Source: a phage. Taken from it: a DNA stretch of 40,865 nucleotides. Location of the stretch: sequence record PQ785851.1, one strand, 5' to 3'. The notes below the pieces were generated by a model, which saw only the letters and a list, made by a program, of their open reading frames with translations, was not told where the DNA came from and did not search any database. Shown here piece after piece: positions 1 through 40,865 of this stretch; position 1 is the stretch's first letter; the number at the start of each line of letters is the position of its first letter. The translations under genes and the position numbers were made by a program.

Positions 1-743
1 ACGGAGGAACAGGAGCTAGTACAGCACCTGAAGCGCGTAACAACCTCGGGCTTGGAACTTCTGCTGTCATTGATCATGGCTATGATCCTGGGCAAGTTCA
101 ACTAGTTTTTGGATCAAGGATAATGCGAACCGACAAGCCCAAAACAACCTGGACGTATGGATATGAACCTATTAGTCCAACCAACTTATACTACCTAGAT
201 TATGTTGTATTTATGGATATGCCTGGACCAACTGCTAGAGAGTGGGCTCAGCTTGCCGTTTCTTATGCGGAAAGGAGATGCTATATAGCTAACTCAACTT
301 ATAATAACGGCCTTGGGTTCATGGAACTTTACCACTCACAAAACGTAACCGTAGACTCTAACGGTTTCCTTAAAAAGGCTTCTCCTATAATTAAAGTCTT
401 CAGTGATGGTGGTTTTGAAACAAACGAGCAATCAAAGGGAGCTACAGTGGAGAGAGTTTCCACTGGTGTTTATAGGGTATCAGGTGTGCTTGGTCTAAAT
501 TCGGATGCCTCCTGGGGTGGTGTTAATGGTGGCTTTGAGATACCTTTAGATGCAAACAAGCAGCCAAGAATATGGCTAGATTATGAGGTTGAGTCTAATG
601 GCTCAATAGTAGTAAAAACTTACCATCGAACTCACGATTCATCCCCGTCCTTTGCAAGAAATAAAGTTGAAGGTTTTAGTAACGGCGATCCTATAGATAT
701 TCCTTCTGACTCTTTCGTTTCAATTCGAGTAAATATGCCATAA
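1..743 (+). CDS. tail fibre-like protein, C-terminal part; same reading frame as ORF 40471..40865 across the circular junction
   Basis: Frame 3 is open from position 3 into the track ORF 123..743; bases 1-49 duplicate 40817-40865; joined N-terminal region carries a GTGASTAPEARNNLGLG stretch that I recall from phage tail-fibre N-termini. Confidence 0.5.
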   Translation, partial: GGTGASTAPEARNNLGLGTSAVIDHGYDPGQVQLVFGSRIMRTDKPKTTWTYGYEPISPTNLYYLDYVVFMDMPGPTAREWAQLAVSYAERRCYIANSTYNNGLGFMELYHSQNVTVDSNGFLKKASPIIKVFSDGGFETNEQSKGATVERVSTGVYRVSGVLGLNSDASWGGVNGGFEIPLDANKQPRIWLDYEVESNGSIVVKTYHRTHDSSPSFARNKVEGFSNGDPIDIPSDSFVSIRVNMP

Positions 744-745
744 AA

Positions 746-772
746 AAGCCCCCGAAAGGGGCTTTGTCTTTT
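746..772. terminator. bidirectional rho-independent terminator between convergent genes
   Basis: GC hairpin AGCCCC-cgaaa-GGGGCT flanked by an A-run on one side and a T-run on the other. Confidence 0.6.
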
Positions 773-773
773 A

Positions 774-1205
774 TCAGAAGGGGATATCATCCTCGAAGTT
801 CTTCTGCTGTTGAGGTTGACGCTGCTGCTGTTGTTGCTGTTGCTGCTGTGGTTTTTGCTGTTGCTGTTGTTGCTGGACACCTTCACCACGCTGACTAAAC
901 TCAAGTCGCGGGTTGTTCATGTTGATTGTTACATAAGTTTTACCATCTTTATCACGAACGTCTACAGCCAATGTTTCACAACTTACGCTAACAACCTTCC
1001 CCTCCTGGAAAGCCTCATCGTACCAAGCAAGCATTGATTCTTTGGCGAAGAACACGGCGCGATAGTTGCTATAATGCGCCTGTCCATCTTTATCCTTGTA
1101 TCGCTCGTTTAAATCAACTGCGTACATCTTCCAGGTGCCATTGGCATTCTGACCTTCTTTAGTGAACGGAGCGCGACGGATAACACCAGTGATTACGTGA
1201 CTCAT
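774..1205 (-). CDS. ssb: single-stranded DNA-binding protein
   Basis: 143 aa; C-terminal acidic tail ...FEDDIPF typical of SSB; poly-Q linker; purine-rich RBS upstream. Confidence 0.85.
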   Translation of the reverse strand: MSHVITGVIRRAPFTKEGQNANGTWKMYAVDLNERYKDKDGQAHYSNYRAVFFAKESMLAWYDEAFQEGKVVSVSCETLAVDVRDKDGKTYVTINMNNPRLEFSQRGEGVQQQQQQQKPQQQQQQQQQRQPQQQKNFEDDIPF

Positions 1206-1245
1206 TTTCTTTCTCTCTTAATGTTGGGGCCGCAGCCCCGTTAAA

Positions 1246-1896
1246 TTAGAATGTATCGATTTCTTGAGATTGTACTTCAACTTTTTCTTCTTGAACATTC
1301 TTTTGTGCAACTTGCTTAGGTTTTGCAGGATTAAAACCGTTAGTTGCATTAGCCTGAATCTCAGCTTTCCTCTCGATGATGTGAGGCTCGAGCACTAGCC
1401 AGCCTGCTGAATCAAGTGACTGTTTCGCTTCTTTGTAAACATCACGAAGGTCATCAAGCGTATTGCACTTAGCCAAATCCTTCTTAAATGAGTTAATTCC
1501 TTTAACTGCCAGCTGACCATCATCATCTGCTTGGCTTAATCCTAATGCCGCTGTAATTGCGTAACGGCGAGCGTATGTGAGTGATGAGCCATAACCTTGA
1601 GCATCTTGCTTGCTGATTGGGACGATTGTCAGGAAGCTAACCCATTCTCCAGACTCGGCATGGTATACGGTAGTCTCAACCTTAATACGAGAGCTAACAT
1701 CATCATCAACCATTGACTGAAACATTACCAATCCGCTATCCGCCAGGCCCGGCTCAACCGCCGCTAAAACATCATCTAAAGTGGCGTACTTGTTCTTTAG
1801 GTGCGAGTTCTGCTTTGATTTTTCAGCCTTGGCAAACTTTGATTTAGCCTCAAATAACGCCTTCAATACTTGCTTGTTTTGCTCTGAAGTCTTCAT
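1246..1896 (-). CDS. Erf-family ssDNA annealing protein
   Basis: 216 aa; ...SLTYARRYAITAALGL... resembles the conserved Erf core; sits between SSB and a nuclease. Confidence 0.65.
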   Translation of the reverse strand: MKTSEQNKQVLKALFEAKSKFAKAEKSKQNSHLKNKYATLDDVLAAVEPGLADSGLVMFQSMVDDDVSSRIKVETTVYHAESGEWVSFLTIVPISKQDAQGYGSSLTYARRYAITAALGLSQADDDGQLAVKGINSFKKDLAKCNTLDDLRDVYKEAKQSLDSAGWLVLEPHIIERKAEIQANATNGFNPAKPKQVAQKNVQEEKVEVQSQEIDTF

Positions 1897-1926
1897 TACC
1901 TATCTCTCTTTCGTTTTGGTGAGGTA

Positions 1927-1972
1927 ATGATACCCCACCAGTTAACTTTTTCTTTAGCAATTAGTGCTATTT
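1927..1972 (-). promoter_or_regulatory. promoter-like module, conserved 22-bp element family (copy a), reads toward erf
   Basis: Minus strand reads AAATAGCACTAATTGCTAAAGAA, 17 bp, TATCAT, 6 nt, ACCAAAACGAAAGAGAG, ATG. Confidence 0.45.
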
Positions 1973-2938
1973 CAGCAATTCTTGATACTTTTTACTTACC
2001 CACTCAGGAATCATTAAATCTTGCTCTGTAATCCCATTACTGTAACCAGGCCACACATCAAGTTCCTTGCACTGTTTGTATGTAGCCAGTGCTTCAAGAT
2101 ACTGAATGCGCCCAATGCGAAGCTGCTCATCTGTAAGCGTGTAGCACATAGGTAAGTAAGGCTCAGTTTTCTCCTGCGCCAGGAGTCGAACCACAACCTT
2201 GCGCTTCTCGCTGAATGCCTTCACAAACAAATCGCGTTGAAGTGCCATCTTGCAAAGGTATCCATGGTCATAAGCCGACTTACCAAACCATCGAGGGCTT
2301 GCGTCTGCCGTCGTTTTATAGTCAGTAATGTAGACAACGCCATCAACAACATCAACGTGATCAAGCCTAACCTTTACGCCACAACCTAAAATCTCACCAA
2401 AGATGGATAACTCTTTCTGTGCTGTTGGTGAATTAATGACCGAATCGTAAGCTGGAATATTGGTCAGAACCTCGCGCATTGAGATTACCTTGTCGTAATC
2501 TTTCGCAGTAACCAACTCCTTGCCACTAATCAATGCCTCAGCGCTCTCCTGCTGCTCAATTAGCCATTTAACAGGCCAATCCTCGCCAGACTTATACATC
2601 ATCTCCACGAGCTCGTTATAGCCCTCTCCTGACGTACCAGAAACACCAACTTTCTTAAGTGCTGCTGATAAAGCTGTTTGGCTTGTGATCAATCCTTCAA
2701 CTTCGTCAAAGTCAGTGGCTCGCATGTAGGTTGAATCGAAAACCTCGCGCTCTAGCATCATCGTATGACTCAGAGTGCCAAACTTAAGTGCTGCGCTGGA
2801 GTTATTGCGCTGCTTGAATTTCCATTTAGCTGGTGAGGTTGCGAGAATCTCAGCCAGTGATGAGCCAGAGATATGGTCTTGCTCTTCGTGATAAGCCTCG
2901 TTGGTTAGTTCGTCGTTCGTGTAAACTTTAAATGTCAT
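1967..2938 (-). CDS. putative recombination exonuclease (PD-(D/E)xK, RecB/Cas4-like)
   Basis: 323 aa; ...VVYITDYKTTADA... resembles the DYKT nuclease motif; directly upstream of Erf and SSB. Confidence 0.5.
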   Translation of the reverse strand: MTFKVYTNDELTNEAYHEEQDHISGSSLAEILATSPAKWKFKQRNNSSAALKFGTLSHTMMLEREVFDSTYMRATDFDEVEGLITSQTALSAALKKVGVSGTSGEGYNELVEMMYKSGEDWPVKWLIEQQESAEALISGKELVTAKDYDKVISMREVLTNIPAYDSVINSPTAQKELSIFGEILGCGVKVRLDHVDVVDGVVYITDYKTTADASPRWFGKSAYDHGYLCKMALQRDLFVKAFSEKRKVVVRLLAQEKTEPYLPMCYTLTDEQLRIGRIQYLEALATYKQCKELDVWPGYSNGITEQDLMIPEWVSKKYQELLK

Positions 2939-2941
2939 GGC

Positions 2942-3136
2942 TCAAACCTTAATTTTAACAATCTTGATTGCCTTCAAATCTTCTTCAGTGAAGTATCCTG
3001 TCAGCAGTCCTTTGGCCTCTTCCTTTGTCTCGAACCTGTCGGCCTCACTCTTATCTGTGGTGTATCCAGCCTGGCCGCCAAAGTAGCAGTCGCCGAACAG
3101 TGCATTGTTTTTCTCTTTAATTATGAAGTATGGCAT
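2942..3136 (-). CDS. hypothetical protein
   Basis: 64-aa ORF co-oriented in the early leftward operon. Confidence 0.35.
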   Translation of the reverse strand: MPYFIIKEKNNALFGDCYFGGQAGYTTDKSEADRFETKEEAKGLLTGYFTEEDLKAIKIVKIKV

Positions 3137-3140
3137 GACT

Positions 3141-3326
3141 TTATCCTTTGATGATTTTGATGTGTTCTGATGTTGTCTTTTCTATCCTTGCGCCTGTTTG
3201 CTCCCATTTTTTACCGTATGATAATTCGCAAAATCTAACAGCCATGTCATGTGTAAGGAATATAGCAACAGGTGAATACGTTGGTAGTATTACCGTGTGC
3301 GCTTTTAATTTATCAGGCATTTTCAT
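3141..3326 (-). CDS. hypothetical protein
   Basis: 61-aa ORF, first gene of the leftward operon, conserved leader ATCGAAAGC upstream. Confidence 0.35.
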   Translation of the reverse strand: MKMPDKLKAHTVILPTYSPVAIFLTHDMAVRFCELSYGKKWEQTGARIEKTTSEHIKIIKG

Positions 3327-3358
3327 TTCTCTATATCTCTATGGTTGCGTGCTTTCGA

Positions 3359-3394
3359 TGTGGTAATGATGCCGCATGCTTGCAACCCTGTCTA
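3359..3394 (-). promoter_or_regulatory. sigma70-like leftward promoter
   Basis: Minus strand reads TAGACA, 17 bp, CATCAT, 6 nt (taccac), ATCGAAAGCACG. Confidence 0.4.
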
Positions 3395-3488
3395 ATTGGT
3401 CTCACCGATTAATTAATTAAGTATACGCGTATAATTCTGTAACTACGTGTAGACATGTGCATTGGTTACGTTTTTCACCACTTAAGCC

Positions 3489-3508
3489 CAGCTATAGCTC
3501 AATGTAAA
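3489..3508. repeat. 20-bp element CAGCTATAGCTCAATGTAAA, copy A
   Basis: Identical 20-mer at 28711-28730; contains the perfect palindrome AGCTATAGCT. Confidence 0.6.
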
Positions 3509-3645
3509 TAGTGTGTATATCGTGTATACCGATTCTAGCGGAGGGTGCATTGGTATATGCGCCTCACAACACTGTATAAAATCACATGATATAAAAATTA
3601 TAACCGGAACACTCCAGAACAGTAGTTACATGGTATACACAGTAA

Positions 3646-3702
3646 TATATATAATAATAATAATAAGAGTAAAAGGTTGATATATATAGATATTTTAATG
3701 TA
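3646..3702. repeat. AT-rich element with (TAA)5 tract, copy A
   Basis: 26-bp block GTAAAAGGTTGATATATATAGATATT (3669-3694) is identical at 28908-28933; preceded by ATAATAATAATAATAA. Confidence 0.6.
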
Positions 3703-3816
3703 ACTATGGCGTAACTTGGCGTAACTGAGCGTATACGATTTCCCGCTGGTGCATATGGTATACATCGAGTTACATCGGTTACGCGTATACCATGATTCGT
3801 GGGTTAATTGGCGATA

Positions 3817-3861
3817 AATAGCACGATTTGCTAAAGACAAGATGCAATCTTTTGGTATATT
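3817..3861 (+). promoter_or_regulatory. promoter-like module, conserved 22-bp element family (copy b)
   Basis: AATAGCAC-GATT-TGCTAAAGAC, 17 bp, TATATT (TG two bases upstream). Confidence 0.45.
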
Positions 3862-3912
3862 TGTGCGCGTGGCGGCAATGTTGCTGGCCAAAACAACGAA
3901 AGAGAGATAAAA

Positions 3913-4578
3913 ATGAACCTAGCTCTACTAAATGAAGATGTGAAAATGAACAGTTATCAGTTTTTGAATGAAGTCATCAATCCAGCGAGATTGATCGCTG
4001 GCGAGTCTGACGTTCGACACAATGACTTTGTTGAGAGGATTGAGGATGAGCTTGATGGGTTTGAGTTTGACTACGAAAGTTTCGTAATCAAAAGCGATGG
4101 AAGAGGAGGTTATAGAAAGTCAATTAATTCACCAGTGCTTAATATGGAACAGATGCTTCTTGTTGGAATGCGTGAGTCAAAGTCTGTTCGCCGATCTGTT
4201 CTTGAAAAGCGCAAGGAGATGCAAAACACAATCAACAAACAGGCAGAAGTAATCACCAAGATGGTAAGCATTGATGAACTAAAAGAGGCAAGAATTATGC
4301 TTGGTGTGGCTAATGCGCAGAACGCTCACCTTAGCCAGCGAATTGTTGCTGAGCAGCGCATTAACGAAATACTTCTTATGGATAAGAGCATTGACGAGAA
4401 ACTTGACCTTCTCGCTTGCGAGGCTCGCCAGTGCTGGGCATCACGCTCAGACGAAATGGAGGAGAGATTTAAGTATGAAGCTCAATGTTTTGCTCTTAAA
4501 GAAAAAACGGAAGCACTGACCGGATTGATCGAGAATAAACTTGGCATCGACATTAAACTGTTGCTGGAAAAGAAATAG
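3913..4578 (+). CDS. putative Rha-like phage regulatory protein
   Basis: 221 aa; N-terminal ...ESDVRHNDFVERIEDEL... resembles the Rha core as I recall it; coiled-coil-like C-terminus. Confidence 0.3.
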   Translation: MNLALLNEDVKMNSYQFLNEVINPARLIAGESDVRHNDFVERIEDELDGFEFDYESFVIKSDGRGGYRKSINSPVLNMEQMLLVGMRESKSVRRSVLEKRKEMQNTINKQAEVITKMVSIDELKEARIMLGVANAQNAHLSQRIVAEQRINEILLMDKSIDEKLDLLACEARQCWASRSDEMEERFKYEAQCFALKEKTEALTGLIENKLGIDIKLLLEKK

Positions 4579-4625
4579 CACGAATAGCTAAAGACAAAGC
4601 TTATAGATGATGTATGATTACTCCA
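4574..4625 (+). promoter_or_regulatory. promoter-like module, conserved 22-bp element family (copy c)
   Basis: AATAGCAC-GAAT-AGCTAAAGAC, 17 bp, TATGAT, 6 nt (tactcc), ATCGAAACGAAA. Confidence 0.5.
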
Positions 4626-4659
4626 TCGAAACGAAACAACTTAAACAAGAGAGAATATC

Positions 4660-4764
4660 ATGACCAACTTAACTACTAACTTAATCGCAACTATCTCTGG
4701 CGCTGCTGTAACTGGTTTCTTTGTGTGGGTTCTGTTGCTGGCTTCGAATTTTAACGGTTTCTAA
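4660..4764 (+). CDS. small hydrophobic membrane peptide (34 aa)
   Basis: ATG at 4660; MTNLTTNLIATISGAAVTGFFVWVLLLASNFNGF; below the ORF-track size cutoff. Confidence 0.3.
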   Translation: MTNLTTNLIATISGAAVTGFFVWVLLLASNFNGF

Positions 4765-4775
4765 GGGGGTTCAGA

Positions 4776-4996
4776 TGAAGAAAATTATTGTAGCTGCGGC
4801 GTTAGTCCTGAGTGGCTGCTCGTCGATGCCTGAGCGCACTTGTACGGCTATTTATGAATCAGGTGGCGCAGAGTACTCGGTTTATGTTTTCGGTACGCAG
4901 CAACGCGGTGATGAACTCCTGTTGCGTGCTGGATACCCATTATCGTTCCATTACGTTTCAGAGAATAATTTCAAAGACCATGATTGTGGTGGTTGA
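4776..4996 (+). CDS. small lipoprotein (possible Cor/Llp-like exclusion protein)
   Basis: Strong RBS AAGGGGG before the ATG at 4776; signal peptide MKKIIVAAALVLSGC with lipobox LSGC; the track ORF 4721 begins upstream in the same frame. Confidence 0.5.
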
Positions 4997-5001
4997 TAAA
5001 T

Positions 5002-5026
5002 AAAAAGCCCCGAAAGGGGCTTTAGT
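5002..5026. terminator. bidirectional rho-independent terminator
   Basis: Hairpin AGCCCC-gaaa-GGGGCT with an A-run before and T-run after, between convergent genes. Confidence 0.6.
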
Positions 5027-5711
5027 CATATGCTGCTGTGTTTATTGCTGTGATTACATTTCCATTATTTGTCGTGTTTAATACTCGGCCCGCCGCCGTT
5101 GTCGCGGCTGCGTTTATTCTTGTTGTGCTTCCATTGTATCTACACGAGCTGCCAGCTGTTGAGTTGCCTATAATAGGCTGCCCGGTTGGAAGTGTACCCA
5201 TCTGTATCTGGTAGTTTCCAAGTATTGTCGGAACAATCGCGTAACTACCACTAAGTGTTGAGTCAATATTCAAACCCCCACCTGCATAACCTGGAGTGCC
5301 AACAGTCACTAAGTCACTTAAAACCTTTGTTTCATTAGTTAATATCAACTTGCCGGAAGCATCCCAAATCGCCATACCCCAATCAGGAAGATTTTGCTCA
5401 AATATAGCAAATATATAATAAGTCAATATGTATGATTGGTTTGCTGGATTTGTACCCCTAATGTAAACAGTTCCAACGTTAGCTCCATCTCTAAATGTAA
5501 AAGCCGATAGAGCTGTGCCATGTCCTGTGTTTGTTGTTTTGCAAAAAGCTATAACTGGAACGCCAGTAGGGATGCTGACGTACCTTTCAGCAACTTGTGA
5601 ACTACTGACTTTTACAGATTGAATAGTACCCTTTGCATATAATGCAAATGGAGTTGATAGTGGAGTTATGAATGGATTTCCATTCACATCTATAAAAGCA
5701 CCATATGACAT
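5022..5711 (-). CDS. hypothetical tail-associated protein (paralog of the next gene)
   Basis: 229 aa; N-terminus MSYGAFIDVNGN parallels MAEYGIATYDANGN of the adjacent ORF; lies distal to the J-like gene. Confidence 0.35.
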   Translation of the reverse strand: MSYGAFIDVNGNPFITPLSTPFALYAKGTIQSVKVSSSQVAERYVSIPTGVPVIAFCKTTNTGHGTALSAFTFRDGANVGTVYIRGTNPANQSYILTYYIFAIFEQNLPDWGMAIWDASGKLILTNETKVLSDLVTVGTPGYAGGGLNIDSTLSGSYAIVPTILGNYQIQMGTLPTGQPIIGNSTAGSSCRYNGSTTRINAAATTAAGRVLNTTNNGNVITAINTAAYD

Positions 5712-6019
5712 TAGTTATTCTCCAGATACGCAATTATATAGCAGTTGGATGATGGGTATACATTCGGGCCTGGGGATTTTGTTGGCGTTATTGTTATGGT
5801 GTTCCCGCTAGCTATTATTGCCCTTCCTGGTCCACCGATAGATCCATCATCAAGACTGACAACATAGTTAACATGCATCCCAGTGGGGATCTGATAGCTG
5901 AATGAAGCCGAGTTCTGCCCAGCCGACAAAAAATTCCAACCTACAACAGTTACAGGCCTAATCCCATAGTTATTATAGTTACCATTCGCGTCATATGTGG
6001 CAATTCCATATTCAGCCAT
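5711..6019 (-). CDS. hypothetical tail-associated protein
   Basis: 102 aa; shares the N-terminal YG..D.NGN motif with the downstream ORF. Confidence 0.35.
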   Translation of the reverse strand: MAEYGIATYDANGNYNNYGIRPVTVVGWNFLSAGQNSASFSYQIPTGMHVNYVVSLDDGSIGGPGRAIIASGNTITITPTKSPGPNVYPSSNCYIIAYLENN

Positions 6020-6066
6020 AATTTACTCCTATTGATAAAGGCAAATCCATTTGCCAATTGTATCAG

Positions 6067-9000
6067 TTAGTAGGTGCCAGTCAAACGTCCAATCTGAACA
6101 CGGAGCCTACCGTTGGCATCCGCGACAGAAATTGTCTGGTTCGTCTGCTTCATCTTACCTTCACCAGGTGTGAACCCGTTATTCTCGAATGTCCCAGCCT
6201 TGTTTAAACTCCAGCCCTGCGAGTTGGCAACGTAGTTGTTGGACTGAATCGAGTTTCCAATCTTCGCGTTAGTAATCGAACCATCCTGGATTACTGCGCT
6301 TTGAATGAATACCTGATTATTCTCAACCACGAAAGGCAATGACCACTGACCGGAACCTGAACTAATTCCGTTACTGATTGCGAACCTGTTCGCGTCGAAA
6401 ATAAACTGGCTGCGAACATTCCCACCAGAACCAACAAGCTCAAGACTCATACCAGCCCCGTAAGTTCTTCCTTCATACTTTAATCCAAGACTCACAGAAT
6501 ACTGAACCCCAGTCTGCTCAGCATTTACGAACGCATCAAGCTTCTGGTTTAATGCAGCCTCGTTCTCACCAAGCCTTGCTGATAATGCAGTGTCAGCGGT
6601 GGTCCTAGCTTGAGCTTCTTCCGCTAGCGCAGTATCAATCCTTGTTAACGAAGCAACAATCTCGTCATCAATCTGCGCTTTAAGCTGCGTAAGAGCCTCT
6701 ACACGAGCCTTTTCTTCATCGGCTATAAGATTCACTGCCTGAACAAATTCAGCCTTCCTCTTGCCGTTTTCCTTGGTCATTCTGCGAACGTCACTATCAT
6801 TCGCGAGTGCGTTCTCAATAATTGATTCAGCTTGCGCCTGTATAGCAGAATTCTTTTCTATAGCATTCTGCTGGAGATACTTGAACCCCTCAGAGTTCTC
6901 TATATCAACCTTTATTTCGCCAATGATAGATTCCACATCATCACTTGCCATTCCCCTCACAAAGTCAGTCCACGGAGAGACGTTGCCAATCTTGTCGATT
7001 AGTCTCGCCCTGTACCAGATGACCTTACCTGCCGGTAGGGTAGTGTGCCAATACTCGTAACTCGGGTAAGGAACTAGCGTTAACAAGCTGGCGTTCTCTG
7101 GCGTGTAAGTACCATCACCATTGTCAGCTACCTGCTGCAATTCAGTGTATGACGTATCAGCTGAGTTCTCAGGAAAGCCCCACTTAACCCTAATGCCAAA
7201 TACTTCATCATCTGAAGCTGTAATTACTGTAGGTGCTGACGGAGTTCCAATCTTACCTGTAAGGCTAGCTGAAACAATGTCAGACCATGAAGAAACGTTC
7301 TCGGTGTCAGAAACAGCCCTCACGCGAACCTGATAAATACCTGCATAGATACCTTCAATATCAACTTCTGTGCTAGCTGTTCTGGGTACGTTAATCCAGT
7401 TACCATTCTCTTTCCTCCACTGAACATTGTATGTTTTAGCGTATGGCGCTTTGTCCCACCCTATTACCATCGTCTCAACCGATAAACCCTGAACAACCTT
7501 GCTGTAGCTTGATACTGTTAAGTTCTCAGGTGGCGACAATCTGTCAGGTTCTACAATTGAAGTAGGGCGGTCTATAATGTTAACGCCGTAGTCAATCTCG
7601 TCATATTTGTTCGGGTCGTACTCAACAGCAGTAATTGTGTACTGGAACGAGTCCTGACCATCAGTATCTGCTTTTTGAATACCAGTCACAACATATTGCT
7701 GAAGTGCCAGATTGTCCTTGTCGATTGCGAAAACAGTATCTGGCTGAGCTACAAAACTGAACGCCGTGTTCAGGTTAATAGTTCTACCATCTTCAGATAC
7801 GCTTGCGATAGTTCTAGCCTCTGGGCTACCGTCTGGCTTGTTAAGAAGAATTCTGTCACCCGGCGCTGCGTCAACTTTAAACGGTGTAAAAACCTGTAGC
7901 CCCTGCACTGATTCAATGCGGCCGGAAAGGTTCAACTGATAGTTGCTCGACCATGCCGCATCATTAACTGCAATAACCTCGCCAATCATCGGAATCATGC
8001 CTTCCAACCCGGTAGTGAAGCTGATAGTTTCGCTTCTCAGGTTGGTTTTTAGGAGCCATCTGCCGCGTCTGTTTGCTTCACTTCTGCGAGTGCAGCCAAT
8101 TGCCGTAAGGTCGACTGGATTAAACCCGAACCTGCGAGTAGCCTCAAGCTCAAATACTGGCTCAACATCCTGCTGATAGTTGTTCTCTACATCATCAAAC
8201 TGTACGTTCGCAGTAGTGTAAAGACTCTTTTCGCTAGCGAATGTGCGGCTGAACAATCCATTAACAACGTTATCATTCGTGAAGATGTATGATGGATTGC
8301 GTGGCTTATCAACCACAATACCAATCTTTTCGCCGTCATAGAAAGTCAGGCCACGGAAGATTGAGCAGATGTCACGAATTAGCGTGTAAGCCTCAACTTT
8401 ATTCTGTACAACCATGTCGCACAGGTAGCGCGGCTCCATTCCACCCTTACCATCAGGAACCATCTGGTCGCAGAATTGCGCGGCTTCGTACAGGCCCCAC
8501 TTATCAATCTCTACACCCAACTCTCGCTGATCAAGACCGTAGCGGCGGTTTGTCACTAAGTCATACAGAACCCACGCTGGGTTGTTTGACCATGCCATTT
8601 TGAATAGGCCATTCCATGTCCCGTTGTAAGTTCTGGTTTCAGGGTCGTAGTTAGTTGGGACCTGAATCAGCTTCCATCGCTTCTTGATAGATATTGTCGG
8701 GATACCGTTAGGAAAAAGGTCAGAGCCAAACTCAACGTAAACCAGAGCTGTAAGCGGATAGCGGAATTTAGCGTCGATTACCTCCTGATAGGTTGTAATC
8801 TGCATCCCGTTAACCAATGTGCTACTCGTCGAATCTGGCGTAATCTTTCTGATGCGAACCAATGCGCTATCAAATTCAGCCGGAAGGTTCACGCGAATGC
8901 TGCGGTCGTAACCTGTAGTTGTCTTCCCGTTAGCAACTCCTCGAGTATATTCCTGATAAGCGCCACCATTAACAGAAAGATCAATCGCATACTCGCAGGT

Positions 9001-9462
9001 TGTTCCGTTCAGGTCTCCATTACTTTCTTGCTTAACCAGCCTAGGCCAATATAGCTTTACACGAATCGCTGATAGCTTAGTATTGTTAACCGCAATGATG
9101 TACGGGGTATCGTTCGTGATTTCTCTGGAGGCCTGAATCTCTGAGTTAGCACCATCAAGACCGGCGATATAGTCCTGATACTGCGTACCAGCACGGAACT
9201 CAGCGCGAACACCTTCATAGTTGTAGCTACCATCCTGATTTTGCACCGGAACGTCAGCAAGGTATAAATCCTTCAATGAGAAGTTAGGGTCCACCTCTCC
9301 GTCAGCAACCGCAAGTAATACCTTAACCTTGTTAAGTGAAATTAGGTTATCTTCCTGCTCCACTGGTTGATGCTGCTTCTGGCTACCGCCTTTGGCACCA
9401 TAAATCTTAATTTCTTCAGCCATATCACAAAGCCTCATGTTTGTTTTGATCATTTGTGCCAT
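6067..9462 (-). CDS. central tail fibre / host specificity protein (lambda J-like)
   Basis: 1131 aa; position after K-I-like genes; ...EATRRFGFNPVDLTAIGCTRRSEANRRGRWLL... resembles the J family. Confidence 0.8.
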   Translation of the reverse strand: MAQMIKTNMRLCDMAEEIKIYGAKGGSQKQHQPVEQEDNLISLNKVKVLLAVADGEVDPNFSLKDLYLADVPVQNQDGSYNYEGVRAEFRAGTQYQDYIAGLDGANSEIQASREITNDTPYIIAVNNTKLSAIRVKLYWPRLVKQESNGDLNGTTCEYAIDLSVNGGAYQEYTRGVANGKTTTGYDRSIRVNLPAEFDSALVRIRKITPDSTSSTLVNGMQITTYQEVIDAKFRYPLTALVYVEFGSDLFPNGIPTISIKKRWKLIQVPTNYDPETRTYNGTWNGLFKMAWSNNPAWVLYDLVTNRRYGLDQRELGVEIDKWGLYEAAQFCDQMVPDGKGGMEPRYLCDMVVQNKVEAYTLIRDICSIFRGLTFYDGEKIGIVVDKPRNPSYIFTNDNVVNGLFSRTFASEKSLYTTANVQFDDVENNYQQDVEPVFELEATRRFGFNPVDLTAIGCTRRSEANRRGRWLLKTNLRSETISFTTGLEGMIPMIGEVIAVNDAAWSSNYQLNLSGRIESVQGLQVFTPFKVDAAPGDRILLNKPDGSPEARTIASVSEDGRTINLNTAFSFVAQPDTVFAIDKDNLALQQYVVTGIQKADTDGQDSFQYTITAVEYDPNKYDEIDYGVNIIDRPTSIVEPDRLSPPENLTVSSYSKVVQGLSVETMVIGWDKAPYAKTYNVQWRKENGNWINVPRTASTEVDIEGIYAGIYQVRVRAVSDTENVSSWSDIVSASLTGKIGTPSAPTVITASDDEVFGIRVKWGFPENSADTSYTELQQVADNGDGTYTPENASLLTLVPYPSYEYWHTTLPAGKVIWYRARLIDKIGNVSPWTDFVRGMASDDVESIIGEIKVDIENSEGFKYLQQNAIEKNSAIQAQAESIIENALANDSDVRRMTKENGKRKAEFVQAVNLIADEEKARVEALTQLKAQIDDEIVASLTRIDTALAEEAQARTTADTALSARLGENEAALNQKLDAFVNAEQTGVQYSVSLGLKYEGRTYGAGMSLELVGSGGNVRSQFIFDANRFAISNGISSGSGQWSLPFVVENNQVFIQSAVIQDGSITNAKIGNSIQSNNYVANSQGWSLNKAGTFENNGFTPGEGKMKQTNQTISVADANGRLRVQIGRLTGTY

Positions 9463-9471
9463 TCTACAGTA

Positions 9472-9498
9472 AATAAAAAACCCGCGCCAGGCGGGTTC
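9472..9498 (-). terminator. rho-independent terminator after the HNH gene
   Basis: Minus strand reads AACCCGCCTGGCGCGGGTT followed by a T-run. Confidence 0.6.
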
Positions 9499-9503
9499 TG
9501 ATT

Positions 9504-9992
9504 TTACTTACCATGTCTATAGGTGTACTCACCATTTAAGTTCTCAGCGCTCTTTCTGGCGCACACTGCTTCAAACCAATCAACGAATAGCCCCAAGTGC
9601 TTTCTCTTTTTGTTTATTGATATCGTAGCCCACCACGTTCCAGTTAACTTATGAAATCCAACTCCCGCAACGCCGCTTGAGTTATCTGACCTTTTTGACC
9701 TGTTTTTTGAGTTTACCGATGAAGATACAATCCGTAAGTTACTAGCTGAGTTGTCAAGCCTGTTTCCATTTATATGGTCAATCTCCATGCCTTTAGGTGG
9801 CATCTTGAATCCATTTCTTAAGTACCAAAGAATCCTGTGAGATGAAGTCTGTTTGTCATTCAATTTAACATACCTATAGCCAGAATGATGAATAAATCCA
9901 GCCTCTGACTCTATTTTGGCCGAGTTGTTTCTCGCCTCCTTCCAGTATAGCTTTCCATCAATCTCGTAAAGGTAATTCTCGAATTTTTGCAT
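9504..9992 (-). CDS. HNH homing endonuclease with AP2-like DNA-binding domain
   Basis: 162 aa; HNH motif ...EIDHINGNRLDNSASNLRIV...; C-terminal ...SGVAGVGFHKLTGTWWATISINKKRKHLGLF... is AP2-like. Confidence 0.85.
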   Translation of the reverse strand: MQKFENYLYEIDGKLYWKEARNNSAKIESEAGFIHHSGYRYVKLNDKQTSSHRILWYLRNGFKMPPKGMEIDHINGNRLDNSASNLRIVSSSVNSKNRSKRSDNSSGVAGVGFHKLTGTWWATISINKKRKHLGLFVDWFEAVCARKSAENLNGEYTYRHGK

Positions 9993-10049
9993 TTTAAGTC
10001 ACCAAAAGAGTAAATCTTAAGGTGACTGTAATGCAGAATAATTTAATTA

Positions 10050-10622
10050 TCAAGAAATATCTTCACTATAACTGCCTGCACTAAATACAGACCCGCCAAC
10101 CGTCCGATAGCCGTAAGGAAGGCAAACTGGATAACCAGCCGCTACCGTGTTTACAGCAGAGCCGAATGCGTAAGAAGCTCTATTGCTTGTCTGGTTACTT
10201 TGGTCTTTTAATCCGGTAGCTTGAGGTGAAAGAAGCTGGGCAATGCCGCCAGCAGCCAGAGAAACACCAGCGCCAATCAAGTAAACCTGCCCAGTGAAGA
10301 TGCCAACTGTAATAAGCGCGGCACCTAGTATTGTCTGAAATAACCCACCAGACTTACGACCCTGCGGAACTGGAAGAATGCGTATCTCCTGAACGGCGCT
10401 AAAATCAGCAACTCTATGCTCATTAACATTTCTACCATCCACAAAAATTGCATACCTGGTGTTTTGCCCCACATGGCTATTCATGAACTCCTTGAAGGCT
10501 GGAATCTGATAACAAAGCGCCCTCATTGCCTCAGGCACACTGTTTACTGCCATTTGGTGAACCTTGCCAAACTTGCGACCTAGAGATAGGCCTAACTTAA
10601 TATCAATCAGTTTCTGGGTCAT
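10050..10622 (-). CDS. tail assembly protein (lambda I-like)
   Basis: 190 aa; position between K-like and J-like genes; hydrophobic Gly/Ala-rich C-terminal half. Confidence 0.6.
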   Translation of the reverse strand: MTQKLIDIKLGLSLGRKFGKVHQMAVNSVPEAMRALCYQIPAFKEFMNSHVGQNTRYAIFVDGRNVNEHRVADFSAVQEIRILPVPQGRKSGGLFQTILGAALITVGIFTGQVYLIGAGVSLAAGGIAQLLSPQATGLKDQSNQTSNRASYAFGSAVNTVAAGYPVCLPYGYRTVGGSVFSAGSYSEDIS

Positions 10623-11361
10623 AAATTACATCCTCTGGTAAATCCTTATGGCGAACAATGCGAACAGTTCGCTCGCGCCAGTAATCTGAATAAATATCTA
10701 CAGAACTCATTTTGCCATAAAGGTGATGTATGAATCTGTTGTTGCCAATGTAGATTCCTGCGTGGTTAGTAACCTCGCTTTGTACTTGCATCATGATCAT
10801 TGAGCCAATTGGAATATCTGAAGTTTTTACTAGCTCAAAACCTTCCTTAACCCAGTTGTCGTCATAGATATTTTCCCCGTACCTCTTCTCCCACCACGGG
10901 TAATTAACTCGGTAGTCGTTTAGTTTGACGCTGTATTTTTTGTGAAATCCCATGACTAACTCCCAGCAATCAAAGCTACCCAAACCCCACGGTCGACCAA
11001 TCAGTGGCATTGTTGATGGTTCAAGTATCCTCATGTCTCCTTCTGGAATACTGACGATAACATAAGGGATCTCGCACTCGTTGCAGCTACAGATATCCGC
11101 TGGGCTAGGTCTTGTTGTCGCACCATCACCAGTGTGGGAGTGAACTACGTAAACAATTGACTCGTTATCAACCAGATTAAATGCAATGTCGGCATACTCA
11201 TTTGAATCAAGTACAAACTCATTTTCAGGGTCTTTGCTGACATTGGTTATTCTATGATACTTCTGCGCACGACCCTTCTGCGTAACAACTCCACAGCACT
11301 CATGCGGGTAAACTTCCTTTGCGTGCTGGAAAATTTCCAGTTTAACCTTTGAACTTAACAT
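10603..11361 (-). CDS. tail assembly protein (lambda K-like, JAB/MPN plus NlpC/P60)
   Basis: Likely start is the internal ATG at 11361 preceded by AAGAGG; motifs HECCGVV, VHSHTGDG and GSFDCWELV. Confidence 0.7.
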   Translation of the reverse strand: MLSSKVKLEIFQHAKEVYPHECCGVVTQKGRAQKYHRITNVSKDPENEFVLDSNEYADIAFNLVDNESIVYVVHSHTGDGATTRPSPADICSCNECEIPYVIVSIPEGDMRILEPSTMPLIGRPWGLGSFDCWELVMGFHKKYSVKLNDYRVNYPWWEKRYGENIYDDNWVKEGFELVKTSDIPIGSMIMMQVQSEVTNHAGIYIGNNRFIHHLYGKMSSVDIYSDYWRERTVRIVRHKDLPEDVIYDPETD

Positions 11362-11374
11362 TAATAAATACCTC

Positions 11375-12142
11375 TTAGTTCTGATTGGCCTTTGCCTGAA
11401 GGCTTGCTGCCGCACAACCGCCGAAATCCAATTGATTGTTAGCGCCAAATCTAATTTTGCAACTGTTTACCGTTCCGGAGCAGAAGTCTAATGAGGGATC
11501 ACTAACTGGGTTATCATCTTTATCAAAGTATCGGTTTCCAGCATAGGCGCAACCATTGCCGCTACGATACCAGCCACGAGAAGCCCAATAGCAAACTGAC
11601 TGAACAAGTCGCGCTGGAATGTAAATTCCATCCATATCCATTGGGCTACTTAGCTCAAACGAGGCAGTCTTGTAGTCAACCTGCTTTGGTCGCTCAATGA
11701 AGTAAACGAATCGTCGATAGTCCCCATCAGCGATGCTTCCGTCTTCATTGATGTTATCGCGCGTAGTAATCCAGATAGTAACCTTAGCCTTAACTAGACC
11801 ATTGTATTCACGAATCAATGCGCTAATGCGCTGGTCTACGTTTGATACTGTCAGAGTAACCTTGTTTGCCTTGCCGTCAGAAGTCATATTGATACCCGAG
11901 ATACCAAATGGTCGGGGCCCATACTCTTCACCGCGGAAGGTAATTGTCTTCTCTGGCAGTGGCTCTCCGTTCATTTGGGCCAGCATGATTTCCTCTGGCG
12001 TGTATGAGATGTTTTCATTGTGGAAATTATAAACGAGACTACCAAATGCCGTCCCATCAACCTGGATTAGTGTCACAATCTCGCCAGGGAAAAGGCTTTG
12101 CAACTGATTTTCAAACTTTGGACTTAACATGATTTTCTCCAA
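11375..12142 (-). CDS. minor tail protein (lambda L-like)
   Basis: 255 aa; Cys-rich C-terminus (CYW..C..C, C..C); position between M-like and K-like genes. Confidence 0.7.
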   Translation of the reverse strand: MEKIMLSPKFENQLQSLFPGEIVTLIQVDGTAFGSLVYNFHNENISYTPEEIMLAQMNGEPLPEKTITFRGEEYGPRPFGISGINMTSDGKANKVTLTVSNVDQRISALIREYNGLVKAKVTIWITTRDNINEDGSIADGDYRRFVYFIERPKQVDYKTASFELSSPMDMDGIYIPARLVQSVCYWASRGWYRSGNGCAYAGNRYFDKDDNPVSDPSLDFCSGTVNSCKIRFGANNQLDFGGCAAASLQAKANQN

Positions 12143-12166
12143 TAAAAAAAGCCCCTAATGGGGCTT
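12143..12166 (-). terminator. intrinsic terminator / attenuator between M-like and L-like genes
   Basis: Hairpin AGCCCC-taat-GGGGCT followed by TTTTTTT on the minus strand, then RBS GGAG. Confidence 0.45.
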
Positions 12167-12169
12167 AGT

Positions 12170-12520
12170 TTAACGCATTGAGCTAAAGACTTCCACGAAT
12201 TGCATGCTTACAGTCTGAACTTCGCTACTTAATGGCGTTACACTGATGCTATCTTGCTGAATAACAAACAGCTTTAGTTCACCCTGCGGCGTAGTCCACG
12301 CGAAAGGTTTTACGATGTGATCAAAGCAGAAGCTCATTACTGCCTCCCACTCACGACCAACGTAGCTAACCGTGTATGTCCTCTTGTTCGTCCTGTAACC
12401 ACCAGTGCCACGCTGTTGGAAGCCGTTTCCAAATGAAACAATCATAACGTTATTGGAGTTGGTAAACGAAGAGCCACCATTAAGAACATTTAAGCACCAA
12501 TTAAAAGTTTGCAATGCCAT
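12170..12520 (-). CDS. minor tail protein (lambda M-like)
   Basis: 116 aa; immediately distal to the tape measure gene. Confidence 0.6.
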   Translation of the reverse strand: MALQTFNWCLNVLNGGSSFTNSNNVMIVSFGNGFQQRGTGGYRTNKRTYTVSYVGREWEAVMSFCFDHIVKPFAWTTPQGELKLFVIQQDSISVTPLSSEVQTVSMQFVEVFSSMR

Positions 12521-12551
12521 TTAAAATCCTTAGGGGCCGAAGCCCCACTAA

Positions 12552-15524
12552 TTAGTTGTAACCGCGCAAGAATGCATACGCCCTGCCGCCCTGCTGGAAT
12601 GACTTGCTGATTTCCTCAGCCACGATGACCTTGACTCCAGATTCTATCGCCTTAGCATCATTACTGCTACTAACTCCAGAGTTTACGTTAACCGTCACTC
12701 CACCAACACTGACATTCGTACCGCCGACAACTCCACCATTAGCATATCCAGATGGCCCACCAACAGCGCCGCCATTAGCATATCCGCGCATCAGCTTGTA
12801 CAGATTTTTAACACCAATCCTGTTGGTTGCTTCTTTGGTGAATACAAACTCACCTTTGTGAACAGTACCGGCAGGTTGATACTTCCCGCCATCACCAGTA
12901 TAGCCGCCGCCAGCAAAACCAAGCGCACTACCAATTGAGCCAATCGCGCCACCAGTGCCGCCGAAGCTACTTAAACTTGACTCAATCGCCTTAACAATAA
13001 GAAGCTGAGTTGCAATTCTTGCAATCTGCTTGAGTATGTTTACAGTAAACTCCCTGAAGTTTGTTTCTCCAGTGGTTACAAGGTCAGTAATCTGGTCAGT
13101 AATGCCTTCAAATACCTTAGTGGTTAAACTTCCGGCAATTGAGAAAGCATCTGTCGCGCTCTCTGCCCAATTTGCGAAGGATGACTGCACACCAGCAAGC
13201 CAGTTTTCACGTAGCGCATCCTCTTGAGCGTAGAAGTTACGCCTTGCTTCGAGTAAAGCCTGAAAATCAGTATCATCAACAGACCCACCTTTGTTTATCT
13301 GATTGGATTGAAGTGCCTGAAGCTCTTTTGCTCTTTGCTTCTCCCTGTCAGATAAATTAGCAGCAAGTGAAACATTACTTGCTTCATTCTTAATCTGCAC
13401 AGTCTTCTTGAGGTTGTCATCAAGTAACTTGTTTGACCTCTCCTGAAGCACAATCTGGTCACCAAGCTCAGCATTCTGTTTAGCTTGTTCAAGAATGATA
13501 TTCTTCTGCGCAAGTAGCTTGGACTGTGATTTTGTAAGCGTACCATCCGCTTTCCTTTGCTCAAGTATTGCAAACTTAGCTTCTTCCTGGAATAGCTGCT
13601 TGCGTTCGTTGCTTATTACATCATTTATCGTCCTGTGCTCTTGTAAAACCTTCAGCTGAGCCTGAAGAGCAAGAACGCCAGATTCATAAGATAAGGTTAA
13701 ATCCATTTCTTCTTTTACTGCCTTGTTCCTCTCACTCCTCGCTTTCTTTATCCCATCAAGCTCATCAGCTAGCGCCTTTCTTCTTGCTGCAAATTCCTTA
13801 TCTGTTGATGGTTTGTTGCCAGTTAGGTTGATATCGCTGTTTTCCTTAACATATCCCATCTCTCCCTTTCTGATCCTAGCATCTCGCTCAGCGATGCTTT
13901 TTGCTAACTCCTCGTTTTGCTTCTTGGATGCATCGACAACCTTTTGCTGCTCAGCAATTATGCCGTTACCTACATCACCAAGCCCCGGGATTGACTGAAG
14001 CGTCTTGGTTGCAGAGATAGCAAATTCACCAAGAAGAATGTCGCCTGAGTTTATAAACGACCTTATCTGCTCAATCGTACCAGCAACAACGTCAGTTATT
14101 AAGTTAAGAGCACCAAGTGTGCGCTTGCCGATGCTATCCCAAATTTCGATTACAAACTTCCTGAAGCTATTCCATGCACTTTCAAGGGGGTTAAGGCTTA
14201 GCGCAACATCTTCCAGCCTGTTCTCCATAACGTTAGCGAATAGCTCAGTAGCTGCCGTTACAGCCTCTGTCTCTCCTGCTGTCTTCCTCAAGTTCTCTAT
14301 GTGTTTTAACTGTCCGGACTGAAGGAAGTTAAACTGCTTATCGAGTGCAATCAGACCTTGAATGGGGTCCTTTGTAATCTGATCAAAGTACCCAAGAATA
14401 GTTTTCGAGTCAGTTGATGTTACAGCTGCCCATTGCGCGGTTGCCTTAGTTATCTTGTCTATCTGTGTAAGAGTTAGATTTCCGTTTGCTACAAGGCTAT
14501 TTGCTATCTCCTGAATAAGTCCGCGCGTGGCTAGTGTTGATCTCTCAATTACATCAACAACCTGATTTATCTGCGCTGTAGACGTGATAGTTGAGTTTCC
14601 AACCAGCGTTATCGTTGATGCCAGTCCGCGAGTGTTCTTGTCAGCCTGATAAGCCGCAACACCGAGAGCGCCAAGAGCCAAGCCCAAAGTCCCAACAACT
14701 GCTGTTAATGGGTTGATAGCTGCTAATGCAAACCTTGCCGTGTTAGCAATACCACCAAAGCTATCCTTAATCTGCCCACCCTGCTGAATTGCAATGAGCC
14801 AGATGGGGATGCCACCAGCAAGAGAGGTTCCGATATCTGTAATCTGAGCTGGTAGCTGTCGGATTGCTTGCTTGTACTGCCCGGCGCTTAAACCTGACTT
14901 AACAAAAGCGGAGCTTTGCTTCTGCAATTGAACAGCAGATGCCTCAGCGGACTTACTGATCCTGTCTATAATCGGCGCTGCCTGGTCACTAACGCCTAGC
15001 TGAGCAGCCTTAAGTTGAAGAAGTTCAGTCCTTGTTAAACTTGCAGCGTTAGCCTCGTTCTCAAGATATTGAATGAACTTCTGCGCCGATGCTGCTGCCT
15101 TTTCTTTATCTATTGATGCCTGGAGCGCGGCCCTTCCTTCTTCGCTAAGAGCAGCCTTAGACCTGTTGAGCTTATTGATTTGAGTTTCAATAACAGATCC
15201 AAGCCTAAAGAATTCTTCGTCAGGAACGATTCCTGCTGCAAATGCCTTATCTAATTCAGTTGCCGCTTTCTGCAAATTCTGGAATTTAGCGGCGGTTGGG
15301 TCTATGGCTTGCTGAAGTGATGCGAAAGATTTGCGTTGCTCCTCAAGCTGCCTTGCGGTATCTCTAGCTTGAGTTTTGGCGACAAGCTCAGCATTAACGA
15401 ACTCACTAATCCCAGAGGCTGCTTGTTGGTTTGCCTGCCTGAACTTTTGTAGGGATTGTGTACCCCTGTCTACTTGCGAGACGTCGACCGCTAGCGTGAT
15501 GCCAGCAATTTCATTAGTTGCCAT
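12552..15524 (-). CDS. tail tape measure protein
   Basis: About 990 aa; long coiled-coil region, Gly-rich hydrophobic segments; likely start ATG at 15524 with RBS GGAGACAAT (track ORF is open to 15575). Confidence 0.85.
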
Positions 15525-15561
15525 ATTGTCTCCATAATAAAAAAGCCACCCCGAAGGATGG

Positions 15562-15813
15562 CTATCGCTTAGCATTCATCATATCTAAAGCTTTCGCTTC
15601 AAGTATTCTGATATCGTTAAGTACCATTTCGTCATCATCTATTTTATAGACTTTGAACAAGAATGGAAGGCAATTATAGTCAAGGCCAGTAGCGCCTGAT
15701 GCGCCAACTCTCCATTGTGTGGACATTGCACAGTATACGTCCCAGCTTTGCATCATTGTTTCATCAAAGTGCAACTCTTCAGGCTCCTCACCTTCATAGT
15801 CGGAACGTTTCAT
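15562..15813 (-). CDS. tail assembly chaperone, frameshift-extension (T-like) portion
   Basis: ORF is in the -1 frame relative to 15876..16190; the frame is open from the slippery site A_AAA_AAC (15877-15883) to this ORF. Confidence 0.5.
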
Positions 15814-15875
15814 TCCGATAGCTTCGAGTTCGGCGTCAGTTGGTGGTGACTGGTATTGTAAGTATACTGCGCGTT

Positions 15876-16190
15876 TTAGTTTTTTACTCGCTGACCTGCA
15901 AGTGCTTTCATGTAGCTATCCATCAGTGATGGCACGGCGCCTGGGAAAAGGTTTGCAAACTCATCAACGTTCTCATCGTTAAATGGCTCTTCTAAGTCCC
16001 AGTCAGAGCAGATTTCATTAATCAGTTCCTTAGTACTGAAGTTTTCACGATTAAGAATCTCCTGCAACTCGGATGATTTCTTGTGCTTAACTGTCAATAC
16101 AACTTCAGCATCTTCACCATTCGCCAGTTGAAACTTAACTGGGAGTTTAAAGTCAGGCAGCGCCTTGAGTGAAAGTTTAAATTTGGCCAT
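15876..16190 (-). CDS. tail assembly chaperone (lambda G-like)
   Basis: 104 aa, acidic, immediately upstream of the tape measure gene; ends in heptamer A AAA AAC. Confidence 0.55.
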   Translation of the reverse strand: MAKFKLSLKALPDFKLPVKFQLANGEDAEVVLTVKHKKSSELQEILNRENFSTKELINEICSDWDLEEPFNDENVDEFANLFPGAVPSLMDSYMKALAGQRVKN

Positions 16191-16235
16191 CTCGTTATCT
16201 CCTTTGTTTATGATTTGGTGATTGTATCACATAAA

Positions 16236-16616
16236 TTATTTGGTGTGGAAGTGCGCTGCTTTATTTGCAAACTCATCAGTTGCTGAGCCGATTGACCAAG
16301 GTTTAGTCATTACTTCATTAATTTCTTTTTGGCTAACATCAGCCTCGCGATTGAATTCTTTGTTAACAACCTTAACAATCAGAGTGTAAATTATAACATT
16401 ACGTTCGCATTCAATTTCTGAAGTTTTCATGATTGCATCTCTCATCTCATGAGCATCAATTGCACTAACTTTTGATAACTCACCATGAACGAGACTGAAG
16501 CTCATGTTCTTACACATGTTTACAGCTTTTGCCATGTCCATTTCTTTCTGTTTAGTTTCACCAATGTTACAACCAGTTAAAGCAAGTGCGATTACTGCGG
16601 CGATGATAGCTTTCAT
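16236..16616 (-). CDS. lipoprotein moron inside the tail gene cluster
   Basis: 126 aa; signal peptide MKAIIAAVIALALTGC with lipobox LTGC; has its own promoter-like module upstream, which follows a terminator. Confidence 0.6.
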   Translation of the reverse strand: MKAIIAAVIALALTGCNIGETKQKEMDMAKAVNMCKNMSFSLVHGELSKVSAIDAHEMRDAIMKTSEIECERNVIIYTLIVKVVNKEFNREADVSQKEINEVMTKPWSIGSATDEFANKAAHFHTK

Positions 16617-16645
16617 TTTGATTTCCTTCGTTCATTTCGTTTCGA

Positions 16646-16697
16646 TGAATGAACTATACAGCAACCCACGGCTTAGTCTTTAACAAAAAGTGCTATT
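16646..16697 (-). promoter_or_regulatory. promoter-like module, conserved 22-bp element family (copy k), drives the lipoprotein moron
   Basis: Minus strand reads AATAGCAC-TTTT-TGTTAAAGAC, 17 bp, TATAGT, 6 nt (tcattc), ATCGAAACGAAATG. Confidence 0.5.
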
Positions 16698-16699
16698 AA

Positions 16700-16727
16700 T
16701 AAAAAACCCTCCGAAGAGGGTTAATTT
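16700..16727 (-). terminator. rho-independent terminator after the major tail gene
   Basis: Hairpin AACCCTC-ttcg-GAGGGTT followed by a T-run on the minus strand. Confidence 0.6.
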
Positions 16728-17387
16728 TTATGCCAGTTCAGAAGCTACAGAACTCAGCCTTCCGCGGATGGACACCGCGATGGATACGGTTTCAATTTCG
16801 TTAACACCAATGCTTGGGGTGTCGTTGAAAGCGATAGTGCCGGACTGTAAACGCATCTCCTGTGCACGCGGCACGAACAGACGAATTGCAACAACCTGAC
16901 CTGACTCATCGTAGTTACGCAGAATCGGATATACCGGGTTGGTGTATTCGTGCGCGAACGTGTAGGTGTTAGTTACAGCAGACTTATAGGTTGGAATCTG
17001 CTGTTCACGGTCATCGGACAAACACTGGAAGTTAACGAACTGCTGTTCACCACCGTCAGTGGATACGTCCTGAACACAAGGAACCTCAAACCAGCTAAGA
17101 ATCTTAACCACTTCGCCAGTTAAACCGGCCGGGAACTTGGTGGTGTTGGAGGTATCAATACCTTCAACGGTTACAGTTGAACCAGATACTGCGGTAACGC
17201 GAACTTGCTTGTCAGCCAGCAGGGTTGAAGCTGAGCTGGTAAACAGAAGGTAATCACCGCGAGCAATATCTTCAACGCTGGATAAAGTTAAAACAGGAGT
17301 AGCGGCGTTGGAAATCGCGGTTACGTCGATAGTAGCTCCCCTGGTGCCTTCTACGAAGACCTGAGTGCCGTTACTAAGATGGGCCAT
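16728..17387 (-). CDS. major tail protein (by position)
   Basis: 219 aa; immediately upstream of the G/T chaperone pair; followed by its own terminator. Confidence 0.5.
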   Translation of the reverse strand: MAHLSNGTQVFVEGTRGATIDVTAISNAATPVLTLSSVEDIARGDYLLFTSSASTLLADKQVRVTAVSGSTVTVEGIDTSNTTKFPAGLTGEVVKILSWFEVPCVQDVSTDGGEQQFVNFQCLSDDREQQIPTYKSAVTNTYTFAHEYTNPVYPILRNYDESGQVVAIRLFVPRAQEMRLQSGTIAFNDTPSIGVNEIETVSIAVSIRGRLSSVASELA

Positions 17388-17398
17388 ATATTTTCCTT

Positions 17399-17797
17399 TT
17401 AGTCTAGACGAACATAGAAGCGAACTGGAATGAACCAGCCAGATTGTGACTTCACTACTGGGTGAACTACTCCACCATCATAAATGTAGCCTGTGTCAAG
17501 CATTGTACCATCAGTCATTGATTCTGCCAATTGATTAGCAATTCTCCTTGCGGTATCGATACCATCTCCAGGTGAGAAGAAGATTGATACTTGAACCATG
17601 CCCACATAATATTTACACTTTCTGCTTATCCCGTATGTTACAGTATCAGCTTCTGTGTAGTCATACTTGAACCACATTCCACCATTATTTGGTGGGGAGA
17701 AAGCTACATTTTCGTAAGCAATTGGATATCTGACTGGTAATGTTTTTACTAAATCAGTTACAAACCTTCTTGATGCTAAAGATAATTCATATTGCAT
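17399..17797 (-). CDS. tail terminator / tail completion protein (by position)
   Basis: 132 aa between head-tail joining genes and the major tail gene. Confidence 0.4.
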   Translation of the reverse strand: MQYELSLASRRFVTDLVKTLPVRYPIAYENVAFSPPNNGGMWFKYDYTEADTVTYGISRKCKYYVGMVQVSIFFSPGDGIDTARRIANQLAESMTDGTMLDTGYIYDGGVVHPVVKSQSGWFIPVRFYVRLD

Positions 17798-18243
17798 TAT
17801 CGCTTACTCCTAGCTTCAGCTACTGCCTCTTCAAAATACCTGCCAAGCCTGATATTAACAACGCCAAGAACACCCGCTGGCGCTTGCCTTGATGACCCGT
17901 ATTCAAGGCCAGACGCATAATCTAGCCTGTTGGTTATGTAGATAACCTTTGTTGCTGGTGAGTTAGCTACTGCTCTGGCTTGTCTTGCAAGGTACCTTTT
18001 TGTATCACCGCCAGTCTTGTCGTAATCATTTAACGACTGTACTGCTGGTGAGTTTGCTGTAATCTGCCAGTTAGCCTTAAACCTACCAGTATCAACAGGA
18101 GATAAATCAACAATGGCGTTAGCTGCTTTAATTACAGTGCCTGAAACAATTTCAGAAAAACCATCATCAGCTCTTGAAATCCAGTCATTGATAGAGTTCG
18201 TGAATGTAGCTAAGCCACCAACATTATTAGCCATAAGCAGCAA
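17797..18243 (-). CDS. head-tail joining protein (HK97 gp10-like)
   Basis: 148 aa; ...DTGRFKANWQI... resembles the gp10 family as I recall it; gene order. Confidence 0.45.
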   Translation of the reverse strand: MLLMANNVGGLATFTNSINDWISRADDGFSEIVSGTVIKAANAIVDLSPVDTGRFKANWQITANSPAVQSLNDYDKTGGDTKRYLARQARAVANSPATKVIYITNRLDYASGLEYGSSRQAPAGVLGVVNIRLGRYFEEAVAEARSKR

Positions 18244-18610
18244 TCCTCCTCAGAATTGGCCTGTATGCGACTACAGTACCTGTTGGTTTCACTGGTCTCG
18301 GGTCGACTACAGTGTAAGTTTCGTCATCAACAATAATCCTGTAGCCTTGCAAGATTGGCACCTCGGAAGTGAAGATTCCACGCTTATCGCCAAACTGAAT
18401 ATACTCACCATCAATATCTCTGGTTTTAATCTCCCTCACCAGCCCCTTGATTAATGCAGTGCCGCCAGATACAGGAACCTCGACACCATCGACAATCTCC
18501 ACCCCACCTTTACCAGTTTCCATGGTAAACGTACCATCGCCATCACTAAAGATATTGATTCCAGTGCGCATTAATGATTCGATCTGAGAGTAATTCATTA
18601 GCAACCGCAC
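18227..18610 (-). CDS. head closure / head-tail adaptor protein (by position)
   Basis: 127 aa in the head-tail connector block. Confidence 0.35.
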   Translation of the reverse strand: MRLLMNYSQIESLMRTGINIFSDGDGTFTMETGKGGVEIVDGVEVPVSGGTALIKGLVREIKTRDIDGEYIQFGDKRGIFTSEVPILQGYRIIVDDETYTVVDPRPVKPTGTVVAYRPILRRIAAYG

Positions 18611-19005
18611 CCACGCCCACCGGACGTAACCAATCCAAAGCCACCACCTTTCTTACGCAGAAGGTTCCAGTACAGACGACCCCACGGGGTGGAAGTCAGT
18701 GCTGATTGTGATTGAGACGTTGATTCATAGCTGATAGAGAACTCACCACTCAGGGAGTAACTTGCCACCTTCTTACCGTAATCATCCAAAGACTCATTCT
18801 GCTTAAGTGCACCATCAAGAAAGGCAATGTGCATAGTGTACAGTGCAAGTGCCTTGTAAGCATCATCACCAAACTTACTGGCGCAGATGTATAGCTTTGC
18901 CAGTTCAAGCCATACGTCCAGAGTTTCATCCGGCACGTTACGCAAAGCAGGAACTAACGATCTCATAAAGACTAGTGCTTGTTCGTTCATAAAACCCCCA
19001 TACAA
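18598..19005 (-). CDS. head-tail connector protein (by position)
   Basis: 135 aa, first of the connector block downstream of the capsid gene. Confidence 0.35.
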   Translation of the reverse strand: MYGGFMNEQALVFMRSLVPALRNVPDETLDVWLELAKLYICASKFGDDAYKALALYTMHIAFLDGALKQNESLDDYGKKVASYSLSGEFSISYESTSQSQSALTSTPWGRLYWNLLRKKGGGFGLVTSGGRGCGC

Positions 19006-19031
19006 AAACGGACGCCGAAGCGCCCATTTGG

Positions 19032-19277
19032 TTATTTATATTCCTGACCAGTCTGAGCCTCGTCAATGGTCTTCGGTTCTTTTCGCTTTTTCTTACTATT
19101 GATTTCTTGTGCCACTTCTTTTGTTGCCTTGTAGTCACCTTCAATGGTGAGTTTGCCTTCAGCAATCAGACGCTTCAGTCCGTCACAAAGTTCATTTGCT
19201 TCAATTGTGTCGCCTGGTAAGTATTTATCACCCTTGTAAACAATCATGCACGCGCCACTGTGTTCTAACTTAATCAT
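19032..19277 (-). CDS. hypothetical protein
   Basis: 81-aa ORF between the capsid terminator and the connector genes. Confidence 0.35.
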   Translation of the reverse strand: MIKLEHSGACMIVYKGDKYLPGDTIEANELCDGLKRLIAEGKLTIEGDYKATKEVAQEINSKKKRKEPKTIDEAQTGQEYK

Positions 19278-19341
19278 TACTTTCTCCTTTGTTTATCTGA
19301 TTTGGTGATTATAACCCAACAATTCCATTTGGTACAGACGT

Positions 19342-19364
19342 AAAAAAGCCCTCCTGAGAGGGCA
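19342..19364 (-). terminator. rho-independent terminator after the major capsid gene
   Basis: Hairpin GCCCTC-tcag-GAGGGC followed by a T-run on the minus strand. Confidence 0.6.
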
Positions 19365-19369
19365 ATTTA

Positions 19370-20314
19370 TTAAGCGAAGGTGATGCCTTTGATTACTGCC
19401 ATTGTCAGAGGGCGGTATACAATCAAGCCAGTTGCCTTGGAAGTTACAGGATATTTAAAATGCAAATCCTTAGGTTGACCAGGTAGCACGTTCGTCGCTT
19501 CCGGAATCTCGATGCTCATGTTGAGCGGATCCTTTTCAAACGCCAGTGCAGCTTTACCGCCTGCGCCATCGTAGTTGTCCAGGAACTGCATAAAGCGCAG
19601 GGTTACACCTGGGTTGTTACGAGTAAACAACTCACCATAGCTCAGGGTTGTATTAGCAACCAGCGTTTGCATTACACGGCGAGCGGAAGCTGGCAGCAGA
19701 ATATCAGTTACATGGTGGAAGCCCTGGGTGCTGGTTTCTACAGCATCAATCATTGCGGTAACGTCGTTAACTGCGTTCTGTGGGACGCTCCAGTTAGGAG
19801 TTGCAACTACGTTGTTAATATTCGGCTGGTCAAACACGCTTACGATGCCGTGCGGGGCAGAGCCCTGCCATACCAGCTTATCAAGCAGGTTATCGTGAGC
19901 TTCGAAAGCCAGAGCCTGTTTGCGAGTTGACAGTGACTGACCAGTTGCGGCACCGGCTTTGATTTCGTCGGTGGAAATCAGGAACGCGTTACCAAAACGG
20001 AAAACTTTACCTTGCTTCTCGGTCATAAAAGCATCAACCAGCGGCAGGTCGTCAGAGTAATCAGCGATAATCTGAGCAATACCAACGCCATCAAACTCTG
20101 GATACTCGAAGTATTTCGCGTGACCAGGGATTTCGTTGGTTACAGGAAAGATATTAACAACTGAGTTATCTGAGTATTCTTGTTCGTAAGCGCGATTCAG
20201 AGATGCGGTTAACTGCTTAACGGTCCAGATACCAGCAGCATCGGCTTTATCTACGCCCATTTGCTCAAGGTGAGCGGTGATTTTTGCTTGTTCTGCATCA
20301 AATTTAATGGCCAT
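19370..20314 (-). CDS. major capsid protein
   Basis: 314 aa; position after the scaffold/protease and decoration genes; flanked by terminators as for a highly expressed gene. Confidence 0.75.
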   Translation of the reverse strand: MAIKFDAEQAKITAHLEQMGVDKADAAGIWTVKQLTASLNRAYEQEYSDNSVVNIFPVTNEIPGHAKYFEYPEFDGVGIAQIIADYSDDLPLVDAFMTEKQGKVFRFGNAFLISTDEIKAGAATGQSLSTRKQALAFEAHDNLLDKLVWQGSAPHGIVSVFDQPNINNVVATPNWSVPQNAVNDVTAMIDAVETSTQGFHHVTDILLPASARRVMQTLVANTTLSYGELFTRNNPGVTLRFMQFLDNYDGAGGKAALAFEKDPLNMSIEIPEATNVLPGQPKDLHFKYPVTSKATGLIVYRPLTMAVIKGITFA

Positions 20315-20422
20315 TCTTGTTTATTCCTTTTCAGTTAGGTATGTACGAGTCAATTATACACGACTTTGTGCCTGTTACAATAGCATCATACGTGAGGCTT
20401 AAATCTGGTTGGCAAATGACGC

Positions 20423-20446
20423 AAAAAAAACCTCCCGAAGGAGGCT
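20423..20446 (-). terminator. rho-independent terminator
   Basis: Hairpin CCTCC-ttcg-GGAGG followed by a T-run on the minus strand. Confidence 0.55.
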
Positions 20447-20465
20447 TATTTAATTAAGGATAATC

Positions 20466-20954
20466 TTACTTCTGTTTAACCTGAACCTCAACCAAAGCGC
20501 CATCTACGCTAAGGTCTTGCGGCTTAGTGCCAGTGTTAGGAATGAAGCCGCCAGCAAATGTAAAACCAGTTTCCCAGGTGGTGTCTGCTGCCTCGGCTGC
20601 AACAACTCCACTTGCGTTCACGAAAACCTTGCTACCAAAATCTGGAGCGGCGGCTAAAGTGGTGCGAACCCAAATTCGACCGTGAGTCATTAAGTTAACA
20701 GCTCCCTTTGCTTTAGCGGTGCCATCTGGAGTCTCGTAATGAGAGCGAACAACAACACCATAAGGTTTAACTGGCGTACCAGTTACAGCAGGAAGGCCAA
20801 CAACCTTGTGACCATCAACAGGCTGAGCGGAGGTAACACCAACAACAGTACCAACAGGAATTGCATCAATGCCACCAACTACACAAGCGCCATCGATATT
20901 ATACAGGGAAGTATCAGCTACCATACCTGCCAGAGCTACAGAACGAATTGCCAT
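20466..20954 (-). CDS. putative head decoration protein
   Basis: 162 aa, Gly/Val/Ala-rich; located between the scaffold/protease and capsid genes. Confidence 0.4.
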   Translation of the reverse strand: MAIRSVALAGMVADTSLYNIDGACVVGGIDAIPVGTVVGVTSAQPVDGHKVVGLPAVTGTPVKPYGVVVRSHYETPDGTAKAKGAVNLMTHGRIWVRTTLAAAPDFGSKVFVNASGVVAAEAADTTWETGFTFAGGFIPNTGTKPQDLSVDGALVEVQVKQK

Positions 20955-20964
20955 TTAGGACTCC

Positions 20965-22077
20965 TTATTTTTTAATTTTAGCCAGACGAGCGCGAGGGTT
21001 AAGAACCTTCACATCATCTTTGCCGTCAGATTTATCGGAAGCTGTGGTAGCCTTGCGAACTTCAGCCATTTTATCAGATTCCTTGGCAATGTCGAACGCC
21101 GCGTCGATATACGCGTCAGACTTCTCAGAAACATCCAGACCTGAGACTTCTTTAACGTAAGCTACTTTGATGCCTTTAGCATCCAGACCATCAGCTTTAA
21201 CACCAGCTTCAGCAGCAACAGCAACCAGAGCTGCGAGCGCGTCTGCGTCTGATTTCGCTTTAGCAACTGCTTTCTCGATTTCTGCTGGCATTGCATCAAC
21301 TTTAGCCTTAAGTGCATCACGCTCAGCTTCCAGCGCGTCAGCTTTTGCTTTCTCTTTTGCGGAGTCAGCTTTAACTGCTTCAATGTGTGCGGCAACTTCT
21401 GGAGCGATTTCGAACTCCTGGGCGCCATCCAGTTTAATCTTAACCATTTCTTTAACATCCTCTTTAATAGAATCAACGCTGTCAGTATACGGGTTTTCCT
21501 GTTCTGCGTCCATATTCAATTTTGCAACACCTGCGCGACCTTTGTATACCATTGCAACGTGATTAACAATAATGTTAGTTTGCAGTGCATCAAAACGAAC
21601 CCAGTCAGGTGGAATTTCATCTTGGGACTCGTAATCACCATCAAGCTTGTATTCACCAGTCTCATCACTCCCCCACCCTGGTGATTCAACATCAACGGTT
21701 GAGTAGCCTACAGATAACTCGGCGGCAATGCCAGATTTAGCTTTCTCGATTGATTCCTTGTCGTAAACGGTTAGTGGAACTACCACGTTCGAATCCTGAC
21801 GCATTGCTGAGCCAGACACTGAGCCTACAACTACCTGCTTGGCATTATCAACGTTAACAAACACGTGGCCTAAGGTAATCGGCTTGCCCTGATAACTTGC
21901 AAGAGAATCAGCTTTAAAGACCTCTGAAGCTGGCCTAAATTCGCGTCGTTCCGAGCCATCTGGCAGGTAGTATGATTGCACGCCTACGCGAGCAACCACA
22001 GGTGTATCTACCAGGAATCCGTTTTCGTCAAATCGCGCTTTAACTTTTGCACTGTCATAACGAATTTTAGCTTTCAA
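20965..22077 (-). CDS. putative prohead protease / scaffolding protein
   Basis: 370 aa; Ala/Lys/Glu-rich coiled-coil C-terminal half; position between portal and capsid genes. Confidence 0.5.
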   Translation of the reverse strand: MKAKIRYDSAKVKARFDENGFLVDTPVVARVGVQSYYLPDGSERREFRPASEVFKADSLASYQGKPITLGHVFVNVDNAKQVVVGSVSGSAMRQDSNVVVPLTVYDKESIEKAKSGIAAELSVGYSTVDVESPGWGSDETGEYKLDGDYESQDEIPPDWVRFDALQTNIIVNHVAMVYKGRAGVAKLNMDAEQENPYTDSVDSIKEDVKEMVKIKLDGAQEFEIAPEVAAHIEAVKADSAKEKAKADALEAERDALKAKVDAMPAEIEKAVAKAKSDADALAALVAVAAEAGVKADGLDAKGIKVAYVKEVSGLDVSEKSDAYIDAAFDIAKESDKMAEVRKATTASDKSDGKDDVKVLNPRARLAKIKK

Positions 22078-23368
22078 TTACAATCTCCTCTTTTGGTGAT
22101 TCTTCTTGTGCGGGCTGCTCAGTTACAATCGAACCTTCACCAATCTTAACCTCAGGGGCTAATGCGCGCAAGGTATCTCGTGCTTCATCTGCGTCCATTA
22201 CTCCGTTAGTGATGAGAGTGGCGATTGAATCAACGTTATTCTTCAGTATTTCAGCGCGGTCCTTCTTCGATTCCTGAGCCAGCGGATTAAACTCAACTGA
22301 CCATTCCTGCTCGGTTGTGATGAACGGGATTAAAAAACCAAGAACAGGGAGTAATTCTTCATTTCTCTTGCGGTCGATTAGTTTATGGAATGTCTCCAGT
22401 GCTGTGTTTTGGCTTGATGATACACCGCCAACGTTACGGCCTTTGAGGATGATTTCATGAATACCGCTCAGGGCAACAATCCTGTCGAATTTCTTATCCA
22501 GGAATCCATCAATCCCGCCAATATCTGAATTAAGAACGCTGTACTCTTCAGACTCTGCATCGATACCAATTGCACGACCAACGCCGGAATTATCATCAAC
22601 CTGAGCCAGCCTTAACCTTGCCGCGCCAAAACCTTCTGCGTCGTCACACAATTCAGCAAGCCCCTTCGCCTTCCATACCGCCTGTTGCTTACGGCGCAAT
22701 AACTGGGTTGCCAGTTTCTCGCACGTCTGATAATCCTTGATTGCCTCCAGTAGGTCAGGAACCAGAACGCTAGCACCCCACCCATCATTGCCGAGACGCA
22801 ATGAGCTAGGAATCTTCTCTCCATCCATAATGTGAACTCGAGAGTAATGCACATCATAAAACGTGGAGCTACCTTCAGGTGTTATGCGGTACGTTAGTGG
22901 TTTTCCAAATCGAACATTGCGAGGATTCTCCTCCTTCGCTTGCACCCTCACCTGACTGCGATCGTATACTCGAAGCGATTCAAGTTCAGCACCTTCACGT
23001 ACCGGACTAGTTAGCGCACGATTATCCTTAACGATAGCCACAATAGCTGAGCCGCCGAACAACCTCGCCCATGACCATGCGTCAGAGATTGACTCGTTGA
23101 CCTTTAGGTAATCCCACCTTGACCAGAATCCACCCTCGTTATCAATGCCATCAATATGGAAACCTGCGGCGATTGCTGTCTCTGGGATGGTATCGACGAT
23201 GCGGCGAACCAGTGAGTTAGACACGTAAAGTGAATCGGCGAATGGTGGCGCAAGGTAAGTGTTGCCGAATTGCCCGTAAATCTCGCTACCATCACTAGTT
23301 CCACCCAGGAACTGCGTGGCGTATGAATCTGCTTTTACCATTTTCTTGCTCCAATAAAAAAGCCCCAT
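22067..23368 (-). CDS. portal protein
   Basis: 433 aa; immediately downstream of the large terminase gene. Confidence 0.6.
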   Translation of the reverse strand: MGLFYWSKKMVKADSYATQFLGGTSDGSEIYGQFGNTYLAPPFADSLYVSNSLVRRIVDTIPETAIAAGFHIDGIDNEGGFWSRWDYLKVNESISDAWSWARLFGGSAIVAIVKDNRALTSPVREGAELESLRVYDRSQVRVQAKEENPRNVRFGKPLTYRITPEGSSTFYDVHYSRVHIMDGEKIPSSLRLGNDGWGASVLVPDLLEAIKDYQTCEKLATQLLRRKQQAVWKAKGLAELCDDAEGFGAARLRLAQVDDNSGVGRAIGIDAESEEYSVLNSDIGGIDGFLDKKFDRIVALSGIHEIILKGRNVGGVSSSQNTALETFHKLIDRKRNEELLPVLGFLIPFITTEQEWSVEFNPLAQESKKDRAEILKNNVDSIATLITNGVMDADEARDTLRALAPEVKIGEGSIVTEQPAQEESPKEEIVIES

Positions 23369-23390
23369 TTAAGAGTCTAGTTTATCACGC

Positions 23391-24974
23391 TTATTTAATT
23401 CCTGCTAATCGCATCATTCTCGCTTTAGGGTCTTCTGCGATGTTCAGTACCAGGTTGACAGCCATCGTCAAACAGTCTATCTGGTCATCGTGCGAGTGAG
23501 AATCATCTGCCGTAAATGCTGCAATCTCTGTTAGCAATCCGTTAAGCCAATTTGCTGACTCAGGCAGGATAACGTTGCCAGCCTTAATCTGAGGAAGTGC
23601 ACTCATTACGCGAGTCAGCTTGTCGTTATCTGGCACGTATGGCTCGATAGGCGTTCGCATAACCCTTCCTGCTGATTGAATCAGACCTATACCAGATGCT
23701 TTCTTCTCGATGATGATTTTACGAAGGATACCATCTGTCTGATTGGATGCCCTTGCCATCCTCTCGAAGTCTAATAGCTCTGCCTCTAGCTCTGGCGCCT
23801 CCCATTTACCACGTCGCTGGTCTAACAGGTAAATCTTGCCATCCTTATAGCCCCAGAGTTGCAGTACACTAAAGTCACTGTAGCTTTTAGTGGTCATCGC
23901 GGTATCAAGCGTCATGAACCTGTAATCGTACTTAGCTGGCGGTCGCAGGGTGTCACTAATGCGCTGGAGCCAGTCTACGTTAATCAGGTTGCCACCTAGA
24001 GCTACAGGCTCCTGAGCATATTGACTAAGGAATGTGTAAGGATCAGCATCACGCATGGCTATCAAGTCTTCTATTGATTCCTTTGCTGGGAAGTAGCTGT
24101 AATACTTAACCCCATCGCGCTCTACAAATGGCGAAGAAAGAACGTCATCTATAAACTGCTGCCTAATCCATTCAGGAAGCGTGTCGGCGTATTCTTCCGT
24201 GACTATTGCTGGAATTTTAACTACGTCGAATTTTATCCCCATCTGCCCTGACTCCATGAAGTGACTAGTGTCAAGAACATGAAGCCTTTGCTGAACGGCT
24301 AATATTGGAGTCTCTTTTCCCTTAACTGAACTCGCCCTTCGTGAGCGAATTGTGTTCTTGAGAAGCATATTAACAGCCTCCCTCCTTACATTACTAAGCG
24401 CATCATCTGGCTTCAGCGGGTCATCAAGCATTATGCATCCACTGTAATCATCGGTCATGTAACCACCACGCGAACCAGTCACCTGTCCAGCCATTGCCTT
24501 AGATATCGATTCAAACCTCACCTTTCCATCTTCATCTAGAACCTGAATCTCATCATCCCTGCAAGTCCCAAATGAGCAAGGCCAAAGTTCCTGAAACTCC
24601 TTTGACTTAATCAGGTCGCGCACACGCTTTGAGTTACGCTTAACCAATGAGTCAGAGAACGACAAACTAAGATTTCTAACCTTCTTAATCTTGATCATGC
24701 TATATACAGGGAAATGTATACTAAAGAGCTCGGTTTTTGCTGATCCAGGAGCTACGTTTATGATGGTATCCTTTCTCTTACCATCAAGAATCTCATCTAT
24801 GACACGACAAAGGTATTTAGTATGCCAATTCATTTTGAATCTCTCGCCTTGCGTTATCTGAAAGAAGCACCGCAAGAACCCTTCGAAACTATGCTCAGAG
24901 ATTGCCTTTATAGCCATCTTTTCAGCGTGAGTTAGTTCATCCCAAACAATTAAATCACTCATTCTACTCTCCAA
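23391..24974 (-). CDS. terminase large subunit
   Basis: 527 aa; Walker-B-like IMLDDPLKPDDALS; position after the small terminase gene. Confidence 0.8.
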   Translation of the reverse strand: MESRMSDLIVWDELTHAEKMAIKAISEHSFEGFLRCFFQITQGERFKMNWHTKYLCRVIDEILDGKRKDTIINVAPGSAKTELFSIHFPVYSMIKIKKVRNLSLSFSDSLVKRNSKRVRDLIKSKEFQELWPCSFGTCRDDEIQVLDEDGKVRFESISKAMAGQVTGSRGGYMTDDYSGCIMLDDPLKPDDALSNVRREAVNMLLKNTIRSRRASSVKGKETPILAVQQRLHVLDTSHFMESGQMGIKFDVVKIPAIVTEEYADTLPEWIRQQFIDDVLSSPFVERDGVKYYSYFPAKESIEDLIAMRDADPYTFLSQYAQEPVALGGNLINVDWLQRISDTLRPPAKYDYRFMTLDTAMTTKSYSDFSVLQLWGYKDGKIYLLDQRRGKWEAPELEAELLDFERMARASNQTDGILRKIIIEKKASGIGLIQSAGRVMRTPIEPYVPDNDKLTRVMSALPQIKAGNVILPESANWLNGLLTEIAAFTADDSHSHDDQIDCLTMAVNLVLNIAEDPKARMMRLAGIK

Positions 24975-24978
24975 ACTA

Positions 24979-25503
24979 TTACAGCTTACTAATCACAGAC
25001 TCCAGCGCTTCCTTCATCGTACCAACGTCGTTAGCTGAAGAGTTATTGCTTATAGTAATCTCCTGCGGCTTATCGATGCCAAGTTCTTTGGAAATCATGC
25101 CAGGGTTAACAATGCCAGACGCTGCCAGCTGATACTTCTGCTCGCGAATCACGGAATCAATGAATGCAATTACCTCGTCATAACCAGCCGACTTCCTCCA
25201 TTTCTCTATTGCGCTATGGGTAACACCGCAGTAAAGGCAGAATCCTGTTAGTGTGAAGACTCGTGGCTTGTGCACCAGATTCTCGGTTACGACACCCTGG
25301 AAGCTGGCTGTCTCAATTGCCTTGATTGCCTGGCTCTCAGCCCATGAGAAGTATTTCACGGCCAGGTCGAATAGCTGCTCTGGGGTCATTATTCGGTTTT
25401 TGGACAGAGTTGTAATGTCAGAATACTTTTTGTTGTACATGGCTTTGAAGTTGCCAGAGCGAATCTTTTCTTGCGCCTGGCTGGTGAAGTTTTCGTCTTT
25501 CAT
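24979..25503 (-). CDS. terminase small subunit
   Basis: 174 aa immediately upstream of the large terminase gene. Confidence 0.55.
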   Translation of the reverse strand: MKDENFTSQAQEKIRSGNFKAMYNKKYSDITTLSKNRIMTPEQLFDLAVKYFSWAESQAIKAIETASFQGVVTENLVHKPRVFTLTGFCLYCGVTHSAIEKWRKSAGYDEVIAFIDSVIREQKYQLAASGIVNPGMISKELGIDKPQEITISNNSSANDVGTMKEALESVISKL

Positions 25504-25548
25504 TTGTGACCTCCTTTGTTGATGTAGGATTATACCATATTACAGACG

Positions 25549-25572
25549 AAAAAAAGCCCTCAAGCGAGGGCT
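25549..25572 (-). terminator. rho-independent terminator
   Basis: Hairpin GCCCTC-gctt-GAGGGC followed by TTTTTTT on the minus strand. Confidence 0.55.
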
Positions 25573-25616
25573 AAAACAACGAGAGAGATGAAACTTAAAC
25601 GAGGGTATAACACTTT

Positions 25617-25799
25617 TTACTTTCGCTCACGAACGTAAGTTACTAGGAATTTGTGGTAATCCGGGTCGGCACCAGACATTACCTTTACTTTCGCTACCGC
25701 TTCCTCTGAGGACTCAGCGGCAACCGACGCGATAAATTCTTGCTGACAATTCTTACAGCTTCGACCCATTAAGCGGATTGAAAGCTTAACATCCCACAT
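25617..25799 (-). CDS. hypothetical protein
   Basis: 60-aa ORF just downstream of the tRNA. Confidence 0.3.
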   Translation of the reverse strand: MWDVKLSIRLMGRSCKNCQQEFIASVAAESSEEAVAKVKVMSGADPDYHKFLVTYVRERK

Positions 25800-25815
25800 A
25801 ATGAATCTCCTTTAT

Positions 25816-25891
25816 TGGTGTTCCGCGCTGGACTCGAACCAGCAACTAAGACTTAGGAGGTCTTTGCGTTATCCTGTTACGCCAGCAGAAC
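25816..25891 (-). tRNA. tRNA-Arg (anticodon CCU)
   Basis: Hand-folded cloverleaf, 76 nt: acceptor GTTCTGC/GCGGAAC, T-arm GCTGG-TTCGAGT-CCAGC, anticodon arm AAGAC-CTCCTAA-GTCTT, encoded CCA end. Confidence 0.8.
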
Positions 25892-26171
25892 AAATATTTA
25901 AGTAGCGATTGCGCTATTTAAAGATTGCTGGTTACGGCTCCAGCGTCGCCTGCTACGACCGATTTAACTGCCTATTTGCGCTAGGTCTTACAAGCCACTT
26001 GAGGGTTTAATGTGCCGCATACGCTACCTAATGAGCTACGGACTTTGTGTTGCGCTCCGTGCGCCGTTGCCACTTGGTGGCCTCGTTTGTCTACGTGGTT
26101 AATATTAGATGCTTCCGCTCAGAGATTCAAGATCTTTTTAACAATCCTCATTTAAACGATTAAAAATAATC

Positions 26172-26306
26172 TCAAGCAACCAGCCATTCGATAAACCAGA
26201 TTGTTAACTCGCTCATAACATAACCACAAAACACAACAGCGCCGATGCTGTATGCAACCACCAGACAAAAAGCAAATCTAAAAAATGCTTTATCTAACTT
26301 ACTCAT
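26172..26306 (-). CDS. small hydrophobic protein (44 aa)
   Basis: MSKLDKAFFRFAFCLVVAYSIGAVVFCGYVMSELTIWFIEWLVA; below the track cutoff. Confidence 0.3.
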   Translation of the reverse strand: MSKLDKAFFRFAFCLVVAYSIGAVVFCGYVMSELTIWFIEWLVA

Positions 26307-26535
26307 AAAGGCTATTCCCATTCTCATCGTGGCCAACGCGACCTTTTCTATACCCAGCTATCCACACAAATTTATCCCTCGCAATTAGCGTAGACACAGG
26401 ACCCCAAACCTGAGTAATCAGTGCTGCGACAACTTTATCGTCTTTCTTCTTTGCGCCCAACTTTCCGTACTCGTCGTTCAGCTTGTCAGCCTGGCGCTTA
26501 ACTGCGTTGAAGTATGCATCTTCTAATCCGAACAT
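26299..26535 (-). CDS. hypothetical protein
   Basis: 78-aa track ORF in the early region. Confidence 0.35.
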   Translation of the reverse strand: MFGLEDAYFNAVKRQADKLNDEYGKLGAKKKDDKVVAALITQVWGPVSTLIARDKFVWIAGYRKGRVGHDENGNSLYE

Positions 26536-26642
26536 TTTCTGCCCTCTCGTTGTTTGATTGGTTGATTATATGGCATCAATGCCTGTCACGTTTAGCTATT
26601 CGTGCTGTCTACACCTGGCCATCTATCAAAAGTTGCTAATAC

Positions 26643-26750
26643 TTAGTCTGTATAGCCATCGCACTCAAACGTGTCACCGTATTTCTCATTGAAGTAGATT
26701 AAATCCTCAACAAATTCATCACATTTCGGGAATAAACATGTGTTAAGCAT
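26643..26750 (-). CDS. small Cys-rich protein (35 aa)
   Basis: MLNTCLFPKCDEFVEDLIYFNEKYGDTFECDGYTD; start overlaps the stop of the upstream small ORF. Confidence 0.3.
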   Translation of the reverse strand: MLNTCLFPKCDEFVEDLIYFNEKYGDTFECDGYTD

Positions 26751-26901
26751 TTTTCTTATCCTCGCCCTTATTTAGACCATACTTTTCCTCACGCTCTTTC
26801 CAGATATTCATTAACTCAAAGTACATCATGGCAATCTCGCCAGTCTCAGCATCATGCATCATTCTCTTAGCCCACTGGCTTGGTTTTTCGTAGTTATCCA
26901 T
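26746..26901 (-). CDS. small hypothetical protein (51 aa)
   Basis: Hand-translated MDNYEKPSQWAKRMMHDAETGEIAMMYFEL... Confidence 0.3.
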
Positions 26902-26919
26902 CTAATCGCATGCCTTAAA

Positions 26920-27054
26920 TTATAGTTCGTCAGAATTCGTTTTAGCATCGTCTACGGCTGCCGAAATAATGTAAATAATCGCGAAGCCCAGAGACCATAA
27001 CAACCATGGTAAAGCCTCAACTAAAACCTCGTCCATCATAAGTTCCGTGTGCAT
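26920..27054 (-). CDS. small membrane protein (44 aa)
   Basis: MHTELMMDEVLVEALPWLLWSLGFAIIYIISAAVDDAKTNSDEL; one predicted transmembrane helix. Confidence 0.3.
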   Translation of the reverse strand: MHTELMMDEVLVEALPWLLWSLGFAIIYIISAAVDDAKTNSDEL

Positions 27055-27064
27055 CTTGTTTTCC

Positions 27065-27244
27065 TTAAATCTTGTTCAATTGCTCAAGAATTTCGTAAGC
27101 CAGTTCTCTAGCTTGCTCTTCTGTTAAGTGGATAGTGTGAACTTGAGGTTCGTCACGCATTCCGCAAGCCTGTGCAATGATGAATGTTGCGTAGCCATCG
27201 AAGTGGTTGGCCTGAAGCTTAGGTTCTGATTGTCGGAATCTCAT
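27065..27244 (-). CDS. small hypothetical protein (59 aa)
   Basis: ATGA start/stop overlap with the upstream ORF 27241..27450. Confidence 0.3.
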   Translation of the reverse strand: MRFRQSEPKLQANHFDGYATFIIAQACGMRDEPQVHTIHLTEEQARELAYEILEQLNKI

Positions 27245-27450
27245 TCTTCAATTACCTCGTATTCGCCTTCTTGAAAACTAATCTCGTTGCCGATTGTTAC
27301 TAAATCAGTATCACGAATCGCCTGAACTGATAAGCTACCATCTTTATACTTACCGGAAACATCAACAATATCACCAACCTGGAAACCGCAATCAGCAAGG
27401 CTAAGTTCGTCACCATCAGCAATGTCAACTTCAATAATCTTGATTCTCAT
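27241..27450 (-). CDS. hypothetical protein
   Basis: 69-aa acidic ORF, first gene after promoter-like module d. Confidence 0.35.
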   Translation of the reverse strand: MRIKIIEVDIADGDELSLADCGFQVGDIVDVSGKYKDGSLSVQAIRDTDLVTIGNEISFQEGEYEVIEE

Positions 27451-27481
27451 CTCTATACTCCATCGTGTTGTCGATGTGGTA

Positions 27482-27528
27482 ATTATGCCTGATTTCTCAG
27501 GCGATTGTTTAGCAATTCGTGCTATTGT
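27482..27528 (-). promoter_or_regulatory. promoter-like module, conserved 22-bp element family (copy d)
   Basis: Minus strand reads AATAGCAC-GAAT-TGCTAAACAA, 17 bp, CATAAT, 6 nt (taccac), ATCGACAACACGA. Confidence 0.5.
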
Positions 27529-28070
27529 CCATTCATGAGTAACTTAGCTTTCCTATAAAACTCCATCGCCACCTCAACCTCTTCCTCACTGTACCGCAAG
27601 TGGTATGGTAGTCTACTAGTGTGCTCACCTTCATTCAACTGGTTGCTCCACTCTTCAACTTCTATCGCATGCATGCCAACGATGTATGGATGAACGTAAA
27701 TCTTATCTCCGATTAAGCAGATGACTCCAGCTTCCTGTAGTGATGGCAGGATGTTATTTTTTAGGTCATGCATGAATCCCCCGTTGAGCCCGACAAATGG
27801 CTTGACCTTTCTCAACGCTTCATATGTTGATCTAATTCCGACAACCCCTTTACCATTCATGCTTTGGGCGTGAATCTTTCGCACAACCACTCCAGACTTT
27901 CTGTTGAGATTCACGCTGAGCAACTCATCTACAGCGCACCAGTACTTTTGTGAGTGTCGGTATCCATTAGCATTGATTGCAACTCGCAGTGGTAAAAGTC
28001 CGTCCTGCGTTGCAGTCTTCATAATTTGCTCATCAGTCAGCTTATCTTCGTTAAAATCAAACATACCCAT
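27522..28070 (-). CDS. short, internally deleted paralog of the 527-aa protein at 30694..32277
   Basis: N-terminus M(G)MFDFNEDKL..LPLRVAINANGYR.SQ and segment NGKGVVGIRSTYEALRKVKPF...CLIGDKIY match both ends of the 527-aa protein. Confidence 0.6.
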   Translation of the reverse strand: MGMFDFNEDKLTDEQIMKTATQDGLLPLRVAINANGYRHSQKYWCAVDELLSVNLNRKSGVVVRKIHAQSMNGKGVVGIRSTYEALRKVKPFVGLNGGFMHDLKNNILPSLQEAGVICLIGDKIYVHPYIVGMHAIEVEEWSNQLNEGEHTSRLPYHLRYSEEEVEVAMEFYRKAKLLMNGQ

Positions 28071-28591
28071 TATTTTGCCTCCTTGATAAGTTCCTGATAT
28101 GCGTTGATCATTGACACCGCGCCATTAAGCTCATCGCCTTGCAATCCTGCTACACTTGGTGACAGCTTCAGTAATCGAGCTTTGAATTCGCCAATGGCTT
28201 TCTCTGCAATATGGTTGTTATCCTTAACTCGCTTTCCTATATTAATTGCTCCGTCAACCAGAGTGATGTATGCGCATCGAACGTCAACATCATTACCAAA
28301 GTCTCCATCTTTTATTGATAGCTTAGCACGAACATTAGCAGCTTGAATCTCTGGCATCCTTGCTACCGTGTTGGCTACATAGGACGCTTTCAATTTTGAC
28401 AGGCTGTACTTGCCATCTGCTTCCAAATCCTCGCTGGCGATGCGACCCATGTCATCAGCTGTTAGGCCGTATACCTGGCGGGCAATGAGGTTAATTGGCA
28501 CGTGAAAGGTGCGGTTTTCTGAACTAAGAGCCTGTCGAGCCATGTAGCGGACGACCTCACCCAAACTTACTGCTTCTTTATGTGCTGACAT
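28070..28591 (-). CDS. hypothetical early protein
   Basis: 173-aa ORF, first gene leftward of the divergent hub at 28592-29288. Confidence 0.4.
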   Translation of the reverse strand: MSAHKEAVSLGEVVRYMARQALSSENRTFHVPINLIARQVYGLTADDMGRIASEDLEADGKYSLSKLKASYVANTVARMPEIQAANVRAKLSIKDGDFGNDVDVRCAYITLVDGAINIGKRVKDNNHIAEKAIGEFKARLLKLSPSVAGLQGDELNGAVSMINAYQELIKEAK

Positions 28592-28624
28592 TTCATACTC
28601 CTGATTGGTTGCCTCTCGTTAAGA

Positions 28625-28659
28625 TGAATACATAGTACCACACATCTACACGTTATCAA
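28625..28659 (-). promoter_or_regulatory. sigma70-like leftward promoter
   Basis: Minus strand reads TTGATA, 16 bp, TACTAT, 6 nt, ATCTTAACGAGAG. Confidence 0.35.
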
Positions 28660-28710
28660 GTGTTATTAGTTAAAACATTCTGGTTTGTTACGGATTATTG
28701 GTGTTAGCAC

Positions 28711-28730
28711 CAGCTATAGCTCAATGTAAA
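28711..28730. repeat. 20-bp element CAGCTATAGCTCAATGTAAA, copy B
   Basis: Identical to 3489-3508. Confidence 0.6.
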
Positions 28731-28878
28731 GTCTGCGTACAGTTTGTAGATAAGGATTATTGCCGAATCCACCCATATATGCCTTTTTATTCCTACAATG
28801 TAGTCATATTCCTACAAGCGTAGGAATATATCATAGAAAATCACCAAATATCACATATCAGCTATCTACATTATCTAC

Positions 28879-28942
28879 ATATATATAATAATAATAATAA
28901 TAATAAAGTAAAAGGTTGATATATATAGATATTATTATGTAA
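28879..28942. repeat. AT-rich element with (TAA)7 tract, copy B
   Basis: GTAAAAGGTTGATATATATAGATATT at 28908-28933 identical to copy A; TAA tract two units longer. Confidence 0.6.
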
Positions 28943-29215
28943 CCATTGCGTAATTTCGCGTTATAGGCGTACAGCATTCCTACGGAGGGTGGGTGCATCT
29001 ACACAACATAACTTCTGTAACGTGTACATCCAAAATGGCTCAGCCAGAATCAAAATCAACTTGTATGGTAGTCCTTCCTCTATTCATTCACTCCCACACA
29101 AATAATTGCTAAATTCGCAACAATCAAAAACATCATTGCATCAGATACAATATTGCTATATGTGCAATAATGAGGTGAATCATTGCAATATCTGCAAGAA
29201 TCAATAAATCCAACG

Positions 29216-29268
29216 AATAGCACTTTTTGCTAATGACATTCATTGGCGACTGGACCATAATGAATCCA
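29216..29268 (+). promoter_or_regulatory. promoter-like module, conserved 22-bp element family (copy l)
   Basis: AATAGCAC-TTTT-TGCTAATGAC, 18 bp, CATAAT, 6 nt (gaatcc), ATCAACAACGAGGAGAGAG, ATG. Confidence 0.45.
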
Positions 29269-29288
29269 TCAACAACGAGGAGAGAGAT

Positions 29289-29474
29289 ATGAAACTTAAA
29301 GACGAAGCGTATGAGCAGCTAAAGCAGGAATGCGCTCTGATTGGGTTGAACGAGATGTACAGCGATATGGTTTTGCGCGGCAAGATTGATATTGACCTCG
29401 CTAAGCAATTCCAGTCAGATGATGAGTATCTATGTTGTGATGGCTTGGGCTGTGACGAATGTTTACCCTGGTAA
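29289..29474 (+). CDS. hypothetical early protein (Cys-rich C-terminus)
   Basis: 61-aa ORF ending ...CCDGLGCDECLPW. Confidence 0.35.
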   Translation: MKLKDEAYEQLKQECALIGLNEMYSDMVLRGKIDIDLAKQFQSDDEYLCCDGLGCDECLPW

Positions 29475-29677
29475 GGAATGAGATGATGAAAGTTAAGTGC
29501 TTAAATAATCTTAATGATGGAATCTGGGAATTTAGAAACGGAAAGCATTACATTTATGATGAAATGTATGGTTACGTAGTTGGTGACAACTTCAAACCAG
29601 TTTACTGCTACATTGATGATGAACGTGTCATTGCAGCAATTAAAAATAGGCTTATTTTTGAAAAAGTAGAAGGTTAG
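29459..29677 (+). CDS. hypothetical early protein
   Basis: 72-aa track ORF; true start may be the ATG near 29473. Confidence 0.3.
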   Translation: MFTLVRNEMMKVKCLNNLNDGIWEFRNGKHYIYDEMYGYVVGDNFKPVYCYIDDERVIAAIKNRLIFEKVEG

Positions 29678-29678
29678 C

Positions 29679-29882
29679 ATGAAGCTACTTTGCACCAATA
29701 TCATTAAAGACTTTAACGACGCGTTCAATAATGGCTCTGAATACAACGCTACCGATTTCAAAGATGACATGTGCCTTGTTACCGGAGAGCGTCCACATAA
29801 GCATCACGACAAGTTTCAGGCTCTTAAATGCCTTGATTACGTCGTCATCCCAGGCATCGCAACTTTTAAGGTGATTGAATAA
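29679..29882 (+). CDS. hypothetical early protein
   Basis: 67-aa track ORF. Confidence 0.3.
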   Translation: MKLLCTNIIKDFNDAFNNGSEYNATDFKDDMCLVTGERPHKHHDKFQALKCLDYVVIPGIATFKVIE

Positions 29883-30043
29883 TGCTATTACCATCTGAGA
29901 TTAACTATTTTGATCTGGAAGTTATTAGTTCTTACAGCGGCAAGGGCTGGCCTTGCGGGGAATGGTTCAACGAGGACTTGCTTGAATCTCACGAGATTAT
30001 GCTTAAGGCGATTGAGAAGGCGAGAAATAGCACGAATTGCTAA
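29882..30043 (+). CDS. small hypothetical protein (53 aa)
   Basis: Hand-translated; its last codons ...NSTNC-stop lie inside promoter-like copy e. Confidence 0.3.
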   Translation: MLLPSEINYFDLEVISSYSGKGWPCGEWFNEDLLESHEIMLKAIEKARNSTNC

Positions 30044-30077
30044 AGCCCTTCGGGGCTTTTGTTGTATAGTTTCCTCA
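30026..30077 (+). promoter_or_regulatory. promoter-like module, conserved 22-bp element family (copy e)
   Basis: AATAGCAC-GAAT-TGCTAAAGCC, 17 bp, TATAGT, 6 nt (ttcctc), ATCGAAACGAAAGAG; the 17-bp spacer contains a hairpin. Confidence 0.45.
30043..30061 (+). terminator. rho-independent terminator / attenuator embedded in the promoter spacer
   Basis: Hairpin AGCCC-ttcg-GGGCT followed by TTTT. Confidence 0.45.
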
Positions 30078-30102
30078 TCGAAACGAAAGAGAACAAGTAA
30101 TC

Positions 30103-30269
30103 ATGTTTGACAACTTTTACGACGCGATGGAAGAGGCAGTTTTCAGGGCCTCGCTTGATGGAAAGATTTACGGTTTAGTTCAGAAAGTTGATAAGATTGT
30201 TGTGCGTATCGTGCGCAAATCAGTACCAAACAAATTCATGTGGACTACAAAAGAGAGGGCTGAATAATG
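30103..30269 (+). CDS. small hypothetical protein (55 aa)
   Basis: ATG at 30103 preceded by AAGAGAACAAG; MFDNFYDAMEEAVFRASLDGKIYGLVQKVDKIVVRIVRKSVPNKFMWTTKERAE. Confidence 0.3.
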
Positions 30270-30620
30270 ACTACTACCATAACTAAAAATTTCATTAGCA
30301 AAGACAACCAACTGTTTAAAGCTCGCGTTAAAGATGGTGTCGAGCAAATCAAGAAAGATGGCAAATGGGTTAATCTGGAAGAACGTGGTAAATACATTAA
30401 GACCAGAACGCTTTACGTGACACATGTTAACCACAAATCTGGCGTTAAGAAGGATTTCAAAGAAGGAAAGAGATACCAGGTGCTAATGCATAGCGGGATG
30501 GGTCAGTCTGCTGGTTACATTTACGACGAAGATGGTAATGCATGGCAGCTATATCGAAGCGAAGATGTTGGTTTCTACACTCTTTGCCATACTTACCTAT
30601 TTGAATCATCTTACAAATAG
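30267..30620 (+). CDS. hypothetical protein
   Basis: 117-aa track ORF. Confidence 0.35.
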   Translation: MTTTITKNFISKDNQLFKARVKDGVEQIKKDGKWVNLEERGKYIKTRTLYVTHVNHKSGVKKDFKEGKRYQVLMHSGMGQSAGYIYDEDGNAWQLYRSEDVGFYTLCHTYLFESSYK

Positions 30621-30663
30621 CAGCACGAATTGATAATGCATTATAAGCTGCTGTTGATATAAT
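30615..30663 (+). promoter_or_regulatory. degenerate promoter-like module (copy f)
   Basis: AAATAGCAGCACGAATTGATAATGCA, 17 bp, TATAAT; upstream element carries a 2-bp insertion. Confidence 0.3.
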
Positions 30664-30693
30664 GGCCGCTAAGAAACAATACGGAGAGAAGTA

Positions 30694-32277
30694 ATGTTTG
30701 ATTTCAACGAAGATAAACTATCTGTTGAACAAGTTATGGCGATTGCCGCGACCGAAAACCTTCCACCGCTTCGCGTGGCCATTAATGCAAATGGCTATCG
30801 GCAGTCTCAATCATTCTGGAAAACACCTGTGGAGATTGACGCAGGTAATGACAAGTACCCTGTAATATCTCTAGGCAATGACATTGATGTTGTTGGTAAG
30901 CTATCGGCAAATATTTCTCGCTCAGTTCAGTTCCCAGAGTCATCAGCATACATGCACTTTTTGGGTTGTGTGTCCGCTGCGATGCTAGGGCGCTTTACTG
31001 TTGAGTATCACGGAACCCAGCAGCCAACATCGCTTTACGTGGTAACTAGCCAGCCGCCATCTACTGGTAAGTCAGCCATTAACTCTCTGTCAATTTCGCC
31101 AATGATTGCTGAGACTGAGCGTTTGAACGAGGTGCGTAAACGTGACCGCAAAAAGATTATGGCTAAGCTGTCTGCGCTAGCAAAAGAAATGAAACAGGAG
31201 AAGTCACCATCTGAGATGGCTTCACTGTTTGAGGAGAAGGAAGATTTAGAGGAAAAGCTCGAGAAGCTGTGCGATATCGTATTCCCGGTCTCAGATACTA
31301 CGCCAGAAGGTCTTGCACGAATCAACAACCGCCAGGGTAACTTTGCGGTCATCTCGGATGAGGCAACAAGCGTCAACTCATTATTGGGCATGACATACGG
31401 TGATGGTTCCAAGAAAACGAACAGCGAGCTTGTACTTAAAGCGTGGGATGCTGGTAACGTATCTATTGCCCGCGCTAACGCAGAAAACAACATGAGTTTC
31501 GTGGCAATGGGGTGCATCTCTGTAATTGCTCAGGATGAAACAATCAATGCGATTATGAATGCTGGTGCGCGTGGTATTGGTGTTTCCGAGCGTTTCCTTC
31601 TGGTGCGTGAAAAGTCATTTCTTGGAGACCGCGTGTTTGTTGATGAGAATGGCGATTCAACATACGAGGCTATTGATGGTGGTCTTAAGGCAGACTATTT
31701 CCGTCTCGTTCATGAAATTATGAATGAAGTTGAAGTGAAACTGACAGTAAGTGCGTCATCCATGCGCTACCTTAACCGAGCTCGCCAGGAAATGGAACCG
31801 CATCTTGGTGATGGCGGTAAATATTCCCACACGATGTTACGTGGTGCTCTTGGTAAATTTGATAAGCAAGCAATCCGTATTGCCTCAGTATTGCACGTTA
31901 TTCGCAACTGGTTCGCACCGGCAGGGTCGAGTCCGCAGAAATCAAGAGAGATTGAGCTTGAAACAATGCAAGAAGCGGTTATGATTTTCCACGAGTTAAG
32001 CAAGACTTATTTGTCGTCCGCTAGTGCTGCTGGTCATGCTGGTGATAATGCTGAAATGAATAAGCTGGTTGATATCCTGATTAAGCAAGGTAAGAATGGG
32101 AAGGGTGTTGTTGGCGTTCGCTCACTGTATGAAGCAGCACGCAAAGTTAAACCTTTTGAAGGACAGGCTGGCGTAATGACTCGTATTAAGGACCATTTGA
32201 TTCCGATGCTTGATGAGAAAAACTATACATGCCTGATTGGTGATAAGATTTACATTAATCCGCGATTGTTGGGGTGA
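30694..32277 (+). CDS. large early protein with P-loop-like motif (possible replication-associated protein)
   Basis: 527 aa; Walker-A-like ...VVTSQPPSTGKSAINS...; N- and C-terminal domains are shared with the 182-aa ORF 27522..28070. Confidence 0.45.
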   Translation: MFDFNEDKLSVEQVMAIAATENLPPLRVAINANGYRQSQSFWKTPVEIDAGNDKYPVISLGNDIDVVGKLSANISRSVQFPESSAYMHFLGCVSAAMLGRFTVEYHGTQQPTSLYVVTSQPPSTGKSAINSLSISPMIAETERLNEVRKRDRKKIMAKLSALAKEMKQEKSPSEMASLFEEKEDLEEKLEKLCDIVFPVSDTTPEGLARINNRQGNFAVISDEATSVNSLLGMTYGDGSKKTNSELVLKAWDAGNVSIARANAENNMSFVAMGCISVIAQDETINAIMNAGARGIGVSERFLLVREKSFLGDRVFVDENGDSTYEAIDGGLKADYFRLVHEIMNEVEVKLTVSASSMRYLNRARQEMEPHLGDGGKYSHTMLRGALGKFDKQAIRIASVLHVIRNWFAPAGSSPQKSREIELETMQEAVMIFHELSKTYLSSASAAGHAGDNAEMNKLVDILIKQGKNGKGVVGVRSLYEAARKVKPFEGQAGVMTRIKDHLIPMLDEKNYTCLIGDKIYINPRLLG

Positions 32278-32280
32278 TAG

Positions 32281-32616
32281 ATGTTTCTACTCGACGTATA
32301 CAAGTTCTGCGAAGGATACAAGAACTTCAACCGCCAGCAACTGGCAAGATTCATCTACAAGCACAAGGATTGTGCAAGGATGGCTAAAGCTGCGGGGGTT
32401 GATGAAAGATATTTTGCATCGAGTTGCTCGAAGGAGTTTATGGCGAGAATGCTTACGGCTGGGTATCTTGATGGAGTTAATGGTGTGTACTGGTCTAAAG
32501 GCTCGAGCAAAAGGCCATTCCAGTTTGAATTTATGAGCTTTAAAGGTAAGTCTAGTGCTTATGTTAATGAGATGATGAATATAGCAACCATGAGTGACGA
32601 AGAATTGTTTGCATAA
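32281..32616 (+). CDS. hypothetical protein
   Basis: 111-aa ORF starting 4 nt after the 527-aa gene. Confidence 0.35.
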   Translation: MFLLDVYKFCEGYKNFNRQQLARFIYKHKDCARMAKAAGVDERYFASSCSKEFMARMLTAGYLDGVNGVYWSKGSSKRPFQFEFMSFKGKSSAYVNEMMNIATMSDEELFA

Positions 32617-32646
32617 AAATAGCCCCATTACGGGGCTTTTTTGTTT
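32617..32646. terminator. bidirectional rho-independent terminator between convergent operons
   Basis: Hairpin AGCCCC-atta-CGGGGCT with an A-run before and TTTTTTGTTTTT after. Confidence 0.6.
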
Positions 32647-33014
32647 TTCCTGAATATTACCAAAAGCAGAATGATGATGATGCACAACATAATTCCACTT
32701 CCAACCCACGGGATTGCAGAAGAATCATTGTTTGTGATTTCAATCTTCTCAGCTGTGATTGTTGACGCTTTGATTGAGTTATCAGAAGTCTTCTTACCGC
32801 TTGAGCTATCAAGAGTGTCAACATTAGAGTTCTTCAACTCAGCCTTTGCATTGGAACTTGAATCAACCTTGTTTGTCAGACCTACGCCAACCTTATTGTT
32901 CTCCGCTCCAGCCTGGGCGCTAATCTCTGGCTTACTGCCAATCAATCCGGTCAGTGCTGATGTTGCCGAACAACCAGAAAGCAGAATCACCGCAGCAATT
33001 AATACAACCTTCAT
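32628..33014 (-). CDS. unimolecular spanin (lipoprotein with C-terminal transmembrane anchor)
   Basis: 128 aa; N-terminal lipobox LLSGC; C-terminal helix IPWVGSGIMLCIIIILLLVIF then RKNKKAP; last gene of the lysis cassette. Confidence 0.6.
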   Translation of the reverse strand: MKVVLIAAVILLSGCSATSALTGLIGSKPEISAQAGAENNKVGVGLTNKVDSSSNAKAELKNSNVDTLDSSSGKKTSDNSIKASTITAEKIEITNNDSSAIPWVGSGIMLCIIIILLLVIFRKNKKAP

Positions 33015-33496
33015 TTACCAACCCCACTTAAGCATAATTTTATTTCCTCGTTGCGCCTGTTCACGAGCCCCTTGACGACAACCTTCTTACCATTCTTGGT
33101 TATCTTGTTCCACATCCCGAGAGCCTTGCAACCCTCCTCAATCTTACCTTGGTTAATAAGCATTACTGCCGTGGACTTCCTCATTGCAGAGCCGCCAACG
33201 TTATAACTAAAACTGATTAATGCCGCTCTTGTTTCTGGAGAGATAGGGTATGTCACCGCATCCTGAACATACTTCCCATGAATCTGAATGTGCTTCTCAA
33301 GCAGATTCCGGCACTCCCTGTTACTGTACCTCTTACCCCATACAACATCAGGGCCAGTAATGCCAGCACAGACCGTAGGGATTCCTGCAATGTCCATGTA
33401 AGGCTTGTACTCAACGCCCTCTACAAGCTCAATAATCGGCGCTGCGATGTATATTGCCGCTGCCGTCGCTGCACTAATTACCAGCTTCTGCTTCAT
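33011..33496 (-). CDS. SAR endolysin (lysozyme, P21 R-like)
   Basis: 161 aa; N-terminal signal-anchor-release helix LVISAATAAAIYIAAPII; core EGVEYKPYMDIAGIPTVCAGITG...SFSYNVG...INQG. Confidence 0.8.
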   Translation of the reverse strand: MKQKLVISAATAAAIYIAAPIIELVEGVEYKPYMDIAGIPTVCAGITGPDVVWGKRYSNRECRNLLEKHIQIHGKYVQDAVTYPISPETRAALISFSYNVGGSAMRKSTAVMLINQGKIEEGCKALGMWNKITKNGKKVVVKGLVNRRNEEIKLCLSGVGK

Positions 33497-33711
33497 TACT
33501 TACTCCTAATATTGATAGCTTTTTTTAAATCTCCTGACTCCAGCGCCTTCCTGATTGCCTGGCTATCCTTAAACTTCCAGTAAGCTCCCCACAACCCGAA
33601 AACAACAAGAGCTATAAGGCTGATTATTGCGATTGTCATTTGACCAGTTGCGGCGCCAGTTACAGCCGCCCCACCTGTTGATGCCGTAGCGGCGTTAATT
33701 ACTTCCCTCAC
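33496..33711 (-). CDS. pinholin-type holin
   Basis: Likely GTG start at 33711 with RBS AAAGGTGA; two hydrophobic segments; track ORF extends to a TTG at 33789. Confidence 0.5.
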   Translation of the reverse strand: MREVINAATASTGGAAVTGAATGQMTIAIISLIALVVFGLWGAYWKFKDSQAIRKALESGDLKKAINIRSK

Positions 33712-33784
33712 GTGATCACCTTTAAATCCTAATTTGTCAATAGATAGTGTAAATATAATACAGTAGGCAAGTGTGGATTGTAAG

Positions 33785-33815
33785 CACAAAAAAGGGGAGC
33801 CAAAAGGCCCCCCGC
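33785..33815 (-). terminator. putative terminator upstream of the lysis cassette
   Basis: Imperfect hairpin GGGGGGCC-tttt-GGCTCCCC followed by a T-run on the minus strand. Confidence 0.35.
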
Positions 33816-33839
33816 TTGCAAATCTATGTTTTTGATGTG

Positions 33840-34016
33840 TTAATCTGCGATAATAAATTCCACCAAAGAGCCATCAATCGGCGCAAGGATGTGAGTCATA
33901 TCGTCGCCATAAATCTTGTAATATCCGTCACCTTGGTACTCTGCATTGTACGGCTGGTTGACTGTAAATGGCAGGGTCTTGGAATTGTTTTTGGTGCAAT
34001 AAATCATTTTAGTCAT
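33840..34016 (-). CDS. small hypothetical protein (58 aa)
   Basis: Hand-translated MTKMIYCTKNNSKTLPFTVNQPYNAEYQGDGYYKIYGDDMTHILAPIDGSLVEFIIAD. Confidence 0.3.
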   Translation of the reverse strand: MTKMIYCTKNNSKTLPFTVNQPYNAEYQGDGYYKIYGDDMTHILAPIDGSLVEFIIAD

Positions 34017-34057
34017 TTTGTGTTTACTCGTTTAGTTTGTCTAGTTTCGATGCGGTG

Positions 34058-34102
34058 ATTATGCCGCATTTCTACGGCATTGGTTATGCAAAAAGTGCTA
34101 TT
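34058..34102 (-). promoter_or_regulatory. promoter-like module, conserved 22-bp element family (copy g)
   Basis: Minus strand reads AATAGCAC-TTTT-TGCATAACCA, 17 bp, CATAAT, 6 nt (caccgc), ATCGAAACTAGAC; overlaps the stop of the upstream gene. Confidence 0.45.
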
Positions 34103-35231
34103 AGCTAAACATTTCTGGGCGACAAGTGAATCGACCAATCTCGCCGAATTTAGGGCTGTAGATTATTACAGACGCCTGGCGATAAGAGCGATAACCACCG
34201 TTTGCGCTGTAAGCATCTTTCGCACCAAGCTGACCATGAGACTCATCAATACCCAAGTTACCTTCTGTAATCGTTTGATGGTGATAATGGCCCGAATGGG
34301 TATAAACATATTCTGATTCACCAAACGCCTTGCGGTGGTCACGTGCCAAAGTTGATAAGCGAGTATCTGGCTTGCGAAGCTCATGACCATGACAGTATCC
34401 AAGAAGCGTCTTGCCAAACTGAGTTACGTGCAACGCAGCAGGTGAAGCATCAACATTTACCCTTGGCTCATCCATATAGAATGCCGCCATTGCTGCACGC
34501 AACCAAATCATACCCGAAAGGTCGTGGTTACCTGGAATAATCTGAACTTCAACTTCTTTATGCTTATCAAGCATCAGGCTAATTGCTCGCCGAGTCGCTC
34601 GAACAGCTACGTAAACAAGCTTATGGTATCGGCTATCCTGGTCCAGCACATGATGACTGGTAGGCGTAACAGCTTCCAATCCATCTGAGTGGAGGAAGTC
34701 GCCACCAATCAGCAATACTGCTTTCTTAGAACAAGGAGCCTTAGCAACAGCGTAATCAAAATAATCATTAAGGACACGCTCTGCGATTTCAGTACTGTAA
34801 TTCTCCCCGCATTCTGCATGGTGCGCCATTGCTCCAATGTGCATATCAAAAACAGGATAAAGACTTAAAGTGTCTTCCCACAAACCAACTCTTAATGCTC
34901 TAGGCTTCTCGCGCGGCAATTCATCAGTAAGCGCTTCAATAGCCTGAAACATCATCTCTTCTTGCTTCTCTTTGTCGATGTCAGACTTAACCCACTGCTG
35001 CTTAATCTCACCATCAGCACCAATAAGACTTGATACACCCTTAACTGCATAACCTTGAGGAATAAGGTTGCTTACATCTCTACCGTGCCCCTCTCCAGCC
35101 TTAGCTAGCTTACTACGACGCAATTCAACATTGCGAATATTCATACCGTACTTCTCTGCTATTGCTTTGTTAGTCATGCCGCTCGCTAGTTCTTCACTAA
35201 GCTGTTCGTTTGTTATTTTTGCAGTTGCCAT
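34101..35231 (-). CDS. HTH-fused metallophosphoesterase (calcineurin-like)
   Basis: 376 aa; N-terminal HTH-like GMTNKAIAEKYGMNIRNVELRRSK; phosphoesterase motifs DMHIG, GGDFLHSDG, GNHD, CHGH, HSGHYH. Confidence 0.6.
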   Translation of the reverse strand: MATAKITNEQLSEELASGMTNKAIAEKYGMNIRNVELRRSKLAKAGEGHGRDVSNLIPQGYAVKGVSSLIGADGEIKQQWVKSDIDKEKQEEMMFQAIEALTDELPREKPRALRVGLWEDTLSLYPVFDMHIGAMAHHAECGENYSTEIAERVLNDYFDYAVAKAPCSKKAVLLIGGDFLHSDGLEAVTPTSHHVLDQDSRYHKLVYVAVRATRRAISLMLDKHKEVEVQIIPGNHDLSGMIWLRAAMAAFYMDEPRVNVDASPAALHVTQFGKTLLGYCHGHELRKPDTRLSTLARDHRKAFGESEYVYTHSGHYHHQTITEGNLGIDESHGQLGAKDAYSANGGYRSYRQASVIIYSPKFGEIGRFTCRPEMFS

Positions 35232-35313
35232 TTTTAAGTTCCTTAATTCATTACGATAAAGTATAAGATAATAAAGCTAAACAGTGGTGTTAATACTACT
35301 AGGGCGGCGTACT

Positions 35314-35565
35314 TCATACAACCTCCTTCAGCCAGTAATCAATTAAATTCGCACTAATTGCTAATTTCTCGTCCAGGTCAGTCATGCAGAGATTGCCGCA
35401 CGCTGGCGAGTAATAAATCTGAACCCACTTTCCATCCTTCGTCTTCGCATTAACATCAGCATAGTCAGGAGGAAACCAATCAGCAATAGGTATCGCCCTA
35501 AACTTAGCACCACTACTCCAACGCACCAAATCATAATGCTCTGGCTGAAAATCTAAACCTAACAT
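35314..35565 (-). CDS. hypothetical protein
   Basis: 83-aa track ORF. Confidence 0.3.
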   Translation of the reverse strand: MLGLDFQPEHYDLVRWSSGAKFRAIPIADWFPPDYADVNAKTKDGKWVQIYYSPACGNLCMTDLDEKLAISANLIDYWLKEVV

Positions 35566-35567
35566 AT

Positions 35568-35858
35568 TTAAACCTTCGTTATCTTAAATTTGCATCCCTG
35601 AGATTTCAGGAAATCGTTAACATCAATACTCACACCAGGCTTAACTCTCACATATTTCCTTGGACTATCTTGTATATATGAAAATTTACCGCCGTACACA
35701 ACGCTGATTTCTTGAATATCGAAGTATTTAGATATTTTCTTGATGTCATCTTGCAAACCAGCCTCTCCACAGTGCGCCCATACAGCGGCGCGTCCGGTTT
35801 CAACTATCATAGGCCGTAAGCCATTTTTAAGTATTCTAGAGCGCACATCCATGACCAT
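35568..35858 (-). CDS. hypothetical protein
   Basis: 96-aa track ORF. Confidence 0.3.
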   Translation of the reverse strand: MVMDVRSRILKNGLRPMIVETGRAAVWAHCGEAGLQDDIKKISKYFDIQEISVVYGGKFSYIQDSPRKYVRVKPGVSIDVNDFLKSQGCKFKITKV

Positions 35859-35931
35859 TGTGAATTATTCTTAACAGCGTCAATCGCATAAACCTGTGCA
35901 ATCTCGAACATCTCTTTATCTAAGATTTTCA

Positions 35932-36153
35932 TTATTTAAAATCCTCTGGGCAATCTTTCTTCATCTCTGCAATGTCTGCAACCATTCGGTCGCGCCACGT
36001 TTCGATATCAGTTCGCAAGTAATCTTCCTCAAAACTATAATCCAGGCAACGAGCCAAATCCCAAACATCACCTTTATATCCAGCCTTGTGCAACTCCTGC
36101 GATGCCATTGCCTGAAATAACTCCCACTGCTTGTCAAAGGTTAAAATCGCCAT
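35932..36153 (-). CDS. hypothetical protein
   Basis: 73-aa ORF; start overlaps the stop of the upstream gene. Confidence 0.3.
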   Translation of the reverse strand: MAILTFDKQWELFQAMASQELHKAGYKGDVWDLARCLDYSFEEDYLRTDIETWRDRMVADIAEMKKDCPEDFK

Positions 36154-36353
36154 TACTCAGATACCTCATCAAATTTCTCGCCAAACGCGTTTTTAACAGT
36201 TTCTAAATCGTCTTTGTAAGTTGGGCTGACTTCAAATGCGTAGTTGACATCTTCAACATCAATAAGAATATAACCATCATCTGTGATAGCAAGTGAGTAT
36301 TGGTAACCGGTCTTGCGTGATTCGTAGAATTTTCCAGTATAGATAGTAGCCAT
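36153..36353 (-). CDS. hypothetical protein
   Basis: 66-aa ORF directly downstream of promoter-like module h. Confidence 0.3.
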   Translation of the reverse strand: MATIYTGKFYESRKTGYQYSLAITDDGYILIDVEDVNYAFEVSPTYKDDLETVKNAFGEKFDEVSE

Positions 36354-36384
36354 TTTCTTTCTCTCTTCGTGTGTTTCGTTTCGA

Positions 36385-36436
36385 TGAAGTGATAATACAC
36401 CACTTCATCAATTCGTCTTTAGCAATTCGTGCTATT
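36385..36436 (-). promoter_or_regulatory. promoter-like module, conserved 22-bp element family (copy h)
   Basis: Minus strand reads AATAGCAC-GAAT-TGCTAAAGAC, 17 bp, TATTAT, 6 nt (cacttc), ATCGAAACGAAACAC. Confidence 0.5.
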
Positions 36437-36851
36437 TTCTAATCATCTCTGCGAATGCAGCAAGAAAACCATCTCTGCCGTAGGCAACTCCTGCGAAACC
36501 GCCTGATTCCCTTACGCTTTTTAGGAATGACTTTTGCTCATCACTTACTGGGCTAGCCTGTGTTTTCCCAGCCCTCTTTAGCTCTATTGCGCCAAATGGA
36601 TAACTTCCTCGTAATGACTCAGGTATTAGAAATAGGCAGTCTGATACGCCTTTAAGAAGTCCTTTAGCCTGGTCTTTCCTTGCCTGACCAATGCTCTTCA
36701 TTGATTCATTAACTGTGTGCCAGTAAACAACCTGCGGATAGTTATACTTAACCCAATCAGAGCAAAAGATTTGTTCGTCGTCTTCCTTCGGGCATGACTT
36801 CACCGGGCCGCCATAGAACTCGAGGTAGTCAGTTTTGTCTGTAACTTTCAT
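36432..36851 (-). CDS. VRR-NUC domain nuclease
   Basis: 139 aa; ...GVSDCLFLIPESLRGSYPFGAIELKRAGKTQASPVSDEQKSFL... resembles the VRR-NUC core. Confidence 0.55.
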   Translation of the reverse strand: MKVTDKTDYLEFYGGPVKSCPKEDDEQIFCSDWVKYNYPQVVYWHTVNESMKSIGQARKDQAKGLLKGVSDCLFLIPESLRGSYPFGAIELKRAGKTQASPVSDEQKSFLKSVRESGGFAGVAYGRDGFLAAFAEMIRK

Positions 36852-38842
36852 AACAATTCTCCAAAATTCTTAAAAGCGATTATATCTTTACCTTTGCCGT
36901 TTTTTCTATGTGTAACCTGCACTGGTGCGCGGAACTTATCTACGTTCGCCATAATCATTCTCGCATTGCGAAGTCTGCCAATTCTTGTGGCTTCAGCGCG
37001 ATTCTCTATATGAGCAAGGCAGAAGTTCTTCCATAGCACGCTGCAAACTCGATGGTCAGACTCGGGGTTGAAGAATTCCCATGCATTAAACCGATCTCCG
37101 TTATGAGCCATGATATTGTACTTAACAACAATTCCGGTTTGATTCTTACTTAAGCCAACTTGAAAATCATAAACACGAAGGTAATCACCACGACGATACA
37201 TCTTACCTGTAAGGTTAGCATTGGGGTCTTTAAGCATCTCTCCGCACTCTCGACAGACCTTCGCTGCTATATCATTGCGAGTCCCGCACCCTTTTTTGAT
37301 AATAGCCTTTGTCTGCAGGTCTGTAATATCTTCACAAACTGTAAAAGTAAAGAAGTGCTCACATCTCTTTCCGTCAATCTTATTTCCGCATCTACGAGCA
37401 AAAGGCGAATTCTCGTATGAGCAAATTGGGCACACTCGAACCTCTGAATCACCATTGCGTGATGACTTAAACTTCTCGGCCTGAATCTCTTCAATTATTG
37501 GATCAAAGTAAAGTTCAGCCATATCATCAAGTGCGCCAGCAAAGTCCAGGACTAAGTGGTCATCCTTTTTCATACCAATTTCAATATGTTTCTTCTTGAG
37601 AATTCGCATTCCACGACCAAGAAGCTGAATCATTAATGTCAGGCTTCCAATCTTGCGGAGTATGACACTTGTGTCCCACGGAGGCACCGAAACGCCTGTG
37701 GTTAAGCATCCAATCTGAAAAATAATCTTGTACTTTCCGGTCTGGCATTCATCTAGAATTTCCCTTCTCTTCTTCTCACCAGTGGAATCAGTGATTATCG
37801 CGTAAGGATAACCATCTGGTAGAGCAGCAGCCGCTTCATCGCAGTGCATTTTACCAGCGCAAGTTACCAGTGCGGCGTTACGTGTTTCAAGTATTTTGAT
37901 AACGAACCCCATTATATTTTGTGTCATCGTCTGGTTTTCGTGAATCTTTGCAGCCATTGCATCCATTTCTTTTTTGCTGAAATCCTTAACGCCATCACTT
38001 CCATCAGGTGCAAACTCGCTAAGGTCATAACCCAAATCACCAACCTCACCGTAAACAGTTGGAACAACGAATCCCAAATCAACCAGGTAACTGGTCGGAA
38101 CTTGCATTACCGTCTTGCGCCAGAAGCCACGAATATTTGGGTTACTAACTACAATGTGGTCGTTGTTACGATACGGGCTACCAGTCAAGCCGAATATACG
38201 GAGCTCGCGACCATACTTCTCTTTGCAGCGGCGCTTCATTTCAGTGATGATTAGTGTGTACTGCGCACGACCAGTTCCAAGCAATCCGGTATTCACTCCA
38301 TCCTTGAAAACCATTTCGCCTTTCTTGGTGCTCATTTGCTCAAATGTCTCTTCGTTCTCTTCAGCTTCTACGATATCCATGTGGTCCACCATGTGTGCCT
38401 CATCTATTGCGATAACTGCCGGAACATAGTCACCAAGCCCCTTGAACAAGCCGTTTGCCGCCGTTCCTTCACTTGCCACTATAGTTGGGTAGTAAACAGA
38501 TTTAACGTTAAGGCCAGCGCAATATACGCTATTACGGATACCGAAGTTACGGAGTTCTTCAGCATTCTGGCTGATGATTTCTGACTGGCGAGAAAGCACC
38601 ATGTAAGGAAGGCCAAGCTGCTCCATGCGTTTACCAATCATGGCAAGAATGATTGTCTTACCTGCCGATACCGACAGGTCTGCGATGAACGGAGCTTCGT
38701 ACTTAGCAATATTCTTGCCGATTTGGTCGAATGTCACGCACTGGAATGGATACGGCGTAATATCTCCAAACTGATAGTCTCTCTGAATCTGCTTAATCTT
38801 TTCTTGGTCAAAGTTTGCCACTAAGCGTTCTACTGGAAGCAT
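36848..38842 (-). CDS. SF2 (DEAD/DEAH-like) helicase with C-terminal Cys-rich region
   Basis: 664 aa; Walker A ...SAGKT..., Walker B VIAIDEAHMV; C-terminal clusters CPICS...C...C and C..C. Confidence 0.75.
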   Translation of the reverse strand: MLPVERLVANFDQEKIKQIQRDYQFGDITPYPFQCVTFDQIGKNIAKYEAPFIADLSVSAGKTIILAMIGKRMEQLGLPYMVLSRQSEIISQNAEELRNFGIRNSVYCAGLNVKSVYYPTIVASEGTAANGLFKGLGDYVPAVIAIDEAHMVDHMDIVEAEENEETFEQMSTKKGEMVFKDGVNTGLLGTGRAQYTLIITEMKRRCKEKYGRELRIFGLTGSPYRNNDHIVVSNPNIRGFWRKTVMQVPTSYLVDLGFVVPTVYGEVGDLGYDLSEFAPDGSDGVKDFSKKEMDAMAAKIHENQTMTQNIMGFVIKILETRNAALVTCAGKMHCDEAAAALPDGYPYAIITDSTGEKKRREILDECQTGKYKIIFQIGCLTTGVSVPPWDTSVILRKIGSLTLMIQLLGRGMRILKKKHIEIGMKKDDHLVLDFAGALDDMAELYFDPIIEEIQAEKFKSSRNGDSEVRVCPICSYENSPFARRCGNKIDGKRCEHFFTFTVCEDITDLQTKAIIKKGCGTRNDIAAKVCRECGEMLKDPNANLTGKMYRRGDYLRVYDFQVGLSKNQTGIVVKYNIMAHNGDRFNAWEFFNPESDHRVCSVLWKNFCLAHIENRAEATRIGRLRNARMIMANVDKFRAPVQVTHRKNGKGKDIIAFKNFGELL

Positions 38843-38869
38843 TTTAAATATCCTGATAGTTCTTTAGTT

Positions 38870-38927
38870 CGTTGCATTGATGTATAATAACAGCCATCGA
38901 ACCTATTGTTTAACAAAAAATGCTATT
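38870..38927 (-). promoter_or_regulatory. promoter-like module, conserved 22-bp element family (copy j), drives the helicase operon
   Basis: Minus strand reads AATAGCAT-TTTT-TGTTAAACAA, 16 bp, TATTAT, 6 nt, ATGCAACGAAC; its -10 overlaps a plus-strand TATAAT (38883-38888). Confidence 0.45.
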
Positions 38928-38938
38928 GAGGTGATTAA

Positions 38939-39421
38939 ATGAATGCAGTTGATAAGCGAACCATTAACGGCAATAACGGAACTGTCCGCACTGAAGACAA
39001 AAAACAACGAAAACGACCATCGGGTTACTACGTTTTAAAAGATGAAGTAAGAGCCGGGCTACGCGCGCGACTGGAGATTGTTCTTGATTTCTACGGTACA
39101 AAGGCGAACATCGCAAAGCAGTTAAATGTGTCCAACCAAGCTGTATCGGAATGGTTTAACCGCGGTATGATTTCGGCTCGAGGGGCTCAGCGAGCACATA
39201 ATGCGTACAAGCGAAATAAGGAGGGATTTCGAGCTACATTCTGCCGACCAGACCTGCAATTCGACGGAAACGGAAAACCGCTAACACTTCGATGCAAGAA
39301 GCGCCATATGCTTCGCGTAGTTACCGATGCAGAACTAGCAACAAAGCCACCCTGTCGACCATGGCGAAAGAATAAGATTGCCAACGAAGCCGCACGAAAA
39401 GCTAAAGAAAGATCTGAATGA
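38939..39421 (+). CDS. Cro/CI-type HTH DNA-binding protein with basic C-terminal extension
   Basis: 160 aa; HTH-like ...GTKANIAKQLNVSNQAVSEWFNRGMIS...; RBS GAGGTGA. Confidence 0.5.
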   Translation: MNAVDKRTINGNNGTVRTEDKKQRKRPSGYYVLKDEVRAGLRARLEIVLDFYGTKANIAKQLNVSNQAVSEWFNRGMISARGAQRAHNAYKRNKEGFRATFCRPDLQFDGNGKPLTLRCKKRHMLRVVTDAELATKPPCRPWRKNKIANEAARKAKERSE

Positions 39422-39432
39422 GTATGTATAAT

Positions 39433-39461
39433 GCCCTCAAGTTAAATGCGAGGGCTTTTTT
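39433..39461 (+). terminator. hairpin plus T-run immediately before the primase start (attenuator-like)
   Basis: GCCCTC-aagttaaatgc-GAGGGC followed by TTTTTT, then ATG at 39462. Confidence 0.35.
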
Positions 39462-40385
39462 ATGCATCACGATAAGAATGAAGTTTTGTCAAAAATGAAG
39501 GGCATGTGGTCAAAGTTTTACGAATCTCACATGGGCTGGACAAAAGAAAACCTTAGCAAGAAACACGGGCCATGCCCATACTGCTTTGGCACTGACAGAT
39601 TCAGATTTACCGACGAAATAGGCAGTGAAAAAGGAAATGGCTCGGCAGTTTGTTCGAAATGCGGAAGTGACTCCGGTATAGGATGGGTCATGAAGTGCAC
39701 TGGATCGTCCTTCGCCGATTCAGTAAATTTGCTTGGTGACTGGCTGAACTTAACACCAATTGAGGTTATAGTTAAAGCAAACAAGCAAGCATCCAGAACT
39801 CATCGTTATAAGATGGGCGCTCAAGTAGACCATGAAAAAGTTTTGGAGGTCATGGGGAGAACTCAGCGAGTTGACTCAAGTCCACTCACGACATATGAGG
39901 GTATATACTCTGAATCTGGTTTTGATGTTGGTATAGCTAAAGATGGTTCAATGATTCATGCCGTGCCTTGCTCCATGGTTTATGAGGATGGGCTTGGTGA
40001 TGAGTTCTGTAACGTAATGTTTATTGATGAGGATTCAAATGTTAAGTTCCTTGCTGGTGATTATACTCGTGATTCTGTTGCTGTCATTGGTTCTAGGCAG
40101 GACAATAGTTATACTTATGTTGTTGACAATTATATTGATGGCGTACGTGTTCACCTTGCTACTGGGGGTCGCGAGGTGTTTGTTGCTTTCTCCTGTTACA
40201 ATATGGAGATGGTTATACACCGCGACAAGTCAAGGAAGTTCAGAATTGCTTGCCATGATTATGATATCGATATCCTTGCTGTTGCTGACGATCGCAATGT
40301 TGATGTGGTGATTCCCAATGACGGTAAGTCATTTAAAACAGGCATACGCAAGAAAGTGTACAAAGCCAACGACTTAATAAACTAA
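39462..40385 (+). CDS. DNA primase (zinc ribbon plus TOPRIM-like)
   Basis: 307 aa; Cys pairs CPYC...CSKC; acidic TOPRIM-like segment ...ACHDYDIDILAVADDRN... Confidence 0.6.
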   Translation: MHHDKNEVLSKMKGMWSKFYESHMGWTKENLSKKHGPCPYCFGTDRFRFTDEIGSEKGNGSAVCSKCGSDSGIGWVMKCTGSSFADSVNLLGDWLNLTPIEVIVKANKQASRTHRYKMGAQVDHEKVLEVMGRTQRVDSSPLTTYEGIYSESGFDVGIAKDGSMIHAVPCSMVYEDGLGDEFCNVMFIDEDSNVKFLAGDYTRDSVAVIGSRQDNSYTYVVDNYIDGVRVHLATGGREVFVAFSCYNMEMVIHRDKSRKFRIACHDYDIDILAVADDRNVDVVIPNDGKSFKTGIRKKVYKANDLIN

Positions 40386-40407
40386 CCTCCTTCGGGAGGT
40401 TTTTTAT
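40384..40407 (+). terminator. rho-independent terminator after the primase gene
   Basis: Hairpin CCTCC-ttcg-GGAGG followed by TTTTTTATT. Confidence 0.6.
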
Positions 40408-40430
40408 TGCATTAAAGATGGTAGAATTAG

Positions 40431-40454
40431 TTTTAGCAAATTGTGCTATTTTAC
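40431..40454. promoter_or_regulatory. inverted copy (i) of the conserved 22-bp element, upstream of the tail-fibre gene
   Basis: Plus strand reads TTTAGCAAATTGTGCTATTTT; a TG-n-TATTTT extended -10 lies 19 nt before the ATG at 40471. Confidence 0.35.
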
Positions 40455-40470
40455 AAATGGAGACCTTACA

Positions 40471-40865
40471 ATGGCAATTTATGACGCTGGAACAGCCAGC
40501 CTGGCAGCTAACGGCACTGTAACTGGTGTTGGGACTACCTGGATGGCTCCGCTTACGCTGATTCGTGTTGGCGCCACTATTGTTTTCAAGACTGAACCAG
40601 TGAAGATTTACACTATCTCTGAAATCATCAGCGACACGCAGATTAATGTTTACAACCCTAATTCTGAAACCGTTGCTGCTGGAACTGGTTACGCCATTCT
40701 TCTTCATGATGGTATTACAGTTCAGGGTTTGGCACAGGACGTAGCCGAGACGCTTAGATTTTATCAGTCAAATAATTATGTGAGCGGTGGTGATGATGGG
40801 AATGTAAAATTAGAGAACGGAGGAACAGGAGCTAGTACAGCACCTGAAGCGCGTAACAACCTCGG
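40471..40865 (+). CDS. tail fibre-like protein, N-terminal part (continues into 1..743 across the circular junction)
   Basis: ATG at 40471 with RBS GGAG; ORF runs off the window end in the same frame as the open frame at the window start. Confidence 0.5.
   Translation, partial: MAIYDAGTASLAANGTVTGVGTTWMAPLTLIRVGATIVFKTEPVKIYTISEIISDTQINVYNPNSETVAAGTGYAILLHDGITVQGLAQDVAETLRFYQSNNYVSGGDDGNVKLENGGTGASTAPEARNNL

Follow-up and report, generated by a model that had tools for sequence, protein, structure and literature searches.

With a probability of about 0.93, the lysis genes of this phage form the lysis module of T1-like Drexlerviridae coliphages, which follows the pinholin/SAR-endolysin/u-spanin route of phages 21 and T1. 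They lie in a window of 40,865 nucleotides (PQ785851.1; the whole stretch of DNA that was analysed), which is the complete genome, assembled as a circle, of a Christensenvirus-like phage (Drexlerviridae, Braunvirinae). Three genes, encoding a holin, an endolysin, and a lipoprotein, are located on the minus strand within positions 32628..33789 (Table 1), with predicted rho-independent terminators on both sides of the cassette. Both gene junctions are overlaps (TAATG between holin and SAR endolysin, ATGA between endolysin and spanin), through which the three genes are translationally coupled. We establish here the gene anatomy, homology, synteny, and conserved motifs of the cassette, as well as the absence of an Rz/Rz1-type pair. 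No observation speaks against the assignment of the cassette as a whole.

Table 1. Features of the lysis cassette and its surroundings (positions refer to the window).
Feature	Position	Strand	Evidence or remark
Bidirectional rho-independent terminator (predicted), AGCCCCGTAATGGGGCT	32621..32637	.	Equivalent overlaps the end of T1 gene 11
Unimolecular spanin, 128 aa, T1 gp11 family	32628..33014	-	phrog_1804 over full length; TR1 u-spanin; T1 gp11
SAR endolysin, 161 aa, GH24/phage 21 R-type muramidase	33011..33496	-	PF00959; phrog_7; 3hde
Holin, 71 aa, GTG start	33496..33711	-	T1 gp13 family; phrog_2877; T1 alignment
Shine-Dalgarno sequence of the holin gene, AAAGGTGA	33716..33723	-	4 nt before the GTG; kept in relatives
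TTGACA hexamer	33735..33740	-	In presumed 5' leader, 23 nt before the GTG
Candidate promoter: -35 TTACAA (33783..33778), 17-nt spacer, -10 TATTAT (33760..33755)	33755..33783	-	Scan; conservation
Upstream rho-independent terminator (predicted), GGGGGGCC-TTTT-GGCTCCCC followed by a T-run	33794..33813	-	Same layout in T1; stem and T-run kept in relatives
DUF7244 (SH3-clan) protein, 58 aa	33840..34016	-	PF23896, 3.4e-29; phrog_4788

All three products match PHROGs profiles (holin, phrog_2877, 1e-35; endolysin, phrog_7, 1.5e-47; spanin, phrog_1804, 1.6e-45). Neither the holin nor the spanin matched a Pfam family, and NCBIfam returned no holin model and, for the spanin, a sub-threshold N-terminal match alone. 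The cassette is already known, in that near-identical copies carry this annotation in public records: at least 80 per cent of the cassette stretch is contained in 78 phage records, many of which label the genes as holin, (SAR) endolysin, and u-spanin. An exonuclease-holin-endolysin-spanin module has been found in 508 of 522 Drexlerviridae (PMC13164509). The significance of the cassette beyond annotation is small; it represents a standard and widely catalogued module of this family.

On its upstream side, the cassette is divided from a DUF7244/exonuclease unit by the upstream terminator, the DUF7244 gene having the exonuclease gene on one side and the holin on the other. A standalone SH3 protein of this kind, DUF7244, has been reported beside Drexlerviridae lysis modules and proposed to be an accessory (Eremina et al. 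2026, PMC13164509). At the opposite end, the spanin stop codon falls within the loop of the bidirectional terminator, where a convergent plus-strand gene (32281..32616) also ends.

The closest known relative of the region is that of Escherichia phage TR1 (OP087522; Drexlerviridae, Braunvirinae, Christensenvirus), to which its DNA is 97–98 per cent identical, and which has the same neighbouring genes on either side. The 71-residue holin and the u-spanin are 100 per cent identical between the two phages, and the endolysins differ at two residues; elsewhere the genomes are mosaic, with 77–99 per cent identity depending on the segment. The TR1 record labels the genes as holin, lysozyme, and u-spanin. 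The cassette is also collinear with genes 13, 12, and 11 of phage T1, whose products (71, 162, and 133 aa) align end to end with those described here and whose junctions likewise overlap. T1 shares the terminator before the holin and another that overlaps the spanin stop codon. Its curated record names gp13 a pinholin, gp12 a SAR endolysin, and gp11 a u-spanin, citing PMID 30135120 for gp11 function.

The endolysin matches Pfam Phage_lysozyme (PF00959) at 9.5e-34 (116.9 bits) and is 47 per cent identical to T1 gp12. The solved structures closest to it are RrrD (4zpu) and two lysozyme chains, 3hde and 3hdf (4e-26 to 1.5e-25), the latter two of which we take to be the phage 21 endolysin R (R21). 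In the 3hde match (1.5e-25), endolysin residues 11–158 align with residues 19–163, and the predicted catalytic residues E26, D35, and T41 align with E35, D44, and T50 of R21. With 40 per cent identity and an E-8-D-5-T triad common to both, R21 is a true homologue. The endolysin begins with MKQK-LVISAATAAAIYIAAPII, in which the basic residues K2 and K4 precede a segment (residues 5–23, the SAR segment being placed at about 5–22) with a KD19 of 1.85, a summed dG of +3.9, and 47 per cent G/A/S/T. This composition fits a weakly hydrophobic signal-anchor that would probably stay uncleaved. Residues 1–42 are free of Cys, which places the SAR segment with the R21 type and not with the P1 Lyz type. 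The weakly hydrophobic N-terminus, the 3hde alignment, and the homology to T1 gp12 together bear out the initial annotation, which had described a SAR endolysin with a P21 R-like lysozyme core.

The lipoprotein carries a signal peptide and lipobox (MKVVLIAAVILLSG, then Cys15, that is LLSG followed by C15), with Ser16 at position +2. Under the Lol sorting rule, a lipoprotein without Asp at +2 goes to the outer membrane. The middle of the protein, predicted to be periplasmic, consists of 87 Cys-free residues, and near the C-terminus lies the hydrophobic helix WVGSGIMLCIIIILLLVIF (residues 103–121; KD19 of 2.91, summed Hessa dG of -4.35), followed by the basic sequence RKNKKAP. The LSGC lipobox, the Ser at +2, and the lack of Cys in the periplasmic part are all shared with T1 gp11. 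Single-sequence AlphaFold2 models of the holin and the spanin confirm the terminal helices alone; in the spanin model (mean pLDDT of 55.8), the helix covers residues 103–124, and the periplasmic part, which in the T1 gp11 type would comprise about 85–90 Cys-free residues rich in beta strands, has a pLDDT below 50. Ten members of the spanin family, from siphoviruses as well as podoviruses, all keep G14 and C15, and in each of them a hydrophobic stretch near the C-terminus runs into an Arg; relatives of the spanin are encoded in 1120 phage records. Both the claim of a lipoprotein with a C-terminal transmembrane helix, for which a weak helix would have been damaging, and that of a T1-type u-spanin architecture, which homology, synteny, and the literature favour, are supported.

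Pairwise comparison of the spanin with T1 gp11 gave 38 per cent identity over 124 aa (4e-27; the tblastn match to T1 was 4e-12), which is just below the 40 per cent family threshold of Kongari et al., but closer members such as the ACG-M12 spanin, which is 64 per cent identical to ours and is among the u-spanins of Kongari et al., link it to the gp11 family. Nearly all members of that family are found within pinholin and SAR-endolysin cassettes (Kongari et al. 2018, PMC6139136). The Rz/Rz1 pair of phage lambda performs the same task with the same finished topology, in which an outer-membrane lipid anchor and an inner-membrane helix are joined across the periplasm (PMC6139136); here, however, a single polypeptide takes the place of the pair, with no coiled-coil i-spanin, no periplasmic Cys, and no sequence similarity to Rz/Rz1. 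A separate spanin pair elsewhere would have spoken against a unimolecular spanin; scans of the whole complete genome for lipoboxes and N-terminal helices found no two-component pair. The genome encodes only two other lipoproteins (Cor and one in the tail module), neither of which has an i-spanin partner, and no lipoprotein ORF of the embedded or overlapping kind occurs here.

The holin consists of a Gly/Ala/Thr-rich N-terminal segment (residues 4–23), a strong membrane helix (residues 25–45), and a basic C-terminal tail, and aligns without gaps to T1 gp13 (56 per cent identity). It has the same size as the phage 21 pinholin S21 (71 aa) and a similar hydropathy, in which a marginal first segment is followed by a strong second one. 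Nevertheless, the two proteins are unrelated in sequence (BLASTP E-value of 1.8), and the dual-start antiholin of S21 is absent here, as there is no second start codon near the holin GTG, the next being Met25. Since the holin has no homology to S21 and belongs to a separate PHROG (phrog_2877), 'pinholin' is used as a functional analogy and does not place the protein in the S21 family. Phage 21 also differs in its spanin, which is a two-component Rz/Rz1.

Individual genes of the cassette can be read in other ways. In the records of TR1 and IME542, the holin is called as a 97-residue product starting at a TTG codon (long ORF, 33789..33496), and the reading frame is indeed open from 33789, with the GTG at 33711 internal to it. 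However, the TTG, which falls inside the T-run of the upstream terminator, lacks a Shine-Dalgarno sequence, whereas AAAGGTGA precedes the GTG. The PHROG profile and T1 gp13 both start at the GTG (at 1.1e-35, residues 28–97 of the long ORF align to positions 2–71 of the 71 in phrog_2877), the codon itself is ATG in T1 and in four relatives, and the extension is not open in every relative, an in-frame stop being located 3 codons ahead of the start in phiA2-1 and 17 codons ahead of it in ES. The longer form is almost certainly wrong, and the calls in the TR1 and IME542 records are better replaced by the 71-residue form, whose GTG start and ribosome-binding site had been proposed in the initial annotation. 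For the endolysin, it is very unlikely that the N-terminus is a cleavable signal peptide from which a soluble, untethered enzyme is secreted. K2 and K4 followed by a hydrophobic stretch would suit any Sec signal, but that stretch is marginal and rich in Ala, Thr, and Ser, and its sole Ala-x-Ala-like site (I-A-A) runs into Pro20; a Pro at +1 prevents cleavage by signal peptidase I. Moreover, the catalytic Glu26 is located only 3–4 residues past the hydrophobic stretch, as in SAR enzymes, and the homology to the 3hde chain and to T1 gp12 (annotated as a SAR endolysin) extends over the whole length, N-terminus included. We give next to no credence to the idea that the 128-residue lipoprotein is no spanin and serves in superinfection exclusion or in another envelope function, even though the phage lipoproteins Cor and Llp act in exclusion and this genome has one Cor gene. 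The protein is homologous over its full length to T1 gp11, for which complementation of lambda RzRz1 has been shown (PMC6139136), its C-terminal membrane helix is kept across the spanin family, and its gene closes the cassette in translational coupling with that of the endolysin; if this protein were discounted, the genome would lack a spanin altogether.

The topology of the holin is less settled. We consider it unlikely, but a serious contender, that the holin is a single-pass protein (N-out/C-in) whose Gly/Ala/Thr-rich N-terminus lies outside the bilayer and that makes holes, whether small or large; the other parts of the cassette would function unchanged. Residues 25–43 are the sole stretch with a KD19 above 1.0 (peak of 2.35), and residues 4–22 fall below it, with a KD19 of ~0.9 and a summed Hessa dG of ~+6.7 (calculated partly by hand on the same scale). 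A note in the T1 record reads '1 transmembrane domain, predicted N-out and C-in', and the lack of both S21 similarity and a dual-start motif points the same way, as does the low-confidence AlphaFold2 model (mean pLDDT of 70.6), in which residues 2–58 form one continuous helix and no hairpin. On the other hand, TMD1 of the verified pinholin S21-68 is similarly weak (KD of 0.64, dG of +6.4). Within Drexlerviridae, no part of the protein is better conserved than the N-terminal segment, in which S11-A15-G19-G23 form a small-xxx-small ladder of the kind usual in packed membrane helices. Two membrane segments were predicted for the T1 and TLS holins in the TLS paper (PMC11447400), and the partner enzyme is a SAR endolysin, for which depolarization suffices. 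The strong helix of the two-helix holin in the initial annotation stands, and the N-terminal one, being below the hydropathy threshold, becomes a possibility. We also offer, tentatively and as a doubtful proposal, that the T1 family of holins (phrog_2877) is single-pass (N-out/C-in) and that its highly conserved, Gly/Ala/Thr-rich small-xxx-small segment acts either beyond the bilayer or at its surface. There, that segment could serve, for example, as a periplasmic timing or oligomerization element. If true, a single-pass holin of the T1 family would represent a new topology class paired with SAR endolysins.

Under the preferred reading of the cassette as a pinholin/SAR-endolysin/u-spanin module, we infer each step of lysis by analogy with work on T1 gp11 and on S and R of phage 21. 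The three genes would be expressed as a single transcription unit between the two terminators, with coupled translation. The endolysin would be exported via the host Sec system and held inactive in the inner membrane by its SAR helix. The spanin would be lipidated at Cys15 and, with Ser at +2, sorted to the outer membrane; its C-terminal helix would remain in the inner membrane, so that each molecule would span the periplasm through the peptidoglycan mesh. Meanwhile, the 71-residue holin would build up in the inner membrane and at a set time form holes, which by the same analogy would be small 'pinholes', and the membrane potential would collapse. Depolarization would release the SAR helix and allow the endolysin to refold into an active muramidase (E26/D35/T41) that degrades the wall. 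Once the wall is lost, the spanin would be free to draw the inner membrane against the outer one and to disrupt the latter.

Upstream of the holin, a TTGACA hexamer had been noted as -35-like. The hexamer is present, but its proposed role fails, as it is located only 23 nt from the holin start codon and hence cannot be the holin -35 box; with a 17-nt spacer, the -10 position would fall on GATCAC and transcription would start inside the coding sequence. The window contains 17 copies of TTGACA (30.5 +/- 5.6 expected), so that a single copy is within chance. A better-conserved candidate promoter is found ~20 nt farther upstream. The scan itself scored it as CTTACA-18-TATTAT, and it returned 5 promoter-like sites where chance alone would give 3.8 +/- 1.8. 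In an alignment of eight phages that includes T1, positions T86, A87, A90, and T91 of the -10 element and T63 and T64 of the -35 element are invariant. Consensus and conservation thus suggest that this candidate may function as a promoter, in which case transcription would start near 33748.

We also considered and rejected a leader RNA structure that hides the ribosome-binding site (33750..33670), as the predicted fold is no better than those of shuffled sequences (z of -0.14). The hexamer is conserved within ATTGACAAAT in Braunvirinae. As a repeated regulatory motif, ATTGACAAAT was discarded, there being one exact copy in the genome, below chance expectation. T1 differs from the phage described here in having ATG as the holin start codon and a leader without ATTGACAAAT. 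In this clade, the GTG start and the conserved leader element may tune translation of the holin and, thereby, the timing of lysis.

The three-gene feature is a standard T1-type lysis cassette, and its interpretation as holin, signal-anchor-release (SAR) endolysin and unimolecular spanin (u-spanin), proposed in the initial annotation, is supported. All three open reading frames (ORFs) lie on the minus strand. The endolysin ATG, with AGGAG on its 5' side, overlaps the holin stop codon (TAATG), and the lipoprotein start overlaps the endolysin stop (ATGA). Given these overlapping junctions and the flanking terminators, the downstream one of which also closes a convergent plus-strand gene, the cassette forms a compact unit that is translationally coupled and has boundaries of its own. 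The T1 record has the same terminator-bracketed layout; its curated labels are pinholin (gp13), SAR endolysin (gp12) and u-spanin (gp11), and the T1 sequences compared here were taken from it.

Features of the lysis cassette, its surroundings and the other predicted lipoproteins
Feature	Position	Strand	Remarks
Holin, long ORF	from TTG 33789	-	97 aa
Holin, short form	GTG 33711, inside long ORF	-	71-aa product
Holin ribosome-site sequence AAAGGTGA	33723..33716	-	precedes GTG 33711
Endolysin ORF	33496..33011	-	161 aa; ATG start
Lipoprotein (spanin) ORF	33014..32628	-	128 aa
Candidate promoter -35, TTACAA	33783..33778	-	17 nt before -10
Candidate promoter -10, TATTAT	33760..33755	-	17 nt after -35
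Rho-independent terminator	33813..33794	-	directly 5' of cassette
Bidirectional terminator	32637..32621	both	loop contains spanin stop codon
DUF7244 (SH3-clan) protein	33840..34016	-	58 aa; PF23896, 3.4e-29
Exonuclease gene	34101..35231		phrog_704
Cor, superinfection-exclusion lipoprotein	4775..4996	+	73 aa; phrog_1119, 5e-27
Predicted lipoprotein, lipobox LTGC	16236..16616	-	126 aa; tail module

In a megablast search, the cassette region matched 87 phage records, nearly all of them Escherichia siphoviruses (Drexlerviridae/Braunvirinae), the closest being Escherichia phage TR1 (OP087522; 97.2 per cent identity) and IME542 (93.3 per cent). TR1 encodes an identical holin and spanin and an endolysin with two different residues, annotated in its record as holin, u-spanin and lysozyme, respectively. 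The cassette is already annotated in near-identical genomes, as well as described in the literature. Over the whole window, TR1 is a mosaic match (77 to 99 per cent identity depending on the segment), and the order of the two genomes differs by circular permutation. Bases 1..49 of the window are identical to its last 49 (40817..40865) and a tail-fibre ORF continues across the ends, which indicates a complete circular assembly of ~40.8 kb.

The lipoprotein matches the Rz-like spanin family phrog_1804 of PHROGs over its full length (1.6e-45) and is 38 per cent identical to T1 gp11. It combines a lipobox (LLSG-C15; Ser at +2), a Cys-free periplasmic part of 87 residues, a C-terminal helix of very high hydrophobicity (residues 103-121; hydropathy over 19 residues [KD19] of 2.91; summed Hessa dG of -4.35) and a basic tail, RKNKKAP. 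These are exactly the features that define the u-spanin class (Kongari et al. 2018, PMC6139136). Among 10 aligned family members, including podoviruses of Klebsiella and Pseudomonas, Gly14-Cys15 is invariant, a C-terminal hydrophobic stretch followed by Arg is present in all, and the motif KPEISAQAGAENxK is largely kept. T1 gp11 complements lambda RzRz1, members of its family reside in cassettes with a pinholin and a SAR endolysin, and the ACG-M12 spanin is listed among the u-spanins (Kongari et al. 2018, PMC6139136). The ACG-M12 protein is 64 per cent identical to the spanin described here. The lipobox, the sound C-terminal helix, the phrog_1804 match and the homology to gp11 bear out the u-spanin assignment, and no separate Rz/Rz1-type pair was found in a genome-wide scan of lipobox and N-terminally anchored ORFs. 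The genome encodes only two other lipoproteins, Cor and a 126-aa orphan of the tail module. Cor, the only other clear one, is not an o-spanin.

Relatives of the spanin are encoded in 1120 phage records. In the Autographiviridae podoviruses Klebsiella phage NER40 and Pseudomonas phage YMC11/06/C171_PPU_BP, the gene order is spanin-holin-endolysin, suggesting that the u-spanin family moved between phage types and that the cassette was rearranged.

The endolysin belongs to phrog_7 (1.5e-47) and Pfam Phage_lysozyme (9.5e-34) and is 47 per cent identical to T1 gp12. Among solved structures, it is most closely related (4e-26 to 1.5e-25) to RrrD (4zpu) and to lysozyme chains 3hde/3hdf, which we take to be phage 21 R, and its Glu26, Asp35 and Thr41 align to the E35/D44/T50 triad of the phage 21 SAR endolysin R21. 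The N-terminus consists of two lysines followed by LVISAATAAAIYIAAPII, a marginally hydrophobic segment (KD19 of 1.85; dG of +3.9) with 47 per cent small residues, no Cys and a single Ala-Ala, which is succeeded by Pro. Such an N-terminus fits an uncleaved R21-type SAR segment and not the disulfide-caged type of P1 Lyz. The aligned triad, the 3hde/3hdf match and the small-residue N-terminus agree with the SAR helix and phage 21 R-like core originally described; by extrapolation from phage 21 work, the enzyme would be released on depolarisation.

The GTG proposed as the holin start (33709..33711, minus strand) is well supported. The 71-position profile of phrog_2877 (1.1e-35) begins there, and T1 gp13, itself 71 aa long, aligns ungapped across all 71 residues (56 per cent identity). 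TR1 and IME542 share the GTG; phiA2-1, ES, BEK1-1, JeanPiccard and T1 have ATG at this codon, and the upstream extension is broken by an in-frame stop in phiA2-1 (3 codons before this ATG) and in ES (17 codons before it). The start at TTG 33789 was rejected because it lies within the terminator T-run and lacks a ribosome site; in the GenBank entries for TR1 and IME542, the holin is wrongly called from this upstream TTG, as a 97-aa protein. A GTG start could reduce holin synthesis and thereby delay lysis.

The description of the holin as a two-helix protein is less certain from its sequence. Residues 25-43 form a strong helix (KD19 of 2.35), but residues 4-22 (VINAATASTGGAAVTGAAT) fall below the hydropathy threshold (KD19 of about 0.9; summed dG near +6.7). 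However, S21, the pinholin of phage 21, has a TMD1 that is no more hydrophobic (KD of 0.64; dG of +6.4; the sequence used is 100 per cent identical to the phage 21 record). Within Drexlerviridae, conservation of the protein is highest in the N-terminal segment, which carries a small-xxx-small ladder. AlphaFold, run on the single sequence, models the holin as one long helix at low confidence. Published topologies are split: the T1 record assigns the T1 holin one membrane domain, whereas the TLS paper (PMC11447400) assigns the T1 and TLS holins two. In sequence, the holin does not resemble S21, and its gene, unlike that of an S21-type pinholin, has no dual start. The name "pinholin" is thus reasonable as a functional label from context, not as a statement of demonstrated family membership.

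The TTGACA noted just upstream of the holin is present (33740..33735, minus strand), but as a -35 box it is too near the GTG, 23 nt away: a normal spacer would put the -10 on GATCAC, and transcription would start inside the gene. Nor is TTGACA over-represented (17 copies observed versus 30.5 expected). The hexamer is kept as part of the leader sequence ATTGACAAAT (33732..33741, minus strand), which is perfectly conserved in 7/7 Braunvirinae despite flanking indels and which T1 lacks; this sequence is neither a repeated motif nor a -35 box for the holin gene. Judged by sequence, TTACAA-17-TATTAT, farther upstream, appears to be the better promoter candidate. All eight sequences, T1 included, share the TT of the -35 and, in the -10, the T, A, A and T at positions 1, 2, 5 and 6. 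The promoter scan, which reported this candidate as CTTACA-18-TATTAT, found consensus matches no commoner than in shuffled sequence.

Directly 5' of the cassette, a DUF7244 ORF is placed between the exonuclease gene and the upstream terminator. DUF7244, described as a standalone SH3-clan protein, is encoded beside the lysis genes of 188 of 522 Drexlerviridae, and an accessory lysis role has been proposed for it (Eremina et al. 2026, PMC13164509). Such a role seems doubtful in this phage, as the 58-aa protein carries no export signal and its gene is cut off from the holin by a terminator. The 126-aa lipoprotein gene is inserted in the tail module, with the tail tube gene on one side and the tail assembly chaperone genes on the other. 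Its product matches no PHROG or NCBIfam family and, among 50,697 phage records, is carried elsewhere only by TR1 (96.5 per cent identity). The gene might represent a rare moron for superinfection exclusion.

Follow-up and report, generated by a model that had tools for sequence, protein, structure and literature searches.

Phage T5 A1 is a predicted metallophosphatase that is reported to be both necessary and sufficient for degradation of host DNA, and it resembles double-strand break repair nucleases and polymerase proofreading subunits (2026 preprint, 10.64898/2026.04.02.716235). The Mre11-type gp46/47 of T4 contributes, as cited in 10.64898/2026.04.06.716658, both to host DNA breakdown and to replication/recombination processing. 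The phages T1 and TLS also degrade the host genome and reuse its nucleotides, the responsible products being unidentified and listed as an open question in the 2024 TLS reannotation, which calls TLS gp66 a "proof-reading exonuclease" (PMC11447400).

The gene considered here lies in a window of 40,865 nucleotides (PQ785851.1; by window we mean the whole stretch of DNA analyzed) from a T1-like phage whose best annotated relative is Guelphvirus EC3a of the Drexlerviridae. Bases 1-49 of the window are identical to 40817-40865, indicating a circularly closed (or terminally redundant) assembly, and the phage genome, at roughly 40.8 kb, is somewhat smaller than the 44-46.5 kb of its closest relatives. 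A minus-strand open reading frame (ORF) of 376 aa runs over 34101-35231, from an ATG start to a TAA stop at 34101-34103. Because a 99%-identical database protein exists (Escherichia phage vB_EcoS_IME542, the nearest match, E=1.8e-251) and residues are invariant in a 101-sequence alignment, sequence comparison supports a real gene and not a chance ORF. Its features, with invariance referring to the 101 aligned sequences, are as follows.

34101..35231, minus strand: complete ORF of a predicted helix-turn-helix (HTH)-metallophosphoesterase, member of PHROG 704
35239..35244, minus strand: Shine-Dalgarno-like AAGGAA, 7 nt upstream of the ATG
35100..35210, minus strand: predicted three-helix HTH of the resolvase/LuxR (GerE)/sigma region 4 type, residues 8-44, with the probable recognition helix at 32-44 (IRNVELRRSKLAK)
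35052..35099, minus strand: lower-confidence linker (pLDDT 75-78), residues 45-60, family consensus G.SPEHDM..VP.G in the alignment
34923..35051, minus strand: family-specific beta-hairpin and long helix, residues 61-103, consensus KG.STLY..DG....QWVK, W80 invariant
34122..34868, minus strand: predicted calcineurin-like metallophosphoesterase core, nuclease-type, residues 122-370
34833..34847, minus strand: motif I, DMHIG, residues 129-133, D129 and H131 invariant
34680..34706, minus strand: motif II, GGDFLHSDG, residues 176-184, G177 and D178 invariant, H181 in at least 90%
34521..34532, minus strand: motif III, GNHD, residues 234-237, N235 and H236 invariant
34383..34394, minus strand: motif IV, CHGH, residues 280-283, H281 invariant
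34281..34298, minus strand: motif V/VI, HSGHYH, residues 312-317, G314 and H317 invariant, H315 in at least 90%

The gene closes a minus-strand series in which an SF2 helicase (36848-38842), a VRR-NUC protein (36432-36851), and five small ORFs precede it. Downstream of it lie a DUF7244 SH3-like ORF (33840-34016), a terminator-like hairpin, and the holin, endolysin, and spanin genes, a placement before the lysis cassette that is found in 508 of 522 Drexlerviridae. The DUF7244 ORF, on the minus strand between the phosphoesterase and holin genes, encodes a standalone SH3-like protein of 58 aa (Pfam E=3e-29; PHROG 4788), and a 2026 paper counts this protein among the shell components of the lysis module of the Drexlerviridae, in 188 of 522 phages. 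GC-rich hairpins with a T run, of the AAAAAGCCCC...GGGGCTTT type, stand at operon ends at 732-770, 4990-5028, 12134-12172, 23346-23384, and 33794-33813. These recurrent elements are probable intrinsic terminators that divide the genome into short transcription units, and in T1, terminators have reportedly been proposed to do the same.

The original prediction credited the ORF with a full set of calcineurin-like phosphoesterase motifs, and each of them is located at the residues given above. Together they reproduce the ligand motifs of PF00149 (DxH, GD, GNH(D/E), H, and GHxH), all present, in order, and invariant or conserved in at least 90% of the 101 homologs. Motif II places H181 three residues after the aspartate, the spacing of the "GDLFH" motif of Mre11, and the core is in this respect nuclease-type, with the GDxxH histidine of Mre11/SbcD. 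An AlphaFold2 model built with the 101-sequence alignment (pLDDT 93.8, pTM 0.84) has a phosphoesterase core at about residues 122-370 with the metallophosphoesterase fold of the PF00149 superfamily, and this predicted catalytic domain is nearest in fold to the exonuclease subunit DP1 of PolD, SbcD, and Mre11. The PF00149 model itself gives 19.0 bits (E=0.002), under its gathering cutoff of 21.5, and the precomputed Pfam entry is "-" for all listed relatives. Direct Pfam and NCBIfam scans returned sub-threshold matches or none, and the whole protein found no match among PDB sequences even at an E of 10. PHROG 704 is too divergent for the PF00149 model, and its membership of the superfamily rests on motifs and fold.

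The part that precedes the core is about 120 residues long, somewhat more than the roughly 100 first proposed, and it does contain the HTH-like segment claimed for it (residues 18-41), together with a linker, a conserved hairpin, and a helix, making it more than an HTH alone. In the AlphaFold2 model, helices span residues 8-16, 21-27, and 32-44, the beta-hairpin spans 61-85, and a further helix spans 87-103, with a dip in pLDDT to 75-78 at about residues 41-60. The first three helices form a predicted tri-helical HTH of the LuxR/GerE or resolvase type, which is nearest to resolvase and LuxR-type HTHs and superposes on them at 1.5-1.9 A over 44-45 residues. Sequence profiles point the same way at lower strength, with DeoR, GerE, NarL, FixJ, and Hin appearing at marginal E-values when the N-terminal profile is compared with PDB sequences and with GerE, FixJ, UhpA, NarL, and Hin as sub-threshold sequence matches, Pfam and NCBIfam scans included. 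The HTH falls under every curated family threshold (GerE, 13.0 versus 23.5 bits; HTH_24, 12.1 versus 21.9 bits), and the hairpin-helix element gave no consistent match to any known domain. Whereas the HTHs of LuxR/GerE proteins and serine resolvases lie C-terminal to a receiver or recombinase domain, the one described here lies N-terminal to an enzyme.

This arrangement is widespread. PHROG 704, named "DNA repair exonuclease," aligns to residues 4-375 over positions 2-389 of its 390-position profile (E=6.1e-147). Homologs were found by tblastn in 2045 of 50,697 phage records (about 4%), 1749 of them covering at least 80% of the protein, and an exhaustive HMMER search of 1.84 billion cluster representatives (50% identity) matched 4578 clusters at E<=1e-3 and 989 at E<=1e-30, nearly all of 370-420 aa. 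The family is a core gene of the Drexlerviridae, and orthologs in T1, TLS (gp66, probably a PHROG 704 member), Rtp, EC3a (gp29), Kagunavirus, Jersey-like phages, and the temperate phage mEp515 are homologous from end to end, including the HTH, the hairpin, and the catalytic motifs. The window protein shows no structural difference from the family and is a typical member of it. A hidden Markov model of the N-terminal 110 residues matches 147 of the 149 best representatives (the 2 misses are fragments, and 132 of the matches reach the HTH), and the 101-sequence alignment carries a family-wide HTH signature, "G....AA..LG," followed by the conserved "P.G...KG.STLY..DG....QWVK." Some orthologs have already been named "winged helix-turn-helix domain-containing protein" by NCBI. 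Since the N-terminal module is present in nearly all representatives and its signature runs through the whole alignment, the HTH is, as judged from sequence, the normal form of PHROG 704 and not an unusual fusion. The design of an HTH joined to a nuclease-type phosphoesterase thus stands, whereas the abnormality that had been read into it does not. Two findings had been named as speaking against the original prediction, namely, absence of an HTH fold and presence of the N-terminal region as a standard part of the family; the former is contradicted by the predicted three-helix HTH, and the latter is what the representatives show. The gene is accordingly an ordinary member of an already known, catalogued family, the name of which is itself a prediction from resemblance to SbcD and DP1.

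The comparison with T5 A1 is instructive. The structural neighbors reported for T5 A1 are those found for the window protein, and the A1 family displays the motifs DxH, NHD, and GHxH (GDIH, SNHD, HGH, and GHTH). Many A1 relatives, 46-48% identical to T5 A1, carry an N-terminal HTH of the HTH_7/HTH_23/GerE (resolvase-like) type at about residues 8-42, and an N-terminal HTH followed by a metallophosphoesterase-type core is therefore common to these relatives and the window protein. Profile comparison by hhalign is weak, with a probability of 25% for PHROG 704 against A1 at full length and of 42% after trimming to the catalytic part and 65% after trimming to the N-terminal part, and the weak cross-matches, which involve the HTH and the "NHD..WL" motif, are colinear. 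No entry named A1 or of A1's length was among the top 50 in a Foldseek search of viral predicted structures. T5 A1 differs in being longer (556 aa), its N-terminal module and catalytic core being separated by about 150-200 additional residues, and in acting with a separate DNA-binding partner, A2. As a candidate relative of the window protein's N terminus, A2 was rejected (0.8% probability in an N-terminal profile comparison). PHROG 704 and the A1 family thus have an architecture and a superfamily in common, and T5 A1 stands as an analog and, at most, a remote relative within the superfamily. T5 A1 itself is encoded at 1706-3376 of its record (L007), and the HTH-bearing A1 relatives P0342, P0344, P0345, P0372, and P0384 come from contigs of about 45-150 kb; A1-like proteins are therefore not confined to T5-like genomes.

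Sequence identity to Mre11, SbcD, and T4 gp47 is 14-18%, and unlike these proteins, the window protein has the N-terminal HTH-hairpin module. An Mre11-type C-terminal capping domain was not found, the AlphaFold2 model ending with the core strands 353-370, and no Rad50/SbcC/gp46-type ATPase was found among window ORFs of at least 100 aa, in ten neighboring proteins compared with PHROGs, or in the annotated EC3a region. The archaeal PolD small subunit DP1, a 3'-5' proofreading exonuclease, is 12% identical and has an OB fold where the window protein has an HTH, a hairpin, and a helix; neither DP2 nor another DNA polymerase was found in the phage (window ORFs of at least 100 aa; ten neighbors compared with PHROGs).

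Outside the window, the neighbors of the gene vary and are mostly DNA-metabolism genes. A single-stranded DNA-binding protein and an endonuclease adjoin the ortholog of Vibrio phage K121, an AAA_24 ATPase and a DUF3799 protein lie near it on one metagenomic contig, and a polynucleotide kinase and a dNMP kinase are its neighbors in Yersinia phage 39. Lysis genes lie near the ortholog in several lineages. In Kagunavirus, the ortholog stands antisense within the tail module, which is an odd site for a DNA-metabolism gene. In Escherichia phage BUCT789 (Kagunavirus; L005, 21313-22443), a short antisense island made up of the ortholog and three small ORFs separates the tail tube from the tail assembly chaperone genes. 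A chromosomal copy is present in 17 of 5426 complete E. coli genomes. Two lambdoid-type E. coli prophages at ogt/fnr (L009, 11647-12765; L010, 8647-9765) carry a full-length ortholog beside a DnaB-type helicase, in the order LexA-family repressor, Cro-like HTH, HTH_36/DnaD_N protein, Rha/ANT, ortholog, DnaB-type replicative helicase, and NinB. The temperate E. coli ortholog shows 56% identity across its full length (E=7e-153), and identity within the temperate set is 56-58%. The isolated temperate phage mEp515 (L017, 6001-7131) has a like layout, with a homing endonuclease gene between the ortholog and the helicase.

Four records filed as plasmids also hold a homolog (Methylobacterium, L015; Sulfitobacter, L016; Paraclostridium, CP124687; E. 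coli, CP088689). They are phage-sized (44-50 kb), and the Methylobacterium and Sulfitobacter records (46-50 kb) have lysozyme and other phage-type genes and are probably phage genomes or phage-plasmids. The copy filed under Paraclostridium bifermentans, 60.6% identical and possibly a contaminant, is similar to those of Klebsiella T1-like phages.

Four other functions were weighed, and all of them are less well supported than that of an HTH-anchored nuclease. In Clostridium thermocellum Pnkp, a metallophosphoesterase module acts in end healing with a polynucleotide kinase, and the phage enzyme could likewise strip broken RNA or DNA of 2',3'-cyclic or 3'-phosphates in company with such a kinase, repairing defense-cut tRNA or DNA. 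This is improbable, as no kinase gene adjoins the ortholog in the window, where DUF7244 and then lysis genes follow, or in the temperate, Kagunavirus, and Vibrio contexts; the kinase beside it in Yersinia phage 39 is annotated with its own 3'-phosphatase; and a role in RNA repair leaves the HTH unexplained. Generic phosphodiesterases score close behind the nucleases in the fold comparison (MJ0936, 14.1; LpxH, 13.7; YfcE, 13.1). A phosphodiesterase of small-molecule nucleotides could be envisaged, for instance one that abolishes immune signals made of cyclic nucleotides or alters nucleotide pools, its HTH being a localization or interaction module. It would be distinctly improbable, given that nucleases are the best fold matches, that motif II has the GDxxH form seen in Mre11, and that none of the PADLOC defense models matched at E<=1; it would also leave unexplained both a conserved HTH of the DNA-binding type and the DNA-metabolism neighborhoods. 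Protein phosphatases score far lower in fold (PP5, 9.0), and the window protein has neither the GDxxDRG form of motif II nor the close fold match that characterize PPP-type Ser/Thr phosphatases such as lambda PP; least likely of all is a Ser/Thr/Tyr protein phosphatase of the lambda PP (NinI) kind with host or phage proteins as its substrates.

The remaining alternative concerns a repeat that touches the end of the gene.

34084..34101, minus strand: copy of the T1-type 21-nt repeat (ATAGCACTTTTTGCATAA), 2 mismatches to ATAGCACnnnTTGnTAAA, starting on the last stop-codon base
34058..34063, minus strand: -10-like hexamer CATAAT, 20 nt downstream of the repeat and followed by the conserved leader CATCGAAAC (alignment of 12 modules)

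This repeat has been described from TLS, T1, Rtp, and Rogue1, where it was left without an explanation (PMC11447400). In the window, ATAGCACnnnTTGnTAAA occurs 12 times where shuffles lead one to expect 0.76, with 18-nt sites at 1953, 3818, 4575, 16679, 26591, 27508, 29217, 30027, 34084, 36418, 38909, and 40432. The first 11 point toward the following gene, and at about 20 nt beyond the repeat, 11 of the 12 modules show a -10-like hexamer, with a conserved CATCGAAACGAAA leader. A hairpin, with no obvious -10, comes after the copy at 40432. The TTGnTA of the repeat, about 22 nt from the -10, is too far away for a normal -35, no canonical -35 is seen, and the palindrome TAGCA-N5-TGCTA is centered near -42, as in a class II activator site. 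That the stop codon is embedded in a promoter-like module, as first proposed, is borne out, and a like overlap of repeat and stop codon occurs in EC3a (L001, position 7131). This copy forms part of the promoter-like module of the DUF7244 and lysis genes that lie downstream, and it is not connected with the function of the protein.

It could nonetheless be speculated that the protein is the transcription factor of these promoters, its HTH binding ATAGCACnnnTTGnTAAA and switching on middle/late genes with the enzyme domain as an auxiliary. The number of modules with a -10-like hexamer and no canonical -35, the listing of the repeat's function as an open question in PMC11447400, the copy on the gene's own stop codon, and the frequent location of the gene at the early/late boundary beside lysis genes would all fit. 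We regard it as very unlikely, as the repeat tracks the Drexlerviridae genome type rather than the gene and the invariant catalytic residues indicate an enzyme. Binding of the repeat by the HTH is further disfavored because the repeat does not occur in the 13-24 kb surrounding the temperate orthologs, despite a very similar HTH there (IAEKYGM..RNVE). Nor does it occur in the genomes of Kagunavirus and the Yersinia phage, where the recognition helices have diverged, which makes these genomes uninformative. Another candidate binder is present in the window, namely, the Cro-like PHROG 2856 regulator at 38939-39421. This plus-strand ORF of 160 aa belongs to a family named "transcriptional regulator," has a sub-threshold Cro-like HTH, and is divergent from the helicase operon.

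The protein is on balance, with a likelihood a little above even, an HTH-anchored DNA nuclease of phage DNA metabolism that resembles Mre11, SbcD, and PolD DP1. The gene would be expressed from an early replication/recombination operon comprising the helicase, VRR-NUC, small ORF, and phosphoesterase genes. The flexibly linked N-terminal HTH would keep the enzyme on duplex DNA, which we infer to be the substrate, while the phosphoesterase domain would hydrolyze DNA phosphodiester bonds with two metal ions, bound by D129, H131, D178, N235, H281, H315, and H317 and assisted by H236 and H181. In the infected cell, such an activity may serve end or branch processing for recombination-dependent replication, breakdown of the host chromosome for nucleotide recycling, or both. 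A main role in host DNA breakdown and a main role in replication/recombination processing receive roughly equal weight, each as a tentative possibility, and because T4 gp46/47 contributes to both, the two need not exclude each other. The position of the temperate orthologs next to DnaB speaks against the family at large serving as an indiscriminate host-killing DNase. The dNMP kinase and polynucleotide kinase neighbors, the T5 A1 precedent, and the gap in accounting for host degradation by T1 argue for host DNA breakdown in the virulent members.

Taken further, and as a doubtful though conceivable extension, PHROG 704 could be the host-chromosome DNase of T1-like phages, forming with T5 A1 one ancient class of HTH-anchored metallophosphoesterase DNases with which virulent phages would take the host nucleoid apart and feed nucleotide salvage, temperate relatives having recruited the enzyme into the replication module. 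A DNase that feeds nucleotide salvage would account for the neighboring dNMP kinase and polynucleotide kinase genes. Escape mutants of T1-like phages do not feature in the papers on Metis, PUA-Cal-HAD, ApeA, and PANGU.

PHROG 704 is a very common core phage enzyme for which no published functional study was found in the literature. Because of the open question posed by TLS and of the layout and activity of T5 A1, the gene is a specific, testable candidate for the enzyme with which T1-like phages degrade host DNA. If this is true, classical T1 phenotypes, namely, host DNA breakdown and high-transduction mutants, would be explained, and it would become clear where the DNA-breakdown products sensed by several recently described defense systems come from.

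Follow-up and report, generated by a model that had tools for sequence, protein, structure and literature searches.

A shared -10 element and a marbox-like repeat in a predicted bidirectional promoter between the helicase and regulator/primase genes of T1-like phages

Bidirectional promoters of Escherichia coli are organized around a symmetric -10 element that is shared by the two directions, with start sites separated most commonly by 18 bp and also by 10 and 23 bp (Warman et al., PMC12825309). Two polymerases are never bound together at such a promoter, and at five of the five E. coli examples tested the basal activity is so low that the polymerases do not compete; competition was seen only once an activator boosted one of the directions (PMC12825309). 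In the case of PacrA/acrR, the leader of acrR contains a marbox. Binding of SoxS to it activates acrA and silences acrR, the silencing being due to competition between polymerases and not to a roadblock (PMC12825309).

The marbox is described by a 19-mer consensus (AYnGCACnnWnnRYYAAAY; PMC3709825) and by a 15-mer working search pattern (gcannwwntgnnaaa; PMC12052159). In class II promoters, a forward marbox overlaps the -35 region, is located 30-42 bp upstream of the start and is found without a recognisable -35 hexamer; in structures determined at micF, sigma-70 is displaced from the -35. In unstressed cells, most of the Rob protein is sequestered and there is little MarA or SoxS.

Phage TLS carries a 21-nt direct repeat, aaATAGCACnnnTTGnTAAAA, in 18 intergenic copies (reported also in T1, Rtp and Rogue1), for which the roles of stoperator, enhancer site or UP element were suggested (PMC11447400). 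Three sigma-70 promoters in total, P57 included, were predicted in silico in TLS, and the repeat was not tied to a -10 at fixed distance, to a marbox or to a shared bidirectional -10 (PMC11447400). The repeat at the locus described here is the same element, and the two halves of the site under study have their counterparts in DR11 and P57 of TLS.

The stretch of DNA analysed (the window; 40,865 nt, PQ785851.1) comes from a T1-like siphovirus (Drexlerviridae, Braunvirinae) and covers nearly all of its genome. A helicase unit and a regulator/primase unit diverge from an intergenic gap of 96 bp (38843-38938), which is bounded by the helicase ATG (38842, minus strand) and the ATG of a gene for a helix-turn-helix (HTH) protein (38939, plus strand). 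This divergence is kept from T1 to phages of Klebsiella, Salmonella, Enterobacter and Vibrio. Around the shared -10 region, the identity to Escherichia phages CY1 and Rao1 is 94-95%, and 497 phage records match the region at identity below that level. The genes and unit boundaries on the two sides are:

36432-36851, minus strand: VRR-NUC nuclease gene, behind the helicase gene and assigned to the same minus-strand promoter
36435, start of the next repeat-type promoter, beyond the helicase/VRR-NUC unit
36848-38842, minus strand: SF2 helicase gene (664 aa), the first gene of the leftward unit (36432-38842)
38939-39421, plus strand: gene for a Cro-like HTH protein (160 aa; phrog_2856, 'transcriptional regulator'), the first gene of the plus operon
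39462-40385, plus strand: DNA primase gene (Zn_Ribbon_Prim), the second gene of the plus operon
40384-40401: bidirectional terminator behind the primase gene

The elements between the two coding regions are:

38851-38855, minus strand: CAGGA, ribosome-binding site of the helicase gene, ahead of the ATG at 38842
38860-38866, plus strand: weak -35 region, TTCTTT (38860-38865) with a 17-nt spacer or TCTTTA with a spacer of 16, two of six matches
38867-38877, minus strand: initial transcribed sequence of the predicted helicase mRNA, AATGCAACGAAC, conserved and a variant of the family motif ATCGAAACGAAA
38883-38889, both strands: shared -10 core TATAATA, which gives TATAAT in the rightward and TATTAT in the leftward direction
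38883-38888, plus strand: -10 hexamer TATAAT of the predicted regulator/primase promoter, predicted start at 38895 (C) or 38896 (A)
38884-38892, minus strand: extended -10 TGTTATTAT of the predicted helicase-operon promoter, predicted start at 38877 (A)
38896-38901, plus strand: ATCGAA, 7 nt past the -10, where the regulator mRNA is predicted to start
38907-38926, minus strand: ATAGCATTTTTTGTTAAACA, the upstream repeat, a 20-mer that resembles a marbox, is oriented forward with respect to the helicase promoter and lies 17 nt from its -10
38928-38941, plus strand: ribosome-binding site GAGGTG and ATG of the regulator gene, immediately behind the repeat

The gap probably holds a sigma-70 bidirectional promoter conserved in the family, in which the leftward half would be of the class II marbox type and the rightward half activator-independent. 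A preliminary description of this DNA had placed a plus-strand TATAAT and a minus-strand TATTAT (38889-38884) in the same 7 bp, and this is confirmed by the sequence. The hexamers are offset by 1 bp, overlap by 5 bp and retain A(-11) and T(-7) on opposite strands, which is the pattern of shared bases found in bidirectional promoters. The minus hexamer is preceded by TGT (TG at 38892-38891) and, thus, has a canonical extended -10. The AT-rich 7-mer would serve as the -10 for both directions, and the predicted starts (38877 on the minus strand, 38895/6 on the plus strand) are separated by 18-19 bp. Binding of polymerase in the two directions had been proposed to be mutually exclusive, which accords with the steric exclusion stated for bidirectional promoters (PMC12825309) and can be expected here by analogy.

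The two readings are of unequal quality in this phage. A consensus promoter scan reported the minus promoter as TAAACA-17-TATTAT with TG, while the plus promoter was missed because its best -35 has only two of six matches; for the region ahead of the regulator gene, the scan gave no further promoter candidate on the plus strand. The plus reading is also without a canonical extended -10, and the rightward direction may be weak in this phage. ATCGAA-type starts had been described for both directions. On the plus strand ATCGAA is present at the predicted start, although its conservation is confined to the closest genera; on the minus strand, the position 7 nt past the -10 is occupied by ATGCAA (38876-38871), which is only ATCGAA-like, and ATCAAT starts 2 nt downstream. 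At other promoters of the same family in this phage, the start-motif position is occupied by ATCGAAACGAAA. Neither the two predicted 5' UTRs nor the 38860-38930 segment as a whole folds better than shuffled sequences, and the sole Rfam match across the window is a tRNA elsewhere. An RNA-level explanation was therefore rejected, and the conserved elements are taken to act at the level of DNA.

The helicase-facing reading is a member of a phage-wide set of promoters. The 20-mer repeat is centred at about -40 of the predicted helicase start and would occupy about +12 to +31 of the plus transcript, where the order of repeat, ribosome-binding site and ATG of the regulator gene is kept in all relatives. 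An invariant 18-mer within it (38909-38926) is present in 10 copies in the window compared to 0.36 expected, and in more than 20 copies in T1. Read toward the downstream gene, the family copy is ATAGCACnnnTTGYTAAA. The layout consists of the repeat (18-21 nt), a gap of 19-21 nt (20 nt in nine copies) and a -10 box, and has 11 copies in the window; the -10 boxes match TATAAT at five or six of six positions and are followed by a conserved leader, a ribosome-binding site and the gene. Of 13 sites in the window, 11 have the full layout, as do at least 13 sites in T1. At the helicase copy, the distance from the 18-mer to the -10 is 19 nt here and 20 nt in T1. The repeat stands ahead of early genes as well, and is identical in the most distant relatives (Vibrio phage Vc1, a Salmonella TLS-like contig and a metagenomic contig).

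Read by eye, most promoters of this family have no TTGACA-like -35 at 16-18 bp upstream of the -10. Two candidates for such an element were considered and set aside. TTGYTA of the repeat is not a -35, since its spacer to the -10 (21-22 bp) is too long. TAAACA at the helicase copy (38912-38907), the -35 of the consensus scan, falls within the repeat and is better viewed as part of the marbox-like element, and in relatives it does not persist as a -35 (CTTTTA giving TAAAAG).

By sequence, forward orientation and class II position, the repeat matches the marbox of the host regulators MarA, SoxS and Rob. Both marbox patterns are published and independent of the repeat pattern derived here, and the family repeat agrees with the two at each informative position, with its variable positions falling on the n of the consensus. 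The helicase copy (38926-38908, ATAGCATTTTTTGTTAAAC) has one mismatch to the 19-mer and is perfect to the 15-mer. In the window, perfect matches to the 15-mer number 8 compared to 1.0 expected, and matches to the 19-mer with at most one mismatch number 12 compared to 0.87 expected, counts attained by none of 100 shuffles in either case; T1 has 20 perfect 15-mer matches (0.76 expected), which no shuffle attains, and lambda, as a control, has one. Compared with ChIP-seq sites of these proteins in Salmonella, several repeat cores differ by one base at most, and the T1 core GCACAAATTGCTAAA is identical to one such site. At the helicase promoter, the marbox sequence is accompanied by the other features of class II promoters: (i) the forward orientation, 5'-GCA...AAA-3' along helicase transcription, as at 10 other promoters of the family, (ii) overlap with the -35 region, the repeat being 17 nt from the -10 and at about -40 from the predicted start, and (iii) no recognisable -35. 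The helicase copy deviates in having GCAT for GCAC and in being 1 bp nearer to the -10 (17 compared to 18 nt) than micF and most family members. A forward marbox near -40 together with a near-consensus -10 and no -35 points to class II-type promoters that depend on an activator.

Leftward transcription of the helicase and VRR-NUC genes would, thus, start from a class II-type promoter built like that of micF, for which host MarA, SoxS or Rob (RamA in Klebsiella and Salmonella) are the most likely activators. Rightward transcription of the regulator and primase genes would use the mirror -10 and its own -35, would need no activator and would proceed across the marbox. Since the shared -10 holds only one polymerase, a leftward activator should depress rightward transcription. 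Occupancy of the marbox-like repeat, which is most likely the element that biases direction, would tip the shared -10 toward the helicase by analogy with SoxS at PacrA/acrR, while in its absence both directions would probably fire independently at a low level. In a broader proposal, which we regard as evenly poised, Drexlerviridae wire 10-20 promoters per genome, that of the helicase included, to host MarA/SoxS/Rob/RamA via class II marboxes; their gene expression would in that case follow the state of the host with respect to antibiotic, oxidative and bile stress, with occupancy tipping the shared -10 from the regulator/primase to the helicase.

Several observations bear on this host-regulator reading. 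T1-like phages grow well in the laboratory, which counts against dependence on the scarce MarA, SoxS and Rob, and no host-factor screen is known to name rob, marA or soxS for T1. The presence of the repeat ahead of early genes and, unchanged, in a Vibrio phage also weighs against this reading. A tblastn search of the window and of T1 with E. coli MarA was of limited sensitivity and gave no phage-encoded MarA homologue, with nothing below E = 7. A link between the marbox and the T1 repeat is not mentioned in the 2024 TLS paper or in the MarA-regulon papers covered by a limited literature check.

The chief competitor of the host regulators as the protein that would bind the repeat is the Cro-like HTH protein. 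The preliminary description had called the first plus-strand gene product Cro-like, and structure prediction is compatible with this assignment: the AlphaFold model (pLDDT 88) has as its best Foldseek matches in the PDB the Cro proteins of Xfaso-1, N15 and P22, yet the sequence scores below the gathering threshold of Pfam P22_Cro (PF14549; 25.0 compared to 30.2 bits). The threshold of YdaS (PF15943) is likewise not reached (21.1 compared to 30 bits), and many homologues have precomputed P22_Cro or YdaS matches. The structural matches cover about 60 residues (TM 0.63-0.71 on the target, rmsd 1.6-2.9 A) but with E-values of 0.03-1.2, and leave about 35 N-terminal and 65 C-terminal residues outside. 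The modelled core resembles all-helical Cro proteins and the controller proteins of restriction-modification systems. The protein is confined to T1-like genomes, and its best-conserved parts are an N-terminal basic segment and the C-terminal region, not the recognition helix.

In the alternative built on this protein, which is unlikely but deserves weight, the bidirectional promoter is the same and a phage protein, most obviously a dimer of the HTH protein, binds TAGCA-N5-TGCTA in the repeat. The dimer would activate the helicase and other repeat promoters from about -41 and shut its own promoter from about +20, which implies an early-to-middle temporal switch and a convergent resemblance to the marbox. 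The repeat has a 5+5 inverted repeat with a half-site spacing of 10 bp, its most conserved copy is directly ahead of the regulator's own ribosome-binding site in every relative, and the modelled fold is of the Cro/controller-protein type; the plain sigma-70 promoter of the regulator could, moreover, fire first. The view of the repeat as a palindromic dimer operator at -42 was downgraded upon comparison with the marbox, because the asymmetric conserved positions (flanks ATA..C and ..TAAAA), the orientation specificity of the copies and the 7-bp spacing of the elements follow the marbox. A further reason is that the repeat is invariant although the predicted recognition helix varies from genus to genus. 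All contigs examined have both the regulator and the repeat; their covariation is uninformative, as the most distant relatives keep the same repeat. The early genes that carry the repeat need expression before any phage protein is made, which likewise argues against a phage activator. A separate operator for the HTH protein in the gap was rejected: the repeat aside, the only inverted repeat of 6 nt or longer in the gap is the palindrome TTTAAA (38843-38848), by the helicase start codon and away from the promoter.

For the host-regulator reading and the HTH alternative alike, the two directions share one -10. Taken by itself, the overlap of the hexamers is not significant, because the 7-mer is near expectation and the mirror match is automatic. 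TATAATA has nine copies in the window compared to 6.4 expected, with nine reached by 24 of 100 shuffles. A perfect TATAAT forces a -10 match of at least 4/6 on the opposite strand, and TATTAT on one strand makes xATAAT automatic on the other, such that the first T is the only independent base per single sequence. It is conservation and position that make the overlap more than chance. Among 102 Drexlerviridae loci (82 distinct sequences), anchored on the invariant 18-mer beside the regulator gene, a -10 hexamer is found in both directions at the same spot in all 102 loci and in 82 of 82 distinct sequences. The minus reading, constantly 19-20 nt from the invariant 18-mer, is TATTAT in 69 of the distinct sequences, TAGTAT in 11 and TATGAT in 2; the plus reading is TATAAT in 66, TACAAT in 8, TATACT in 3 and other variants in 5. 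Six forms of the 7-bp core (TATAATA, TATACTA, AATACTA, AATAATA, CATAATA and TATCATA) cover all 82 sequences. In 20 representatives of mutual identity below 80%, the seven core columns are 80-95% conserved compared to 30-60% for the flanks. Both hexamers are retained in TLS-like contigs and, as read by eye, in the Vibrio phage, where the regulator side is weaker (GATGAT).

The regulator-facing side is also conserved beyond the hexamer. A plus -35-like box with a 16-18 bp spacer and at least four of six matches is present in 64 of the 82 sequences, and the window and CY1 are within the four sequences of weakest plus -35. Better -35 elements stand at the same place in relatives: TTGTCA in Webervirus, TTGAAT in T1, TTGTCT in the SU57 group, TTGTTA in IME542 and TTGACT in TLS-like contigs. 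P57 of TLS is the regulator-facing reading, with TTGACT-17-TATCAT confirmed in the sequence of a TLS-like contig. A BPROM promoter annotated in the SU57 record (L001, 1790-1822) does not fall on the hexamers conserved here and seems to be a weak prediction. The symmetric TATTAT is found in 69 of 82 sequences at the helicase site compared to 2 of 23 other family promoters, and among the repeat-associated promoters of the window and of T1 only this site has a mirror hexamer of 6/6. The searchable literature yielded no usable transcription start mapping or transcriptome, and no binding or expression data, for any Drexlerviridae or T1-like phage. The family-wide hexamers, their fixed distance from the repeat and the match to P57 indicate that divergent promoters on one -10, as the preliminary description had it, are very probably present.

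A reading in which the helicase-facing promoter alone functions, with the plus TATAAT a by-product of -10 symmetry and the regulator and primase genes expressed at a very low level or from another start (e.g., within the helicase gene), is very improbable. While it would account for the automatic xATAAT mirror, the unenriched 7-mer and the poor plus -35 of this phage, it does not fit with a first T and a -35-like box that are kept on the plus strand across genera with differing flanks, nor with the SU57 group, which retains a plus hexamer that is separate and of good quality (TACAAT, 17 bp behind TTGTCT). The regulator and primase genes are conserved and require a promoter, for which the scan offered no upstream plus-strand alternative. 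Least probable is a repeat with no dedicated activator, which would serve as a UP-like element for the alpha subunits or as a stoperator-type repressor site with direction set by core strength, options that came from the describers of the repeat (PMC11447400) and suit its A/T-rich promoter-proximal end, given that the invariant G/C positions (GCAC, TG) are atypical of UP elements, that the fixed 20-nt gap to the -10 and the missing -35 are a class II activator signature, and that a fixed phase with the -10 is needless for a stoperator.

The preliminary description had further suggested a decision switch between the two operons, and this is not borne out. The phage is virulent, and the helicase/VRR-NUC and primase units both belong to replication and are not alternative fates. 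A switch of the lambda type has several operators and two antagonistic repressors, whereas the gap region has a single HTH gene; no integrase or second repressor is listed in the T1 record or in the TLS-like loci. A lambda-style bistable choice is implausible for a virulent family with replication genes on both sides, one HTH gene and no operator repeats. What is plausible is a bias toward one direction or the other that changes with time or with stress. Strong competition by default is not supported if the E. coli examples are a guide, since these need an activator.

The overlapping promoters alone are an ordinary case of an arrangement that is very common in bacteria and was recognised only recently. 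Their family-wide conservation extends bidirectional promoters to virulent phages and offers a clean example from nature on which to test them. More is to be gained from the helicase-facing half, where the T1-like 21-nt repeat can be read as a class II marbox. The genome papers offered a stoperator, an enhancer site or a UP element, and the marbox reading makes the question experimentally simple. If true, this reading would tie phage development to the host regulon that governs intrinsic antibiotic resistance, and would bear on the combined use of antibiotics with phages of this family, many of which infect Klebsiella and E. coli.

Among phage systems, the middle promoters of T4 form a phage-wide class in which a conserved box upstream of a good -10 takes the place of the -35. 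The T4 MotA box is centred near -30 and requires the phage proteins MotA and AsiA; by contrast, the box here is near -40, matching a host activator site, with no phage MarA homologue found. The activator site of lambda PRM is at about -42, where cI binds at OR2. The lambda PR/PRM region resembles the locus in having divergent promoters beside a gene whose product has a Cro fold, predicted in the case of the phage studied here, but its promoters are separate, with starts about 80 bp apart, whereas the phage site has one shared -10. Lambda has three operators and two antagonistic repressors, compared to a single HTH gene here, where operators and a lysogeny module are missing.

The micF promoter of E. 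coli, in the sequence retrieved, is laid out as the marbox ACAGCACTGAATGTCAAAAC, 18 nt, TAGAAT, 7 nt and the start, with the marbox at about -41. The layout of the phage family is the same (ATAGCACTTTTTGTTAAAAC-18-TATAGT), with 17 nt at the helicase copy. A 20-bp forward marbox with no -35 hexamer is, thus, common to micF and, as judged from the phage sequences alone, to these promoters. By contrast to micF, the helicase copy has GCAT in recognition element 1 and shares its -10 with a divergent promoter. In the host the class II regulon has scattered members, whereas the phages would carry many copies in a genome of 40-50 kb.

PacrA/acrR is the closest worked example, and the phage site likewise has a 1-bp offset of the hexamers and predicted starts about 18 bp apart. 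Both are located between divergent protein-coding genes, with an HTH regulator on one side and, for the other side, a marbox that lies within the regulator's transcribed leader. The regulator is Cro-like here and a TetR-family repressor at acrR. The marbox here is of class II (forward and overlapping the -35), while that of acrA is upstream of the -35 hexamer, where RamA binds at about -71.5. At PacrA/acrR, SoxS or MarA represses one direction upon activating the other, whereas the phage arrangement is a reading of the DNA sequence; the former is part of a bacterial chromosome and the latter of a virulent phage genome.

The T1-family repeat, ATAGCACnnnTTGYTAAA, which is a consensus marbox by sequence, occurs in 12 copies in the window:

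1953-1970, 3818-3835, 4575-4592, 16679-16696, 26591-26608 and 27508-27525, repeat copies 1 to 6
29217-29234, 30027-30044, 34084-34101, 36418-36435, 38909-38926 and 40432-40449, repeat copies 7 to 12

A near-consensus -10, not accompanied by a -35, is located 19-21 nt (20 nt in nine cases) downstream of 11 of the 12 copies, and each of these 11 units is followed by a gene. The initial transcribed sequence of these promoters in the window is conserved: (C)ATCGAAACGAAAG lies 7 nt downstream of each repeat-associated -10 (e.g., 36384-36395, 16645-16656 and 30078-30089) and is followed by the RBS. The leaders of repeat-type promoters are short (about 25-35 nt). The 'ATCGAA-type start' of the preliminary description is this conserved sequence.

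Many of the repeat-type promoters of the window and T1 include a 6-9 bp inverted repeat that brackets the -10:

36400-36435, window
1468-1500, 3553-3585, 4362-4395, 4882-4915 and 36462-36500, T1 (L003)

The sequence of the inverted repeat changes between promoters (e.g., GATGAAGTG/CACTTCATC and AGGGGAAT/ATTCCCCT), and the best stem around the -10 of repeat-type promoters has a mean of 5.5 compared to 3.8 for shuffles. At the divergent helicase/regulator site, the bracketing repeat of T1 is a perfect 9-mer (AACGTTTAC/GTAAACGTT); that of the window is weak (GATG/CATC). These elements could form a hairpin in read-through RNA or a cruciform, or could serve as a G+C-rich discriminator.

On the regulator side of this site, the -35 (38860-38866) is TCTTTA in this phage and CY1, whereas TTGTTA is found in IME542, phiA2-1 and AN_ECEAS; the regulator/primase promoter seems to have been weakened in the lineage of this phage and CY1. 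The promoter annotated by BPROM in the SU57 GenBank record (L001 1790-1822) does not coincide in position with the conserved TTGTCT-17-TACAAT promoter (L001 1764-1792), and promoter annotations in databases look unreliable for Drexlerviridae.

The Cro-like regulator (38939-39421) is most conserved outside of its HTH, at residues 1-45 and 96-128, with the N-terminal VDKRTxNGNNGTxRxxDKKxRKRPxGYYVLKDEVRAGLRARL and C-terminal GFRAxFCRPDLxFDxNGKPLxxRC motifs; this distribution suggests roles beyond simple operator binding. Comparison of the regulator-primase gap (39422-39461) with loci L004 (IME542), L005, L007 and L009 revealed an HNH homing-endonuclease gene between regulator and primase in the close relatives IME542, phiA2-1, DTL and AugustePiccard; the gene is absent from this position in this phage, CY1 and SU57.

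The primase and tail-fibre genes are separated by a terminator:

40384-40401, perfect bidirectional intrinsic terminator (AACCTCC-TTCG-GGAGGTT), with A-runs and T-runs at its flanks

Downstream of this terminator, the repeat copy at 40432-40449 is oriented opposite to the next gene (tail-fibre), with a plus-strand TAGAAT just 4 nt upstream, and the reversed orientation is kept in T1 (L003 34902-34919). A protein bound at this position would cover the start site and serve as a repressor.

The window also encodes a tRNA:

25819-25891, minus strand, tRNA gene (Rfam RF00005, 59 bits)

Other T1-like phages reportedly carry tRNAs as well, including one tRNA-Arg in the AHP24 group.

The T1 genome has more than 20 copies of the repeat, compared to a single match in lambda. 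This abundance of marbox-like repeats before -10s that lack a -35 suggests, at the level of sequence, that most promoters of T1-like phages are of the class II MarA/SoxS/Rob type.
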